From Podarcis tiliguerta (taxonomy: Eukaryota), in the NCBI GenBank assembly GCA_965153285.1, contig OZ229114.1: a DNA stretch of 64,000 nt; one strand, written 5' to 3'. The notes under the pieces were generated by a model. It saw nothing but the letters and a program-made list of their open reading frames with translations. It was not told the DNA's origin and searched no databases. Made by a program: the position numbers and the translations under genes. Positions 1-64,000 of this stretch are shown in pieces. The number at the start of each line of letters is the position of its first letter. Position 1 is the first letter of the stretch.

Positions 1-659
1 TTTATTTTATCAGCATGAAACAACTCTCTTGCTGCTTCTCTGTCACAATTGCTGCAGTTACTTTTCCAGGAGGTTATACAGGAATATAAAGTAGGTCATG
101 CTGTGCACTGTGGATTCCGTGCAATCCCAAATATGGAAACCTGCCTGTGCAGTCTATAAGTGGGACATTCTAGAAAGTTCTGGAAGATTAGAAGTGCCAC
201 CACTCTCTTCTTTACCCAGGTATTTTGGTGTTCTTTACATGGAGTGAGGGAGTTTAACCAACACCTTTTGGCTCAGTTTCTTTATGACCACGTAGTGAGC
301 AGCAGCAGAAAGGGATGTCTCATCATTTGGTAGTTCTGTAAGTTGTTGTTCTCATTCTCTTCCTCACCTCCAACTCTGTATGGATAGGGTATTGCTAAGC
401 CAAATGTGCCATGACTTCTTCCATCCCTTCCAAATTCTCTGAATTGGCCCGTCCTTGTCATTGCCTAGTTTGTCAACATTGTGAAGGCATCAGCCTTGTA
501 GAGCTTCTTGAACTCTTCATCAACACTGCCTTCGGAATCTTTAGGCTCAGAAGCCTTTTGCTACTCAGTGCCACATTACTGTATTTCATCCACCTAAGCA
601 GTTCTGGCTAAGCCTTGTGCCGGTGCCCCCTTTGTATCAGCACGTTAAGAAGCTTTATA

Positions 660-875
660 CAGTGGTACCTCTAGTTACGGACTTGATCCGTTCCAGGGTG
701 CTGTTTGCACCCCGAAAAGTCCGCAGCTAGAGTGCCACGTCTGTGCACGCGTGAGACACGCAGAGCGCTTCTGCGCATGCGCGTGCGGCGAAACCCGGAA
801 GTATACACTTCCAGGTTTGCCGCGTTTGTATCCTGAAAAAATGCAACCGGAGACTGACGTAACGAGGTACGACTG
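660..875. mobile_element. Non-autonomous Tc1/mariner-pogo (Tigger-like) DNA transposon (MITE)
   Basis: Left end CAGTGGTACCTCTAGTTACG; right end reads CAGTCGTACCTCGTTACG in reverse complement. TA on both sides (658-659, 876-877). CpG-rich interior. Confidence 0.85.
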
Positions 876-1009
876 TACAGGATCTCCTCCTAATACTCCT
901 ACTTGTTGCATCATTATTTTCTCAACCCTTTGACAGTGGCCAAACACTATAAACAGTTCAACATTGCCTACAACAGTGAAAGTTTTAAACCTAACTTAAT
1001 GGGCTGAAA

Positions 1010-1228
1010 GGGACGCAGGTGGCGCTGTGGGTTAAACCACAGAGCCTAGGACTTGCTGATCAGAAGGTCGGCGGTTCGAATCCCCATGACGGGGTGAGGT
1101 CCCATTGTTTGGTCCCTGCTCCTGCCAACCTAGCATTTCAAAAGCACGCCAAAGTGCAAGTAGAATAATAGGTACTGCTCTGGCGGGAAGGTAAATGGCA
1201 TTTCCATGCGCTGCTCTGGTTCGCCAGA
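1010..1228 (+). mobile_element. Sauria SINE, 3'-truncated
   Basis: GGGACGCAGGTGGCGCTGTGGGTTAAACCACAGAGCC head with B-box GGTTCGAATCCC. Colinear with the full copy at 36843-37208 up to GGTTCGCCAGA, then stops. Confidence 0.9.
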
Positions 1229-2158
1229 GACACGTGCTTCATTCCAGAAATTGTTTTCCTCTGTACTTCACAAAAGGAAAAGAAGGCAAAGAACCAGGAT
1301 CTCTCCTCCTTCCTCCTGGCCCCTTGCTGTTCACTGAGGAAGAGGTGTGAATTCTCACTGCATTTTTCATCTATCAAGTTGGGAGTGGGGGCAGGGGAAC
1401 AGGCATGATGCCGGCACACTTCCTCCCCATCCACCAGCATTGGGGGTTGCCTCTAGCACTTCAGCCATGAAGAGGCAAATGCAATCATAGACTCCCTACA
1501 TGTTGAAGCCAGTCTTCCAAAGATAGTTGTGGAATCTTTGAAAGCAGCAAGCAATGCTGATGTCTGTCCAGCATGACTTCAGAGGTGCCATTCACAATGA
1601 CAACACCTGTAATTCTCAACTGTCTGGGCATTTAGAGTGGGTTAACATGAACATTGTTGTGAGCACTTGATTCTTCTAAGCCTGTCCCTTTCCCACCCGG
1701 ACTGTCTAGTGCTGCTCTGCTGTTGAAGTAAGTTAATAAAATTGTTGACTCGATTGATTCTGAATTACACACTGTATTACTAAAAGAAATTAAATGCTAG
1801 ATGAAGACATCACTGCTTGGATGTCCTAGGATTCAAGACTTTGTTAGGCTAAAATACTGGGTTTTGTATAGAAACAATAATTTAGAAGAGGAAGTCTCCT
1901 TCTGAATGTCAACTTCCCAAATCATATACTCACAACAACATTAATACTTGTGTCAGACTTTAAAAATAAGTAATGATATACACAGCTTTTCCTTTATGGG
2001 CATCATCTCTGTGTAGGCAAAATCACCAGAGAGTGGTATTTTGGCTATTACATGCAGTCAATGCAAGGATTTCTGCTTGCACACTAGGACTTCCTCCCCT
2101 CTCTTCCCCTTGTTCCTGTTCTTTGCCCTCCTCTAAACTACTCCGGAGGGCATGCAGG

Positions 2159-2407
2159 CAGGGCTGTAGCTAGGGGGTGGTGAGGTGGGCCCCCGCCAGG
2201 GGCGCACAAAATCAGCTTTAAAATATGTCCATAAATATAAATATTGAGTATTGCCTCATAAGAAATGGTTTTAAATAGAGGGTGAATTGAATGGGTGGAG
2301 GGAGGGGGTTGTAGGAAAGGCAGCAAGAAGAGCTAATTTGTCCATGGCTAGGGGGTGCAATCTGGACGGTTCTGCCAGGGGCGCAAAATCACCTAGCTAA
2401 GGCTCCG
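2159..2407. mobile_element. hAT-type MITE
   Basis: Imperfect 16-bp TIRs (CAGGGCTGTAGCTAGG vs rc CGGAGCCTTAGCTAGG, 12/16) and a perfect 8-bp TSD CATGCAGG at 2151-2158 and 2408-2415. Confidence 0.8.
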
Positions 2408-3357
2408 CATGCAGGGGGAGAAAAGGGAGAGAATGTTCTATTGGTCAAGCAGAAATCTTTGTGCTGATGGAGCTTTCACTTTAGCACTATGTTGAATACA
2501 ACCTAGACATGATTCTGCTGAGAAGGGATAATGGGGCAAGTCCATTAGGAGCGGGGAACCAAGCAATAGGAAAATAAAGACAAGAAAATAATAGAGAGAA
2601 CTATTTGACTTGGGGCAAATGAGCGATTTTATAACAGGAAAAAGCAGCTAACATATTAATCCCTGCTGTGCAGCCTCTGTGTTCTTTTTGCAAATGATTT
2701 CTGAATGTCATCTAATCCTTCTAAAACTTAGGAAATACAGGCTTGTCTCTGTATGCAATGCTATGTAATCAGAGGAAATTAACCAGATGACGTGAAGGGA
2801 GCTAACTAAATTGATAAATCATTGACGGTAAGGAGTTGTGTATGTACTGCATCTAATTGCATTTTGTAAATTAATGCCCAACATGTTCCTGAAGGGTTGG
2901 TGAACATATATGCAAAAATATGCTAAAATACCCCAGTGAGGCTTTGAAATCTGCCTGTTCATAGATCATTGTGCACATCACCTTCAATTGCTCTGGACAG
3001 CTTCTAACAGGGACTTTTTGCAGCCCTTCAATTTATGCAGTGGAAATTCACAATGGAAATTGAACAAGCCTCAGAGTCACGGAATAAATCAAATCTCATT
3101 TCTCCGTGTGTGGAGGGTGGACTTTTTGTCCTGTCCCTTTGCCTTTCCAGCAACTTTTAAATTGTACTGTTTTCACACCACCAGGTCAGATCCACCTTTC
3201 CTTTTAATGATCAGTTCTTAGTGCTTGGCCACTTCCCTGAACCTTAAAAAAAAAAAAAAGAGCTAATGGCTTCTCAGATGCCTGGTGCCTTGCTATAGCT
3301 CTGTAACTTTAATTCTTGCATGAGAATTGTTAGGCAGAAAGAATGATGGCCCTCTCA

Positions 3358-3655
3358 AGAATATAGGAAGCTGCTTTATATTGAATCAGGCCATTGAGCT
3401 CATGTATTCTCTGCACCAATGATGGTAAACCTGTGGCCCTCAAGATTTTGCAGGGCTACAGTTCCAGTCATCCCTGAGCCATGCTCGCTGGGGCTGATGG
3501 GATTTAGAGGGCCAGAGGTTTCCCAATCCTTGTCTGTACCAACTGGTAGTAGTTCTCCAGGAAAGGGAGTCTTTCCCACCTCTTTCTGGAGACACCAGGA
3601 ATTGAACCTGGAAGACCAGGTTGTGCATACTAAGGAGACACTGTACTACTGAGCC
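3358..3655 (-). mobile_element. Degraded tRNA-derived SINE interrupted by a short palindromic MITE (~3417-3532)
   Basis: The reverse strand has a tRNA-like head (GGCTCAGTAG...GGTTCAATTCCTGG). The tail AGAATATAGGAAGCTGCTTTATA matches the copy at 46557-46745. The internal AACCTGTGGCCCTC...GAGGGCCAGAGGTT insert is flanked by TCTGCACC/TCTGTACC. Confidence 0.6.
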
Positions 3656-4596
3656 TTGAGCATTCTTTAGGCTCACATGTAACACAGTTGGTTGGCAGTA
3701 CAGGCCAGAATTCCTAAATGTTTTCTATGAAATGCTTCTTTCACTGATAAGAAAATCTTAAATGATTTGAATGCTCCGCTTCTTTTCTTTTATCATTTAG
3801 GCCAGGGGTGGCGGGTGACCTCTGGCCTTCCATATGTTGGTCTGCAGCTTCCATCAACTCCAGCCAGAGGTTCCCCATGGATAAACATACAGGATGTAAA
3901 TAAGGTTACTCAGGGCTGTAAATACTGTAACATCAGAATATTGGGCTGCAGTCTGGAGAACTGCACAATTCCCCTCTCTGTCTATTTTTAAGGCAGATAT
4001 TTGGACACCAAGACTGGCACTATAAAAGAGGATTGCCCTCATTTTTATTGTATACTTGGAATCCTATTGATTCTCTGCCTCTTTGTAGAGAGGAGGGCAG
4101 AGTTTTCTTTTATAGCCATGAGAGACTGATGTAACCACTTTCCAAAATCTTAAACAGAATGGCTTGTTTCAGATCCACCCAGCATTTCTTTAGTAGCCCC
4201 TACAGAGTCCACACCCAAGCCTTAGCAGATATGGTTCGGCATGTTGGATTTGTGCACTACTTGGTGGGGGATATTGAAGAAGTGGATTTTGGGGTGTTTG
4301 CTGTAAATTCTTAGTCTAATAGTTATGCATAGTACTAGTCTCTCCTGCCTTAACCATTGCTTGAGAACATTTTTTGTTGGGGGGGGGGGTAGTGCTTTTT
4401 GCACTCTTGAAAAACCTGACTGGCATTTTCTCCCCTTCTGAGTTGTACTTACTAAAGGTTGCAATGATGAGACTAGCCATAGCATATACGTTTGCTCATG
4501 GCCATGAAGGGTTATCTTTTCCAAAGCCTACCTCACTATCAGGGCTTACAGTTCTACTCATTCCCTCATCCTTGATGGGGAGCCATATGCCTAGAT

Positions 4597-4680
4597 CAGA
4601 GGTTTTCAACCTTTTTGAGTCCACGGCGCCCTTGACCAACTACATTCTTTCTGTGGCACCCCTGTGGGCCTCAGGAGCCC
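4597..4680. mobile_element. hAT-like DNA transposon end fragment
   Basis: CAGAGGTTTTCAACCTTTTTGAGTCCACGGCGCCCTTG resembles hAT/Charlie-type termini. No partner end found. Confidence 0.45.
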
Positions 4681-6471
4681 AGTTATCTCACCCCTTGCCT
4701 GTAGATCTGGCACCCTCTCACCCTTTCTCAAACACACTCACTTGTGGAGTGTTCCCTCAGCCTCCTCTCCTCTCCCCTCTCATTGGGAGTCCTCTGAGCT
4801 GCCCCTCCCCCACCCTCTAAGAGATGTGCTTCCTCACATTGCCCCACAGAGATCTGGGACTTGTCTGCCCATTCCCAACAGTGGGTCTACAGCTCCCAAG
4901 TCTCTAAAAGCTTTTTGATTGCACTGTAGGGACAAAGGTTAATACTGGCTCTTTGTTTTGTAAAGGCAATTTCTTCCAGAAGAAATCTATCAGGCCTGTA
5001 TGTGTGTGCCCAGCACAAAGAAGTCAGCTGCCTTGCCTGGACCTGCAGCAGCCTCTAGGGTGGAGTTTGGCAGATGTTTTGCATTGGCAGTGGTATCATG
5101 AAGGGTACAGCAACGAATTGCTCCCCTGATTAAATCTGCAGGGTGCACTTTAGGGAATCGGGATTGAATTACCGGAGCTGGAACTTGTTCAAAAGCCTGA
5201 GGATCATCCCTGCTGTGATTAACAACAAAAACAAACCAACTGTTGGTTCTCTTCTGCTTCAGACATGAACTCCCTGGGTTGCACCTGTGCCCCTACTCCC
5301 CCCACCCAGTGCATTGCATAAAAGAGGGGAGTGGTAACTATTATGGATTCTGTAGGCAAGATTATCTGCATTTTGCCGTGGAAGTGGGGGAGATAAGTTC
5401 AGTTAAATAAAAAGGAAAGGTGTATTGGCTTTTTGATTAAACAAAGCATCTCAATATATAACATAGACCTTTTCAGTTTTGCTCTATGGAAGCTTACATT
5501 TTTTAAGCAACAGGAGTAGGTTCTGTTGGAGGTGATATCCTCTGGTGTGAGAGCTATCTCACCCTTCCCTGCACCTGCGCCAGTGATCCTTCCTTCTGAT
5601 CACCATTGCCTGTTTGAGCTTTGCCTTCCCACTTCCTAACTGCAGTTTGCCCCATGATGTTATTGTGCCCCCTTTTTGTCAGTTGTAGTCCTAAGAAGCA
5701 ATTTATCTGGGTGCCCAGCCTCAGTGACCTGTTACACAAATCATGGTAGTAGTATTCGTGATCTAGAACTAACCTTACTATGGGTTATAACACTAATTTT
5801 GCCATAGCAACTTCGAAGAAAGGACTGGTGCTGCTTTGGAATGATAGGGAATAAAGAAACAATAGTGTTTGTTTAAAAGAACAATAATTCTTGAGAATTG
5901 GAGGGGGGGCAGTTTGAGAGAAGTGCTAATGTGCCTGGATTGAATAAGGAAAAGGAGTGCAAGCAGCATAAATGGTATTTTCCCTAGTGAATTGTAGCCA
6001 CGTGATTCTCATTGACTTGAATGGGTGTCGTGCTGCTAAAACACTTTTAAATTCAGCCCATTTAATGGCCAGGCTGGGAGCCAGCGGGAAATTACTGCCG
6101 TTGCTAATGCATGCTTGCATCTTTGCAAAATCTGAGAGTAAACCTAGGTGGAGGAACTGTGGGTTTTGTACTCTCCTCTCCACCTCCAACCACATCATTT
6201 TTCCTCTTCACTGAAACTCTGCCCAAGTCAGACTGTGGTCCCTGCCCCCACTACAGTCTTGAACAGTGCACAGCACAAGGCCTGATCTAGTTGGTAACTT
6301 TGAACTACTGCTAGACCATTTTACTGTGTCCTCAATCTTGGCTGTGTGGAGAAGTGATTTGTTAGCCTCTTGGAGTATTGCAACAATAATGTCGTCTACT
6401 GTGCAGTAAAGCAAATGAAAGATGATTTTCTCCCCAGATTTCCAGCTGTGTTGGCCTTGGGGTCCTGGCTG

Positions 6472-7020
6472 TGTGATGACTCCAGAGTCTAGCAGCAAAC
6501 CAGACTCTGAGGCTGCAGAGGCTGTAGCTAAGGAGCTGAACCAGATTCAGGGCTCTGGGCCTGCTGTTGGGAGATTGGAAGACCAGTGAGGCTGGCTGAC
6601 AGGAGCACCCAAAACAATCTCTCACACCACCAGGATCTATAGGACCAAGACCCTAATGGGAGCTTTCCCCCTCAGCCTGAGGAACAAAATGCCTCTCACA
6701 ATAGCAGCACAGAGACAAACATAGGCAGGAGGCTATGGAACAGAGGAAGAGTGCCTGTCTTCCAGGCAGAGGATTGGCCCTTTAAAATCTAAAGTTATCC
6801 ACAAAGGCAAGGAGCCTGGGAAAGGCAGTCTGGGTAGCAGAGACTAAAGAAGACTCAGTCTGCTCTCACCCTTTGTTGAATGAGTAAGTTGCTTGCTCAG
6901 AGCTATCCATGGTTCTGCAGCTCCTGCCTTGCCTTACATCTGACTGGAAGAGGACATACTGCATCCCTTTTTGGAGGCTCACGAGCCTGAGTCCTAATCT
7001 CTGTATCCAAAATCCCTACA
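6472..7020 (+). mobile_element. Possible solo LTR (Gypsy-like), degraded
   Basis: Begins TGTGATGAC and has purine-rich internal text resembling squamate LTRs. No clear TSD; boundaries uncertain. Confidence 0.3.
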
Positions 7021-7413
7021 ACATGTTGTTGGTCACATTTATGATTTGGTTAGGAACATTCCCATGAAATAAAATGTAAAATAGAAAGTGTCAACAAGAT
7101 TCTGGAGTTCCATTAAGTTATGTGCACTTCAGTCAAAGATGAGAGTGCCTGTTCCACTCCACCCATTTCTATTAATGCTATGTATCCTTTGGTTGCAAGA
7201 TCCAGTTTGTTCAAAAATGTAAGAAATACTGCCCAAAAACTCCTAACGTGTTGTTCCTCTCCACTAGAGGAACAAATAGGACAGTTTTGCTCTAATTCTG
7301 TCTCTGATAATTCTCCCAAGGTGCTATTCTTTTCCGTCAGAGAGGAGGGATCAGGAAGAAAAGGACAATATTGTTCTAATTCTGTCAAAGCCATTTACTT
7401 GCCATTTATGTTA

Positions 7414-7683
7414 AGAACATAAGAAGCATTTGTTGGATCAGGCCAATGACCCATCTAGTCCAGCATCCAGTCATCACATTGACCAAACAGATGCTGGTTG
7501 GGAAATCAGCAAATAGGACCTGAGCACAAAAGCACTTGCCTCTCTTGTGGATTCCAGCAATTGATATTCAGAAGCATACTGCTTCCAACCATGGAGCCAG
7601 AGCATAGCCATCATGGCTAGTAGCCATTGACAGCCTTCGTCTCAATGATAATCCTATTTTAAAGCCATCCATGTTGATGGTCA
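7414..7683 (-). mobile_element. CR1 LINE 3' end fragment
   Basis: AGAACATAAGAAG...GGATCAGGCCAATGACCCATCTAGTCCAGCATCC...GGCTAGTAGCCATTGACAGCC...TTTAAAGCCATCC is the reverse complement of a typical squamate CR1 3' end. Confidence 0.75.
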
Positions 7684-8231
7684 ACTGTTCTACACCACAG
7701 TCATTTAGGGAATCTAGGCATTTTACCTTTTATCAGAGGTGGAACGCATATGCAGCCATTCTATGTGAGGATACTTGAAGCCACTCATTACTACAACAAA
7801 ATTCCCATGAATTTTATCGGTCACCAGAAATTCTTTGTTGCATTGAAAATGCAAACTAGGCCCAGGTGGCAGTGCAATTTTGTTTTGAACAATTTTGAAG
7901 TTGGCAAATGTTTGGTTTATTTTGGAAAGTATGCCCTTGGTTAATGCAAATCATTGACTTTGGCTACTGAGGGATGTTCTTAAAAGCTATGAACACTTAA
8001 TTCATATGTGTTCCTTCCAGCTGAACTAATGAATGTATACAGTAAAAAATAGAGAGCACAGCTAAAGTAAAAAGAGCCAAATTTGTCTGGGAAGAGAATG
8101 TCTTGCCAGGTTCAGTTGTGTATCCTCTTTAAAGGGCTCCAGCTACTTTACTGTTGCCAGAATGGTACACCCACCCACCCACAGAGAGAGAGAGAACATA
8201 AGACCATTTCTAACAGCATACTTGCTAGGCA

Positions 8232-8407
8232 TGCCTGAGGGAGGAGCTGGACTCCAGGACAGTAACCTGTCTTCCCCAAATACCATGTATAAGAAGAAGA
8301 AGAAGATTCTTCTTCTTCTTCTTCTTCTTCTTCTTCTTCTTCTTCTTGCCTGAGGGAGGAGCTGGACTCCAGGACAGTAACCTGTCTTCCCCAAATACCA
8401 TGTATAA
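8232..8407. repeat. 61-bp direct duplication flanking an inverted (GAA)n/(TTC)n microsatellite
   Basis: 8232-8292 is identical to 8347-8407. The spacer is a GAA run followed by a TTC run. Confidence 0.9.
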
Positions 8408-8549
8408 NNNNNNNNNNNNNNNNNNNNNNNNNNNNNNNNNNNNNNNNNNNNNNNNNNNNNNNNNNNNNNNNNNNNNNNNNNNNNNNNNNNNNNNNNNNNN
8501 NNNNNNNNNNNNNNNNNNNNNNNNNNNNNNNNNNNNNNNNNNNNNNNNN
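8408..8549. other. Assembly gap (142 N)
   Basis: Run of N. Confidence 1.
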
Positions 8550-8934
8550 TCTACTTTCTACTCATTTGTAATTTCTGCTAGTTGAGTTTAGTATCCGTAG
8601 TACATTATCTGAAGAATGTAGTGAGACTCAGCTGATAGCTCCATCTGCTTGAACTAACATACGAGAATGACTTGATTCTGTGGTTAGTCGTACGGATAAC
8701 TGCTGATAGTCTGAAACAGCACTGCTGTAAAAACCTTTCAATTTGGATCATGAACCACAGCCTGCTTAGCCATTCTGTCTACAGCTCAGCATATTTGTCT
8801 GTGGAAAAGTGGTCTCCTGCTTCAAATTCTGGCATTGTGTGTTCTATGCCTCTACAATAAAACGGAGCAGGGCACTTCGATTGATCAGGCTCTAACTATG
8901 TAACTATTGTGGATGCTGGTTTTAGTCCAGGGCT

Positions 8935-9642
8935 ACTGCTTTAAATTTCTATTCCGCCTTTCCACACAATAGTGTTCAAGATAACAACAACAAATGAGAT
9001 ACAATGCAGAATAAAGTAATTGCACAAAATACTCAGCTGTTTATAGAACAAGTAAAAAACAGATCAATAAAGCAGTGGCTATTTAACAAAAGGCAGGCAG
9101 TAGATGAAACAGATCAGTGGAACTGGCCAAAAGCCTGTCTAATTCGAAAGGTGTTCACTTGTCAAAAGATCGCTAGAGAAATAAGGCTTCCTAAGAAGGG
9201 AGTTCCAGGGCCTGTGCAGCCACTAAGAAGGACCCTTTTCAAGTTCCACCAAATGAATGGTGGCAGGACAGAGAGAGGAGCCTCTTCTATAGATCTTAAA
9301 ACCCAGGCACGTTTGTATGGGAGAAAGTGGTCCTTAGGGTCACCTCAACCAAAGCTGTTTAAGGCATTGTTGAGCATCACCAGCAGTTTGAATTGCACTT
9401 GGAAATGGACTGTTGGCCAGTGAAGATGTTGTATGCAGAAAGTCACATACTGCCTATAACCAGCCCCGGTTAGCATCTTGGCTGCAGCATTCTGAACCAG
9501 CCGAAGTTTCGAAGCACTCTACATAGGCAACCCTACACAGAGTGAAAATACAGTAGTCCAGATGAAATGTAACCAAGACATGTGTCATATGGCCAGATCT
9601 GAAATTTCTAGGAATGGACACTGTACACTAGCCATAACTGTG
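8935..9642 (-). mobile_element. L2-clade LINE 3' fragment, decayed
   Basis: The reverse strand near 9450-9590 gives frameshifted HVLVTFHLDYC... matching the L2 C-terminal HALVTSRLDYCN...KLQLVQNAAAR motif, followed by 3' UTR-like sequence toward 8935. Confidence 0.7.
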
Positions 9643-11294
9643 AAGGGCCATTCATGTAATGGTTCTAATGTATGTTCCTTAATAAATACCTTAAATTAAA
9701 CTAGATTCAGATACATTCGCTACTTCTTCATTTGCTGAGATAACACGATGCTTGTTAATGTGTTGAGTGCTCTAAGGAACATTAGGCTGAATTGAAAAGA
9801 AGTTGAGGGAGGGATTAAAAATATATATAGAAACCATGGAAGCTTGGACAAAGCTTCTCTTGGTCAGGAGTAGTGTTTATGCACAATTCCCTTCCCTTGT
9901 CATTTGTGCAGTTATATATTACCTTTTACCTTGCTATCTCGCTTCCCCAAGGCCTCACCTAAATGTTCAGCACACTATGAAAGACTAAGTGTTGCAGTAA
10001 ATTACAAAATAGTTCCGAAAGTATGCAAATTTAATTTAGTAAATAATTACTCTTGAGTGAGGAATTGGGATTTTGGTGGAATTGAGCTGAACACTGTTAA
10101 TGGATCTCAGATGAATATTGTGGGTGGTCCAGTCACAGTCTAGAAATCTAGAAACAGTTACAAAATGTGCTGAGTGTTTTGTTTTTATTTAACATCTAAT
10201 TATTTAGTTACATACTTTGTCTTTGCTGCTTCTAGGAATTAATTCCAGCAGAGACTTCAGCTGCATCAGCAAATTCTTAAGATGCTGTCTGCAGACTGAT
10301 ACAATTTTTCAGCTTTTTCTGTATTAATTAGAACACTCTTGTAAAATTTGTCAATTATCTGTTGTTTTATGTACAGATGCAGTCACTTCTTTCCAGTTAA
10401 AGTGATAAGTCTTTCAGTTACAGGAAGAAATTATATTAGCAGCTAATAGTTTCCAGAGACATGCTTTTGGATAATGGATGGGCATGTTAAGTGTAGGACC
10501 ATTTTTGTGACATACAGTGCTTAATTAACTTTATTTGTTTTGGAAGAATGCATAGGAAATAGCTGTTTAAATTAAACATTGGGCTGATCTGTCCCATCTA
10601 GCTGTATTCTGGAAGGTAAACACTGCAGGTCTAGCAGTTCATTATATTTTGCTTTGAAAGGGCTTTGGTTAGGATGGTCTTCCCCAACCTGGTGTGTGCC
10701 AGATGTGTTTTGGACTATAACTTCCATCAGCTTTCTGTTACAGGGATAATATAGGTTGCCACTTTCAAAAGAAACTAAGGCAATTGCATCTTTGGCCTAT
10801 CTTCTCAGCTGTTTCTGAAATAACCTCATGACAGATATTACTGCGAGTTCGTATGGCCCCCTTTGTGTGCTCAAATTAGGAGGGGGGAAAGCAAAATAGG
10901 GGCACTAATTGCACAACCTTCCTTGTTTCCAAGGTAGCTATTAAAATCTTAACACTTTTCGATTTCCCATATATGCAGTTCCACAGTCCCCAGAGCTACA
11001 ATTATTTCCTTGCCGTGGGGCGTTTATTTTTTCTTGTTACTAAACCTATAAGAGAGGTCATGGAGTGAAGGCCTATTCAGTGATAACATGGTGAAAGATA
11101 GATCTAATCTTCAACAATACATACCTGTGTGAAAATGGTTACAAGTTCCTTCTTAAAGCGAGAATCTGACGGGTTTCCTCCTCATAAGGAACATCATTTT
11201 CAAATGTTGCAACAAACAGGCTATCTTTACATGTGCACAAGAAATGTGACTCATGAAAGAGCATTTAGACTATAGCCCCAGCCTGAAGTACCCT

Positions 11295-11334
11295 TGACGT
11301 TTTATATAGAAGTGTGACGTTTTATATAGAAGTG
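11295..11334. repeat. Perfect 20-bp tandem duplication
   Basis: TGACGTTTTATATAGAAGTG x2. Confidence 0.95.
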
Positions 11335-11444
11335 TTCCTGATATGCAGAATATAATAATCTGAATTTTTTTAGTGCCAATTACCCAAATCAGGCACATTC
11401 ATAGCACACATGCCCCAAACACCATCTTTTGATATTGTTGACAC

Positions 11445-11910
11445 CCATCTGTCTCGATAGACAATGGAAGAATGTGCCATTAGGGGTAAGTCAAATTGTT
11501 GGAGAGTTACAGCACCTGCTGTAGCTGTAGAGACCAATATGAAAGAGACATGTTTTGATGCAGCTGGGGCAGATGAAGGTGTCCGCTTCTGCTGATGCAT
11601 GTGTACTATGGTGTTTCTTCTCTCTGTGGTCCTCCTAGCGGTCATTTCTCCTCTTGTCACTGCTGACTGTCTCCAGACATTGCAGTTTTAATGTTGCCAG
11701 CCTTCATATCATGTTTGCAGACATCTTTATAACATGATCTGCCAGCAGGCCTGGAGCCTGGAGCCAGCTCCTTGGGGATCCTGCCATCTTCCATTCTGTG
11801 TCCAAGACCAAGCCAGTGTAGATGTCACTGAGACAGAAGCGTGAACATGCTGAGAATGTTGGCTTGGAAGAGCACATCTTTGTTTGAGACTCTGTCCTGC
11901 CATGTGATGT
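11445..11910 (-). mobile_element. RTE-clade LINE 3' fragment, decayed
   Basis: The reverse strand encodes ITWQDRVSNKDVL...WLGLGHRMEDGRIPKE...YKDVCKHDMK and a terminal FICPSCIKTC...IGLYS Cys-rich motif typical of RTE ORF ends. Contains stops and deletions. Confidence 0.8.
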
Positions 11911-13264
11911 TTATATTAGGAAAGCCAATACTGATTTATCAGGAAATGTATTCTAACACTATAAAATATAAAGTCTCTCAGTAATTCAGTAGGATTTTAT
12001 TCCATCAGAAACAGCCTTTTTGCACCTCTATGTTCCCTTGATAGTTCAAGAAGTTCATTCAATTATCATACTGGTGATGTGTTTTGGATGCTGCCTCTGC
12101 CTTCCATATTAATAGGATACCAATGTGACTGGGATAGATGTTTGTTTGTTTTTTAACTCACTGTGCAAGAGGTCTGGTACCTGCCTCAGATCAGCATCTC
12201 TGTCTGTAGTTCCAGAAACAACAACATGGCTGAGTTGCAATAGTTACCTGATCTTCTTATTTGCAAAACTATATTTGACCATACAAGCACAAGAGCTTAA
12301 ATTCTCACAAGTTGCTTAATAAGATCCATGTTTCTTCTATACATGGACAAAAATCTGTCTTTTGGAATGATTGGGAAATAATTCATTTTTGCAAAGAACA
12401 TCATGCATGGGCTCTTGGTTCATGAGAACAACATGTCTAAATCTTTGACAGTAGTGAGGATTTCCACCAAGTGGACAAAACCAGCCTGTTCCTAAAAATT
12501 CTTGGATTGACATCCTTCATTTGCTCCATAGCAACTGTAATGTGATGCTCACTTAGACAGCCTCCTGTATTGCAGATTGTCACTTGCAACTCAAGTGTTG
12601 TTCCTACTTACTGAGGTGCAGAGAAATTGGTAATGTGCAAGACTGCTGCCACAAGTTGCGGCTTGTTCAGGGATTGACCTCACTGTACCACCCACATCTT
12701 GCATCCCTAAGATACGGCAGGCAGTAGCAGGGTGGTAGCTGCTAATTCTGGGGGGGAAACAAGCTGCAGAGAAATCTGGAGCAGGGTATATCTGAACGAA
12801 GAACAAAGCAGATTTATCAAAGGAGCCAGCTCTGTTCCTGCTGTGAGTGGCCTCAGCCTAGATCTTCAAATTACATAAATTCTAAACTGCATTTGTTGCT
12901 TGTGGAAAGAGAAGACGGTTCAGGCAAAACCACTGCAAATGCCAGGGTACAAATACTGGTCCTCAACAGAGTGTAAGAATGGGGAACTGAGATTTGTGGA
13001 AGAGCTGCTCCCTGCCATGTTCTTAGATTAAAACCTGTTGCAGCTATTCCCCTGCCTGCTGGACCTCTCTTTTTGCAACACTCCTAACAGGTATTTTTGT
13101 GTGCCATCTCTGCCCACAAATTGACGCTTACACATCTTCAGAAAGTGAGGTGATCTGTTTAAAAGCTGTGCCAATCCAACAGGGACAATTAAGCTTTGTC
13201 TCTTTCTGAGGTTTTTTTCCTGAGAGGCTTGGAATACACACCTCTGTTTGCTGCTGGAGTTGTT

Positions 13265-13560
13265 GTTATTACTTATATTTGTTAGCTGATTTACACAAAA
13301 GAAAGTCTCAAAGCAACTTAACAAGATAACAAACCGCAGATAAAACAATTAAAACCAGAAAATTTAAAACAATGAAATTCAAAATACTTAAAGCATTTAT
13401 CCACCCCACTAAAGGTGAGCATCACCATAGGAGCCAACGATTAGCAACGGCCTGAGTAATAATGATGGCACCAGGTGCATTTCCCTGGGGAGAACATTTC
13501 ACAGATGGCTGGGGAGGTCACTACTGAGAATGCCCTTAAGCAACAGAACTTCATGTGCAG
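13265..13560 (-). mobile_element. L2-like LINE 3' remnant
   Basis: TTATATTTGTTAGCTG...CTCAAAGCAACTTA followed by CCCTGGGGAGAACATTTCACAG...CACTACTGAGAATGCCC, resembling reverse-strand L2 3' ends. Confidence 0.5.
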
Positions 13561-14612
13561 CAGTAGGAGGCTGGTGTGACTTGTGTGTTGCACAACAGCA
13601 AGAAAGCCCAGCCAGAAATGATGTCAGAGACTTCAGGTCAATGCCCAGGAATAGACAACCATTTAAATATGGAAGGAAAGTAATTGATACTAAACTTAAT
13701 ATGCCTATTTTTTTTTATTTTTTTTAAAAACAGTGTTGAGAACTTATGTGTGCAAACTCTTGCATTCTCACTGTCTCTTCAGACATTTAAAAATAAGATC
13801 ATGGTAACTTTTTCAATGTGTAGAAGAAGCTAAACAGGTGAGAACCTTGTATGCACTCCCTTGAAGCACACATTCAGAAGACAGCTCTGTTCAGAGCCTC
13901 TTTCCCTTTCAAGTACACTTCACCATCTTTCTGTGGTTAATTGTAGATGACTTGAATCTGTACAGTTGGCAAGAGGACAGAGTTCTGATTCATGGAGCTG
14001 TGGTGATAGCTTTCTATTTAACTGTCTGGCAGAGGGTGTATTATGCTATTATGCTCAGTCCCTAGTGGCTAGTTGCATTCGGGAGTGAATTATTCTTCCT
14101 CCTGGGTCTGATCTCTGTGCTTGAGGTCCACGCTTTCAAACACTTATTATTCCCATCGCAACCTCGGCACATATGCAAGAAAATGGCCAATTGAATCTGT
14201 AGATAGCTGTTACTGCTGGCGATTTTTTCCTCACTGCCAGTAAACCTGACAAACAGAATCAAGGAAGGAGCCTGTTTTCAGAGGAGGCAGCCTGTTCTAG
14301 CAACAGCAGGATTGCTGACAAAACTATTCAGAAGTGACCTTGCAGCACATCAACATTTATTCATTCCACTGCACCGCCCCATTCTCTGTTGTGTAGTGCA
14401 TAGATTGCACCTGTGGAGAGCATCTTCGAGGTGCTAGGCAGCACATTTTTATAGATCTACTTGGCAGAGCTCCTCCAAGTTTGGCAGATTCCTCTTCAAT
14501 CCTCAATTCCCATTAAGGCAGTAGGATTCCTGTACCCTCACTGCTGAATGCTGCAGACTGAACAATTTTCAACAAGCTGATTCTTCTTTCTCATTGTGTA
14601 TTTCTGGTGCAG

Positions 14613-14729
14613 GTTTTGGAAGTGGTGCGCTCCAACTACGACACCCTCACCCTAAAGTTGCAGGATGGGCTGGACCAATATGAACGTTACTCGGAGCAAC
14701 ACAAAGAAGCTGCTTTCTTTAAAGAACTG
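14613..14729 (+). CDS. ARMH3: Armadillo-like helical domain-containing protein 3 (C10orf76), penultimate coding exon
   Basis: Polypyrimidine tract + CAG acceptor; 117 nt, phase 0-0; encodes [39 protein letters not shown]; GTGAGT donor. Recognised as the ARMH3 C-terminal region, and synteny with KCNIP2 agrees. Confidence 0.95.
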
Positions 14730-16681
14730 GTGAGTTTCAGCGCTTGAGTAGGAGCCTCAAAGTCTTGGCCCATGGTCTACTTTGCAGAGCAGCCACAGCA
14801 CAGCCAGAACGTCCCTTTTATTATCCAGAAATATGACTGGCACAGGTGACAAACTAGTGTACTTTTCGTTAGGTCACTTTGAACAGGATGCTGGCGAGAC
14901 ATGATTAGGGAAAGAAGGTTTTACCTCCATCTCAGGGTTTAGTGCACTCTTTTTCTGCATGTTCCTAAAGGAGAGAGCCAGAGAAATCTCGTGCTGATTG
15001 AACCTGCCAGCAGCTCATCAGAGGAGCATGTTCCAATAGTTCCATTGACAGAACATGAATAAGGGTGGTTTTTCATTTGAATTTCCCAAGAGGGAAATTG
15101 CCAAACACAGAAGCTTGAAACAGCCATGTTCAGAAACAGCCATGGTTGTCCTGATCTGTGCATTCATACAAGCAGGTGGCATATTCCCCTTCCCTTGTAC
15201 TATGTTCTCTGCTACTTTTTGTGCATCAGCTGTGTGTGCTGCCTAGGTTCTCTCCTCCCCCCCCCCTTTCAGGAATTGTTGCTGCTCAGTATGCCCTGCT
15301 GTTCACTAACTTTACATTTCCCTTGATTAAAGTGCAGATTTGCTTTTTCCAATTTTCTGAGATTATACTTTTTCCAGAATCCATCCTCCTAAATGCTAGT
15401 AGTTTAGATTCAGTTTCACCAAGTATAGCTAACACAATTGCCAGCAGTCTTCCTTCCTCCAGTTTTTCTATCAGAAATGTTCAAATGGACTCTCTTCCCA
15501 GTTGAATGAAGACAAGGAAGCTTTCGTCATTATTCCTCATCTGATGATTGAACAAATGCAACCAGTTTAATCCCTATTTCTCTAGAGACTTCTTGAGCCT
15601 CTTAAAAGCCAATCTCTGAGAACTACAATAAATGTTTTGTGTATTCCCTGAGTTTGCTATCAAAGCAGAAGGGAAGAATCCAATTGACCTGGTTTGGTTG
15701 TATGTTGACAAAATCCCATTATTTACCAGTTAAGATCTGCTGCCCTATTTAATAGTAAGGGGGTACATACTCTGAACCAAGCATGTTCAACATTAAATTA
15801 TGGAAGTGTCCCAGATCTGCACTGTTTATTTTGATTTCTGTATTCTGAATTTTTATGCAGAATTATGTACATTTATCTATGACTACAATAGAAGGTGATC
15901 TAGATGGAAACACAAAAGGTTCAACTGGTTCAGCATTCTGTTTCTTACAGTGTCCCTGAAGGCAGCTGTCATGACTTAACAGACCTATCACCCATGGCTT
16001 TTCCCAGTCCTCTTTTAAAACCATTGAAACCAGTGGTCCTTGCTACATATCATTACAGTAAATTCCATTTAAAAACACAGAGAAAGGAGGAGAGTACAAG
16101 CTCTTAAGTTTCTTCTCCTGGCTTGTGCAGGATGCAGGAGAAACCTTATTGGGCTTTAAAGCAGTAAACATCCATCCAGGACTCAGGGCTTGCACCACTT
16201 GTGGTTCAGTTATGTACTGAAAGCTGCATGCCTGGGAGCTGTTCACAGTCCTGCCAACCTTGCATCTAGCCAATTTCCCACTCTGTCTTGCCACTGCTAT
16301 TGGACCTCCACCAGCTCTAATCCTGACCTCGCCACCACATCCTTCCTCCAATTTACCTCTGGGTTGAATGCACCCAATTCCCGAGAGCCCTGTCTTGGCC
16401 CACAAGCTCTGAACCACCCGAGACACAGAGATAGACTGAGGAAGCAAATTTTTCAGCCATCTCAACACCTGGGTAGATTGCAAGCAGCATGAGAGAGATT
16501 CATAGGCTGTTTGATCTGACTGAACATCCTTGTGGTAGTTGAAAGTCTTAGTTTGTTGGTAGGCTTTCTTCCCCGAGCCAATCACGTTGCAACAAAAGCT
16601 CACCTATCAGGGGTCTCCTTCAGTGCCAGAGGTGCTGGTCTGTGTAAGTGGCATATGAAATGACTGTTCTCTCTCACACAG

Positions 16682-16774
16682 GTTCGATCCATCAGCATCA
16701 ATGTCCGGCGAAATCTGGCCTTCAACACGCTCAGCCAGGAGACCTTGCTTAAAGAATTCTCAACCATTTCCTGA
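16682..16774 (+). CDS. ARMH3: ARMH3 terminal coding exon
   Basis: CTCTCTCACACAG acceptor; encodes [30 protein letters not shown]-stop (TGA 16772-16774), in frame with the previous exon. Confidence 0.95.
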
Positions 16775-17885
16775 AGCGGAGTTACCATCCTGCTTCCTGG
16801 CCAGTCCTGGCATCACTGAGTCCCTTTCCCCAGCATTGGCTGTAACTCCTGATTGTGGGGTGGTCTATCCCTAGTGCTTGTGTGGTTTTCCCCAGGAATC
16901 ATCAAGGGAAGAACTGGACTTGTCCCACATTCCTGAGCACAGAGAACTGGTGATGTTGACTACACTGTGGAGTTGGGAGTGAGGAAGAGGAATATGTAGT
17001 TACCGCTTTTTCTCGCTTTTCTCTGTGCAGCAACTATTGTGCAGGGATAAGAGTTTCCCCCCAAGTGAGCAAAATTAGAGCAAAACAGTGTTGTTGGGAG
17101 AGCTCATCCTTCTGATTCTCTGCAACCTGTCTGATGATGGACAGATGCCGAGGAAGAGAAAGTAGTGCAGGCCATGGGAACTAAGTCCTTTATAATAAGG
17201 GGCAGATTGACTGAACTTCTGCCTATAAGTTATCTGCTTGACTTGGGTGCTTTGCATCTGTTGCCCATGTGTATTGCCAGTCCCATCTCAAACTGGTGTG
17301 GAAATTACCAGCTGAAGTCTCTGCCCTTCACTCTGAGTTAGGGCCTCCTGACTGAATGGTGCTTCCAAGAGATTCTCTTCAAGAGGTTTCGCAGTGTCCT
17401 GCCTAAAACACTTGGTCTCCGGAGTTCCTGAACTAAGAGGTTATCTCTATGAGCTCACCTCTGCTATTCCTACTGCCTTGTTCTAAGACTCTGGAGATTA
17501 AGGATATGAATATATGCCATTGATTCCCCACCCCTACCCCATAGGACCATAGGACCAATAAAAGAGAGTGCCCTCTGCTTTTATTGCTAATACGGTTGTG
17601 TATCAGAGGGAACCCATTTTTCCCTGATTCCAGTAGGTTAACTAAGCTCCTACATTAGGTTCTTCAGCACCTCTCCACTGGCCTGATATTCCTGGATCCC
17701 CAAGGTGCTGATAAGGTGACCAAGTGCTCCTATCCACATTTTCAGTGTCTAGTCCATTCAACACGTACACTGCCTATGCCAAATTTCACGTTGACTGAAG
17801 CAGGAACTGCTTAGCTCACCTTCCCTTCCTCTGTCAAAGTCTACCTTCTCTGTGCTCCAATAAAGTGCTTCATTGCATAGGTAGA
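16775..17885 (+). other. ARMH3: ARMH3 3' UTR (end uncertain)
   Basis: Follows the stop codon. Candidate AATAAA signals at 17557-17562, 17859-17864 and 18648-18653. Confidence 0.55.
17859..17864 (+). terminator. Candidate ARMH3 polyadenylation signal AATAAA
   Basis: Canonical hexamer about 1.1 kb past the stop codon; alternatives exist. Confidence 0.45.
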
Positions 17886-20800
17886 AGTAGGGAATTAATT
17901 AGTTGGGAGTATCTCACAGCATTTTAGGGGGAAAGAAGCCTGGGATGGGGCAAATCAGTGTTCTACATCTCTGGCATTCTGTTCTATACTCCTGTCCACC
18001 AAGGGCTGCAACGGCAGATTACAGGACATGTTTGTGCGGTCAACTCCCCCATCAATTTTTGTTATACTTATTCTAGAAATATAGGACTGTGCTCTGTTGA
18101 GAAGCCAGGAGTTGGTCATACCTTTGGTACTGTACTCAGACTGGAAATCTCAATCAGATGAGCTCTAAAATTTAGAGTCTGAATTCTTAATTAAAATGTT
18201 TGGCACAGTATCTGTTGCAGGGGTTTTCCTCCTACCTGCATATTATCTTCCAGGCTTCAGAACGATGCCCAATGGATGCCAACAGGATTCGGCAAGCAGG
18301 TGTACAGGCACCCTTACTGGGCTCTTTCCTGGTGTATGTTGGTTATTATTCAGAACAGACTGCCATCTTGTGTGATTCCTCTGTTCTTTTTGGACTCCGA
18401 TGAGAACCTCCTTTCCCCAGTACGTTGATGGGTCTCAGCCATGCTTAGCAGTGGACTTTGAGGCCAGAATTTCAAGGAAGAATTCTCCCCCCCCCCAGAA
18501 GAAACACTATGAACACCTTGCTGCTGATATAGCACCTGTAAGATGATGTATATAGAATTCGGCAGTAAGGGGCCAGGGAGGGGTGTGGCGCCTCTGATCA
18601 CTCTATTGTGTGCAGTGTATCTTTTTGTGCTCTTTTGGGGGAGAGGTAATAAATTATTACTACTCTTAACATTTTCTTGGTGCTAATGCTGTGCTTGCCG
18701 CTGTACCAAATACACAAACGACATCGTCATTGCTAAAGAGCACTTGCCATCTTCAGTGAAGTATTTAGGATGGGATGTGCGAGGTGGAGAGAAGTTGGGT
18801 TTGAAAATCTGAAAACTGCAAGCTTAATTCTTTGAGTCCTTTTCAGTTTGTTACCTGCAAGCATTTTCTTTGTCAAACTAGTTGCAGGGGTTACCAACAT
18901 AGAGCACATTTGACTTCTGCGGCACTCACCGGGTCCCCTCCCCAGCCGAAATTGGGTTTGAGAGATGTATTACTTTGCAGCCAATAGAAGAGGTTGTGAC
19001 TGAGTGGGTGGGTGGCAACCCCTGCTCAGGAGCCTTTTACTTCTCTCCCATGTGACTACATGGAATCTTTTCATTTGTTCATGTGCCTTCTCTTGCTTGG
19101 TAGGCAGGGTCATCATCCACAGAATTAATCAGGAAGAGAAGCTCTGTGGTCCTATACTTTGGGCTGGGAGTGGGGTCTTCACAGAGGTCATCAGAGTTAT
19201 TTTCAATAAGGTGTGTGTTTCTGAGCTTCCCCCTTTCCAATCTGCATTCTGTAGTTAGTTCTCAGTTTGTTATAGGAGTACCCTTTGTTTTAGGATGTAC
19301 TTCCTAGTTTATAGTGATTGGTATTATTATGAATTGATGCCTTTGGGTTTATCTGACTCAGTTGGAAGCATCTTGGATTGTCGTTTGTCTCCAACACTGT
19401 CATTTCTCTTGCACAACAGACTTTGGCTTGCATGGTGGAACTCCCCCCTGCAGCTCCCTGAAGCAGATATGGGGAGGGTGGGGAGAGCAGAGGCAGAAGA
19501 AGTCTCATTGTGCAAGTGGAATGTCCCTCACTCAGCTTTGGATACAACACAATGTCATTTTTCTACTGGAATTCTTTGAGCAGTTGTGCACTTCCTATTT
19601 GCATGCATATCCCTTGATGCTTGTGACAAAAGGTTGGCTGGGGGAAGATGCTACCCTCACTATAAGCACATGTCAAGCAATTCAAGGTGGTTTGGGTCAA
19701 GGGTCTCTGTTATGAAGTGTGCAGTGTGCACGTAATGCAAGCTTGCACATGCAACCTTGGCACCTCTTTTTAGGATCTTTTGTGCTTGAGCATGAACACA
19801 CTCTGGAATTTGGCACTCCAAAGGTCGTCATGGACAATGAAATCTCAAGTAATTTTTTGTATTGGAAGGAATTACTGTAGCATATTTGATGCCGATGTTC
19901 ACAACACACTAACAACAGGCTAAGTTTAAAAGAGTTTAAAGCTAATAAAAGGGTTAAAACTAATGGTGCAAGCTTTCAGTTCGCAGAAATATACAACAAA
20001 GGAAGAATGGTAACCAGAAATTGAGGAGGGGGGAGCTGCCTAGCCACAGCAATAAAAGGAAATCATTCTAAAGCACCAGTCGTACCACAAAAACTGCAGG
20101 AGGGGGCTTGTGCAGCACACTTTGGAAAAAGATGATGAACACAATTTGGCGATATTAACAAATGAGGAAGAAAATTTGCGATGACTGGCAAAGGAAAAGG
20201 ATTTCAGTTCTGGAGAGCTTGAACTAACGGTATGAGCTATTTGGCTTTCTTAACAGAAAACAGGGAAGTAAGTCTTTTTTAAATAGTGGAAATGCTTGAA
20301 GTGGTTTGTGAGCATAAAAGAGAGAAATGTGGTGGAGAAAATTGCTGCTGAGGATGTGCTATACAAATCTGTTTGGAAGAAATGTGAAGGGAAAGGCAAA
20401 AAAAATGCATGGGGTGGGGAGGGATTTTTAGAGCAGTAGGTCAAGCATGGAGAAGGGAAAGATCTGTTGCCAGCTTAAAAACACTGGCTCAGAGTATTTT
20501 GGTAGGGGATGCAGAGGAGAGTTTGGTAGTGTCATCCTGGAGCCATTCTGGTACAGCAAAAGGAACAGAAACAAGGAAAAATAAAATGAGGTGGTGTAAC
20601 GAAGGGGCATATGGCCTGTTCTGTGAAGAAGAGGACACAGTTTCTGACACCTGCAGAATGGGTGGGTGGATCTGAGAGTCACAGATTACAAACTTAGTGA
20701 AGATCTTGGGAGATAGAGTCCAACCCTTGAAGATAAGAAGCCCCTAACTCTGAGCAAGCTCGAAGCAGCTTTTACGACCAAATCTGAGTTTAATATTTAC

Positions 20801-21214
20801 AATAAAAGGCTAAAAATATTGTCTTCCCAAAAGCATTGGGTGCTAAAAGTTTCTAAATCATGCCAGCCAGGGAGATTGTCCTAAAACTCTGATAAATGCC
20901 TTTTAAAGGAGTAACTTCTTTCTGATGTCCAGGTGCGGAAGGGGAATCACTATTTTCTGGTGGGAGCCTGTTGCCACTGAAACTTCTTAATTAGCTATGT
21001 GGGGAAAACAAAAGAGTGACATTTTAGGCATCTTGGCTTAACACTTCCAGAAAGAGTCTGATGCTCTTGTGTTTTACTTTTAAATTTACAAGTGATAAGG
21101 AAGGATGTCAAGGAGACAGCTGCCAATGTATTTAGCAGGACACATTGCAGGTGGTTCATTCCTTGTCTTCCAGGTCATAACAGAGCTTCCATTCTCAGGT
21201 GCAGGCTACAATAC

Positions 21215-24140
21215 TTAGAGCAAAATCTGAATTTAGGGGTACTTACTATGCCTCCAGGGAGGAGGCGAAGGCGGCGTAGAGACAGGAGGCAAAGGCGGGG
21301 TTGTCGGGCTGGCGTCCTGGTAAGATTGCAGAGGAGTCCATCTAAACCACCGCTCCCTAGCATATTTCTTGCTAATGTGAGATCTCTTGCCAACAAGATG
21401 GATGAATTGAGGCTGCAGGCAGCAAAGAACAGCCTTGTAAAAGATTGCTGCGTTTTATTTGTCATTGAGACATGGCTTCAACCGTCCATACCAGACACAG
21501 CTATTCAGTTGGAAGGCTGTGCGGTACATCGTCATGACCGAGGCATGGACTTCGGAAAAACCAAAGGAGGGGGGCTGTGTGTATATGTGAACAAATGCTG
21601 GTCCAATAATTCGAAGACTGTGGGCAGTCACTGTTCACCGGATTTGGAATATGTGGCTGTTAAATGTAGACCAGCCTATCTCCCTAGGGAGTTCACAGCT
21701 GTTATGTTAACTGGTGTGTACGTGCCACCAGATGCCAATGCCAACCTGGCTTCGGGATGCCTGCAGAGCCTTATCAGCAGCCAGCAAGACAAGTATCCTG
21801 AAGCTGTGCACATCATTGCGGGAGACTTCAACCATGTTGAACTTAAAACAGTGCTCCCAACGCTCTATCAGCATGTGAAATGTCCCACAAGAGGGGACAA
21901 GACACTGGATAAAGTTTATTCGAATGTAAATCACGGCTATAGGGCTTTACAGCTGCCACACTTGGGCCAGTCCGACCATATGTCTCTGTTCCTGGTACCA
22001 GCATATATCCCACTTAGGAAACGGGCTCCCACAATATTAAAATCTGTTAAAATCTGGCCTGAAGGTGCTATTCACCAGCTGCAGGACTGTTTTGAGAGAA
22101 CCAATTGGGATATTTTCGATCATACAGACCTGGAGGAACACACGGCGGCAGTTCTGTGCTATATCAATCATTGCACAGACACTGTCACAGTAAATAAATC
22201 CATCCGGTTTTACCCCAATCAGAAACCCTGGATGAATAGAGAGGTCCAGTGCCTGTTGCGGGAAAGGAACAGGGCTTTTAGGTCGGGCGAGGTGCAGCTT
22301 TACAGTGTGGCAAGAGCAAACTTGAAGAGGGGTATTCGACGGGCAAAATTGGATTATAGGCTGAGGATTGAGGATAATTTAAGGAGCAACAACACAAGAC
22401 AGATGTGGCAGGGGATTCAGCATATTACCAACTACAAACCTAACCTTGGTGCTGTCGACGGTGACCCTTTGCTGGCGGAGGAGCTTAACCTCTTCTTTGC
22501 TCGCTTCGAGAGGGAGCCACCTGAGACGCCGGTATTACAGCCACCAGCCCATGGGGGCCCCTCATTCACGGTAAAGGAGCATGAGGTGAGACAGGTATTG
22601 AGGATGGCGAATCCGAGGAAGGCGGCTGGACCTGATGGCATCACTGGAAAGGTGTTGAAGGGCTGTGCGGATCAGCTGGCGAGGGTCTTTACTAAGATCT
22701 TCAATAAGTCCTTACACCAGTCTATTGTCCCACCCTGCCTGAAGTCGTCAACTATTGTCCCTCTGCCTAAAAAATCCACAATCAGTAGTTTGAATGACTA
22801 CAGACCAGTTGCACTGACTCCAATCATCATGAAGTGTTTTGAGAAACTGGTGCGCCGTCACATTATTTCCTGTCTTCCATCAACTTTTGACAACCACCAG
22901 TTTGCATACAAGGCAAATAGATCCACAGAAGACGCTATCACCACCACTCTCCATGCTGCTCTGTCCCATCTGGAGCAGCCGGGGAGTTATGTGAGGCTGC
23001 TGTTTGTGGATTTTAGCTCTGCTTTTAACACTATCCTCCCCCATAGACTGGTGTCCAAGCTAGAGGCGATTGGACTCTCCAACTCCACCTGTCTCTGGGT
23101 TTTGGATTTTTTGTCAGAACGTTCTCAGAGGGTTAGAGTAGGGTCACATATGTCCACAGCCCTTAGCCTTAACACCGGCTCACCACAGGGTTGTGTGTTG
23201 AGTCCCCTGCTCTATGCTCTCTATACGTATGACTGTACAGCCATCTATTCCAGCAACAAAATCATCAAGTTTGCTGATGACACTACGGTGGTAGGGCTCA
23301 TTTCGGGAGGGGATGAGTCCGCCTATCGGGACGAGGTGGAGCGGCTCTGTGTTTGGTGTGGAGAGAACAATCTGGCTCTTAATACGGCTAAGACCAAGGA
23401 ATTGGTGGTGGATTACAGAAAAAAAAAGGCGGACATTCAGCCCTTGTATATCAACGGGGAACGGGTGGAGAGGGTGGCGGAATTCAGGTTTTTGGGAGTA
23501 ACTATCGATCAGGGCATGACTTGGAGCGCAAATACCACTGCTCTGGTGAAGAAGGCCCAGCAGAGAATTTATTTCCTCAGACTTTTGAAGAAGAACAATC
23601 TGAGTGAGAGACTGCTGGTGTCCTTCTACCGAGGCTCCATAGAGAGCATTCTTACATACTGTATTTGTGCTTGGTTCTCCAGTTGTACAGCTAGGGAGAG
23701 GAAGGTGCTCCAGAAGGTCATAACCACAGCCCAAAGGATTATTGGTCATCCTCTCCCATCTTTGGAAGAACTGTACGGTTCCCGTTGTCTTAGGAAAGCA
23801 AACAACATCCTGCAGGATTCATCTCACCCGGGACACAGTCTGTTTGCACTACTGCCTTCTGGCAGGAGATATAGAAACATCAAGTCAAGGACAAATAGAC
23901 TGAAAAACAGTTTCTATCCAAGAGCTGTGGCCTTTTTGAATGCTGTAACTCGATAGTGTGACCTGGGAGTTTGATGGGTGTTGGTGTGGGTGTGGCTGGA
24001 ATGTGGTTTGTTTGGTTGTTGTTGTTGTTTTGCTTTTGTTGTTTTTAAGGGATGGCATCCAATTTCGTTGCACTTGTGCAATGTTGCACTTGTGTAATGA
24101 CAATAAAGAGTCTATTCTATTCTATTCTATTCTATTCTAC
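21215..24140 (+). mobile_element. Rex1/Babar-clade non-LTR retrotransposon, ORF intact, probably 5'-truncated
   Basis: Single long APE+RT ORF, then a short GT-rich 3' UTR, AATTTCGTTGCAC...AATGACAATAAAG and a (TCTAT)5-TCTAC tail (24111-24140). The 5' boundary is approximate and there is no convincing TSD. Confidence 0.88.
21248..23956 (+). CDS. LINE polyprotein: AP-endonuclease + reverse transcriptase + C-terminal DUF1891-like region (902 aa from first ATG)
   Basis: Arg-rich N-terminus. APE motifs LANVRSL, IETWL, GGGLCVYV, VYVPP, AGDFN, TLD, SDH. RT motifs KAAGPDGI, DYRPVALT, FVDFSSAFNT, GSPQGCVLSPLLY, FADD (23270-23281), FRFLG. C-terminal VKKAQQRIYFLR...FYRGSIESILTY...RTNRLKNSFYP. No stops or frameshifts. 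Confidence 0.93.
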   Translation: MPPGRRRRRRRDRRQRRGCRAGVLVRLQRSPSKPPLPSIFLANVRSLANKMDELRLQAAKNSLVKDCCVLFVIETWLQPSIPDTAIQLEGCAVHRHDRGMDFGKTKGGGLCVYVNKCWSNNSKTVGSHCSPDLEYVAVKCRPAYLPREFTAVMLTGVYVPPDANANLASGCLQSLISSQQDKYPEAVHIIAGDFNHVELKTVLPTLYQHVKCPTRGDKTLDKVYSNVNHGYRALQLPHLGQSDHMSLFLVPAYIPLRKRAPTILKSVKIWPEGAIHQLQDCFERTNWDIFDHTDLEEHTAAVLCYINHCTDTVTVNKSIRFYPNQKPWMNREVQCLLRERNRAFRSGEVQLYSVARANLKRGIRRAKLDYRLRIEDNLRSNNTRQMWQGIQHITNYKPNLGAVDGDPLLAEELNLFFARFEREPPETPVLQPPAHGGPSFTVKEHEVRQVLRMANPRKAAGPDGITGKVLKGCADQLARVFTKIFNKSLHQSIVPPCLKSSTIVPLPKKSTISSLNDYRPVALTPIIMKCFEKLVRRHIISCLPSTFDNHQFAYKANRSTEDAITTTLHAALSHLEQPGSYVRLLFVDFSSAFNTILPHRLVSKLEAIGLSNSTCLWVLDFLSERSQRVRVGSHMSTALSLNTGSPQGCVLSPLLYALYTYDCTAIYSSNKIIKFADDTTVVGLISGGDESAYRDEVERLCVWCGENNLALNTAKTKELVVDYRKKKADIQPLYINGERVERVAEFRFLGVTIDQGMTWSANTTALVKKAQQRIYFLRLLKKNNLSERLLVSFYRGSIESILTYCICAWFSSCTARERKVLQKVITTAQRIIGHPLPSLEELYGSRCLRKANNILQDSSHPGHSLFALLPSGRRYRNIKSRTNRLKNSFYPRAVAFLNAVTR

Positions 24141-24862
24141 TTTGTAACATTCCCTCTTTCTGTTGCTACTGTACTGTACACTGGGTTTTTTCCCCAGCAG
24201 AACTCATGTGTTCACACAGCATAGTATTAGAGGCAGTGCATTAGGCCCAAGGCAAAACTTGGGTTTGATTATTTTGTTGACTGGCCTTCCTTTTATCCTG
24301 TCTGGAACCACAGCTGCCTCCCAGGCAGTGGTTTGTCCCTTGGGAGATATGGAAATTATGTCGCTGCTAGCAGAGGCCATAGAAAGAGAAAGAACTCAGA
24401 GCTGTGAATTAGTGATTCTAGATTAGTTAGCACAAATCTCTCTCCAGTGGGGTCTCCCTTATTCTGAGCCATGACCCCTGTCTGAGACAGCTGTAGCTTT
24501 TCATCTCTGCTAATTCCGCTTGGATTTTCCTCCATTCCTTCCACCTGATGCTGGCTCAGACTCTTTAGAGACAGGATATGTTTAGCGCTAATGAGGGAGA
24601 CTAAGATGGGGCTTGTGGTGGAGAATTTCGACAGATCTATATGGAGCACTTGAATAAATTTTATAATGGTTAATTTATAGCTGTCTTTGCCATCAATTTA
24701 GCGGCCTCTGAGACTCTGGAGTTGCCAGGTCTTAAGTGGAGTGGCAGAAGCCAGAAGACAAATATTTTAACTGCATATAATGACCTAATCTTAGGAGGGA
24801 GGGGGTATGTACTACAAAACATGAAAGTGGATGTGCCTATTTTTTAAACTTATATGTGATCG

Positions 24863-25010
24863 AAGCAGTACTATTTTTCGGGTGGGGTGTGTGTGTGTGT
24901 GCCAGAACTCAACACGAATGTCTCCCTTGTTCTTTTATAATGGCAATGGTGCCCACCTGAGAGGTGCCAGAACTGAGTTCAGGTGAGTTCTGGCACCTCT
25001 TTTCTCCTAG
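24863..25010. mobile_element. Short non-autonomous DNA element fragment
   Basis: Internal inverted pair AGAGGTGCCAGAACT...AGTTCTGGCACCTCT and a repeated GTGCCAGAACT motif. Confidence 0.55.
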
Positions 25011-25043
25011 GATGCTTGCATACAGAATATTTGCTCCCATATT

Positions 25044-25203
25044 TAGGGGGGCAAGATGCAGATGAGGGCAGGGCACCTATACCTATATAAATAATTGTGT
25101 GGAGGAGAGAATAACATGCAAACTGTACCTGTTGAAATTCTGTGCTCTGCATAACCATTAAAGGTGCAGGAACCGTGCCCTCATTTGCATCTTGGCCACC
25201 CTG
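25044..25203. mobile_element. hAT-type MITE
   Basis: TIRs of about 30 bp (TAGGGGGGCAAGATGCAGATGAGGGCA vs rc CAGGGTGGCCAAGATGCAAATGAGGGCA). Degenerate 8-bp TSD CCCATATT/CCCACCTT. Confidence 0.7.
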
Positions 25204-25902
25204 CCCACCTTTGGTCTTGGTCTTTCAGTGCCCAGTTCTCCTCATCTGTAGGCGCCAATACTGAAGCCAGAGCCAGCAATATGTCAGACTTTAATAAAAA
25301 TGGATGCTTTTAAATTCTAAACATTTAATTTTGGCAGCCAACCTCTTGCAAAGCTTTCAGAGCAATCTTGTTAATCTTTTAAGCAAAGCAAAAACAAGCA
25401 TATCTCAGCACTTCTGTCTGGCTCTCAGGATCCCCCCCCCCCAACATCTCCTACCTCCTGGCTTCTGCTCCTGGAGCGTGCTCAATCCTGCTGCTGCAGC
25501 GTGCTTTGCCTGGAAAGTCTTAATTTGCCAAATGGACATTTGCTCACAGCTTGCCCTTAGTTAAAGGGTGGATTGAAGTGGGGCGATTGAAATCTCATAG
25601 CCATTAACAATGTCTATGAAGTGAACGTTCATAAAGCAGTGAGGGGGAGACCCCTGCAATATCCTTCCATTCTGAGCAGAATCTAAACTAAGAAAAGGAT
25701 AAATTAGAGATGTTTTCAGTGGGCATATATAAATAGTTGCAAGCCAAGGAACTCTTGCTCTCAATTTTTAAAAAACTGCTATACACAAAGAGCATCCTAG
25801 AAACACTGTCCATGCTCGTTAGGGATTGTGCTGGTGATGCCACCCTCATTTTACCTATATGTTGGGCAGCCAATGAGATAATGATGTTCTACCACATGCC
25901 TC

Positions 25903-25903
<1 letters not shown>

Positions 25904-25938
<35 letters not shown>

Positions 25939-25962
25939 AACACACACACACACACACACACT
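25904..25962. repeat. Compound (CT)n(CA)n microsatellite
   Basis: Directly visible. Confidence 0.95.
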
Positions 25963-28743
25963 CTGACCACTCAAGTGCTCCCATTCCATCAGCTCCAGTG
26001 GCTCAGGCAGTAATGACTCTGCTACTTCCAGTCCCCAGGTATCTCCACAGGCAGTTCTAATCTTGTACTCCTCACAAACACTATTTCTGAGCACAGTATA
26101 AAAAGGAAAGTCCATGCAAAATAAGACATTTCAGCACTTTTCATAGAACCTCGGACCATGTCTGGCCAACCGGTACAGAAAACTACCTCCAAGCAGCCTT
26201 ACAGCAGCTGAATGACCAGATGGCAGATTTTGCTGCATTTCCCCGAAATAAATTTCTGTCCCTAGCACCAGCAATCGTTTTAGTGTTCCAACAGCCCCTG
26301 GACTGCAAAGCGAAGTGGCCCAGAGGCACTATATGGTCCATTAATAGAACACCTAACAATGGCAACTTTCACCCATTTAAATCTGAAACGGCTCAATCAC
26401 TGCATGAGAACTTAATATTTGCCAATTTTTCATCCTGGCAGGAATTGAATCTCTGTGGGCATCTGTTGATCATTCAGAAGCAGACTCTATAAATGTTTCC
26501 AATACAGAAGGCTTCCAGTTCTCTCTTTGCAGCCCTGAGGGAGTTTGTGAATGTTTTTGTAAAGGTTATGGCACACTTTGTCTAGCAAGAATTGAGTCTT
26601 TCCCAACCCAGTTTATATTCTTCTAGTCTTGTCCATGGGGCGGACAGAGAATAAAGGGATGTTCAAGCCTGTCTTAACCTGCCTCATGGACTAACTACAT
26701 CTAGAGAGCTCTCTTCACTCTGTTGCAGTGATGAGAAATGCTGAATTCATGATGAAATTGGGTTATTGATGTTAACATCCAGATTTAGGTCACTGATGAG
26801 GACTTTAGGCAAATGTGGATCTTATAGTCTGTCGACCAGTAGGGGATGATTGTCTCACAAGAGTAATTGGTCCAGATTGCACACAGTTGTTTTCAGGGCT
26901 CCTCTTGCCTTCCGGCTTGAAACTGCAGCGCAAACATACCTACAGAGTTAGTTAATGAGGGATATTTGTGTATCACCATTTTGGTGTCTGTTCCCAGTCA
27001 GATGCAGACAACCACAGACTGTCTTCCTTAGTCTGAGTATTTTTGTGTGTGATGAAGCATCCTGGATTTAGGAGCCAGGAAAGAATTCTCACTCAAGTTC
27101 CTCAAAGCAGAGATAGGGAAGTGTGAATCCGAGAACTAAACTGGTGCAAACAGTACTTGGTTTAAAAATAAGTAAAGGCGCAGCACAAATACCTAGGAAA
27201 AGAAGATGTCCTCAACCTTAGCTGCTATTCCTGCACGCAACAGGAGGAAGGTTATTCCCAGGGGTTGTAGGGTGGGTCATTTCTCCCACCCATGTTAAAA
27301 AGAAGCAACAGAAAGAGAACCTGCTGGTCACAGGCCGAAATATGAACCAGTGATGCCCGGCTTGTTCTTTTTGGATGTCTGAATTTACCAGCTTAGATAT
27401 TCTGAGTCCAGCAGGATATCATAATGTTTGTTTTACATTGGTGTGCATCTTAGTGCACTTGGGCATAATAGTCTTCTGTTTTTTATATATATAATTTTAA
27501 CTTGTTAGGAATAAAGAGCTTTCTTCCAGGCTATATGGGCTTAGTATAGGAGCTAGAGGGAAGCTCCTTCTCCTGGATAAGCCCAACAATAAACACTGCC
27601 TGACCTCAGAATCCTTGAGAATTAAAGTCAGTGGGGAATACTTCAAATTTAGTGGAAGAAGGGGTATATGACCCTTGTGCCAAAAATCAGCTATTTGATT
27701 ATTTTCACAAGGAATTCCCAACATTATCCTGCCTTCAGCTGCATGATATCTGCCATTGGTTTCTGCAAAGCAATGGATCTGCAACTCCCATCCTGCAAAC
27801 TACTTGGGAAAGAAGCATTCTCTCCCAACCCTAAGAGAGCAGGTCCCTTTCCCATTTATTGCAGCCAGCTGCTATCAACTCGAATCTGCCTTCTCCCTAG
27901 CTGCCTTTTATCACCTCAATTAACATTTCCTTTATGGCAGCTTGTGAGTGTGGATAACTGTTCAATAGCCTTCTCCCAAGGCACACTATCCAGACTTCAT
28001 ATGCTCTGACGGAAGCTTACCTGGCATTCTGTCCTCATTACAGCCATTTCACACCCCATAAGTCACCATAGGGCACTAATGTGGCACATTCACACTGGAA
28101 AGGGCTCTCCTACAGTAGCATGTCTTGCTGTAAAATGTGTGTGCGCGCGCACTGTGCTACAGCACAATAGCAGTTCCAAGCGTTCTGGCTCTGGTTGGGC
28201 AGTTTATAAGCTATCCCAAGTGGTTGCTTACTATCTTGCAAGAAGCTTATTACCACACCACGGCTATACGGGAAAGCCTGCTGATCCATATCAAACGCAT
28301 TCCACAAATGAGTACCTTAGGAAAACCATCACCAATCTTGCCTAGTTGTCAGGGTCTTCTGCCCAGATGGCTTTGAGTTCAGTATTAGAAGGGTATAATC
28401 CCTGATGACAGCCATTACCTTGTTTCTCTGTCATTGGAGCTGGTTCTCCCCAGTGTTCCTGTCCCAAGTCCTCATACACAAATGTTGAGGTGGCATGTCT
28501 GTGATTGGAGCAAGGCTGCACCACTTCAGATTGTACCACTCCATGATGATGGGTGGGCAAGGAGAGGGACTGGCTACTGCTGGCAGCAAGGAATAAGAGC
28601 AATTGCCACGATTCATCTGGCTTGGGTAGTTCTAGTGATCAGTGGGCCCTGGCAGCTGACCTGGGTTACGTATTTAATATACAGTGTGCACTTGTTCAGG
28701 GAAATGAGAATAGACAGAATAGAGGTCACCAACAATCCTCAGT

Positions 28744-28879
28744 ATAGGATAGGTAACCTGTGGCCCTCCAGATATTGTTGGATTACAACCTGACATCCTT
28801 GAGCACTGGTCATGCTGGCTGGTGATGATGGGAGTTGGAGTCCAACAACCCCCGGAGGACCACAGGTTCTCCATCCTTG
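28744..28879. mobile_element. Short palindromic MITE (same family as 57878-58014)
   Basis: AACCTGTGGCCCTCCAGATATTGTTGGATTACAAC...GGGAGTTGGAGTCCAACAAC...GGAGGACCACAGGTT. Confidence 0.75.
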
Positions 28880-29502
28880 CCTTACGAGTTCCTTCTCAAG
28901 TAAATGCTTTTTAGGGTGAATTTTGCATCAAGGCCAGAGCTAGACTTCCTTCTTTAGGGACGAGGAGGCTGTAGGAAGTTTATACCTGTGCAAGGGGGAG
29001 AGAACATGATCGATACTGAGTCCAATGGCTTTTGAAATCAACAGCCAAAGCAATTCTATGCAAAAGAGTCAATTGCTGGCTCTTGAATCCTATATCTAGA
29101 ATGGGGTGTAGATGCCTAGCAAATATTTAGACTGGCAGCAGGGCAAGATCTTAAACCTGCCGTGATCAAGCAAGTCATGTGACATGAAAGGAAGGAATGT
29201 CCCATGTAAACTATTAAAGGCACATCTGATTCCAGTTGTACAGCATGAAAAATAAATATATTTGAAATTTCTATGCCCTGCGGAAAAATGTTAGCCCTTT
29301 GATCTAAGCAGAGCATCTCGCCTGCATCAAAGGAACAGAGCACTTTGTCCTAGGGTACTTTGAGCCAACCCAGTTTCAACAGTGTTTGCGTCTAAGGTTT
29401 TGCTTCTGTGTTGTTGAGGTGTGCCAAAAGCACATGGGACCTGTTCCGTTTTTCAGAGTGGATGGGGAGTCTGAGGATTGTCTTCTGGCGGAGGTCTCTC
29501 AT

Positions 29503-29585
29503 AACAACAACAACAACAACAAAACAACAATAACAAATTATTTATACCCCGCCCATCTGGCTGGGTTTCACCAGCCACTCTTAGA
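29503..29585 (-). mobile_element. L2-type retroposon 3' tip with (AAC)n tail
   Basis: (AAC)n followed by TTATTTATACCCCGCCCATCTGGCTGGGTTTCACCAGCCACTC, a stem-loop 3' end in reverse orientation. Confidence 0.65.
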
Positions 29586-32500
29586 CCTTATCTGTTTTTG
29601 TTTATGGTGTGCTTGCTTTGCCTCTATGATATTTGCTGGTTTTGGAGCCAGCTGCAGCACTGGGGGTCGGCCAAGTGGTATAGCTGAACCATATGGCGTG
29701 AAAGCATGGATAACATGACACCCTTCAACACAGTGACTTGCTGCCCTGCCTTGTCTGCAGGAAAACACACCCACACATAAAGCAGCACTTGGTGCATAAG
29801 GACCATGATGGATGGTGGGCCTCTAGCATGGAGATCCATCTGGGGTCAGCCTGGCACTTTTGCAGTTTTGTATTCACATTTCCTGCCTTAAAGCACCCTG
29901 TTGTCTAGCTGCAAGCTGCCATGTGGCATAACACATTTCACCGTGTTGGCATAAAACAAGACTGCCAGCCTTAGCTCAGAGCTCTCTGTGTCCCCGATTC
30001 ACAGGTGGCCAGTTCCTCAAAGGGGGTGTGCAAGATTGCACTTCACAACATGGCAACAATGTAGAGCCATGTTCCATCTCCCTGCAGCCTTTGGCTCCTG
30101 TTGAACTATTACGGTAGCTTCCAGCAAAGCATTTTTCATACTTCTGGTTAGCAAGCTGCATTGATACACCTTTTGTGGGGTTGGGAAGTGGCAAAGCTGG
30201 GGGGGGGGGGCTCATTTGAATCTTGTCTCCATACAGAAGATGATTCCTGTTGCTTCTGCTGATGTGCATTCCACATCTATGCATATTTACACATGTTGGC
30301 CCCACTCATTTCAGTGGGACTTACTCCCTAGTAAATGCACATAGTGCTGTTGTGGGGATTCTTTTGCACCAACCCCCCTTCCCCCTTTGCAGAGCCTGCA
30401 TATGCAGCATTGGGTACTAGAGAATTAATTCAGGCGCTCCATTTTGTTGATAAAAATGTGCCCTGTCTCAAATGGTTTATACTGGTCTCTCAGTCTTAGA
30501 GAATAATTCAAGCCCAGGCCATTCTAGAGACAAAGACAAATGCATTTCCCACCCTACCTTGCTAATCATTCTGGGCAGAGTTGTGCCACCTCAGGCCTTC
30601 AATTCATTTCCCTTAAACGCTTCCCTTCCTTTCTGATCTACCTAGTTGCTGATGAAGTGCAGCCTGGTTCAGGCTCCTTCTCCTTTGCCCCTCTAGGACT
30701 AATTGAATCAAGCGGATGGGAAGTGAATCCAATTGACTAGATTAAATGAGCTGGGCACAGATCTGGGAAGAAATCGGGGCCTTAGAAGCAGAGCAAAGGA
30801 GCACTTACTGTGGCTACAGCTCTTCCGCTGCCCCGTGAACTGCACCCCCCCCCCAGGTGCCATCACTTCACCACCCTTTGCCTTTTGCTTAACCTCTCAT
30901 CCCTGGTCTTCCAGCAGCCCCTGCTGGGAAAGTGCAATGGCTCCCCGTCTCCTCAGACATTTCCCCCTTCACTCTCTTCTGTTGCGCGGAGCCTCCTTAC
31001 TCTCCTAGGTAATTAGTGGTTAATTAGCCAAGCTGTCTGACTTTGGCATGGCCCCCTCCACTCACGCTTCCCTCACGCTGGGCCTCAGGGCTGTGAGTGT
31101 GTAATGAACTGCAGGCTGGGGAAGGCCCCAGCCACATTTGCTCATTTAATTTCTGCTGCATCAGCTTGTAAGCTTTGAGGCTCTTGCTGTGCTGGAGGGG
31201 GCCTGGGACCTCCAAGCTGTTAGGTTTAAGTTGCGCTCCGGGGAGCAAACGCTCTGGTGACAAGCACCAGCTAGGGCTAGAGGAGGCTGGAGAACACTGT
31301 CCTCTTCAATGCCAGCATTCCCAGACTGGCTTTCTCTCCCCGCTCCCCCACTCCTGCCACCAAGAAGAACTGTCCCTAGATACTTCCATACATCTGCTGG
31401 TGGTGGAGGGAAGAGCAGGTTTGTGAGTTCATAGAAGGATGAAACACACAGTCTCCATTTCCCTCTTTCCCTTCTGAAAGTGTGTGCAAACGCCTCTAGA
31501 AATAATGACATCTGAAATGGAAGGTTTTGCCTTTTTACACTGACATTCCTATCTGGTCCATGTTTAGGATCTCCCAAGGTTTGGGTGACATTTTTATCAG
31601 CTGCTTTGAAGATTGAGTGTGTGTGTTAAACACACTCTGGGTTGTTTAACCTTTTCCTCCAAACATCCATCTCCTGATGTAATTTTCCCCACACCCTGCC
31701 CCAAACTATTTTTAAAAGTCAGGAATGCCATCTGCACCTTTTCCTTTCCCCACCCCAATGCCTCACTACTTATGGAGATAATAACAATGGGGGGGGGGGG
31801 AGGGATTTACATAAGGGAAAGGACTAAAACCCTGTCCAGAGTAGCCACATGAGGGTGCTTATTTAGTTTTCTCCTTCTCCTTAACACACACTGTAATCCT
31901 AATCCCAGATCTCCCACATGCCAAAGTTACACAAGAACAGCCCTATGCTACCCCAGCTCCCTTGCTGATTTGGAAACTCAATACATTTGCTATCACCATC
32001 TTGCCACATTTTAAATCCCCGATAGGCTGCAATATTTGCCAGCAAACATGGAGTTCCTGTCCATGAAACTGACAAGTAATCTATAGACTGCCATTCATAC
32101 TTAGCAGAGTTTTTTAAAACTCACCTATCCAGCCTTAAAGATTATTATACCAAGTAATATAGAAGCAGAGAACAGGAAATGAACCTCCATTCTTGAAATG
32201 CTTCCTGAATTGCGGAGGTGGCTGTGGCCTTCCTTGCAGAATGGGATGCCAATCTTGCTCATAGGTAGCAAGGTTTTAGGTTAAAATCAAACCAGGTATT
32301 ATTGTTTATTAAATATGTATACTGCTCTTTATCTGAAGATCACAGGGCAGTTTACAATATAAAACAACAATATTCCCCACTTCAAAAAGAGGAAAAATTA
32401 ATCATCGTAAAATCAAAATGGAACATCAACTGTCCAGGATTTAGATCATGGTGATTTCATATCCTGTGCTTGACTTTTCCCACAGTTAAGCCATAAGAAG

Positions 32501-35091
32501 GGAAATCTGCAATTAGCTAAAGGTGTGCTTAATAATGGTGATCAATGCTCTGTCTTTGCTTAATGAGCTGTTAAATTGCATCCCTGAGATAGATCACTAA
32601 GACCAGCCTGCCATTGTAGCTGGGAGGTGAGGTGCTGTGTTGCAATGGTGAGGGCATAGTGCTCTCATTCTAACACAGATACACCATGCTTTCCTCCTAG
32701 CAGGACTGAAAGGACTTGGTATCAATGTTCTTCATTTGCCCTCTTGATTTACAAAGTCCCAGCGTTTTGGTCCTGAAGGGTTACTATGAATATGGTCTCA
32801 TAAGTTTCCCACTAGCCTCAAACACTGCAGCGAGACTGTATCTCCTGCTGCCATCGCCCACAGCCTGCTTTTATATCCAGGTGATTTTAAAGACCTCCTA
32901 AGTGCACAACAAGCAACCCAATTGCTTTCGAGCTCAGGTTGATTCAGCCTTCCAGCTGCAAGCTTTGAACATAATGCTCTTGTAAGATATGCTGGTCTAT
33001 TATTGAGGTGTATGTGATGGATTTGTTATCTGATCTGTACCAGCATTTGAATAAGCACTCTTTCACAGCTGCTTTTGTTTTAATACAGCCAAACAACAGC
33101 AACAAGTGATGGAAGATGTATATAACTGCATGCTGTATCTATTTTGGCTATGTTTGCTAATACATCAAGGCTGTTGGAGTCCATTCTTTTTGTGTCTAAG
33201 CCTTTGTGAAATGCTCCAGGCCAGAGTAAATCAAGTAGCCACTGGAGGTTTAGCACTGAGGTGAAAGCTATTTCAGACAATGCAGGTATGACTCAAAGCA
33301 GCTTGACGTCCTGTAAAGAAGTCACTAAACAGGAACGATTATGTCATCTTAAAAAATGGTCTTTATTTCTTAAATTCAAACATATGCATGCTACACTCCC
33401 TGCTATTGATCTTGTAACAAACTGAAAGAAATGCATCGAGGAAGAGTTGGTTTTGTGCACAGGGCAATTAACCAGAACAAGTAAGAACTACCATCTCCAA
33501 CAAACCAAATGGAAGGTGTACTCAAATGGGTATGTACTTTTTTTTTTTTGGTGCCAGGAAGAATGAATTATTCCCGGGGGGGGGGGGAGGGGCAGTTCAC
33601 ACATGCATGAACATCACTTGATGACATGCAACTGACAAGTCTTGTCTATGCTTGCAGCAGAGTGAGCTGCTTGAGTTCTGAGGTTACATAATGGATTTTA
33701 CCACTTCCAACTAGGGCTGAGGAAGGAAACCACTTTGATGTTCAAAAGAAATAAATCCCTGCAAATAGCAAAGTATGAAGCAGGCTACACCAAAAGCTTT
33801 ATTCCTGCCATGTTACATGTTTGTATGTGTTTGTCTATATGTCTTTACTGTTTATATGGAGGAGTGTGGGGTTTTGCCTGGAGGAGACCTGAAATTGCAC
33901 CCAAACCACCACCACACCCGCAGTGTGAAATGGTGCAGTCTGTCACTGTCACAGGATTCCAGTTCTAAATATATGAACCTACTCTATTGAAAAGTATTAA
34001 GTTTTTAGATGATGTCAGGGGCTTGATCTGTGGTGGCTTTTGCAGAAGTTTGTAACCTCTGAGAAGATGCTCCCAGACAGTCTCTCTCTAAGGTATTTCC
34101 TTTCAAGAGGCACTCGACTCTGGTTTTAACTATATCCTTGATTCACCAGAAGAGCACAAAGTCTGATTCCTGAGGTCCCCCAACTGGTTCAGGGAGAACA
34201 TCTGAGAAGCAGCTCTTGAGAAGCACTGAGCTCCTGTTTCCACCTTAGCACCCACAGTTCTTCCCCAAAAGCCATGCTGGTACCTTAGCAGATGAAGAGG
34301 CTGCATTCATGAGAGTTGCTCATGCTACAGAAAGTTGAGTGTTGCATCTAGTAATCAAATTGTGCTGTTTTTGTTTTATTTCTGTTCTCTATAATTTACT
34401 GTTCTCATCTCACATGAATACTGCCCATCTCATGTCTGCTGCAGACTTGCCTGTACACCTCATGCCCCATTAAATCAATATGGTTCTAGTCTATAGGGTG
34501 CCAGAACACTTTTTGCCTTCCTTCGGCTCACAGAGCTGCTTTCTGGGAAGTTCTATGAGGTATACTTATAGTTACCTATGTAGAGCTTGCCTGGCATCTC
34601 CCTAAGCCAGGGAGCAATTACCCAAAAAGCTTTGATTAACTCTTATTTGACAGCAATTGAGAAAAATAACCTTGGCCAGAAGAGTTTTTGGCACCGATTA
34701 TTTAACCTGACATCATGTGTCCTGTTGGCAGACCCTGAGAGGCAATATCCATCTGGAACCACTTACGTTATTCATTGTTTCTTACATTTGTTTTTAATTT
34801 GCCCTTATTTGACTCTGGCTGTGACCACCTAGCTGACTGCAGTATACACACTCCATCCCTTTTTCCTGGGCTCAGGTTTTACACTCTGCTTACAAACAAA
34901 CAAAAACCAACCAACCAACCAAAGGATGGAAGACAACAGAGGATGGCAGTCAACTCTTCCCATCACAGTCTATAAATCGACCCCTCCCGCAGAGCCCCAG
35001 GCCAACAGCCAGCTGCTCAATCCCAAGATTTCCCCCAGCTTTTGAGGGCTGAACAGAATGGGACTATAATATCTCCTCCAGCAAGTGGTGG

Positions 35092-35436
35092 CTAGAGAGA
35101 AGCTTTTCCTCCCTCTTTCATAATACTAGACCCCCAGAGTCACCTAATGAAACTGAATGGTAGACCAGACAAGAGGACTACAAGACTGTGGTTACAGCCA
35201 CCAATTTGTATAGCTTTAACATGGGATTAGATAAATTCATGGTGGACAAGGCTATCAATGGCTGAGAGTCACAATGGTTGTCTAATACCTCTAGGATGAG
35301 AGGCAACATGGAGACGGGAGAGGGCTATTGTCCTTGTGTCCTGCTTGTGGACATCTGGCTGACTGCTGTGTGAAAACAGCACACTGGACTAGATAAGCTT
35401 TTGGGTTGATCCAACAAGACTACTCATGTTCTTATG
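35092..35436 (+). mobile_element. CR1 LINE 3' fragment
   Basis: ...GGATTAGATAAATTCATGGTGGACAAGGCTATCAATGGCT...CTGGACTAGAT...TGATCCAACAAG...ATGTTCTTATG terminus. Confidence 0.75.
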
Positions 35437-36842
35437 GACTCTGGGATCAACACAGGTTGTTTATAAGGTGCAGTTCTGTCCTCTGTGACCAGTGTGGGCT
35501 GCATTGCTAGGTTGAACTATTGGAGATGATGAAATTCCATGATTGTATGGGTCAACTTGGGTCAATAATAACAACAGTAGCATTGGCAGAACATTTCACT
35601 GTCTGCAAAGTGTTTCACATATATGTAGACCTTTTAGAAGAAAAAAAATCCCAAAAAGTGAGTGGTTTTATCCTCATATTGCAGTGGGGGATTAAGGCTG
35701 AGAGCCAAACTTGATGTGACATTATTTTGCCATGGGCTTAAAAAAAAAAAGCTGGTGTGGAGGAGGGAGGCTTCAAGCTTTGGCCCCCACTCTGAATGGA
35801 ATGATTCCACACCTGCTATCTACAATGACAGGAAAGCTCCCACTGGTAACAAGAACCTGTGGTTTTGAGTTCAGTGCCAGGACTCAGCACCAGTCCCCTG
35901 AATATATGCAGAATTTAATTTCAGCCAGGTGTCACAAAGGTTTAAAATCTGGAAGCTGTCTTCAATGCCTGCGAATCTGCCTTCATTATGTAATACTCTG
36001 TGTCTAACTAGAACGAGTTCCAAGTTTATTAAAGAGAAGAAGGTGGGAAGCGTAAGAGAAAATGAAACAAGCTGCACAATACACAAAAGTAAAATGCACC
36101 TACAAGTCTAATATTAGACAGGCAGGAGCTTAACTTCCAGCACTGTAACTCCTAAGGGGCCACAGCAGCATATTAGAAATTCAAACTAAGTAAAGCAATG
36201 TAGTTCACTCTTTAAAAAAAAAGCTCTGCAGAAAAGTGGGAAACCACTTAGATCTTACAACTCATGAACAAATCAAAAGAGGGAGGGAAGCTAAATTTCA
36301 ACATTTTTGGCCATGGCCAGAGCAGGATACTGAACTAGAGGAGCCACTGGTCTGATCCAGCAGGCTCTCCTTATGTTCTGAAAGCAACTGGCACATATAT
36401 ATATATTTGGAACTCTCTATGGACTGAGTAGAAAACAGGATTTCTCTTTGCACTATGTACCCCACTGTACCATCATCACATTAGAGATCTTGGTGTGCTG
36501 GTAATTGGTAGCTGGCCCCCTCCCCACATTTTTCTATTCACATTAGCTGAAAGATGGGCTGTGGATTGGACTCTGGCAGAGATTCCCTCTTTGTTTGACA
36601 CCTTTCAAGAGAAATACTTACCACAGGCTCTTTGATAGACTATCAAAGGAAATTGTTCCTCTTTGTAACAGCTAAAAAGCCAAGCTAGATAAAGTGTACA
36701 TTTTGGCATTTTTTTAAAAAAATTGTGGTGGGATAGAGAATGTCATTCTGGAGATAGGAGTACTGTACTGTACTATATAAAAAGAGAAAAACAGCTACTG
36801 TATCAGAGTTTGGGAATTTGGTGAGGTATAGTTACAGTATAA

Positions 36843-37208
36843 GGGATGCGGGTGGCACTGTGGGTTAAACCACAGAGCCTAGGACTTGCCGATCAGAAGG
36901 TCGGCGGTTCGAATCCCCGCGACGGAGTGAGCTCCCATTGCTCGGTCCCTGCTCCTGCCAACCTAGCAGTTCGAAAGCACATCAAAGTGCAAGTAGATAA
37001 ATAGGTACCACTCCAGCGGGAAGGTAAACGGCGTTTCCGTGTGCTGCTCTGGTTCGCCAGAAGCGGCTTAGTCATGCTGGCCACATGACCTGGAAGCTGT
37101 CTGCGGACAAACGCCGGCTCCCTTGGCCAATAAAGTGAGATGAGCGCCGCAACCCCAGAGTCAGCCACAACTGGTCCTGATGGTCAGGGGTCCCTTTACC
37201 TTTACCTT
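36843..37208 (+). mobile_element. Full-length Sauria SINE
   Basis: tRNA-related head with B-box GGTTCGAATCCC, (ACCTTT)n tail, and a 13-bp TSD TAGTTACAGTATA at 36829-36841 and 37209-37221. Confidence 0.95.
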
Positions 37209-37246
37209 TAGTTACAGTATATCCTTGCCCTTGAATCACTTGAATA

Positions 37247-37408
37247 TACCTGGGCAGTTATATTTCTACAAGGGCTGACATTGATGCAGAAATCCAGCAT
37301 CGCCTGAGCTCTGCGAGTGTGGCTTTCTCCCTGTTGAAGTGCAGCGTGTTTGAGGACCGGGACATTCATAGGGAAACCAAAATGCTTGTTTACAAAGCTA
37401 TTGTACCC
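37247..37408 (+). mobile_element. Internal RTE-clade LINE RT fragment
   Basis: Encodes YLGSYISTRADIDAEIQHRLSSASVAFSLLKCSVFEDRDIHRETKMLVYKAIVP, the RTE YLGS...IDxEI..R...AS.AF...TK..VY.A motif. Confidence 0.85.
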
Positions 37409-38297
37409 TTGAACCATGGAACACTGCTAAGATGCAAGCCTTTAAAGTAAAAAATGAAATATATATTGAAAGTGCATTTAGTCATAGGTTAGAATTTGTG
37501 TTTTTATATTATTTCAAACCAGTATTGATTCCTTCATCCTTACCAACTCCATACATTTTTTAAATAAACCAAATTGGATTTGGTTTGGGCTCTATGATCC
37601 TATTGAATCTTTACCACTTCTGACAGATCTCCTAAAGGTGTGGGCTCAGCATGTGCTCTTTGCTGCAGGGGGAAACTGGCAGGGCTAGCAGCATCCCTAG
37701 AAGAGAAAAGGCAGCCTTCTGCCTTCCAAATAAAATGGAAGCTTTTGTCGAGCTCCCATACGTCTGGGTTTCCCTGGACATTACTGGGATTTCTAAGGCA
37801 GAATTGACATCGGGGGGGGGGGGGGAATTTCCCAAAGGCAGCACTTTGTCCTGGATCTTAGGCAAGTCAATTGAAATTTTTTTTTTTTTTTGCGTTTTTG
37901 TAAAAGAAAAAAAAGGCTAAACAACCTTGGAGTTTTTTTTTTAAATCCCCAACAAGTTCAGTGGTTTTCTTTAAAAATAAACCAGCTCAACAACATTCAG
38001 GATATCCTGGTTTTTAGTTTTTGATATATGGCAACCCTAGCTTTTGCCATTTTTGCATATGGCAACTTGCACCAAGGGGACATGAACCACAGCCTCTCTT
38101 GATTTGCCCTGGTACTTCAGGGCAAAGGAATCTGTCCTACTGTGAGTGTTCCCTTTCTTGTGCCAGTGGGATTAGCTCAATGGCTTATTGATCAGTTTTC
38201 CCCCTTCTTGGCTGCAAGGTTCTCCAAGAGAAGGGCAGCTGCTTTGTCCCTAGTGTGCAGCCCTGTTATGGAACAGTCATGGACACCCTCTGAGCCT

Positions 38298-38361
38298 ATA
38301 TATCTATCTCTATATCTATATCTATATCTATATCTATATCTATATCTATATCTACCTATCT
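38298..38361. repeat. (ATCTAT)n hexanucleotide microsatellite
   Basis: Directly visible. Confidence 0.95.
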
Positions 38362-41300
38362 ACTTAAAATACCTTCAGAGTTCTCACCCTGTCAGTGACG
38401 GCCACTCTATTCTGACATGCCCTCGCCCTCTGGTCTTGTGGTGCCTTCCAAATAACTCTGCTGAAGTCCTTGGTTCAAACTGACCCCCTCCTACCACGTC
38501 ACTGATTCCCCCTGTGAGCACAGGCAAGAGCTTTTTCTTGTCCCCCTCTTGCTTCAACTTTGCAAACAAGTTGAATCAGAGTCAGGTTGCCTCCCCATTT
38601 CTCTCTCTTTCTCTTCAGCAATTAATTTGTGGAAGGAGCTGCATCATTTTCTCCCACTGCCTCCTAAGCGAAATGTGTGTCTCATTTGCTGTGGGAATGC
38701 TGAACGCTGTATTCGGTATTTAGAGCACGAGCAAGGAAAACCTCAAATTAATAACCCTCCCACTCACTATCGGAGTGAATGGGGGTGGAGGAGAGGGAGG
38801 GAGGGCTGCATGCAAGCAGGAGAAATGATTAGAAAGAGATTTTCTATCAAGGCAAGAGCTCAAGAAGAGGGAGAAGGAAAGCTGGGAGCCACAAGAGCAA
38901 GAGGTGATCTCCTTCCTGGCTCCTGGGTCTGTGTGTGGGCACCACTTGCTCTGCAACGTAGGGGGCTGCAGGAGGTGTTACTGCTCTTCAGAGGACAACC
39001 TGGAGTCAAGGTAGCCTACGTCACCCAGGCTTTTTGAACGAGAAAAGGTGAAATAGCCAGCGGTCTTCTTTTGATTGGTCCTAGGGGTGTGAGAATACTA
39101 GGCATATTTCTCCTTTGCCTTGAACATGGTGAGAAAGGCGCCAAGATAGTGTTTTCTCCAGAGACTCTATATGCAAGAAAGTTCCAGGGAAAGGGAATGG
39201 GGAGGAGTAGGACAGAGAGCACTTGCCAAGGGCAGTGAAACTCTCATGGGGAGAGACACCTCTAGGAGAATAAAGGACCTAGAAGCAGCAGCAATGGATT
39301 GCCCTTCCTCCAGACTCTGGGCCCGTGTAAGACCATCTTACCTGGGCTGCCCTTTGGGGCTTGGGGTTAAGTCAGGGAAGGATAGGGAAATCAGCTGGTT
39401 TTGAGAAAGTGTTCTGTCAGAGCAAGCTTCTCATCCCCATGTGCAAGTCTGGAGGTTCTCCTAACCTCCCTGAGCCAATTTTGGGGAGTAGGTAGCCCCA
39501 CTATACTAGTAGAAGTCCTTCTATGGGCATGGGCTTCCACCAGCAAAACTGGTTACTGAATTCTGCCATTATGAATCCCTTTTGGGGTGAGGCAATTTGG
39601 TACCTTTGCTTCTTCTATCTGCAGTTGCCTGGGAAATTCCAGTGTGGAGTTTTTCTTTTTCTTTAAAGTGAATCATTGGAGACTGGAACTCTCAAGCAAG
39701 ATGAATTGGAGTTCAAATATTAATCACAGGAAATAAATACTATAATCCCAATTGATCTGTTCATTTGATAAATGGCACTCACCTCAGTCTCCCATGTGTG
39801 CGCCCTCCAGACAGACTGCTGTCAATCTGGTGTCAGCTGCTCTCTGTGTGACACTCCATCTATCAGATGAAATTAACAATGACATTTCTCAAGTTTTCCC
39901 TAGTCAGTTTCTCTTTCCCTCTCCCCCTCCCCGCCCCCCGTGTTTGCCTTCTCTCTCTGCACGGGGAAGGCAGCACCCTTCACAGAAAGCTTACTTTTAA
40001 AAAAGCGGGGGAGGATGCTGATAATTTGAGATCCAGGCATTTCTCGAGGAGCTGTGATATGCACATACTCTGGCAACTCCCTTCCTTGCTACAGCAGGCT
40101 TAATGCAACTCTTGCACATTCACACATGTTCCCGATACCTTCTTTTTGCCGTTCTGTATTGGTGTTATACAGTCTTGCATTGTGGTGTCACTGAGGGCTC
40201 CTGTAACTTGCAGAGACCCCACGTCTATTAGGCACAGGATATCTGGAGTATCCTGAAAAACATAACTGAGACCCGAGGACCTGGAACTCTAGGCAAAAAG
40301 GCTGAGCAAAATTGCTGCCAGGCCCCTTTTCTCCCCAGTCTCTTGGAGAAAACAGAACAGGAAGATGGTCCGATAAAGTTTACTGCTTGATCGAGCACAT
40401 CAATGTGGCAGCTCTCTCCTCAACCACGATAGCAAAACTCTAATAATAAATGAAATAATCAACAGTTAGCTGCTCGTGAATGGCCCCCCAAAATCTGCAT
40501 CCTTTCCCTGCAGATCAGCCCTGTCAATCAGCTTCCCACTTTCTCTGCCAGCTCACACTTGTGGTTCCTGCTTGGTATTGAGAAAAGCACTTTCTGAATT
40601 GCTTATGGACAGCAGTCCACAAGTCCCAAGGCTGGGGCTATCACTCTCTCTGTGCCCCTCTGGACTGTCGAGTGCAAGGCCAGAGGGCACCCCCCCCCCA
40701 CAAAAAAACCCTTATCCCTGACCAAAGGTATTTCAAGCAGCCCATTTCCCTGATGAGCACAGGCTGCCCATACTCACTTGGAAGAATTTCAGGTGGCATT
40801 TGCTTCAGGGAAATGAATCTTCACATCCATTACAGGGCACAATGAGAACCCGCCACCAGCTCCAGGTCTCCAAAGGTCTGTAGCTTTCTTATGCTCTTTG
40901 GAAAATAAAGCACCTCAGGAAGGGGAAACTCTAATTAGTCTTGTCCCCTTCCTTTTGCTTCGCACACGATAGTGCTCAATAATTACGTGGAATGTTAGCT
41001 CCTCCAGATGGGTGTGGCTTGGGGGTGTTTCACAAATCTTTAATAAAATGAATGAACTGTTTACTTCCTCTGGAGGATGTATATGTATATACTCTGGAGA
41101 TGTACAAACTCCAAATTCCTCTTGCAGAGAAAATGGGCAAGAACAGAGAAGGACATATTGATTGGAGCAGCCCATGTCATCCTGAGCCAGCTCTGCCAGT
41201 GCTGAATATAGGTATTGTAATTAAGGAAATTATTTGACATCGGGGAGGCGAGGCAAAGGAGCAACAGCAGTCATGGAAGTACTGATGGGGGGGTGTATTT

Positions 41301-42249
41301 AACTCTATAGAGGTGTGGCTCCCCCACGCCACCTGTTGGCCACCATGGAACAGTTCAGTTTCTCCACGGTGGTATCGTAGACTGGAATCAATTTGGCTGG
41401 CGTTTTAGCAATACAGCAGAGACCAGAATATGAGCAGTACTCATTAATTAAGATTAATGGTGTGGGTCGAGGAAAGTGAAGAAGATGCGTTATCTGCATT
41501 TCCAGGCTTCACGGAAAGATGCCCTCTTTTTTAAAAAAAACACCAAAATTTTCCTAGCATTTTTTGTTTTAAGAAAAACATGAGAATTACCGAAAGGAAC
41601 AACCAAGAAGCCAAGAGTGAGATGGTCTATATGGCAATCTAGCCAAGAAGCTGTTACTTGCATATAAATCTCCTTTCCAACTTACCGGGATATGCCCTGC
41701 AACTTATTCCTGGACCACTGTGATGCATTTTCTTTTGTGGCAACCCTGGGCCAGCAGAGTCCAGCGTCCCTTGCTGTAAACATGCTCTGGTCTCTATAAA
41801 GGTCCTCATTAGTCAAGTGAATGGGTATTGGACCAGGACAGGCTGCAATCCATCTAGAGCGCACTGCTGGAACGAAATACATCGTGCTGTGATACCTCTG
41901 ATCCAGCATCTGAAATCCATCCCAGGCAAGTGTTCTCTTAGCTTAGCTACTGGCTCTCTGACAGCTGCCCGCTGTCTGGCTATTGGGCCTCCTCAGTGAG
42001 GAACTTCCTTTAGTCAGCGTGTCCCATATATCCCTACCACCAGCCTTTCTAGCTGGTCTTAGGACCTGGCTAGCTCCTGCGCTCTTAGAGGATGCAACAG
42101 GCAGAATTCAACCGGTGAAGCTCTCCCACCTTGGGCTTTATTATTTTTTCATAACAACGGAGCCAGTTTTTTTAAAGAGAGGTGGAAGTGGCAACCCCAC
42201 CCCAAGGACTGGTTCCTTCTAAGACCTCGGAGTCCCACCTGCTCCTCTG

Positions 42250-43400
42250 AAAGCCTTCTGGAGCGGATTGTACTGGCGAGGGCCGTCGGCGAAGCGTGCG
42301 CACGTGCGGCGCTACGCAGCGCGCGCTGGGCGCAGGGAGGCGCCTTCGGAACGGCGAAGTCTCAGCGGGGGGCCCCATTCTCGGCCTCTGCGAGCGCAGG
42401 TGGACGGGCTTGATTTGCATAGTACCCGGCTGGAACTCTCCCCTTTTGCTCGCGGCTCCTCTGCTCCAGGATCTCCGCGCGAGGCCTGGTGGGCGGGTGC
42501 GCGCCTCGCCTGCCCCCGAGGGGGCGGTCTCCCTGCACGCCTTCGCTCTGAAACTGTGGGAGGGCGTCGAGGAAGCGACCTCGCGACGCGGGCGCGCGTA
42601 TTTGTGTACCGGCGCACGTGTCTCCCGGCCTCAGGAGACACGTGTCTAACTGACCCCCCCCCCCCCCCACTTTTTTTCATACCTCAGTTTCCTAGCCGGC
42701 GTGCACGATAGAAAACCCCACCCTCCCCTCCCGGGAAAGAGAGTGTTAGTTCCAGCGTGAAGCGCCACCCTCGGCGTGGGGCGGTACAGAAGACGGGAAG
42801 GACCAGGCGCGGAGTCTCGCTCGCCTCAGGGGAGGCAATCTCTTTCCCCCTTAACCCGGTGTAGAAGCCCGCCCGTGTGAACGGGAGGAAAGCGGCTGTG
42901 CGCAGAAGCTGGCGGGGGAGGTGGAGAAGGCAGTCGGAGGAGGAGGAGGGGAGAGAGCGGGCGCTCGCTTCTCCTGTTGCCGGGGAGCTGGACGCCGCTT
43001 GCCCCGGCCCCGCGCCCCGCCGGGAGGATCTGCCGAGGGCGCCGGGGGGAAGGAGGGGAGGGAGGAGCTGGATCCCGGGCGCCGGAGAGGAGGACAGCTA
43101 GGCGAGAGGAGGCACGCAGTCGGTGCCCGTCCCGTCCCAGCGCCCCGGGGCGTCTCCGCTCCGCAAGATGCGCGGCAAGGATAGGAAAGAGAGCCTCTCC
43201 GACTCCCGCGACCTCGACGGTTCTTACGACCAACTAACCGGTGAGTTCCTCCCGGGCTGGCAGGGCGCTCGGCTCGGGGGCGCTGCGGGAAAGGGTAGCA
43301 TCCCTCTAGCGGCAGACTACCTGGAGCAGGGTAGAGGTCCCGGGTCTAAAATGTTCCGGCTGAACTTCACACACGCACCAGTGGCCCTTTGTGCGCCCTC
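42250..43400 (+). promoter_or_regulatory. KCNIP2: CpG island, KCNIP2 promoter and 5' UTR
   Basis: Abrupt high-GC, CpG-dense segment around the first coding exon. GC boxes at 42491-42496, 42521-42527 and 42778-42784. CACGTG E-boxes at 42301, 42615 and 42639. Confidence 0.9.
43168..43240 (+). CDS. KCNIP2: Kv channel-interacting protein 2 (KChIP2), first coding exon
   Basis: ATG at 43168; MRGKDRKESLSDSRDLDGSYDQLT(G) matches the KChIP2 N-terminus; 73 nt, phase-1 GTGAGT donor at 43241. No downstream exons recognised in the window. Confidence 0.95.
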
Positions 43401-43538
43401 CCCACTCTCTTGGGCGACCTGCAGTCCCTGTGCAAACTTCCACTTAGCCAAAGTGGGCGCTTGCTCGATGTCGACTTCGTCCCTTGAAATCTGGCCCCGT
43501 GGCTTACCTAGGGGGCACCTGGAGCATGTTGGCTGGAA

Positions 43539-43582
43539 GTGTGTGTGTGTGTGTGTTTGTGTGTGGTGTGTGGTGTGTGTGG
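43539..43582. repeat. (GT)n microsatellite, imperfect
   Basis: Directly visible. Confidence 0.9.
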
Positions 43583-44002
43583 TACATGCTGGAGAAATGA
43601 GTCTTCTTTATTCAGCGTTGGAAGATGCACCTTGCTCCAGACAATCAGAACTATTTGCTGCCTGGATTAGGTGTGGTGCCCCCTTTGCAAAACTAAAGGG
43701 AATTCTTGATGAACAGTCTCTCCCAACTCCCGTGTCCAAGTCAAGGCAACCTGAGTGAATGGACGGACCCACCTGAGAAAGGCAAGTGAGCACCTGGAAG
43801 ATAACACAGAAGGGGGTTCATTTAACTCCCTTTGCCTACTCCAGACACCAAGGTAAAGCATCAAGATGCATCTCAGGTGTGTCTGGCTTACTAAGGGAAG
43901 GCATGCCCCCTGGGGCCTTCGTGGTTTCCCCACACCTGGAAAAGGGCCTAGTAGATAAGGAACCCCTTGCACAGGGGACTAGCAAAATCCCTCCAGAGCC
44001 CT

Positions 44003-44023
44003 GTAGCTCTCCATGGTGCTGGT
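44003..44023 (-). promoter_or_regulatory. Candidate RE1/NRSE (REST-binding) element in KCNIP2 intron 1
   Basis: The reverse strand reads ACCAGCACCATGGAGAGCTAC, matching the RE1 core NTYAGMRCCNNRGMSAG at all but one position. Confidence 0.5.
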
Positions 44024-46556
44024 TTTTGTCAAAGGCACTGGGTCCTCTGCTATAGCTGAGTAGTCCAATTTTCGCTGCGCCTGTTGCCCCTAAATGTCAT
44101 TTAAGCAATTCAGTGCCTGCAAAATGGGCTCTTCACCCGCAGAGATGTGATGAAAGGAGATATTTTGAGCTGAGTAGGAATTCAAAGCCCACACAACTTT
44201 CCCATTTCTCCAGTGACTTTAGCACGTCCATATGGATTTAAAATCAAAATCAAGTTAAAAATAGAGTGCCTCCCAGGCTGCAACCTTTGATTGCCGAGCC
44301 TGCTGGGGAGACGCAAGCATTGTGCTGCTAATTCTCTGCTGTCCAGGTAACAGCCTTGATTTCACAGTACCCTGTTCAGCAGGCAGATTTCCGTGTGCTC
44401 TTTTCATATGAAGGAAAGCGAGACACAGTTAGAAGCAGGAAATCTGTGCTTTCCAAAGTGAGCTCTGCTTCACAATTACTAGTGAAAATGAGTAATGCCT
44501 CTCCATTGTTGTTGCTGTTTCTGGATGTCATCATGGATTCATTCTCTGTCTCCTCATTTACAATTGGACAGAATTCTCTCTTGGAACTAAACTTCACGTA
44601 TAAAGCTGCTGCAAAGGAAATAGGGGGTTATTCAATTCCGTTTTACTCAAAGGAATGAACATTACAGCACTAAGCTTGGATCATTTATTTCAGTGGGTCT
44701 ACTCTGAGTACAACTTAGTTGAATACCACCCAGTATGTTTTGGTTTTTAAAGGGATTTGTCCGATGAATAGGTTTTGTCTTTTAAGTCAGTTGGTGTACT
44801 TGCTTCTGGTAGGTTAGGATCAGATCCTGCCCCTTCCATCTCAGTCACTTATGCTGCCCCATCGTTTTCAGGTGCAACTTCATATTTCCTGCCTCATTTT
44901 AGGTCAACTGTCTCTTTGCCCCCACCCCACAGATCCTCTGTCACCAACTCCCTTGAGTCATTCATCCCCATCTTTGTAGTCTCTTCCCAGACACAGCTGC
45001 TGTATGTCTCCTCGGTAGGCAGTTAGTCAGAAGACTAAACAAGAAATGAAGGGAACAGAACACTTGCGATGGAGCTAGTCAAACCATGTGGCTGAAGATC
45101 ACATAGAGCTACTGTCACCTGCACTGAACGTGCAGCAAAATATGACCTCCCAGTAGACTTGCAAAGAAAGCGCAGTGGGGGCTGAGTTCTCCTTGCCTGA
45201 CAGTGCTGTGCTGGCACCGTCCCTTTATCCGCAGGGTGCCTCTGCAGACATCATGCGGGGCAGTGATGGGGACAAAAGGCAGGTCTGTTTGCTTCACTAG
45301 ATTCAGGTCAGGGCTGCTGTGCAAGTCCACATTGTGACCTGACATACCCTGGTTTAACCATCTTTTCAAAGTTTTCTTAGGAATGTAATGAAGCACAATG
45401 TTGGCCGTGTGTAGAGAATTCACTAGGCCGGATCAAAACAGGCTGAAGTCATTAAAAAGTTACCTTGTGTTGATGAGCATGCTAAGGATGGTTGTGTGAA
45501 CTGGCACATAGTGAGAAGGCAAATAAAGTGCCTGGGCTTATCCACGCCTTTTCTTGTCCCATTGCCTTCCCTTTAGCGCTCTTTGACTACTCATTGGTGC
45601 TCAATTCAGCAAATGTCAGTTTGTTCTGATTTAAAGCTAAAGAGTGACTTTTCCCTGGGAAAGGAGCAGGGCAAGGGGAAAATTGCTCAGTCCTGTGCTT
45701 TCTAGGCATGGGGCAAGCGCAAGTGTGGATGTGCCCTCGGTGTCTGTGTGTGCACAGTGCTTCCAGACACACCTCATTCTGGAAGTGCCTGTTCAGGATA
45801 GCCTTAGCTATCCTGAACAGAATGACTTTGGCATTGAGAGTACCTAAAAAGCATCACGATGTTCTGGCCAAGGATTGTATTCACATTCATCACTGTGCCT
45901 GTGGCACCGAGCAAGATATTATTGGAATGCCAATAAAAATGCAATACACTTTCAGTGCTGCTTCTGGCTAACTCAGCAACAACCCTACAATAATCTGGCT
46001 AGACCCTTTACTTGGTCCAATCTCATCTCCAAGTCATGCAGGTTTTACTTTCCTAGAAGAAACCACAGAATGGTTAAGCTATCACTTTGAGGTTGTCATA
46101 CGAGAAGTTGGTCCACAGTGGGTACATATCTGACCCATCAGCTGTATCCAGCTGTATCCACCCCTGAGTTATAGAGTGCCCTCTTATTTCTTAGCCGTTG
46201 GTTGCTATTCTAAAATTGTAGTCTTAAAACATTGGAAAGCAACTGTGCACAAGCAGCCTTCTCATTTCTGTGCAACTGTTTGTAATGCAGATCTGAACAA
46301 CTTTCAGAATGCCACTGCCACCACCACAATTCTTGATGAGTACTTTGCAGTGGGGTGAAGAACATGAGTTTAGACTCTTCTGTTTAGTGTCTGCACAAGT
46401 GGGTGTCCAGTTTGGTTGCTTTCCACATTGCTATCCACCATTGCCACCTGGAAATCAAAACCCTATAAAAAGCACCTGGAGCCATCACAAATGCTACAAG
46501 TTGCTGCTGTGTGTGAGGAAGAGGGTGAATTCTGGGCACCTCAATGTGACAGAAGT

Positions 46557-46745
46557 GTAGGAATATAGGAAGCTGCTTTATAGTGAGCCGGACTATTTGC
46601 CCGTCTAGCTCTGTGCTACCAGCACTAATGTGCAGTGGCTCTCTAGGGTTTCAGACAGGGGACATTTCCAATCCTATCCTACCTTGGGATTAAACCTGGG
46701 GTCTTCTTCCTTCAAAGCAGATGCCCTGTCACTGAGCTACGACCC
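46557..46745 (-). mobile_element. tRNA-derived SINE, degraded
   Basis: Reverse-strand head GGGTCGTAGCTCAGTGACAGGGCATCTGCTTTG...CCCAGGTTTAATCCC (A and B boxes), with a tail shared with the 3358-3655 copy. Confidence 0.7.
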
Positions 46746-49700
46746 ATTCTTCCGTCGTACAAATCTGAACTTGAAAATGAAGTATTAGACCCTTGCTTTT
46801 GCTGTTATTCTGATCTGTTCCACTGTTGTAGCCACCCGTATCTCGGCCAAGTTGTACTTGGAGTAGGCCCATTGAAATGAAGTCAGGACCAATAATTTTC
46901 ATGGGTCTGCTCTGAGGAAAACCTTGTTGAATTCTACCCAATAGGTTTAACAAGAGATGGTGGCAATATGACAGAGGCATCATTGACTGCGGCATACATG
47001 TATTTCTTTCGTCTCACTATGGTTCTGGTGAAATGAGTCCTGCAGCTTCTTGAAGCACTGTAAATACATGTGAAACGTCTTCAATCATAAACGACAGCAA
47101 AGCACAATCTCCCACCCCACTCAGTTTGTAAAGTCTTCTCCAATCAAGTGTCTTCCAGATGTTTTGTACAACAATGATCATCCCATCAGCTGTGCTAACT
47201 AGAACTGAGGAAACTCATAGCCCAAAATATCTGTAGGATACCCAGTTGAAGAAGGTTGGAGTATGCTATGGGCAGATGTGGCCCTCTCATGCGGCTTTAC
47301 ATTTCCGCTAAAACCATTGGCTGGCTTTGCCTCATTACGCCCCCAGCAGGGACCACAAACACTTTGTGACTGGTTCTAACCACACTGCACTGTTTGTGAT
47401 ATATTTCACAACTCACAAGGTGCCTCTTGTGAAATAGGCAGAAATGTGAAATACCAATTGGAGATTAATCCCAAGTTCTGGTGGTTCATGATTTTAAAAC
47501 ATCAGACCTGCCAGGGATAAAGATGTAGTTGGTCGCCCATTCTTGGTAGCACCTACTTTCTGGTCACCATTTTGCCTCAGCCATACCTTGCTTCCCCCTG
47601 AGCCTCCATCCAGTAGGCTTCTCCTCGCATATCCTTTGCCATGTTGTTGACGCAGAACAGCTGTTGTGCTCAACCCCAGAGACAGCTGCATTTTGGCAGC
47701 GGGTGAATGATCACTATAGAAACAGCCTACATTGTGCTTTGGGACCCTGTCAAGGCATAAATTTACTTCACTCCATTACAGTGACAGGTAAAGAACTGCA
47801 GTAACTCATATTGCCTCTTCCAAGCCACCTACTGGGGAATGCCAAGCATATTAATGTATATGATCGCAAAGTAGCATCTGGCTTGATCCCCCTACAGCCC
47901 ACAGAGGGGTTGTGATTAAAAACCCTTTCAGCATGAAATGTAAGGCCACGCAGGCAGCCTGGTCCTGTCAGTGTGAGGGAGGAGAAAGCGAGGTGTGATG
48001 ATCACCCTCAACTATTTGTCTGCCTGGGGAAAAGACAACGGAGGCTATGGTATTTTAACAACTTTTGGCATTTCATGTGCTGTGTGGCTACCAGCGAGCT
48101 TTAAGCCCTGTAGGAGGCAACAGTATGAGCCAGAATTCTTTTCTTATCTATCCAAATAGCACACGTTGACGTCTCCCCTCTTTTTTCTACAGAAAACAGC
48201 TTATTGTCTGGCCTAAATATAAGAGATCTGGTTGTTGTGCATACAGTATACTTAAGCAGCACGTAAGATGTGTGTGCATGCGTGCGGTAGAGGATGATTG
48301 TGTGTGTTACTGGTTATGTAGCAAGTGGTGTGTGTATGAGGCACAATTAGTGTGTGTGTGGAGGTGCCCCCCCTTACATTCCCCCCATCTTACCCCACCC
48401 CCTTCCAGAGTTCTTTTGCTTATGCTGACACTCTGATACAGATTTTGCTGCTGGATTTTGACACCCTGTTTGTCTTTGTTAACATAAAATCTTGTAAATG
48501 TCTGCCCTGAGCAGGCTAATTTCATCCCCAAAGGTCCATGGGCATATTGGCCCCTGTCTGCAGGAGCCTCCCCACCACCACCCATTTGGTTTTATGGTGG
48601 AGACTACTCAGAGTAAATGGGTAGAAAAGCCGATCTGGACCAGACTGAGCCGTGAGTGGCCCAGTGCCACGAGATTTCCAAGGACAAGTATTTTGCCCTA
48701 TAGGGATGCTGCGCCTTATGAATGTGCTGTTTGGGTCCATATATACTGCATGTCACCCCTTCTCTCTGTGCTGTGCCCATTAATTAAGTTTCTCTCTCTC
48801 TCTTGCTCTCCTGGCTTGGAAACTCCCTTGTTTTAGGCTGATTAATTGAATCTGATTTGTGACTGTTTCACCTGGCTCTGAGTCAAGATGAGGTGGTGGT
48901 TCTTTGTGATGCGCAGGTGTATGTGTGCAGCGAAGTGCCTGGGGGCTGCTGTTGTGGTACAAAGCAGATGGCTTGTGGGGGGTTTCGAGGTGTTGAGCAG
49001 AGGCTGGTCCAAGTCAGCTGGGCTAGTCTCCAAGAGGACATGGACAGAGGGTGAACAGGGCCTGTGTGCCAAAATCTGTGCATTTGGAGAGGGTCTGAGG
49101 AGCCAGTGGCAAAGCACTGGTGCCAGCAGCTAAGCTGAAGATGGGTTGGAAGGGGTTGTCTGGGGCTATTTTTTCCAACTTGTGGCTTAATTTAATTTCA
49201 TCTGAAAAGATGGTTTTGTGCAGATTCTGGAAGGACGGAACAAAGGACAGACGTTGCCTTTCTTAGCCTGTCTAGTGAAGCCCCATTGACAGGGGATTGG
49301 TTTTGCAAAACGCTGCAGGGTTTCAACCCACGTTAATCAGCAACTCGGGAGAAATTCTGAATTAGCAGAATGGACCATTTTCTTGTTGCCATCACCTGTG
49401 CAAAACGAGGTTTTCATGCTGCTTGTGTCTTAGGGCTGTTAGAGGAGTGCTAGTGTGCTCCATTAGTGTGCTGCTTGCAGTCACATTTCCCAGCTGGGTC
49501 CACTCCAGATGTTTTGGACACAGGCATGCTGGCCGGAGCTGTAGTCGAAAACATCTGGAGGGAACCTGGTTGGGGAAAACACTGGATTACAATTTTGCGC
49601 CTGATCATATTATGAAGGCAAGAAGATTTCTAAGCATCCAGAGGGGCTTTCGGACATGATGCACAGTGACACTTGGGTACCACTGGGGCTTCGCTAGTGC

Positions 49701-51849
49701 AGGAGCCAGGAAAACCAAAGAACTGCAGCTCAGGATAGTGGAGCTATAATAAAAGCAACAGAAAAAGTAGTCCTGGGGTAGTTTGAGGTGGTCTGACGGG
49801 GCTGATCCAGCTCCCAAATACTGGTCCATCCAGATGGGAACATTCCTTAGTGCCTGGTTCATGTTTGGGTGCTTACAGATTCCATAGCACCCCATATCTT
49901 AGTCATCTTTGTGATACGCTTTATGTTCTCTCAAGGGGGTGGAGCCTGGAGGAAGTCAGAGGCACTCAGTTTGATCCCAACCTTTTGTGAAGCAAGCCAC
50001 TCACACAGAGCTGTCTATGGTTCAGCAACATCTCAGCCTTGCCTGGCTTCCTTCCTTTTCATGGGTTCCAGCACTGGACCAGACATAGGTGGTCTCTTCT
50101 TCCCTACCTTTGGATGGGTGGAGGGCTCTTTTGGGGGAAATTCTGAGGGACCCTTCTGCCAGGGCCAAATACAAACCTTTGTCCCCTGTTGGCTGTGTGC
50201 TAGACACACACCCTTGCCTTTCAGATGCAAGCAAGTCATCTCACCTAACTGGACTGGCAGGGAAGCGAAAGTAAGCAGAGAGCCTGGATCAATCTAGCCA
50301 TTTGGGATGAAATCCTGAGCGATTATCATTTTGGATGATCAGGAAGATATAAAAGGAGTTTAGAGCATAGTAAAGGACACCCAAAGTGCTCAGCTAGAAG
50401 CACAAGGAATGGTTCCAAAGAAAATAAGGTGCAGATGCTGTGTGGGGGTTCTGGTGCCAACATTGCACCCTCCCGTGGGTGAAACGCATCAGCTGCTCAA
50501 GAGTCTGGGATTCCCCATATTTGCCATATGGATGGATTAGGTGATCAGAGCTTGGCAGTTAGGTATGAGTGCTTGTGTGGCTTATGGGCTCCTGGGAAGA
50601 AGCAGCCCACCCTCACGCTCTCCCTGTTCACAGACATATCCAAGCGGAGCTGTCACCTGCTATGTTGCAGAAACTCAGAATCCATGCAACAACAACAAAA
50701 GGCTAGAAGGGGGGAAGCATTAAACATCATTCTTAGCCAGCCATCACTCAAACAAAGGATGGAAGGTAGGAATGGTTTGGGTTGCAAAGGAGAGGGAAGT
50801 GCCATTCCTGACCTGCTAAGAGATGTGGCTACTCAGCTGGGTTCCAGGTGGCCCTTTCCTGCTTATGTGCTCCCTGAAAGATACTGTACTAATACCCCTA
50901 CGGAGTTATTTCTTAAGAGCTCAAAATGAGATTAATAAAATGAAGATTACCCGTTGGGGAAGGTTGGGATGGGGGAAAGGCAAGGCAGATTGGCCCAGCT
51001 TTTCTGATAGGCTGGAGTTTCTCCCCCTCCTGCTTTCCTTTTTATCAGCAGTGATTTCATTAAGCAAAGTGCTTTCACTTTGGTTTAAGGCAGATTGCTA
51101 CACTGAGAAGCTGGTGATTAATCAGCCGGGTCTGGTGGCTTTCTCCCTTCTTAGGAATTGTAGGAACAAAGCTACGCAACAGGGGCTCTGGGGCTTTTGA
51201 GGGGGTCGGGACACAATTTTGGATAAACTCCATGGCCTCCTCCTCTAACATGTGTTGGTTTACGTGGAAACTTGGGACCTTGTTATCCCCACTAATCAGC
51301 AATTATCTGTAGGCAGTAGCACCTCAAGAACGATCCATCTGCAGGAGAGCCAACCACCGGTGCCTAACACGACAGCCATATAAAATCAGGATCCAAGCCA
51401 TGCAATCTTCTTCTCCTGGCTTTTTCTGGGCACTGGCAATTTGCGCTGTTTACAACTGCCTGCATCTGGTAGATTATTCCATTTTAATTGTACAAGCCAG
51501 AAGGGGCCAACAAAGCTAGGGAGGGCCGGTGGGCAGAATCCCAACTAAGTCCTAGGTGACTTCTGGTGCAGCGCTTTCTCCATCCTAGGCTGTGTATACA
51601 TTACTGGTTAAAAATGCAGTGGGGTCCTCCTTTTCTCAACTCAGATCAAAGCTGGTTTGTGGGGAGACCCATCAAAACACAGTATCTCATGAGAAACAGC
51701 ATGATAGGTATGGACTGTCGCTCATGTCGCACGTACATCTGCACACAGAGTGAATGGGAGGGTGTACACAGGGCTTTTGTTTCTCATCTGTTAAATGGGA
51801 GTAATAATGACTTAGCCTATCTGCAGGGTTCTTGTGTGATTTATGAACA

Positions 51850-52040
51850 AAAGACGGTGAAGCAGTGATGTTGCTGGAAACCCCAGGAGGGAAGAGTGCT
51901 CTTGTGCTCAAAGTTCACTGGCCGGTTTCCCATGGGCATCTGGCTGGTTGGGGTGAGAACAAGATGCTACACTAGATGGGCCATTGGCCTGATAAGAATG
52001 TAGGAATAGCCAGCTGGGTTCTCACATTGGCCAAGCAGCC
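51850..52040 (+). mobile_element. CR1 LINE 3' end remnant
   Basis: GGGAAGAGTGCTCTTGTGCTC...TGGGCATCTGGCTGG...GAGAACAAGATGCTACACTAGATGGGCCATTGGCCTGAT. Confidence 0.65.
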
Positions 52041-54002
52041 GGCTCTTCCTCTCCTCTTAATGTGCAAAATGTGCTCGTGCGCCTCCCATTCATGCTCAGA
52101 CTGTGCGTAGGGTTTAACTGCTCTCCAGGCTAGGAAGAAAATGAGTTACTTGCCAGGATAAAATGGAAATAATGCAGAATGTGTACATTTCTCAGTTGAT
52201 GCAAAAGTAAAATTGGCCTGAGAACGAGGGTTTAGGATAGCGTTGAAAAGAGAGACAGGGTCAATATTGTGCAGCTGGAGAAAATGTGACCCAGGGTGCA
52301 AAGGCATTGTGTTAACGTTGTGGTTTCTGAAAACAGGCAGTTTATATTGCTCTCTGTTTGTTGCGACATCATGTCTGGCCTTTCTTGCCCTTTGGCACGG
52401 ATATGTCTCACCAGAAAATTAAAAGGTCTTGGGCTGCGAGTCCCAGTTTTCTCACTGTAAGTGTGGCGTTTGGTAACAAGGTACTTTCATTCCATACAAT
52501 GTCTCTGTTACCAGTTATCTGCCTGATTCTCTACACAGAGATGGGTTGGAGCTCCCTTTTTAAGAATCTGGGTGAGACAAGGTATGTCGTGAGTTGATTC
52601 ACCACTGTAATGCATTTAGTTTGCTTTGAGCACGCAGAAACAAAAAAGCATGATATATCAACAGGGAACTCATCCTCTGTAGCCAAAACAGTAGCATCCA
52701 TGCACAAAAGGAAGGTATCACCAGACATTGGGGGAGTCGCAATGTTTGCAGAAGTGCAGAAAAGTAATTTTTAAAAAACCTAAAGGGATGGGGAAATTAA
52801 AAAACAGCCCAATGAGGATTGACAGAGGTGGAGGAATAGAATATCCTGGAACAAGGTATGGCTTGTTACTTGAATCCGGAATAGGAGTGTTCCACACACT
52901 GCAACATTTTGTTGCAGCCCACGTAAAGACTTCATCTGCTTCTTGTTCTTCACTTCTCTCAGCCACACACTTTCATTTGGTGGTATATCTTGACTGTGCC
53001 AAGAAGGACGACTTGGGCTCTCCTCCTCCTCCTCCTCCATTATCTTAGGCATTGTACTTAGGCATCACCTGTTCTGTGTGTGCATCTTCACTCTGCCCTA
53101 GTTTTGACTGATGGTGTGGTTGGAGGTGGGGGCAGGCAACCATAGTGCCGTTCCCTCATTTTTGCTGGTCTTACAGTGAAGCACGCCAGGGGTTTTCCCT
53201 CCTGTTCCCCTCCCTGCATTGATCTGCCTGGCCAAAACTCAGAAGTGAGTTTTGCTGGCTAATTTGTCTTCATATTGTCAGCTACAACTGCAGAGGCCAG
53301 AGCCGTTTGTCTCTTCATTCAGGGGAGGCTCTCTGTAACAATAGCGTGATGAACCCTGACATAGATGCACCTGTAGAATTGTGTCCTCTTTCTGACAACC
53401 CCCCATTTAGTGCCCTTAATGGTTCCCTCTCCCCCCCCCCCCCGCCAGTTCTTTCTGAGGGCTCGCCTGCATCTGTACAACGCTGGGTTTGTAGGGTTTA
53501 CTCCATCTTTACACGGCACAGCCGGCTGTTGTAATGCTGCAGATTCTGAGAGGATCTTGTGTTTTCACAACAGTGAGCTCTCCTGTGCCAGAAAGGCTGC
53601 TCTGGGCTCCATTGAGGCTTCCTTCCTCCACCCACTGGCAGGTATTGCGCTTGCCAAGGCAGTCATGCAGATCATCCTTTATTATCCTTTTTAAAAGTTG
53701 CTTGTGGGATTGTGGCATTGTGCAAAATGCATGAATAAATCTTTCATGGAAATGGGCAGTGACACAAATCCGTAGTCATCCAGGAGGTTCTGTAAAGCAG
53801 GCGGCAGTTGGGCTTGTTTGGGCAGACAGTCTCTTCTCAGACGATGAAAGAAAATGGATAGTCAGCGCAAGGAAAGCCAAGGCCAGGTGAAATAAGAATC
53901 ACCTGGGAAATACAGAGAACTGGACTATAAGGAAATTATTGAAATCCTAATGACAAAGAGTTTGAACTGTGTCCCACATAACCTTTGTGGTGCTTTAAAT
54001 AG

Positions 54003-54117
54003 TTTTTATTTTTATTTTATTTTATTTTATTTATTGCATTGCATTGCATTGCAAACCACTCTGTGGGGATTTCTTTATCCTGAAAGGCAGCCTAAATACT
54101 TTGATAAATAATAAATC
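54003..54117 (+). repeat. (TTTTA)n/(TTGCA)n microsatellite adjoining an L2-like 3' tip
   Basis: Pentamer runs followed by AAACCACTCTG...GAAAGGCAGCCTAAATA...AATAATAAAT. Confidence 0.6.
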
Positions 54118-54908
54118 AATTCATTGTAACTGAAATTGAATTTAGATTCACAATATAAGCACAATTTAAATCAAACTCATGCCAGCTACGTTACTGCCCT
54201 GGAGATGTTTGGGTTGAAAGGCAGAATACTAATTCAATTAACAACGCCAACAACAACCTTTTTACAGGCATATGTCAAGGGCTCAGCACCTCCTTTTAAG
54301 TATTTGAATCCATTACGTTTACATGGATATTTCCCCAGCTTCCAATAGCATTTGCTCTCTTCCCTCATAGGATTTTCATATGTTTCTGATGCTGTTTTAG
54401 AATATTTTTAGACAATGCCTTGTATTTTTTATATACAACAATGTACAATTTACTAACACATAAATTAAACTAAGTCATTATTATATTTCAAATTAATCTG
54501 AAATAATCTTAATTCCTCCAGCATCATGTCTCTGTATAATAAATTTAGGATCAATGTTGTATTCTAGATTTAAAATGATGGTTCAGTACATAAATACAGA
54601 GGCAAAATTCAGAGCTTACTAGCAACCACCTTTTTAGTTTTTCTGCAAACTGGGGAAGACATCCATATTGGAAGTTCAATTCCTTGCTTAGCCATGGAGC
54701 TCAGTGGAAAGTGCCTTGCTCTTGCCCTCTCTAATCTGCTTCATGGGGTTGGTACAAGGATAAATCAAATAAGAAATGTACAAAAAAATATTGCTGAAAA
54801 ATGTTGTTGTTGCTGCTGTTGTTGCTGCTGCTATTGGCAAGCCTGGGTAGAAACTGCACTGGTCTTGTTTTGCATCTGTATGTGAGCTTCTTTGAAACTT
54901 CCAGTCTG

Positions 54909-55214
54909 AGCGAAAAATGGAATGTTAAACAGAGGGAAAGGTAAAGTTAAAATATTAAGATAACAATTAAGATAAAGGTAAAGAGGGAAAGGATTTGCTG
55001 AACAAACAACTGCATCGGAATACAAAGGAGGGAGGTGTGGGGAAGTCCAAGAAACAAGCTAAGGCAAGATTTGTTTGAAAGATGGAATTGTTTTTAATTG
55101 TTGTTACTTTTTGTATTTTTTCTTTGATATTGTTTTTTCTTTTTCTTTTTTGTTGGTTTGTATTACATTGTGAAAATCCTAATAAAATATTGTAAAAAAA
55201 CAACAACAACATAC
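54909..55214 (+). mobile_element. 5'-truncated poly(A)-type retroposon insertion (L1-like 3' UTR)
   Basis: Perfect 15-bp TSD GAAACTTCCAGTCTG (54894-54908 and 55215-55229). A-rich then T-rich body, AATAAA, and an A/CAA-rich tail. Confidence 0.8.
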
Positions 55215-56806
55215 GAAACTTCCAGTCTGTTTCCCAGTTGCTCTGTGCACTTTCCACTTTGACCTGTGTTTCAGGTCCTGAACTACTTTGTGCAAATGAA
55301 GTTCTTTGGTCCCCCACTTCACAGTCATGGGGAATTTAAAAGTAGCTATAAGTAGATGGAATTTACAGGTACAGAGCCATTCCAGAGTGGATGAAGCCTG
55401 CCAAATTGCAGGCAAATAGGTGCAGGAGCTTTTTGTGAGGGAAATGAAAGGGATTCACTTGCCTCTAGAAACCAGGTGAGGTGTTCTTGCTTTTTTAAAG
55501 GCTTAAAATGAAAAAGTGATGGAGTGGTGTGTATTGTTGCTTGTATATTTTTTATTTTAAAAAAGGCATTGTCACCCCAGCCTTTCTTTCCAGCACTTCC
55601 TTCTTTTGATAGGCCTTCCAGGCATTCAGTAGGCCTTCCTGTGAGACTCTATGCAAAATGTTGCCTGCAGAGTTCTGAAGAGCTCTTGAGTTTTGTTTAG
55701 CTGTTTGTTAAAACAGAGCAATGCGGGGTTTTCTTTTTTTAAAAAAGCCCATAAATGAAGCTTTTAACTTTATTTTTAAAAACACCCTCCTCTGCCTTGG
55801 TTTAACAAAAAGCAATCCAAAGAATATTCAACCTGGACAGGAAATGCTTTGGGTGGCCTCTCTTTTTGTAAGGCCCCTGGACCTAGAGATTCATAGGAAA
55901 ATGTAGAGCCATAAGGTACCAAAACAACAGAGTAACATGTGGTCCAACCTGGGAAGTGATTATGATAAACTTTGACTCATGGGGTGGTGGTAGGATGGGG
56001 GGCAGAAGACATCCAAATCAACCTTCAGCACCTCATTCTTTGGCCTCCACCTCTAGTCTAGAACAGGGGAGTGAACAATCATGATGGTGGACCCAAAGCC
56101 AGTTTGTGATGACAGCCGCGCAGCCTGTCAACATGCACACAAGAGGCTTGGTGTATGGATGAAATCAGTGTGGGCTCACTGGAAACTGCCACATTCTGAA
56201 AGGAAAATTAGGTCTTAGACATCCCCTTTCCAGTGTCTTAATTTCTGCCCCATTTAGTCTGAAAATTGGGGTTTGTATTCCCATATTATTATTTTAGACT
56301 TTACAGTTCTGATCTCATCTCTGCTCAGAAGTATACAGTGAGGCAAGCCAAGTAGCGAAAGGGCAATGGGCTTTATGACTTGACCAAAGACCTGAGCTTT
56401 TCTCTGCCACGCCCAAGCCCAGCAGTCTCACCGTTTCACTATCCCGGCTTGCACTGTCCCTTTTATGATGCCCCAGTGAAGGCAACCTCACTGACTGCCA
56501 ACCTAGCAATGTTCTGAAGCATCCCATGAGCTCAGTTTTCTTCTAACGCTGTATAAGGAGGTTTACTTAAACCATGAAGGTTCCTTACAGTTATTATTTT
56601 AATAAATTTTTCATTGTGCCTTTGCTCCCACCGCAACTTAAAAAGTATCATACATTCCACCCTTGAAGCTCAGCTGCTGAAAGAGCAGCAGGGGGAACTG
56701 TGGAAGAGGAAGGACTTGATAATGGTGAGAAGTTCTAGGAAGCAGAGTGCATCTAGTCCTCTAGAAACTGGGGACTGAGATGCAGAAACAAGTGTGTGTG
56801 CTTCTG

Positions 56807-56881
56807 TAGATAGATGATAGATGATAGATGATAGATAGATAGATAGATGATAGATAGATAGATAGATAGATAGATGATAGA
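56807..56881. repeat. (GATA)n microsatellite, imperfect
   Basis: Directly visible. Confidence 0.95.
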
Positions 56882-57770
56882 CAGCTCTGATTACTCTGCA
56901 CAGAATATGTTGACTTTCCAGTGATCTCTTTTCTGGGCAACTCAATGACAATTTGACGTTGTTTTATTTAGTTTTTTGAGCATGTTTGTCCTTCACGTCC
57001 CATTAAAGCAGATTGGCACAGCTGAGCCTCTATAAACAAGTCAGGTATGGGTAATGAGATTCCTGCTATGGCCTGGCTGTTGGAGTTTCTTAAAGGGGAA
57101 CAAAAGAAGCAGGGAGAGGGGTATTGTTTTGTTTTGAGCCCAGCATAGCCACCTGAAAATGCTCTACTGCAAACATACTGACCCAGCACTTACATTTTGA
57201 CTTTGATTATCAGCGGAAGTGATGCAGAACTTAATGCAAGGTGATAGCTTCATCCCTTTATTCTGACAAGTCCTCTTGTTAGTTTTTAATATCTGTGTTC
57301 TGTTTTGCACATTAAGAGGTTTCTTTTTCCATCATTTACTTATTCATATAGCATCATCAGTGTGCGTGGTGTTTTGCATAGTGCATAGCACCAGGTCCCT
57401 GCCCTCAAAGATTTTGCAATCTAAAATTCAACATGCACGAAAAAAATAGAGGAGGCAGAGGGAAGTAGGGAAGTAAAATGTGGATGTTTCTCTGTTGTAC
57501 TGGCTGAGACAGAATTACAGACGAAGTTAAAGTAGGGCAGAGGAATAAAACTTTTATAACAAACCTTTGATCTTATTATTATCTACTCAGATTTTGGCTT
57601 GTTCCTCAAACATTACCCAAGCTGCTTCTTTTGAACCCAGTTTCTTTCTTCTTCGTTTGCCCATAGTAAATATTTCAAGGAGATATTGATCCCTTCGTAT
57701 GTCCTTAACTTGCTTAATGCACTCCATTGTGGCCTGTAGTTTGCTCAGCATAACCACAGTAACCTAACAG

Positions 57771-57857
57771 AGCAGTCCTATGCATGTCTACCCAAAAGTT
57801 AGACCAATAGAGCTCAATGGGACATACTCTCAGGTAAGGCAATACAGGATTGCAGCC
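57771..57857. mobile_element. Short palindromic squamate repeat
   Basis: GCAGTCCTATGCATGTCTAC...CAATAGAGCTCAATGG...GTAAGGCAATACAGGATTGC. Related copies near 30277-30345, 46840-46940 and 59952-60140. Confidence 0.6.
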
Positions 57858-57877
57858 CAAATCTGGCAATGCTAAAC

Positions 57878-58014
57878 CAGACACCCCCCAACCTGCGGCC
57901 CTCCAGATGTTTTGGCCTACAACTCCCATGATCCCTAGCTAACAGGACGAGTGGTCAGAGATGATGGGAATTGTAGTCCAAAACATCTGGAGGGCCGAAG
58001 GTTGGGGATGTCTG
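57878..58014. mobile_element. 137-bp palindromic hAT-type MITE, well preserved
   Basis: Arms of about 58 bp are near-perfect inverted repeats. Perfect 8-bp TSD TGCTAAAC at 57870-57877 and 58015-58022. Confidence 0.9.
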
Positions 58015-59951
58015 TGCTAAACCCTCTCTCCCTCATTTTGATCTGAAATAAACCTGAATTTGCTCCTACCATTGGATCAAAAGTCTTGGGAAACTTTTTG
58101 CCATTTCCCCCCCTGTGTTGATCATTAACTTTACTGTAAGATTTTGAAAGACTTTAAAAAGATTTAGACAAGAGTCTTCCAGAACACGATACATTCAAAT
58201 ACTTCAATATCCTGGATATCTCCTTGAGCCCTTGGCTCTGAGCTTAAAGTTACTGTTGCTAATTAATTCTGCTTATGAATGAGCAGAGCAGAATATCTAA
58301 ATGTCTGGCTGGCCTTATACTCCACTGAGAATCAAACCTGTCTCTTTATAATGAGTATTTCTTGCACATACAGATGAAAACCAATAAATCTGGGTTTGGG
58401 TCCTGTTGATTTTATATCCTGATACTATTTATAATTTCTGAAGAATAGACTTAACTGGAATGGGAGTGAGCAAAAACAACATAACGGCTCATCAAATTGG
58501 GTTTGGTTGTTAAGTTTGTTTAACTGAACATGTAGCTTTGATTCTAATGACTCCGAGCTTCCAAATCTTAAATGTATTTTGAAACACTTTTAAAAATTCA
58601 GACATATTTACTATCTGTCATATTGTGATTTTATGTTTTGAACCGTCCTGAGATCTATGGGTTTAGAGCAGTATACAATTTAATTTTTTAAAATATATAT
58701 ATATATGTACCATCCAGACACGCCCCCAAGAGCTGGAATTGGTTGCCAGTTCCTTCCATGTTTCCACATGGTGGCAAACAGTGTTTCCTGTCATCTAACG
58801 TGAAAGGTGTCACTTTAATAAGAAGCTCTAGACCATGGCTGGGAACACGTAAGCTTAATCAGACTAAAACTGTGGGGTTTTAATGAGAGCTGTCTTTTCG
58901 GAGACGTTCTCTGCTGATGGCATTTTTGTAAATAATCTGCGCACTTGACATATCTTGAGTTAGGAAGTGCGTTAGAGCCAAGCTACACATGACCTTAAAT
59001 GCATCTTTGCTTTTAACAGCGCCGCTTTTAATAAATGCAAATAGCATTAGCCAAAGAGGGGCGGGGGATAATTATCACAGCATGGGATGTGATTAAACCC
59101 TTTCCTCCCCTGCTTTGGCCTTGAGTAAGATCCATCTTCTGAAGCTGGAATTTGTACTGGGAAGAAATCCCCCCTTCCTGATCCATGCCTGCTGTGGTTC
59201 CAAAAGTTAGCAGCCCTCTCATCACAGCAGATGCTCTTTGCATTTTTCAAAAACCTGAAAGTTGTATACAAAGACATATTAATAACCCGTGTAGATTGGC
59301 CCTATGTGCTTAAAGAGGGACAACAGATAGGATTTCCTCAGCAAAAAATGCCTTCTGCTTCTAGGCATGTACCTCCTATCTTTTATTATTTTGACCAGGG
59401 AAGACTTCTGTTTATAACCGTGTAAAATTACCCAACTATCACCTTTATTGAAATATTATGATCATGTTAATTTTAATTTTAATTACCATCAAGCAATTAA
59501 TTATAGTTAATGGGCTAAAGGAAGCTGTACTTTCTGAGAACCCTATTCTATCCATTTGTGTAATCCACAGAAATGCCTGATGCTGCCTGGAATCCCAATG
59601 CATTCTTAAAGGTCACTGCCTCCCTGCCACTAGCTGGCAGATTTGGGCTGCATGAAGTCAGGTTCTGCTCAGTTCTCCTTCTTGTTTTCAGTACGTTGGA
59701 GGCAGACACAGATCCTGTGCTGAAATTTGAGGAGGATTGTCTAAAAGCGAGCAGAGGCAAGAGAACGCCCTCTGCTTTTGAAAAACATTTTAGATCCTCA
59801 TTCTGCCTCAAACTCTGTCCCTTGAGAGAAGGTTCTAGGGCAGATAATTACCCCTTTTTCCAGTGCTTGCTTCCACAATAGATTGTGCCCAGCAGCAGAG
59901 AATAGCAACTGGCCTCTTCCACCCAAGACCTCTAATCTCTGATTCTGTGAC

Positions 59952-60140
59952 TGCAATCCTGTGCATGCATTCTTGGGGAATATGCCCCATTGAACTCTGC
60001 AGGACTTAGAACCATAGAATTGCAGAGTTGGAATGGGCTCCATCTAGTCCAGCCCCCTGTGATGCAGAAATCTCAAGTAAAGTATCCATGACAGAGGCCA
60101 TTCAACATCTTCTTGCTTCTGAGTAAACATGCATAGGAGC
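59952..60140. mobile_element. Palindromic repeat interrupted by a CR1 3' tip (~60006-60112, - strand)
   Basis: GCAATCCTGTGCATGC...GGACTTA | AGAACCATAGAATTGCAGAGTTGGAA...CATCTAGTCCAGCCCCCTG... | CTTCTGAGTAAACATGCATAGGA. Confidence 0.6.
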
Positions 60141-62021
60141 AGACAGTGCATTTCCGGGGATATTAATATGATCACGAAATGTGGATTAGCGAGCACCTTT
60201 TTTTCACTTAGTCTAAGGGTTTAAAGAGTGGCAGAAGTGGGAGTTTTCCTGGCTGTTCCAAATAGTATTGAGAAGATGGATCTGCACAAGGAAGAATGGG
60301 CTTGGTTAGCAAATCTCGAAAGGAAAACAGTCAGAGGCACAAATCTAGGAGAGCCAGACTGATTGTAGAAACGTATGCTGAAGAATCTTTTAAAAAATCC
60401 TTTTAACAGTACACTGTTCCTTCACAGCCACGGATGTGTGAATGAACCCTTTCAAAACGGACACAGACTCTTTCGCCTGTCCCTCTTTAGGAAGGGGGCC
60501 AGAAATAGTTTGTCAGTGGAATGATATCAGGGTGGCATCGTTACCCCAATGCACAGGTTTCTGGATGCTGCAGCAGGCTATAGACCCGCCATTGCTTGCA
60601 AGTATCTCTGCACATTCATCTGTGGAGCAGGCAGGTTGGGGGCTCCAGAAATTAGCTTGATTTTCTATCAAAAAGAATCTTGGGAAGCATTACTTTACTG
60701 TCCCCTGCTTGTTTGCTTGGCCTCACATGTCTCTGTGTAGCCTCTGAGGGTCCTGTGTTGCACAGAGTCACATGCAGGACTTTCTAGGGCTGCCCTCAGC
60801 CACCTGATTAAATTTGGGCATCAATAGATTTGAAGTATACGCATGACTGAGCAGCCTCCTCGCCTGATGCGAAGCAGCGGCAAGGAGACGCTGAGAGCTG
60901 GGAGGTCAGTGGAAATTACTTTCACTACCTCCACACTATCGGCAGCTGTGGCAAATTTGCAAATAAATGGTTGGTTTTTCTTTACCCCCAGCGGAAGACT
61001 TGGAGGATTTGGGGTGGGGCCCCCCGGGGGCTCGAATGTCTCTTTGCAGCAAGACCTATCATTCTGTTTCCACCAGAGCTTCTCTTTTAACTGGATTAGG
61101 CGAATGAGCTGCTATTTGGATAATCGCTTTGCTTCCCTTTAGATTAAATTTTTTAAAATTACATCGTGCAGGGGAATTAAAACAAAAACAAAAACCCTAA
61201 CCTTAGGTACGTTTGCAAAGCAGTAATCCCAGCAGCCTTATGACTGGCGGGACCCAGCATTTCCTCTGCTCCGCAAACTGCTCTCACTCCTTCCCCTCTC
61301 CCCCGCCTCCAACCAGCCTCGCATGTCAATTTGCCGCTGCCTCTGACACCGCTGAGAAGTTGCCGGGAGAGAGTGCTGCTAATTCCCTATTCAAGCCAAC
61401 TTGCTCGCTCTTAATTTTCTCCAATGAAATGTCAATGAATTTTAAATGCTGTGAGTTCTGGTGACGGCAGACAGAGTTCCCCTGAGAGGGGAGCGAGCTC
61501 TCGCTCACAACAAGCCTGCTGCAGCAGTAAAAGCAAAGGAAACTGCCAGTCCAGCCCAAGGGGGGCTGCAAACCCCAGCACTGTCTGCCAGTTGAGGGCA
61601 CTTGAGCATGCAGAATGGAGGTCTTCCAGCAGAGGGCAGCCCAGACAAGGGCTGGTTGGAAGCCAGTCTGAAAGTGTACGTGTGCCTTTGGAAAGAGAGC
61701 AGATTGTGCCGTTGACAACTCAAGAACAGCTTGCCTATACTGTAGAGGCCAGTGGCACTGAGAGAAGTCCCTGTGGGTCACTTCAGATGCTCTTCATGTC
61801 CTATATCTGTGTAATGGACAGGATCTTTAAAAAGGCACATGTAGGCGATCTGTCTCACTGTATGCATATACTTGGTACATACAGTGAAATGGACACGTTA
61901 TAATGATTACAGTACATTGGAAATGATTACATGAAAGCAGCTTGCACAGGAAAGGCAGCTTTAGAAGTGTGCCTTCGATTGGAAGAGCTGCTGTGATGTC
62001 ACGGAAGGGCACCAGAATTTG

Positions 62022-62540
62022 TAGGTTAGGTTACTGCAACGTGTTATACGTGGGGCTGCCTCTGAAGACGGTTCAGAAACTCCAGCGGGTGCAGAATTCA
62101 GCAGCCAGGCTGCTCACTGGGACAAGACTGTTTGAGCATATTACACTGATCCTGGCCTGACTGCACTACCTGCCAATTAGTTTGCAGGCTGGTTTTGACC
62201 TATAAAGCCTTAAATGGCTCAGGACTGCAATACCTCAAGGACTGCCCCTCCCCGTATGAATCGACCCAAACCCTGTGATCATCATCTGAAGCTCTTCCTT
62301 TGCAAGAGGTCTGGAGGGTGTCAACACAAGAATGGGCCTATTCTGCAATGGGTTCCAGCTTGTGGAATGCTCTCTCCAAGGAAGCTCACCTGGTGTCTTC
62401 ATTACATATCTTCAGGCTCTAGGCAAAAATATTCCTCTTCAACCATTTGGCTGATTAACATTCTACAGCCTTTTGGGGGGCGGGTTATTGGTTTGTTTGA
62501 TCTTCAGATGAAGGGCAGTATACAAATCTAATAAATAATG
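62022..62540 (+). mobile_element. L2-clade LINE 3' fragment, decayed
   Basis: RLGYCNVLYVGLPLKTVQKLQRVQNSAARLLTG...HIT..L..LH.LP motif, then a 3' end GAAGGGCAGTATACAAATCTAATAAATAAT. Confidence 0.85.
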
Positions 62541-64000
62541 AAACTAGAAGGAAGCCAATGAATGGGAGCAGCGAGGGGAACTGGGTCTGATGTCTGCTTT
62601 TCATAGTTACCTAAGGCAAGGCAGAACCGTGTTGGCATGGAGCCATCCTCGTGTGACATAGCAGTGGTCCTACACACAGAGGCTGCTGCAAACTGCCTGC
62701 GTGATAAAGGTAACATGTAGCCTAGCAACTGCCTAGCCCTCAGTTTTGCTCCTCGGAAATCTTCTTTTTGCTATTTGCCGTCTAAATAATGGCTGCTCCC
62801 CCCACACTTCTGTCCAAAGGCCCACCCCACAGCTTTTGACAAATGCATCATCTGACTTGTCTGCTGTCAGAAGAACCTGCAATTTGCAGAACACGACAGT
62901 GGTTCCTGTAAATGGAAATTCAGCTAATGGCAAATGAATCAGGAATACTTCTGATGTTCCTGAATGGAACAGAAATGCTTAACATGCTCCTTGGTTGTTT
63001 CTGGTGGTCATGTGGGAACACCTGTGTTCTGCCGTGTGTCTCCACAAGGACTCCTATGTTAGGAATCACTAAGGGAACCAATGGGAACTAGGTGGACAGG
63101 TGGGGTGGGTATTTGCTGGTGTGTGGGTGTCATAGATGGGAAGGGAAGGATAAACCTCCCCTCTGCGTGTGCTAAAATTCTGATAACAATCCCACCCACC
63201 ATGTGCTGCTATTAATTTAAGAAAAAAGGAAAGGTGTAGCTGTCTGAAGTGTAATGTGGCTTGATGTTTTAAAGGTCCCCTCCAGAGCTCCTTTTGATTC
63301 CATGTTCATGATGATATGTGCTCAGGGTGGTCATGTATGATACTGCTTTCAGTTTGGGGAGGCAAAGGTTTGGGGATGATCATACTGCTTATTTCCCTGT
63401 ACCTTCCTACTGAAACCCCACAACTTTTCATGCCACAAATGTTCTGGGGTTTATTGGGGGTTTTTTGGTCCTGCTTTTGTTTCACTGGAAGAATTGGGGA
63501 GCCATCGCAAAACAAATAAAAGTAGAATAAATGTACTTTTGACGTTGTTATTGCCCAGTGCACCTGCAATAAAACACTAGTTTGGGGGGTCCCAAGACGC
63601 CTAAATCAGGCATGTCTTCCTAGAGACTGTGAAGGCATCCTCCGCCCCTTTGACCTGTTTGTCATGGGCAGTAGGAAACTGACTACATCTACATGGCCTG
63701 TGACCCAAGGGGATTGATGTGTGGCTTCAGCCCCCAGAACGATGCCTCTGTTTTATTTCCACCCTTAGGCAGCTGCCTGTTTCAAAATGGTAGAAAACCT
63801 GGAAATAAATAATTTAATGGTGGGGGTGGTGTTGGGGGGGGACTGAGAAAGTCGCTTGCTTGGAAAAGGGAGTTGCCAGGTAAGTTGTTCCTTCCCAGCA
63901 TGGGGAGACCAGCAGGAAGACGAGGAAATTCCTGCGAGAAAAGGGCAAAGCTTCCGCTGGAAGTAGTGATAGCCACCACCTAGGACGGCTTTAAAAGAAG

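What the first reader, a model, noticed from the sequence alone, without database searches (positions are those of the whole stretch)
21215..24140. Intact, young Rex1/Babar-type LINE in a lizard genome: candidate active element and possible horizontal transfer
Seen: a 902-aa ORF (from ATG 21248) with all APE and RT catalytic motifs, no stops or frameshifts, abundant undecayed CpG and a clean (TCTAT)n tail. Every other LINE in the window is a short fragment. Established: this layout (Arg-rich leader, PxLPSIxLANVRSL, FADD RT, short microsatellite tail) is characteristic of the Rex1/Babar clade, best known from teleost fish and patchily distributed in tetrapods. Inference: a recent insertion from a still-competent family, possibly acquired horizontally.
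Basis: partly seen in the sequence, partly recalled or inferred. Interest (0 to 1): 0.7.

Follow-up and report, generated by a model that had tools for sequence, protein, structure and literature searches.

The report
Active fish-related Rex1 retrotransposon in lizard
This is a very young, slightly shortened copy of a Rex1 jumping gene that is present in some lizards of the species and absent in others; its closest known relatives outside wall lizards are in medaka fish, so the family likely crossed from a fish-type lineage long ago rather than recently.

Summary
The 902-codon frame, endonuclease and RT motifs, raised CpG and (TCTAT)n tail are real. The copy is not intact: it lacks the first 227 nt of a 3,094-nt element, including the 5' end and 49 codons. 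The family is young and mobile: at least 77 copies, 12 near-full copies differing by 0.26%, 8 of 9 full-length copies with an open 951-aa ORF, and an empty site at this locus in another individual. It is shared with Podarcis muralis (98% aa) and three coded organisms, so it is no recent single-species arrival. Its nearest non-lizard relatives are medaka (Oryzias) Rex1 proteins, 77-80% identical, sister with 100/99 support and under half as far as the host's other Rex1 families are from their nearest non-lizard rows. An old horizontal transfer is likely (about 60%) but unproven: the decisive synonymous distance could not be computed, and two supporting arguments failed their controls. Rex1 transfer from fish into squamates is already published for sea snakes. 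Side lead: Rex1 elements begin with a TISU/YY1-like motif that holds the start codon.

The parts
21243..24139 (+). Rex1 LINE copy, 5'-truncated (nt 228 to the end of a 3,094-nt element plus tail)
   Evidence: 99.7% to full-length copy L008, match begins at element nt 228
21248..23956 (+). Open frame of 902 codons = residues 50-951 of the single ORF; 3 private changes, one E>K at 22574
21260..21307 (+). Arg-rich leader (likely nucleic-acid binding or nuclear import; inferred)
   Evidence: sequence; shared with fish relatives
21350..21979 (+). APE-type endonuclease domain (LANVRSL, ETW, GDFN, SDH)
   Evidence: motif places; PF03372 E 0.003, below cut-off
22766..23506 (+). Reverse transcriptase domain, FADD at 23270
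   Evidence: PF00078 residues 507-753
23522..23647 (+). DUF1891 / ALKBH8_N (PF09004)
   Evidence: residues 759-800
23957..24110 (+). 3' UTR with terminal stem-loop (about 24062-24104) and AATAAA (24102-24107)
   Evidence: fold z -4.07, 0 of 200 shuffles; stem shared with host families B and C
24111..24139 (+). (TCTAT)n microsatellite tail
21240..21244 (+). Left copy of 5-nt target duplication TACTT; its last 2 nt also match the element (5' microhomology)
   Evidence: empty site in run X4
24138..24142 (+). Right copy of TACTT; its first 2 nt also match the tail (3' microhomology)
18843..24209 (.). Stretch absent from a second haplotype (5,367-nt deletion allele spanning the insertion site)
   Evidence: joint 18842-24210 in runs X1 and X3; flank is single-copy

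Best explanation
This is a recent, 5'-truncated copy of a Rex1 LINE family with near-identical copies across the lizard genome and an empty site in another individual, and the family likely entered the wall-lizard lineage long ago by horizontal transfer from a medaka-related lineage. Shown: structure, truncation, copy number, intact full-length siblings, presence/absence at this site, tree position. Inferred from established LINE biology (recalled): a full-length 3.1-kb copy is transcribed from an internal 5' promoter; its single APE-RT protein binds the 3' stem-loop of its own RNA, nicks DNA where the target pairs with the TCTAT tail, and copies the RNA by target-primed reverse transcription; here synthesis stopped 227 nt short and was joined through a 2-nt microhomology, leaving a copy that would not be transcribed on its own. 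Inferred and least secure: the transfer, its direction and its date (before the split from P. muralis; donor unsampled).
For: Mobility: 40 of 40 scored matches (of 580 candidates) at 99-100%; 77 exact 3' 24-mers, 0 in the control; 11 copies with the 5' end, 9 full-length, 8 of 9 with an open frame; mean pairwise difference 0.26% in 12 copies; two contigs of run X4 join 21244 to the 3' flank; this copy has 3 private changes in 2,853 nt while flank haplotypes differ by 1.0-2.2%; 8 reads each in RNA runs X23 and X24 on 21243-21620, all first mates on the minus strand, none on the flank. Origin: best named non-lizard hits are Oryzias sinensis 78-80% and O. latipes 77% over 806 aa, next 72%; IQ-TREE puts the family sister to O. 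sinensis at 100/99, path 0.26, against 0.56 and 0.63 for host families C and B; lizard monophyly rejected, p-AU 1e-77; family B's best named fish hits over the full RT half are about 60%; squamate-squamate Rex1 pairs in PMC13343379 Table S5 are 76-86% in the RT domain, the range of this lizard-medaka pair (82% over 172 aa).
Against: Ks to the medaka element was not computable (no DNA). Ks to more distant fish-type contigs (66-67% aa over the long ORF) is 1.2-1.4 by LWL85 and 1.7-4.6 by NG86, at or above the one tetrapod-teleost threshold seen, 1.25; Xenopus-Astyanax Rex1 pairs at 75-78% have Ks 1.2-1.4, so high protein identity alone does not prove transfer. Lack of old copies is not diagnostic: family B shows none either (28 of 28 at 98-100%). 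Lack of other squamate hits is not diagnostic: family B gets none either. Polyphyly also fits old paralogous lineages. The RNA reads are few, from organism B, one study, library strandedness not checked. Runs X1 or X3 may be the assembled individual. The 3' junction lay in a stretch the read tool skipped.
Confidence: 0.62

Rival explanations
1. Same active element, but inherited vertically: an old Rex1 lineage kept in both teleosts and lacertids under strong purifying selection and lost or not yet curated in other tetrapods.
For: Several Rex1 lineages look squamate-wide (Pogona, Crotalus, Tiliqua, Hemicordylus, Zootoca consensus starts resemble host families B and C by eye); Ks to fish-type contigs is at the threshold; both absence arguments failed controls.
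Against: Path to medaka 0.26 is under half that of families B and C to their nearest rows and only 11 times the distance to P. muralis; the family is closer to one medaka lineage than that lineage is to other teleost Rex1; none of the 11 curated squamate Rex1 starts seen resembles it (by eye, first 400 nt only).
Confidence: 0.3
2. Recent transfer into this species, or fish DNA contaminating or misassembled into the lizard genome.
For: Copies are near-identical and the best named non-lizard hits are fish.
Against: 77 copies dispersed over the large contigs; single-copy flank joined to the element by a contig with 0 differences; empty site in another individual; 98% proteins in P. muralis; DNA held by three organisms in 7 studies; nearest fish is 20% away in protein.
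Confidence: 0.03
3. Lizard and medaka each received the lineage from a third, unsampled carrier such as a parasite; the fish is a co-recipient, not the donor.
For: Direction cannot be read from the tree; the top feature-based Atlas cluster is mostly Platyhelminthes (a lead only, no alignment).
Against: No flatworm-named protein among the 120 best hits of either search; all named neighbours are teleosts or Podarcis.
Confidence: 0.15

Closest known systems
Rex1/Babar LINEs (CR1 group)
   Same: Single APE-RT ORF, no ORF1, DUF1891, microsatellite tail; same 5' layout and PGSPWI plus Arg-rich leader as curated Rex1 consensus sequences (by eye).
   Different: The ancestral start at nt 4 opens only a 9-codon upstream ORF in this family; the long ORF starts at nt 86.
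Oryzias sinensis / O. latipes Rex1 proteins (UniRef A0A8C7YZR7, A0A8C7XV90, A0A8C7YDV2, A0A3B3I5C2)
   Same: 77-80% identical over 400-800 aa; sister group at 100/99; A0A8C7YZR7 begins MAARIDAAA, the peptide of the lizard upstream ORF.
   Different: 20% protein divergence, so not the direct donor; the medaka protein keeps the N-terminal extension in frame.
Podarcis muralis RT-domain proteins (e.g. UniRef A0A670HTC4, A0A670K6J6)
   Same: Same family, 951 aa, 98% identical.
   Different: About 14 residues differ consistently (read): separate recent subfamilies in each species.
Rex1-Snek_1 and _2 of sea snakes (PMC7846101)
   Same: Rex1 in a squamate whose closest relatives are teleost elements; reported as horizontal transfer.
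   Different: Marine host, 75-85% DNA identity to fish, transfer within about 18 My; the medaka relatives curated there belong to other sub-lineages (by eye).

Membership tests
Rex1/Babar LINE | One ORF with APE endonuclease and RT | tested here: met
   (APE by motifs; Pfam hit below cut-off)
Rex1/Babar LINE | No ORF1 (PMC13343379 section 15) | tested here: met
   only 85 nt lie before the ORF in 9 full-length copies
Rex1/Babar LINE | DUF1891 (PF09004) after the RT (as a Rex1 mark: recalled) | tested here: met
   E 5.6e-19
Rex1/Babar LINE | 3' stem-loop and microsatellite tail, no poly(A) | tested here: met
Rex1/Babar LINE | RT tree placement with labelled Rex1 references against CR1, L2, RTE outgroups | tested here: inconclusive
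   trees hold no labelled Repbase/Dfam rows or outgroup; the link to curated Rex1 is by eye
Retrotransposition-competent (source) copy | Complete 5' end with promoter and full ORF | tested here: not met
   window copy lacks nt 1-227; 8 other copies meet it
Currently mobile family | Near-identical dispersed copies and presence/absence among individuals | tested here: met
Currently mobile family | De novo insertion or cell assay | not testable with these tools
   none
Horizontally transferred element | Element tree conflicts with host tree | tested here: met
Horizontally transferred element | Ks below the 0.5% quantile of orthologue Ks | tested here: inconclusive
   closest pair has no DNA here; more distant pairs 1.2-1.4 against 1.25
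Horizontally transferred element | Absent from sister lineages | tested here: inconclusive
   not among 11 curated squamate Rex1 starts by eye; protein database lacks other squamates (control); present in P. muralis and organisms B, C

The most novel reading that the evidence does not exclude
A medaka-type Rex1 invaded terrestrial wall lizards by horizontal transfer and is still jumping, and Rex1 crosses hosts so often because its first dozen bases are a TISU/YY1 element that serves as both promoter and start codon: a host-independent launch signal on a 3-kb, one-protein element. All five host families and many fish relatives begin this way.
Probability: 0.22. Interest if true: 0.68.

Novelty: new member of a known kind. 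Interest (0 to 1): 0.36.

Why it matters
It is a compact, currently polymorphic Rex1 family in a much-studied lizard genus: a ready substrate for a first look at Rex1 mechanism (short target duplications with occasional 29-83-bp ones, internal deletions, a 9-codon upstream ORF) and a source of segregating insertions. If the transfer holds, it extends fish-to-squamate Rex1 transfer from marine snakes to a terrestrial lineage. PMC13343379 states that what makes Rex1 the most often transferred CR1-group element is unknown; the TISU/YY1-like 5' end gives a testable candidate.

Tried and rejected
Absence of older copies as a sign of invasion: 21 of 22 matches to the 5' 977 nt are 98-100% and one is 72% over 112 nt, and protein searches jump from 87-100% to under 61% (150 candidates scored in each), but family B shows the same pattern and family C has copies at 92-100%, then matches at 66-72%: rejected. 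Absence from other squamates in the protein collection: control with family B also found no squamate name in 120 rows: rejected. CpG richness as a sign of foreign origin: families B and C have o/e 0.50 and 0.46: rejected. The 18842-24210 joint as the empty site: it removes 2.4 kb of single-copy flank too and run X4 carries that flank: it is a deletion allele. A larger mobile element around the copy: none. No RNA holder listed on record. YN00 failed on all pairs. Identity with the sea-snake families: not supported by eye; Podarcis, Lacerta, Zootoca and muralis have 0 hits in that paper's supplement as held. Earlier scan notes: nothing by sequence or words. Atlas: no structure model, feature hits are leads only. 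Paper searches that found no description of this family or of a Rex1 transfer into lacertids; none linking TISU, YY1 and retrotransposons. Subscription papers (Volff 2000, Ichiyanagi and Okada 2008) and Zhang 2020 and Muller 2025 were not read and may cover parts of this.

Full report
Observation. The frame 21062-23956 is free of stops, 902 codons from ATG 21248. Pfam gives RVT_1 and PF09004; the endonuclease scores below cut-off but its motifs are in place. CpG o/e is 0.44 against 0.18-0.19 in the flanks and the tail is 5.8 units of TCTAT. The only N stretch of the window (8408-8549) is far from the finding.

The copy is truncated. The own genome (1.46 Gb, 258 contigs) gave 580 candidates; all 40 scored are 99-100% identical. 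Nine copies run 227 nt further to a common 5' end; the full element is 3,094 nt plus tail with one ORF of 951 aa from nt 86. Eleven places carry the 5' 23-mer: nine full-length copies, eight of them with an open frame, and two copies that keep both ends but lack the middle. The 3' 24-mer occurs exactly 77 times, 0 in the control.

The family is young and mobile. Twelve near-full copies differ on average at 7.3 of 2,853 columns (0.26%, range 0-16); the window copy has 3 private changes. Run X1 has a contig 18813-21272 with no difference that crosses the 5' junction; it may be the assembled individual. Run X4 (same coded organism, another study) has two contigs that run from the 5' flank at 21244 straight into the 3' flank: the empty site, on both contigs seen. 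It defines a 5-nt duplication TACTT (21240-21244, 24138-24142) that overlaps element and tail by 2 nt each. Flank haplotypes differ by 1.0% (X1) and 2.2% (X4) in the pieces listed, ten to twenty times the copy's own divergence. X1 and X3 also carry a second haplotype lacking 18843-24209, a deletion rather than an empty site. Two RNA runs of organism B (one study, about 12% of each read) gave 8 reads each on the element part, all first mates on the minus strand and none on the flank; this fits low sense transcription if the libraries are of the common stranded type, which was not checked.

Mechanism. Shown: single ORF, no ORF1, 3' hairpin (z -4.07) whose stem is shared by host families B and C, AATAAA, tails of TCTAT, TCTA or TCTATTA, graded 5' truncation. 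Of 48 distinct copies examined, 5 have duplications of 29, 59, 64, 66 and 83 bp and 43 have none of 11 bp or more. Inferred from established LINE biology (recalled): cis-binding of the 3' stem-loop, target-primed reverse transcription primed by tail-target pairing, slippage on the tail, and end-joining at the 5' side. The truncated window copy would not act as a source.

Host range. Twenty runs in 7 studies and three coded organisms hold 78-95% of the sampled words. The nearest protein cluster (98%) consists of P. muralis entries (14 named members listed). About 14 residues differ consistently from P. muralis, so each species has its own recent subfamily and the family predates their split. 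In organism B the listed element pieces differ by 0.7% and the flanks by 2.7%; selection on source copies or gene flow could explain this and it was not resolved.

Origin. The genome holds at least five Rex1 families, 45-58% alike. This one (A) is 77-80% identical to Oryzias sinensis and O. latipes proteins, then 72% or less. FastTree on 83 rows and IQ-TREE on 39 rows chosen from the best hits and the named fish make A plus P. muralis sister to O. sinensis (1.0; 100/99), path 0.26; families C and B lie 0.56 and 0.63 from their nearest non-lizard rows. Monophyly of A, B and C is rejected (the group was named after the first tree was seen). The trees are midpoint-rooted and give no direction. 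In PMC13343379 (seen: passages, sections 15 and 31, outline, supplement rows with sequences cut at 400 nt) Zootoca has two decayed Rex1 families and Crotalus, Pogona, Tiliqua and Hemicordylus nine more; by eye some resemble host families B and C and none resembles A. Squamate-squamate pairs there are 76-86% in the RT domain with Ks 0.41-0.75; lizard-medaka is 82% over 172 aa. Against: the Ks test could not be run on the closest pair; three fish-type metagenome contigs (68-70% DNA) give Ks 1.2-1.4 over the long ORF by LWL85 and higher by NG86, level with the Xenopus-Astyanax threshold of 1.25; and two absence arguments failed their controls. I put an old transfer at about 60%.

What is known. 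PMC7846101 (seen: passages, section 8, supplement hits) reports Rex1 transfers from fish into sea snakes at 75-85% DNA identity and notes divergent Rex1 in squamates. PMC13343379 finds Rex1 the most often transferred CR1-group element, nearly always between teleosts, none within amniotes, and calls the cause unknown. PMC13295347 (passages) covers Bov-B in P. muralis, not this family. Six searches found no paper on this family or on Rex1 transfer into lacertids; the library lacks most subscription journals.

Side lead. All five host families start with AAGATGGCGGCG, and 38 of 46 homologues with a complete N-terminus have MAA or MAP within the first 45 residues, 19 of these followed by a hydrophobic stretch (gene callers favour first ATGs). 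PMC2518114 (passages) describes TISU, with flank AAGAUGG, as a YY1 site just downstream of transcription starts that also directs translation from very short leaders; the full 12-letter consensus and the YY1 site of mammalian L1 are recalled. No paper held joins TISU, YY1 and retrotransposon. In family A that ATG opens only nine codons and the long ORF starts at nt 86, so here the motif would act in transcription while translation needs leaky scanning or reinitiation; this weakens the translational half of the idea for this family. Untested.

Verdict. A real, young, polymorphic, slightly truncated Rex1 copy; new member of a known kind; old horizontal origin likely, unproven, and of a kind already reported. 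Interest 0.36.

Noticed in passing
window 18843-24209: A 5,367-nt deletion allele spanning the insertion site in runs X1 and X3, with 2 untemplated letters at the joint; three alleles segregate here (filled, empty, deleted).
   Followed up: partly
L010, L011, L018, L019, L096: Unusually long target duplications of 66, 83, 59, 64 and 29 bp in 5 of 48 copies; the other 43 have none of 11 bp or more.
   Followed up: partly
L124:341-527; L125:446-1546: Internally deleted copies that keep both ends (about 190 nt and 1.1 kb); similar short 5' pieces in families B and C. Possible seeds of non-autonomous elements.
   Followed up: partly
L101, L103, L107, L112: At least four more Rex1 families in the genome; B (about 998 aa) and C (about 985 aa) are also young with many open ORFs; B has a signal-peptide-like N-terminus (hydropathy 3.3).
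   Followed up: partly
L008:1274-1360: 5' end matches a TISU/YY1-like motif; its ATG opens a 9-codon upstream ORF identical to the medaka protein's first nine residues.
   Followed up: partly
window 14610-14730: Late exon of ARMH3 (PF08427, + strand, ends at a splice donor); the insertion lies in a late intron or just downstream of the gene.
   Followed up: partly
window 42000-44000: CpG island (o/e 0.73) with a first coding exon at 43167 that resembles KCNIP2 (recalled, not tested).
   Followed up: no
window 24922-24994: Short, very high-copy repeat (read depth thousands of times the flank).
   Followed up: no
L003, L023: Copies inserted into what looks like a Sauria SINE (recalled likeness).
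   Followed up: no
P0201: A Rex1 protein is labelled as from a 'Gammaproteobacteria bacterium' MAG, likely animal DNA in a bacterial bin.
   Followed up: no
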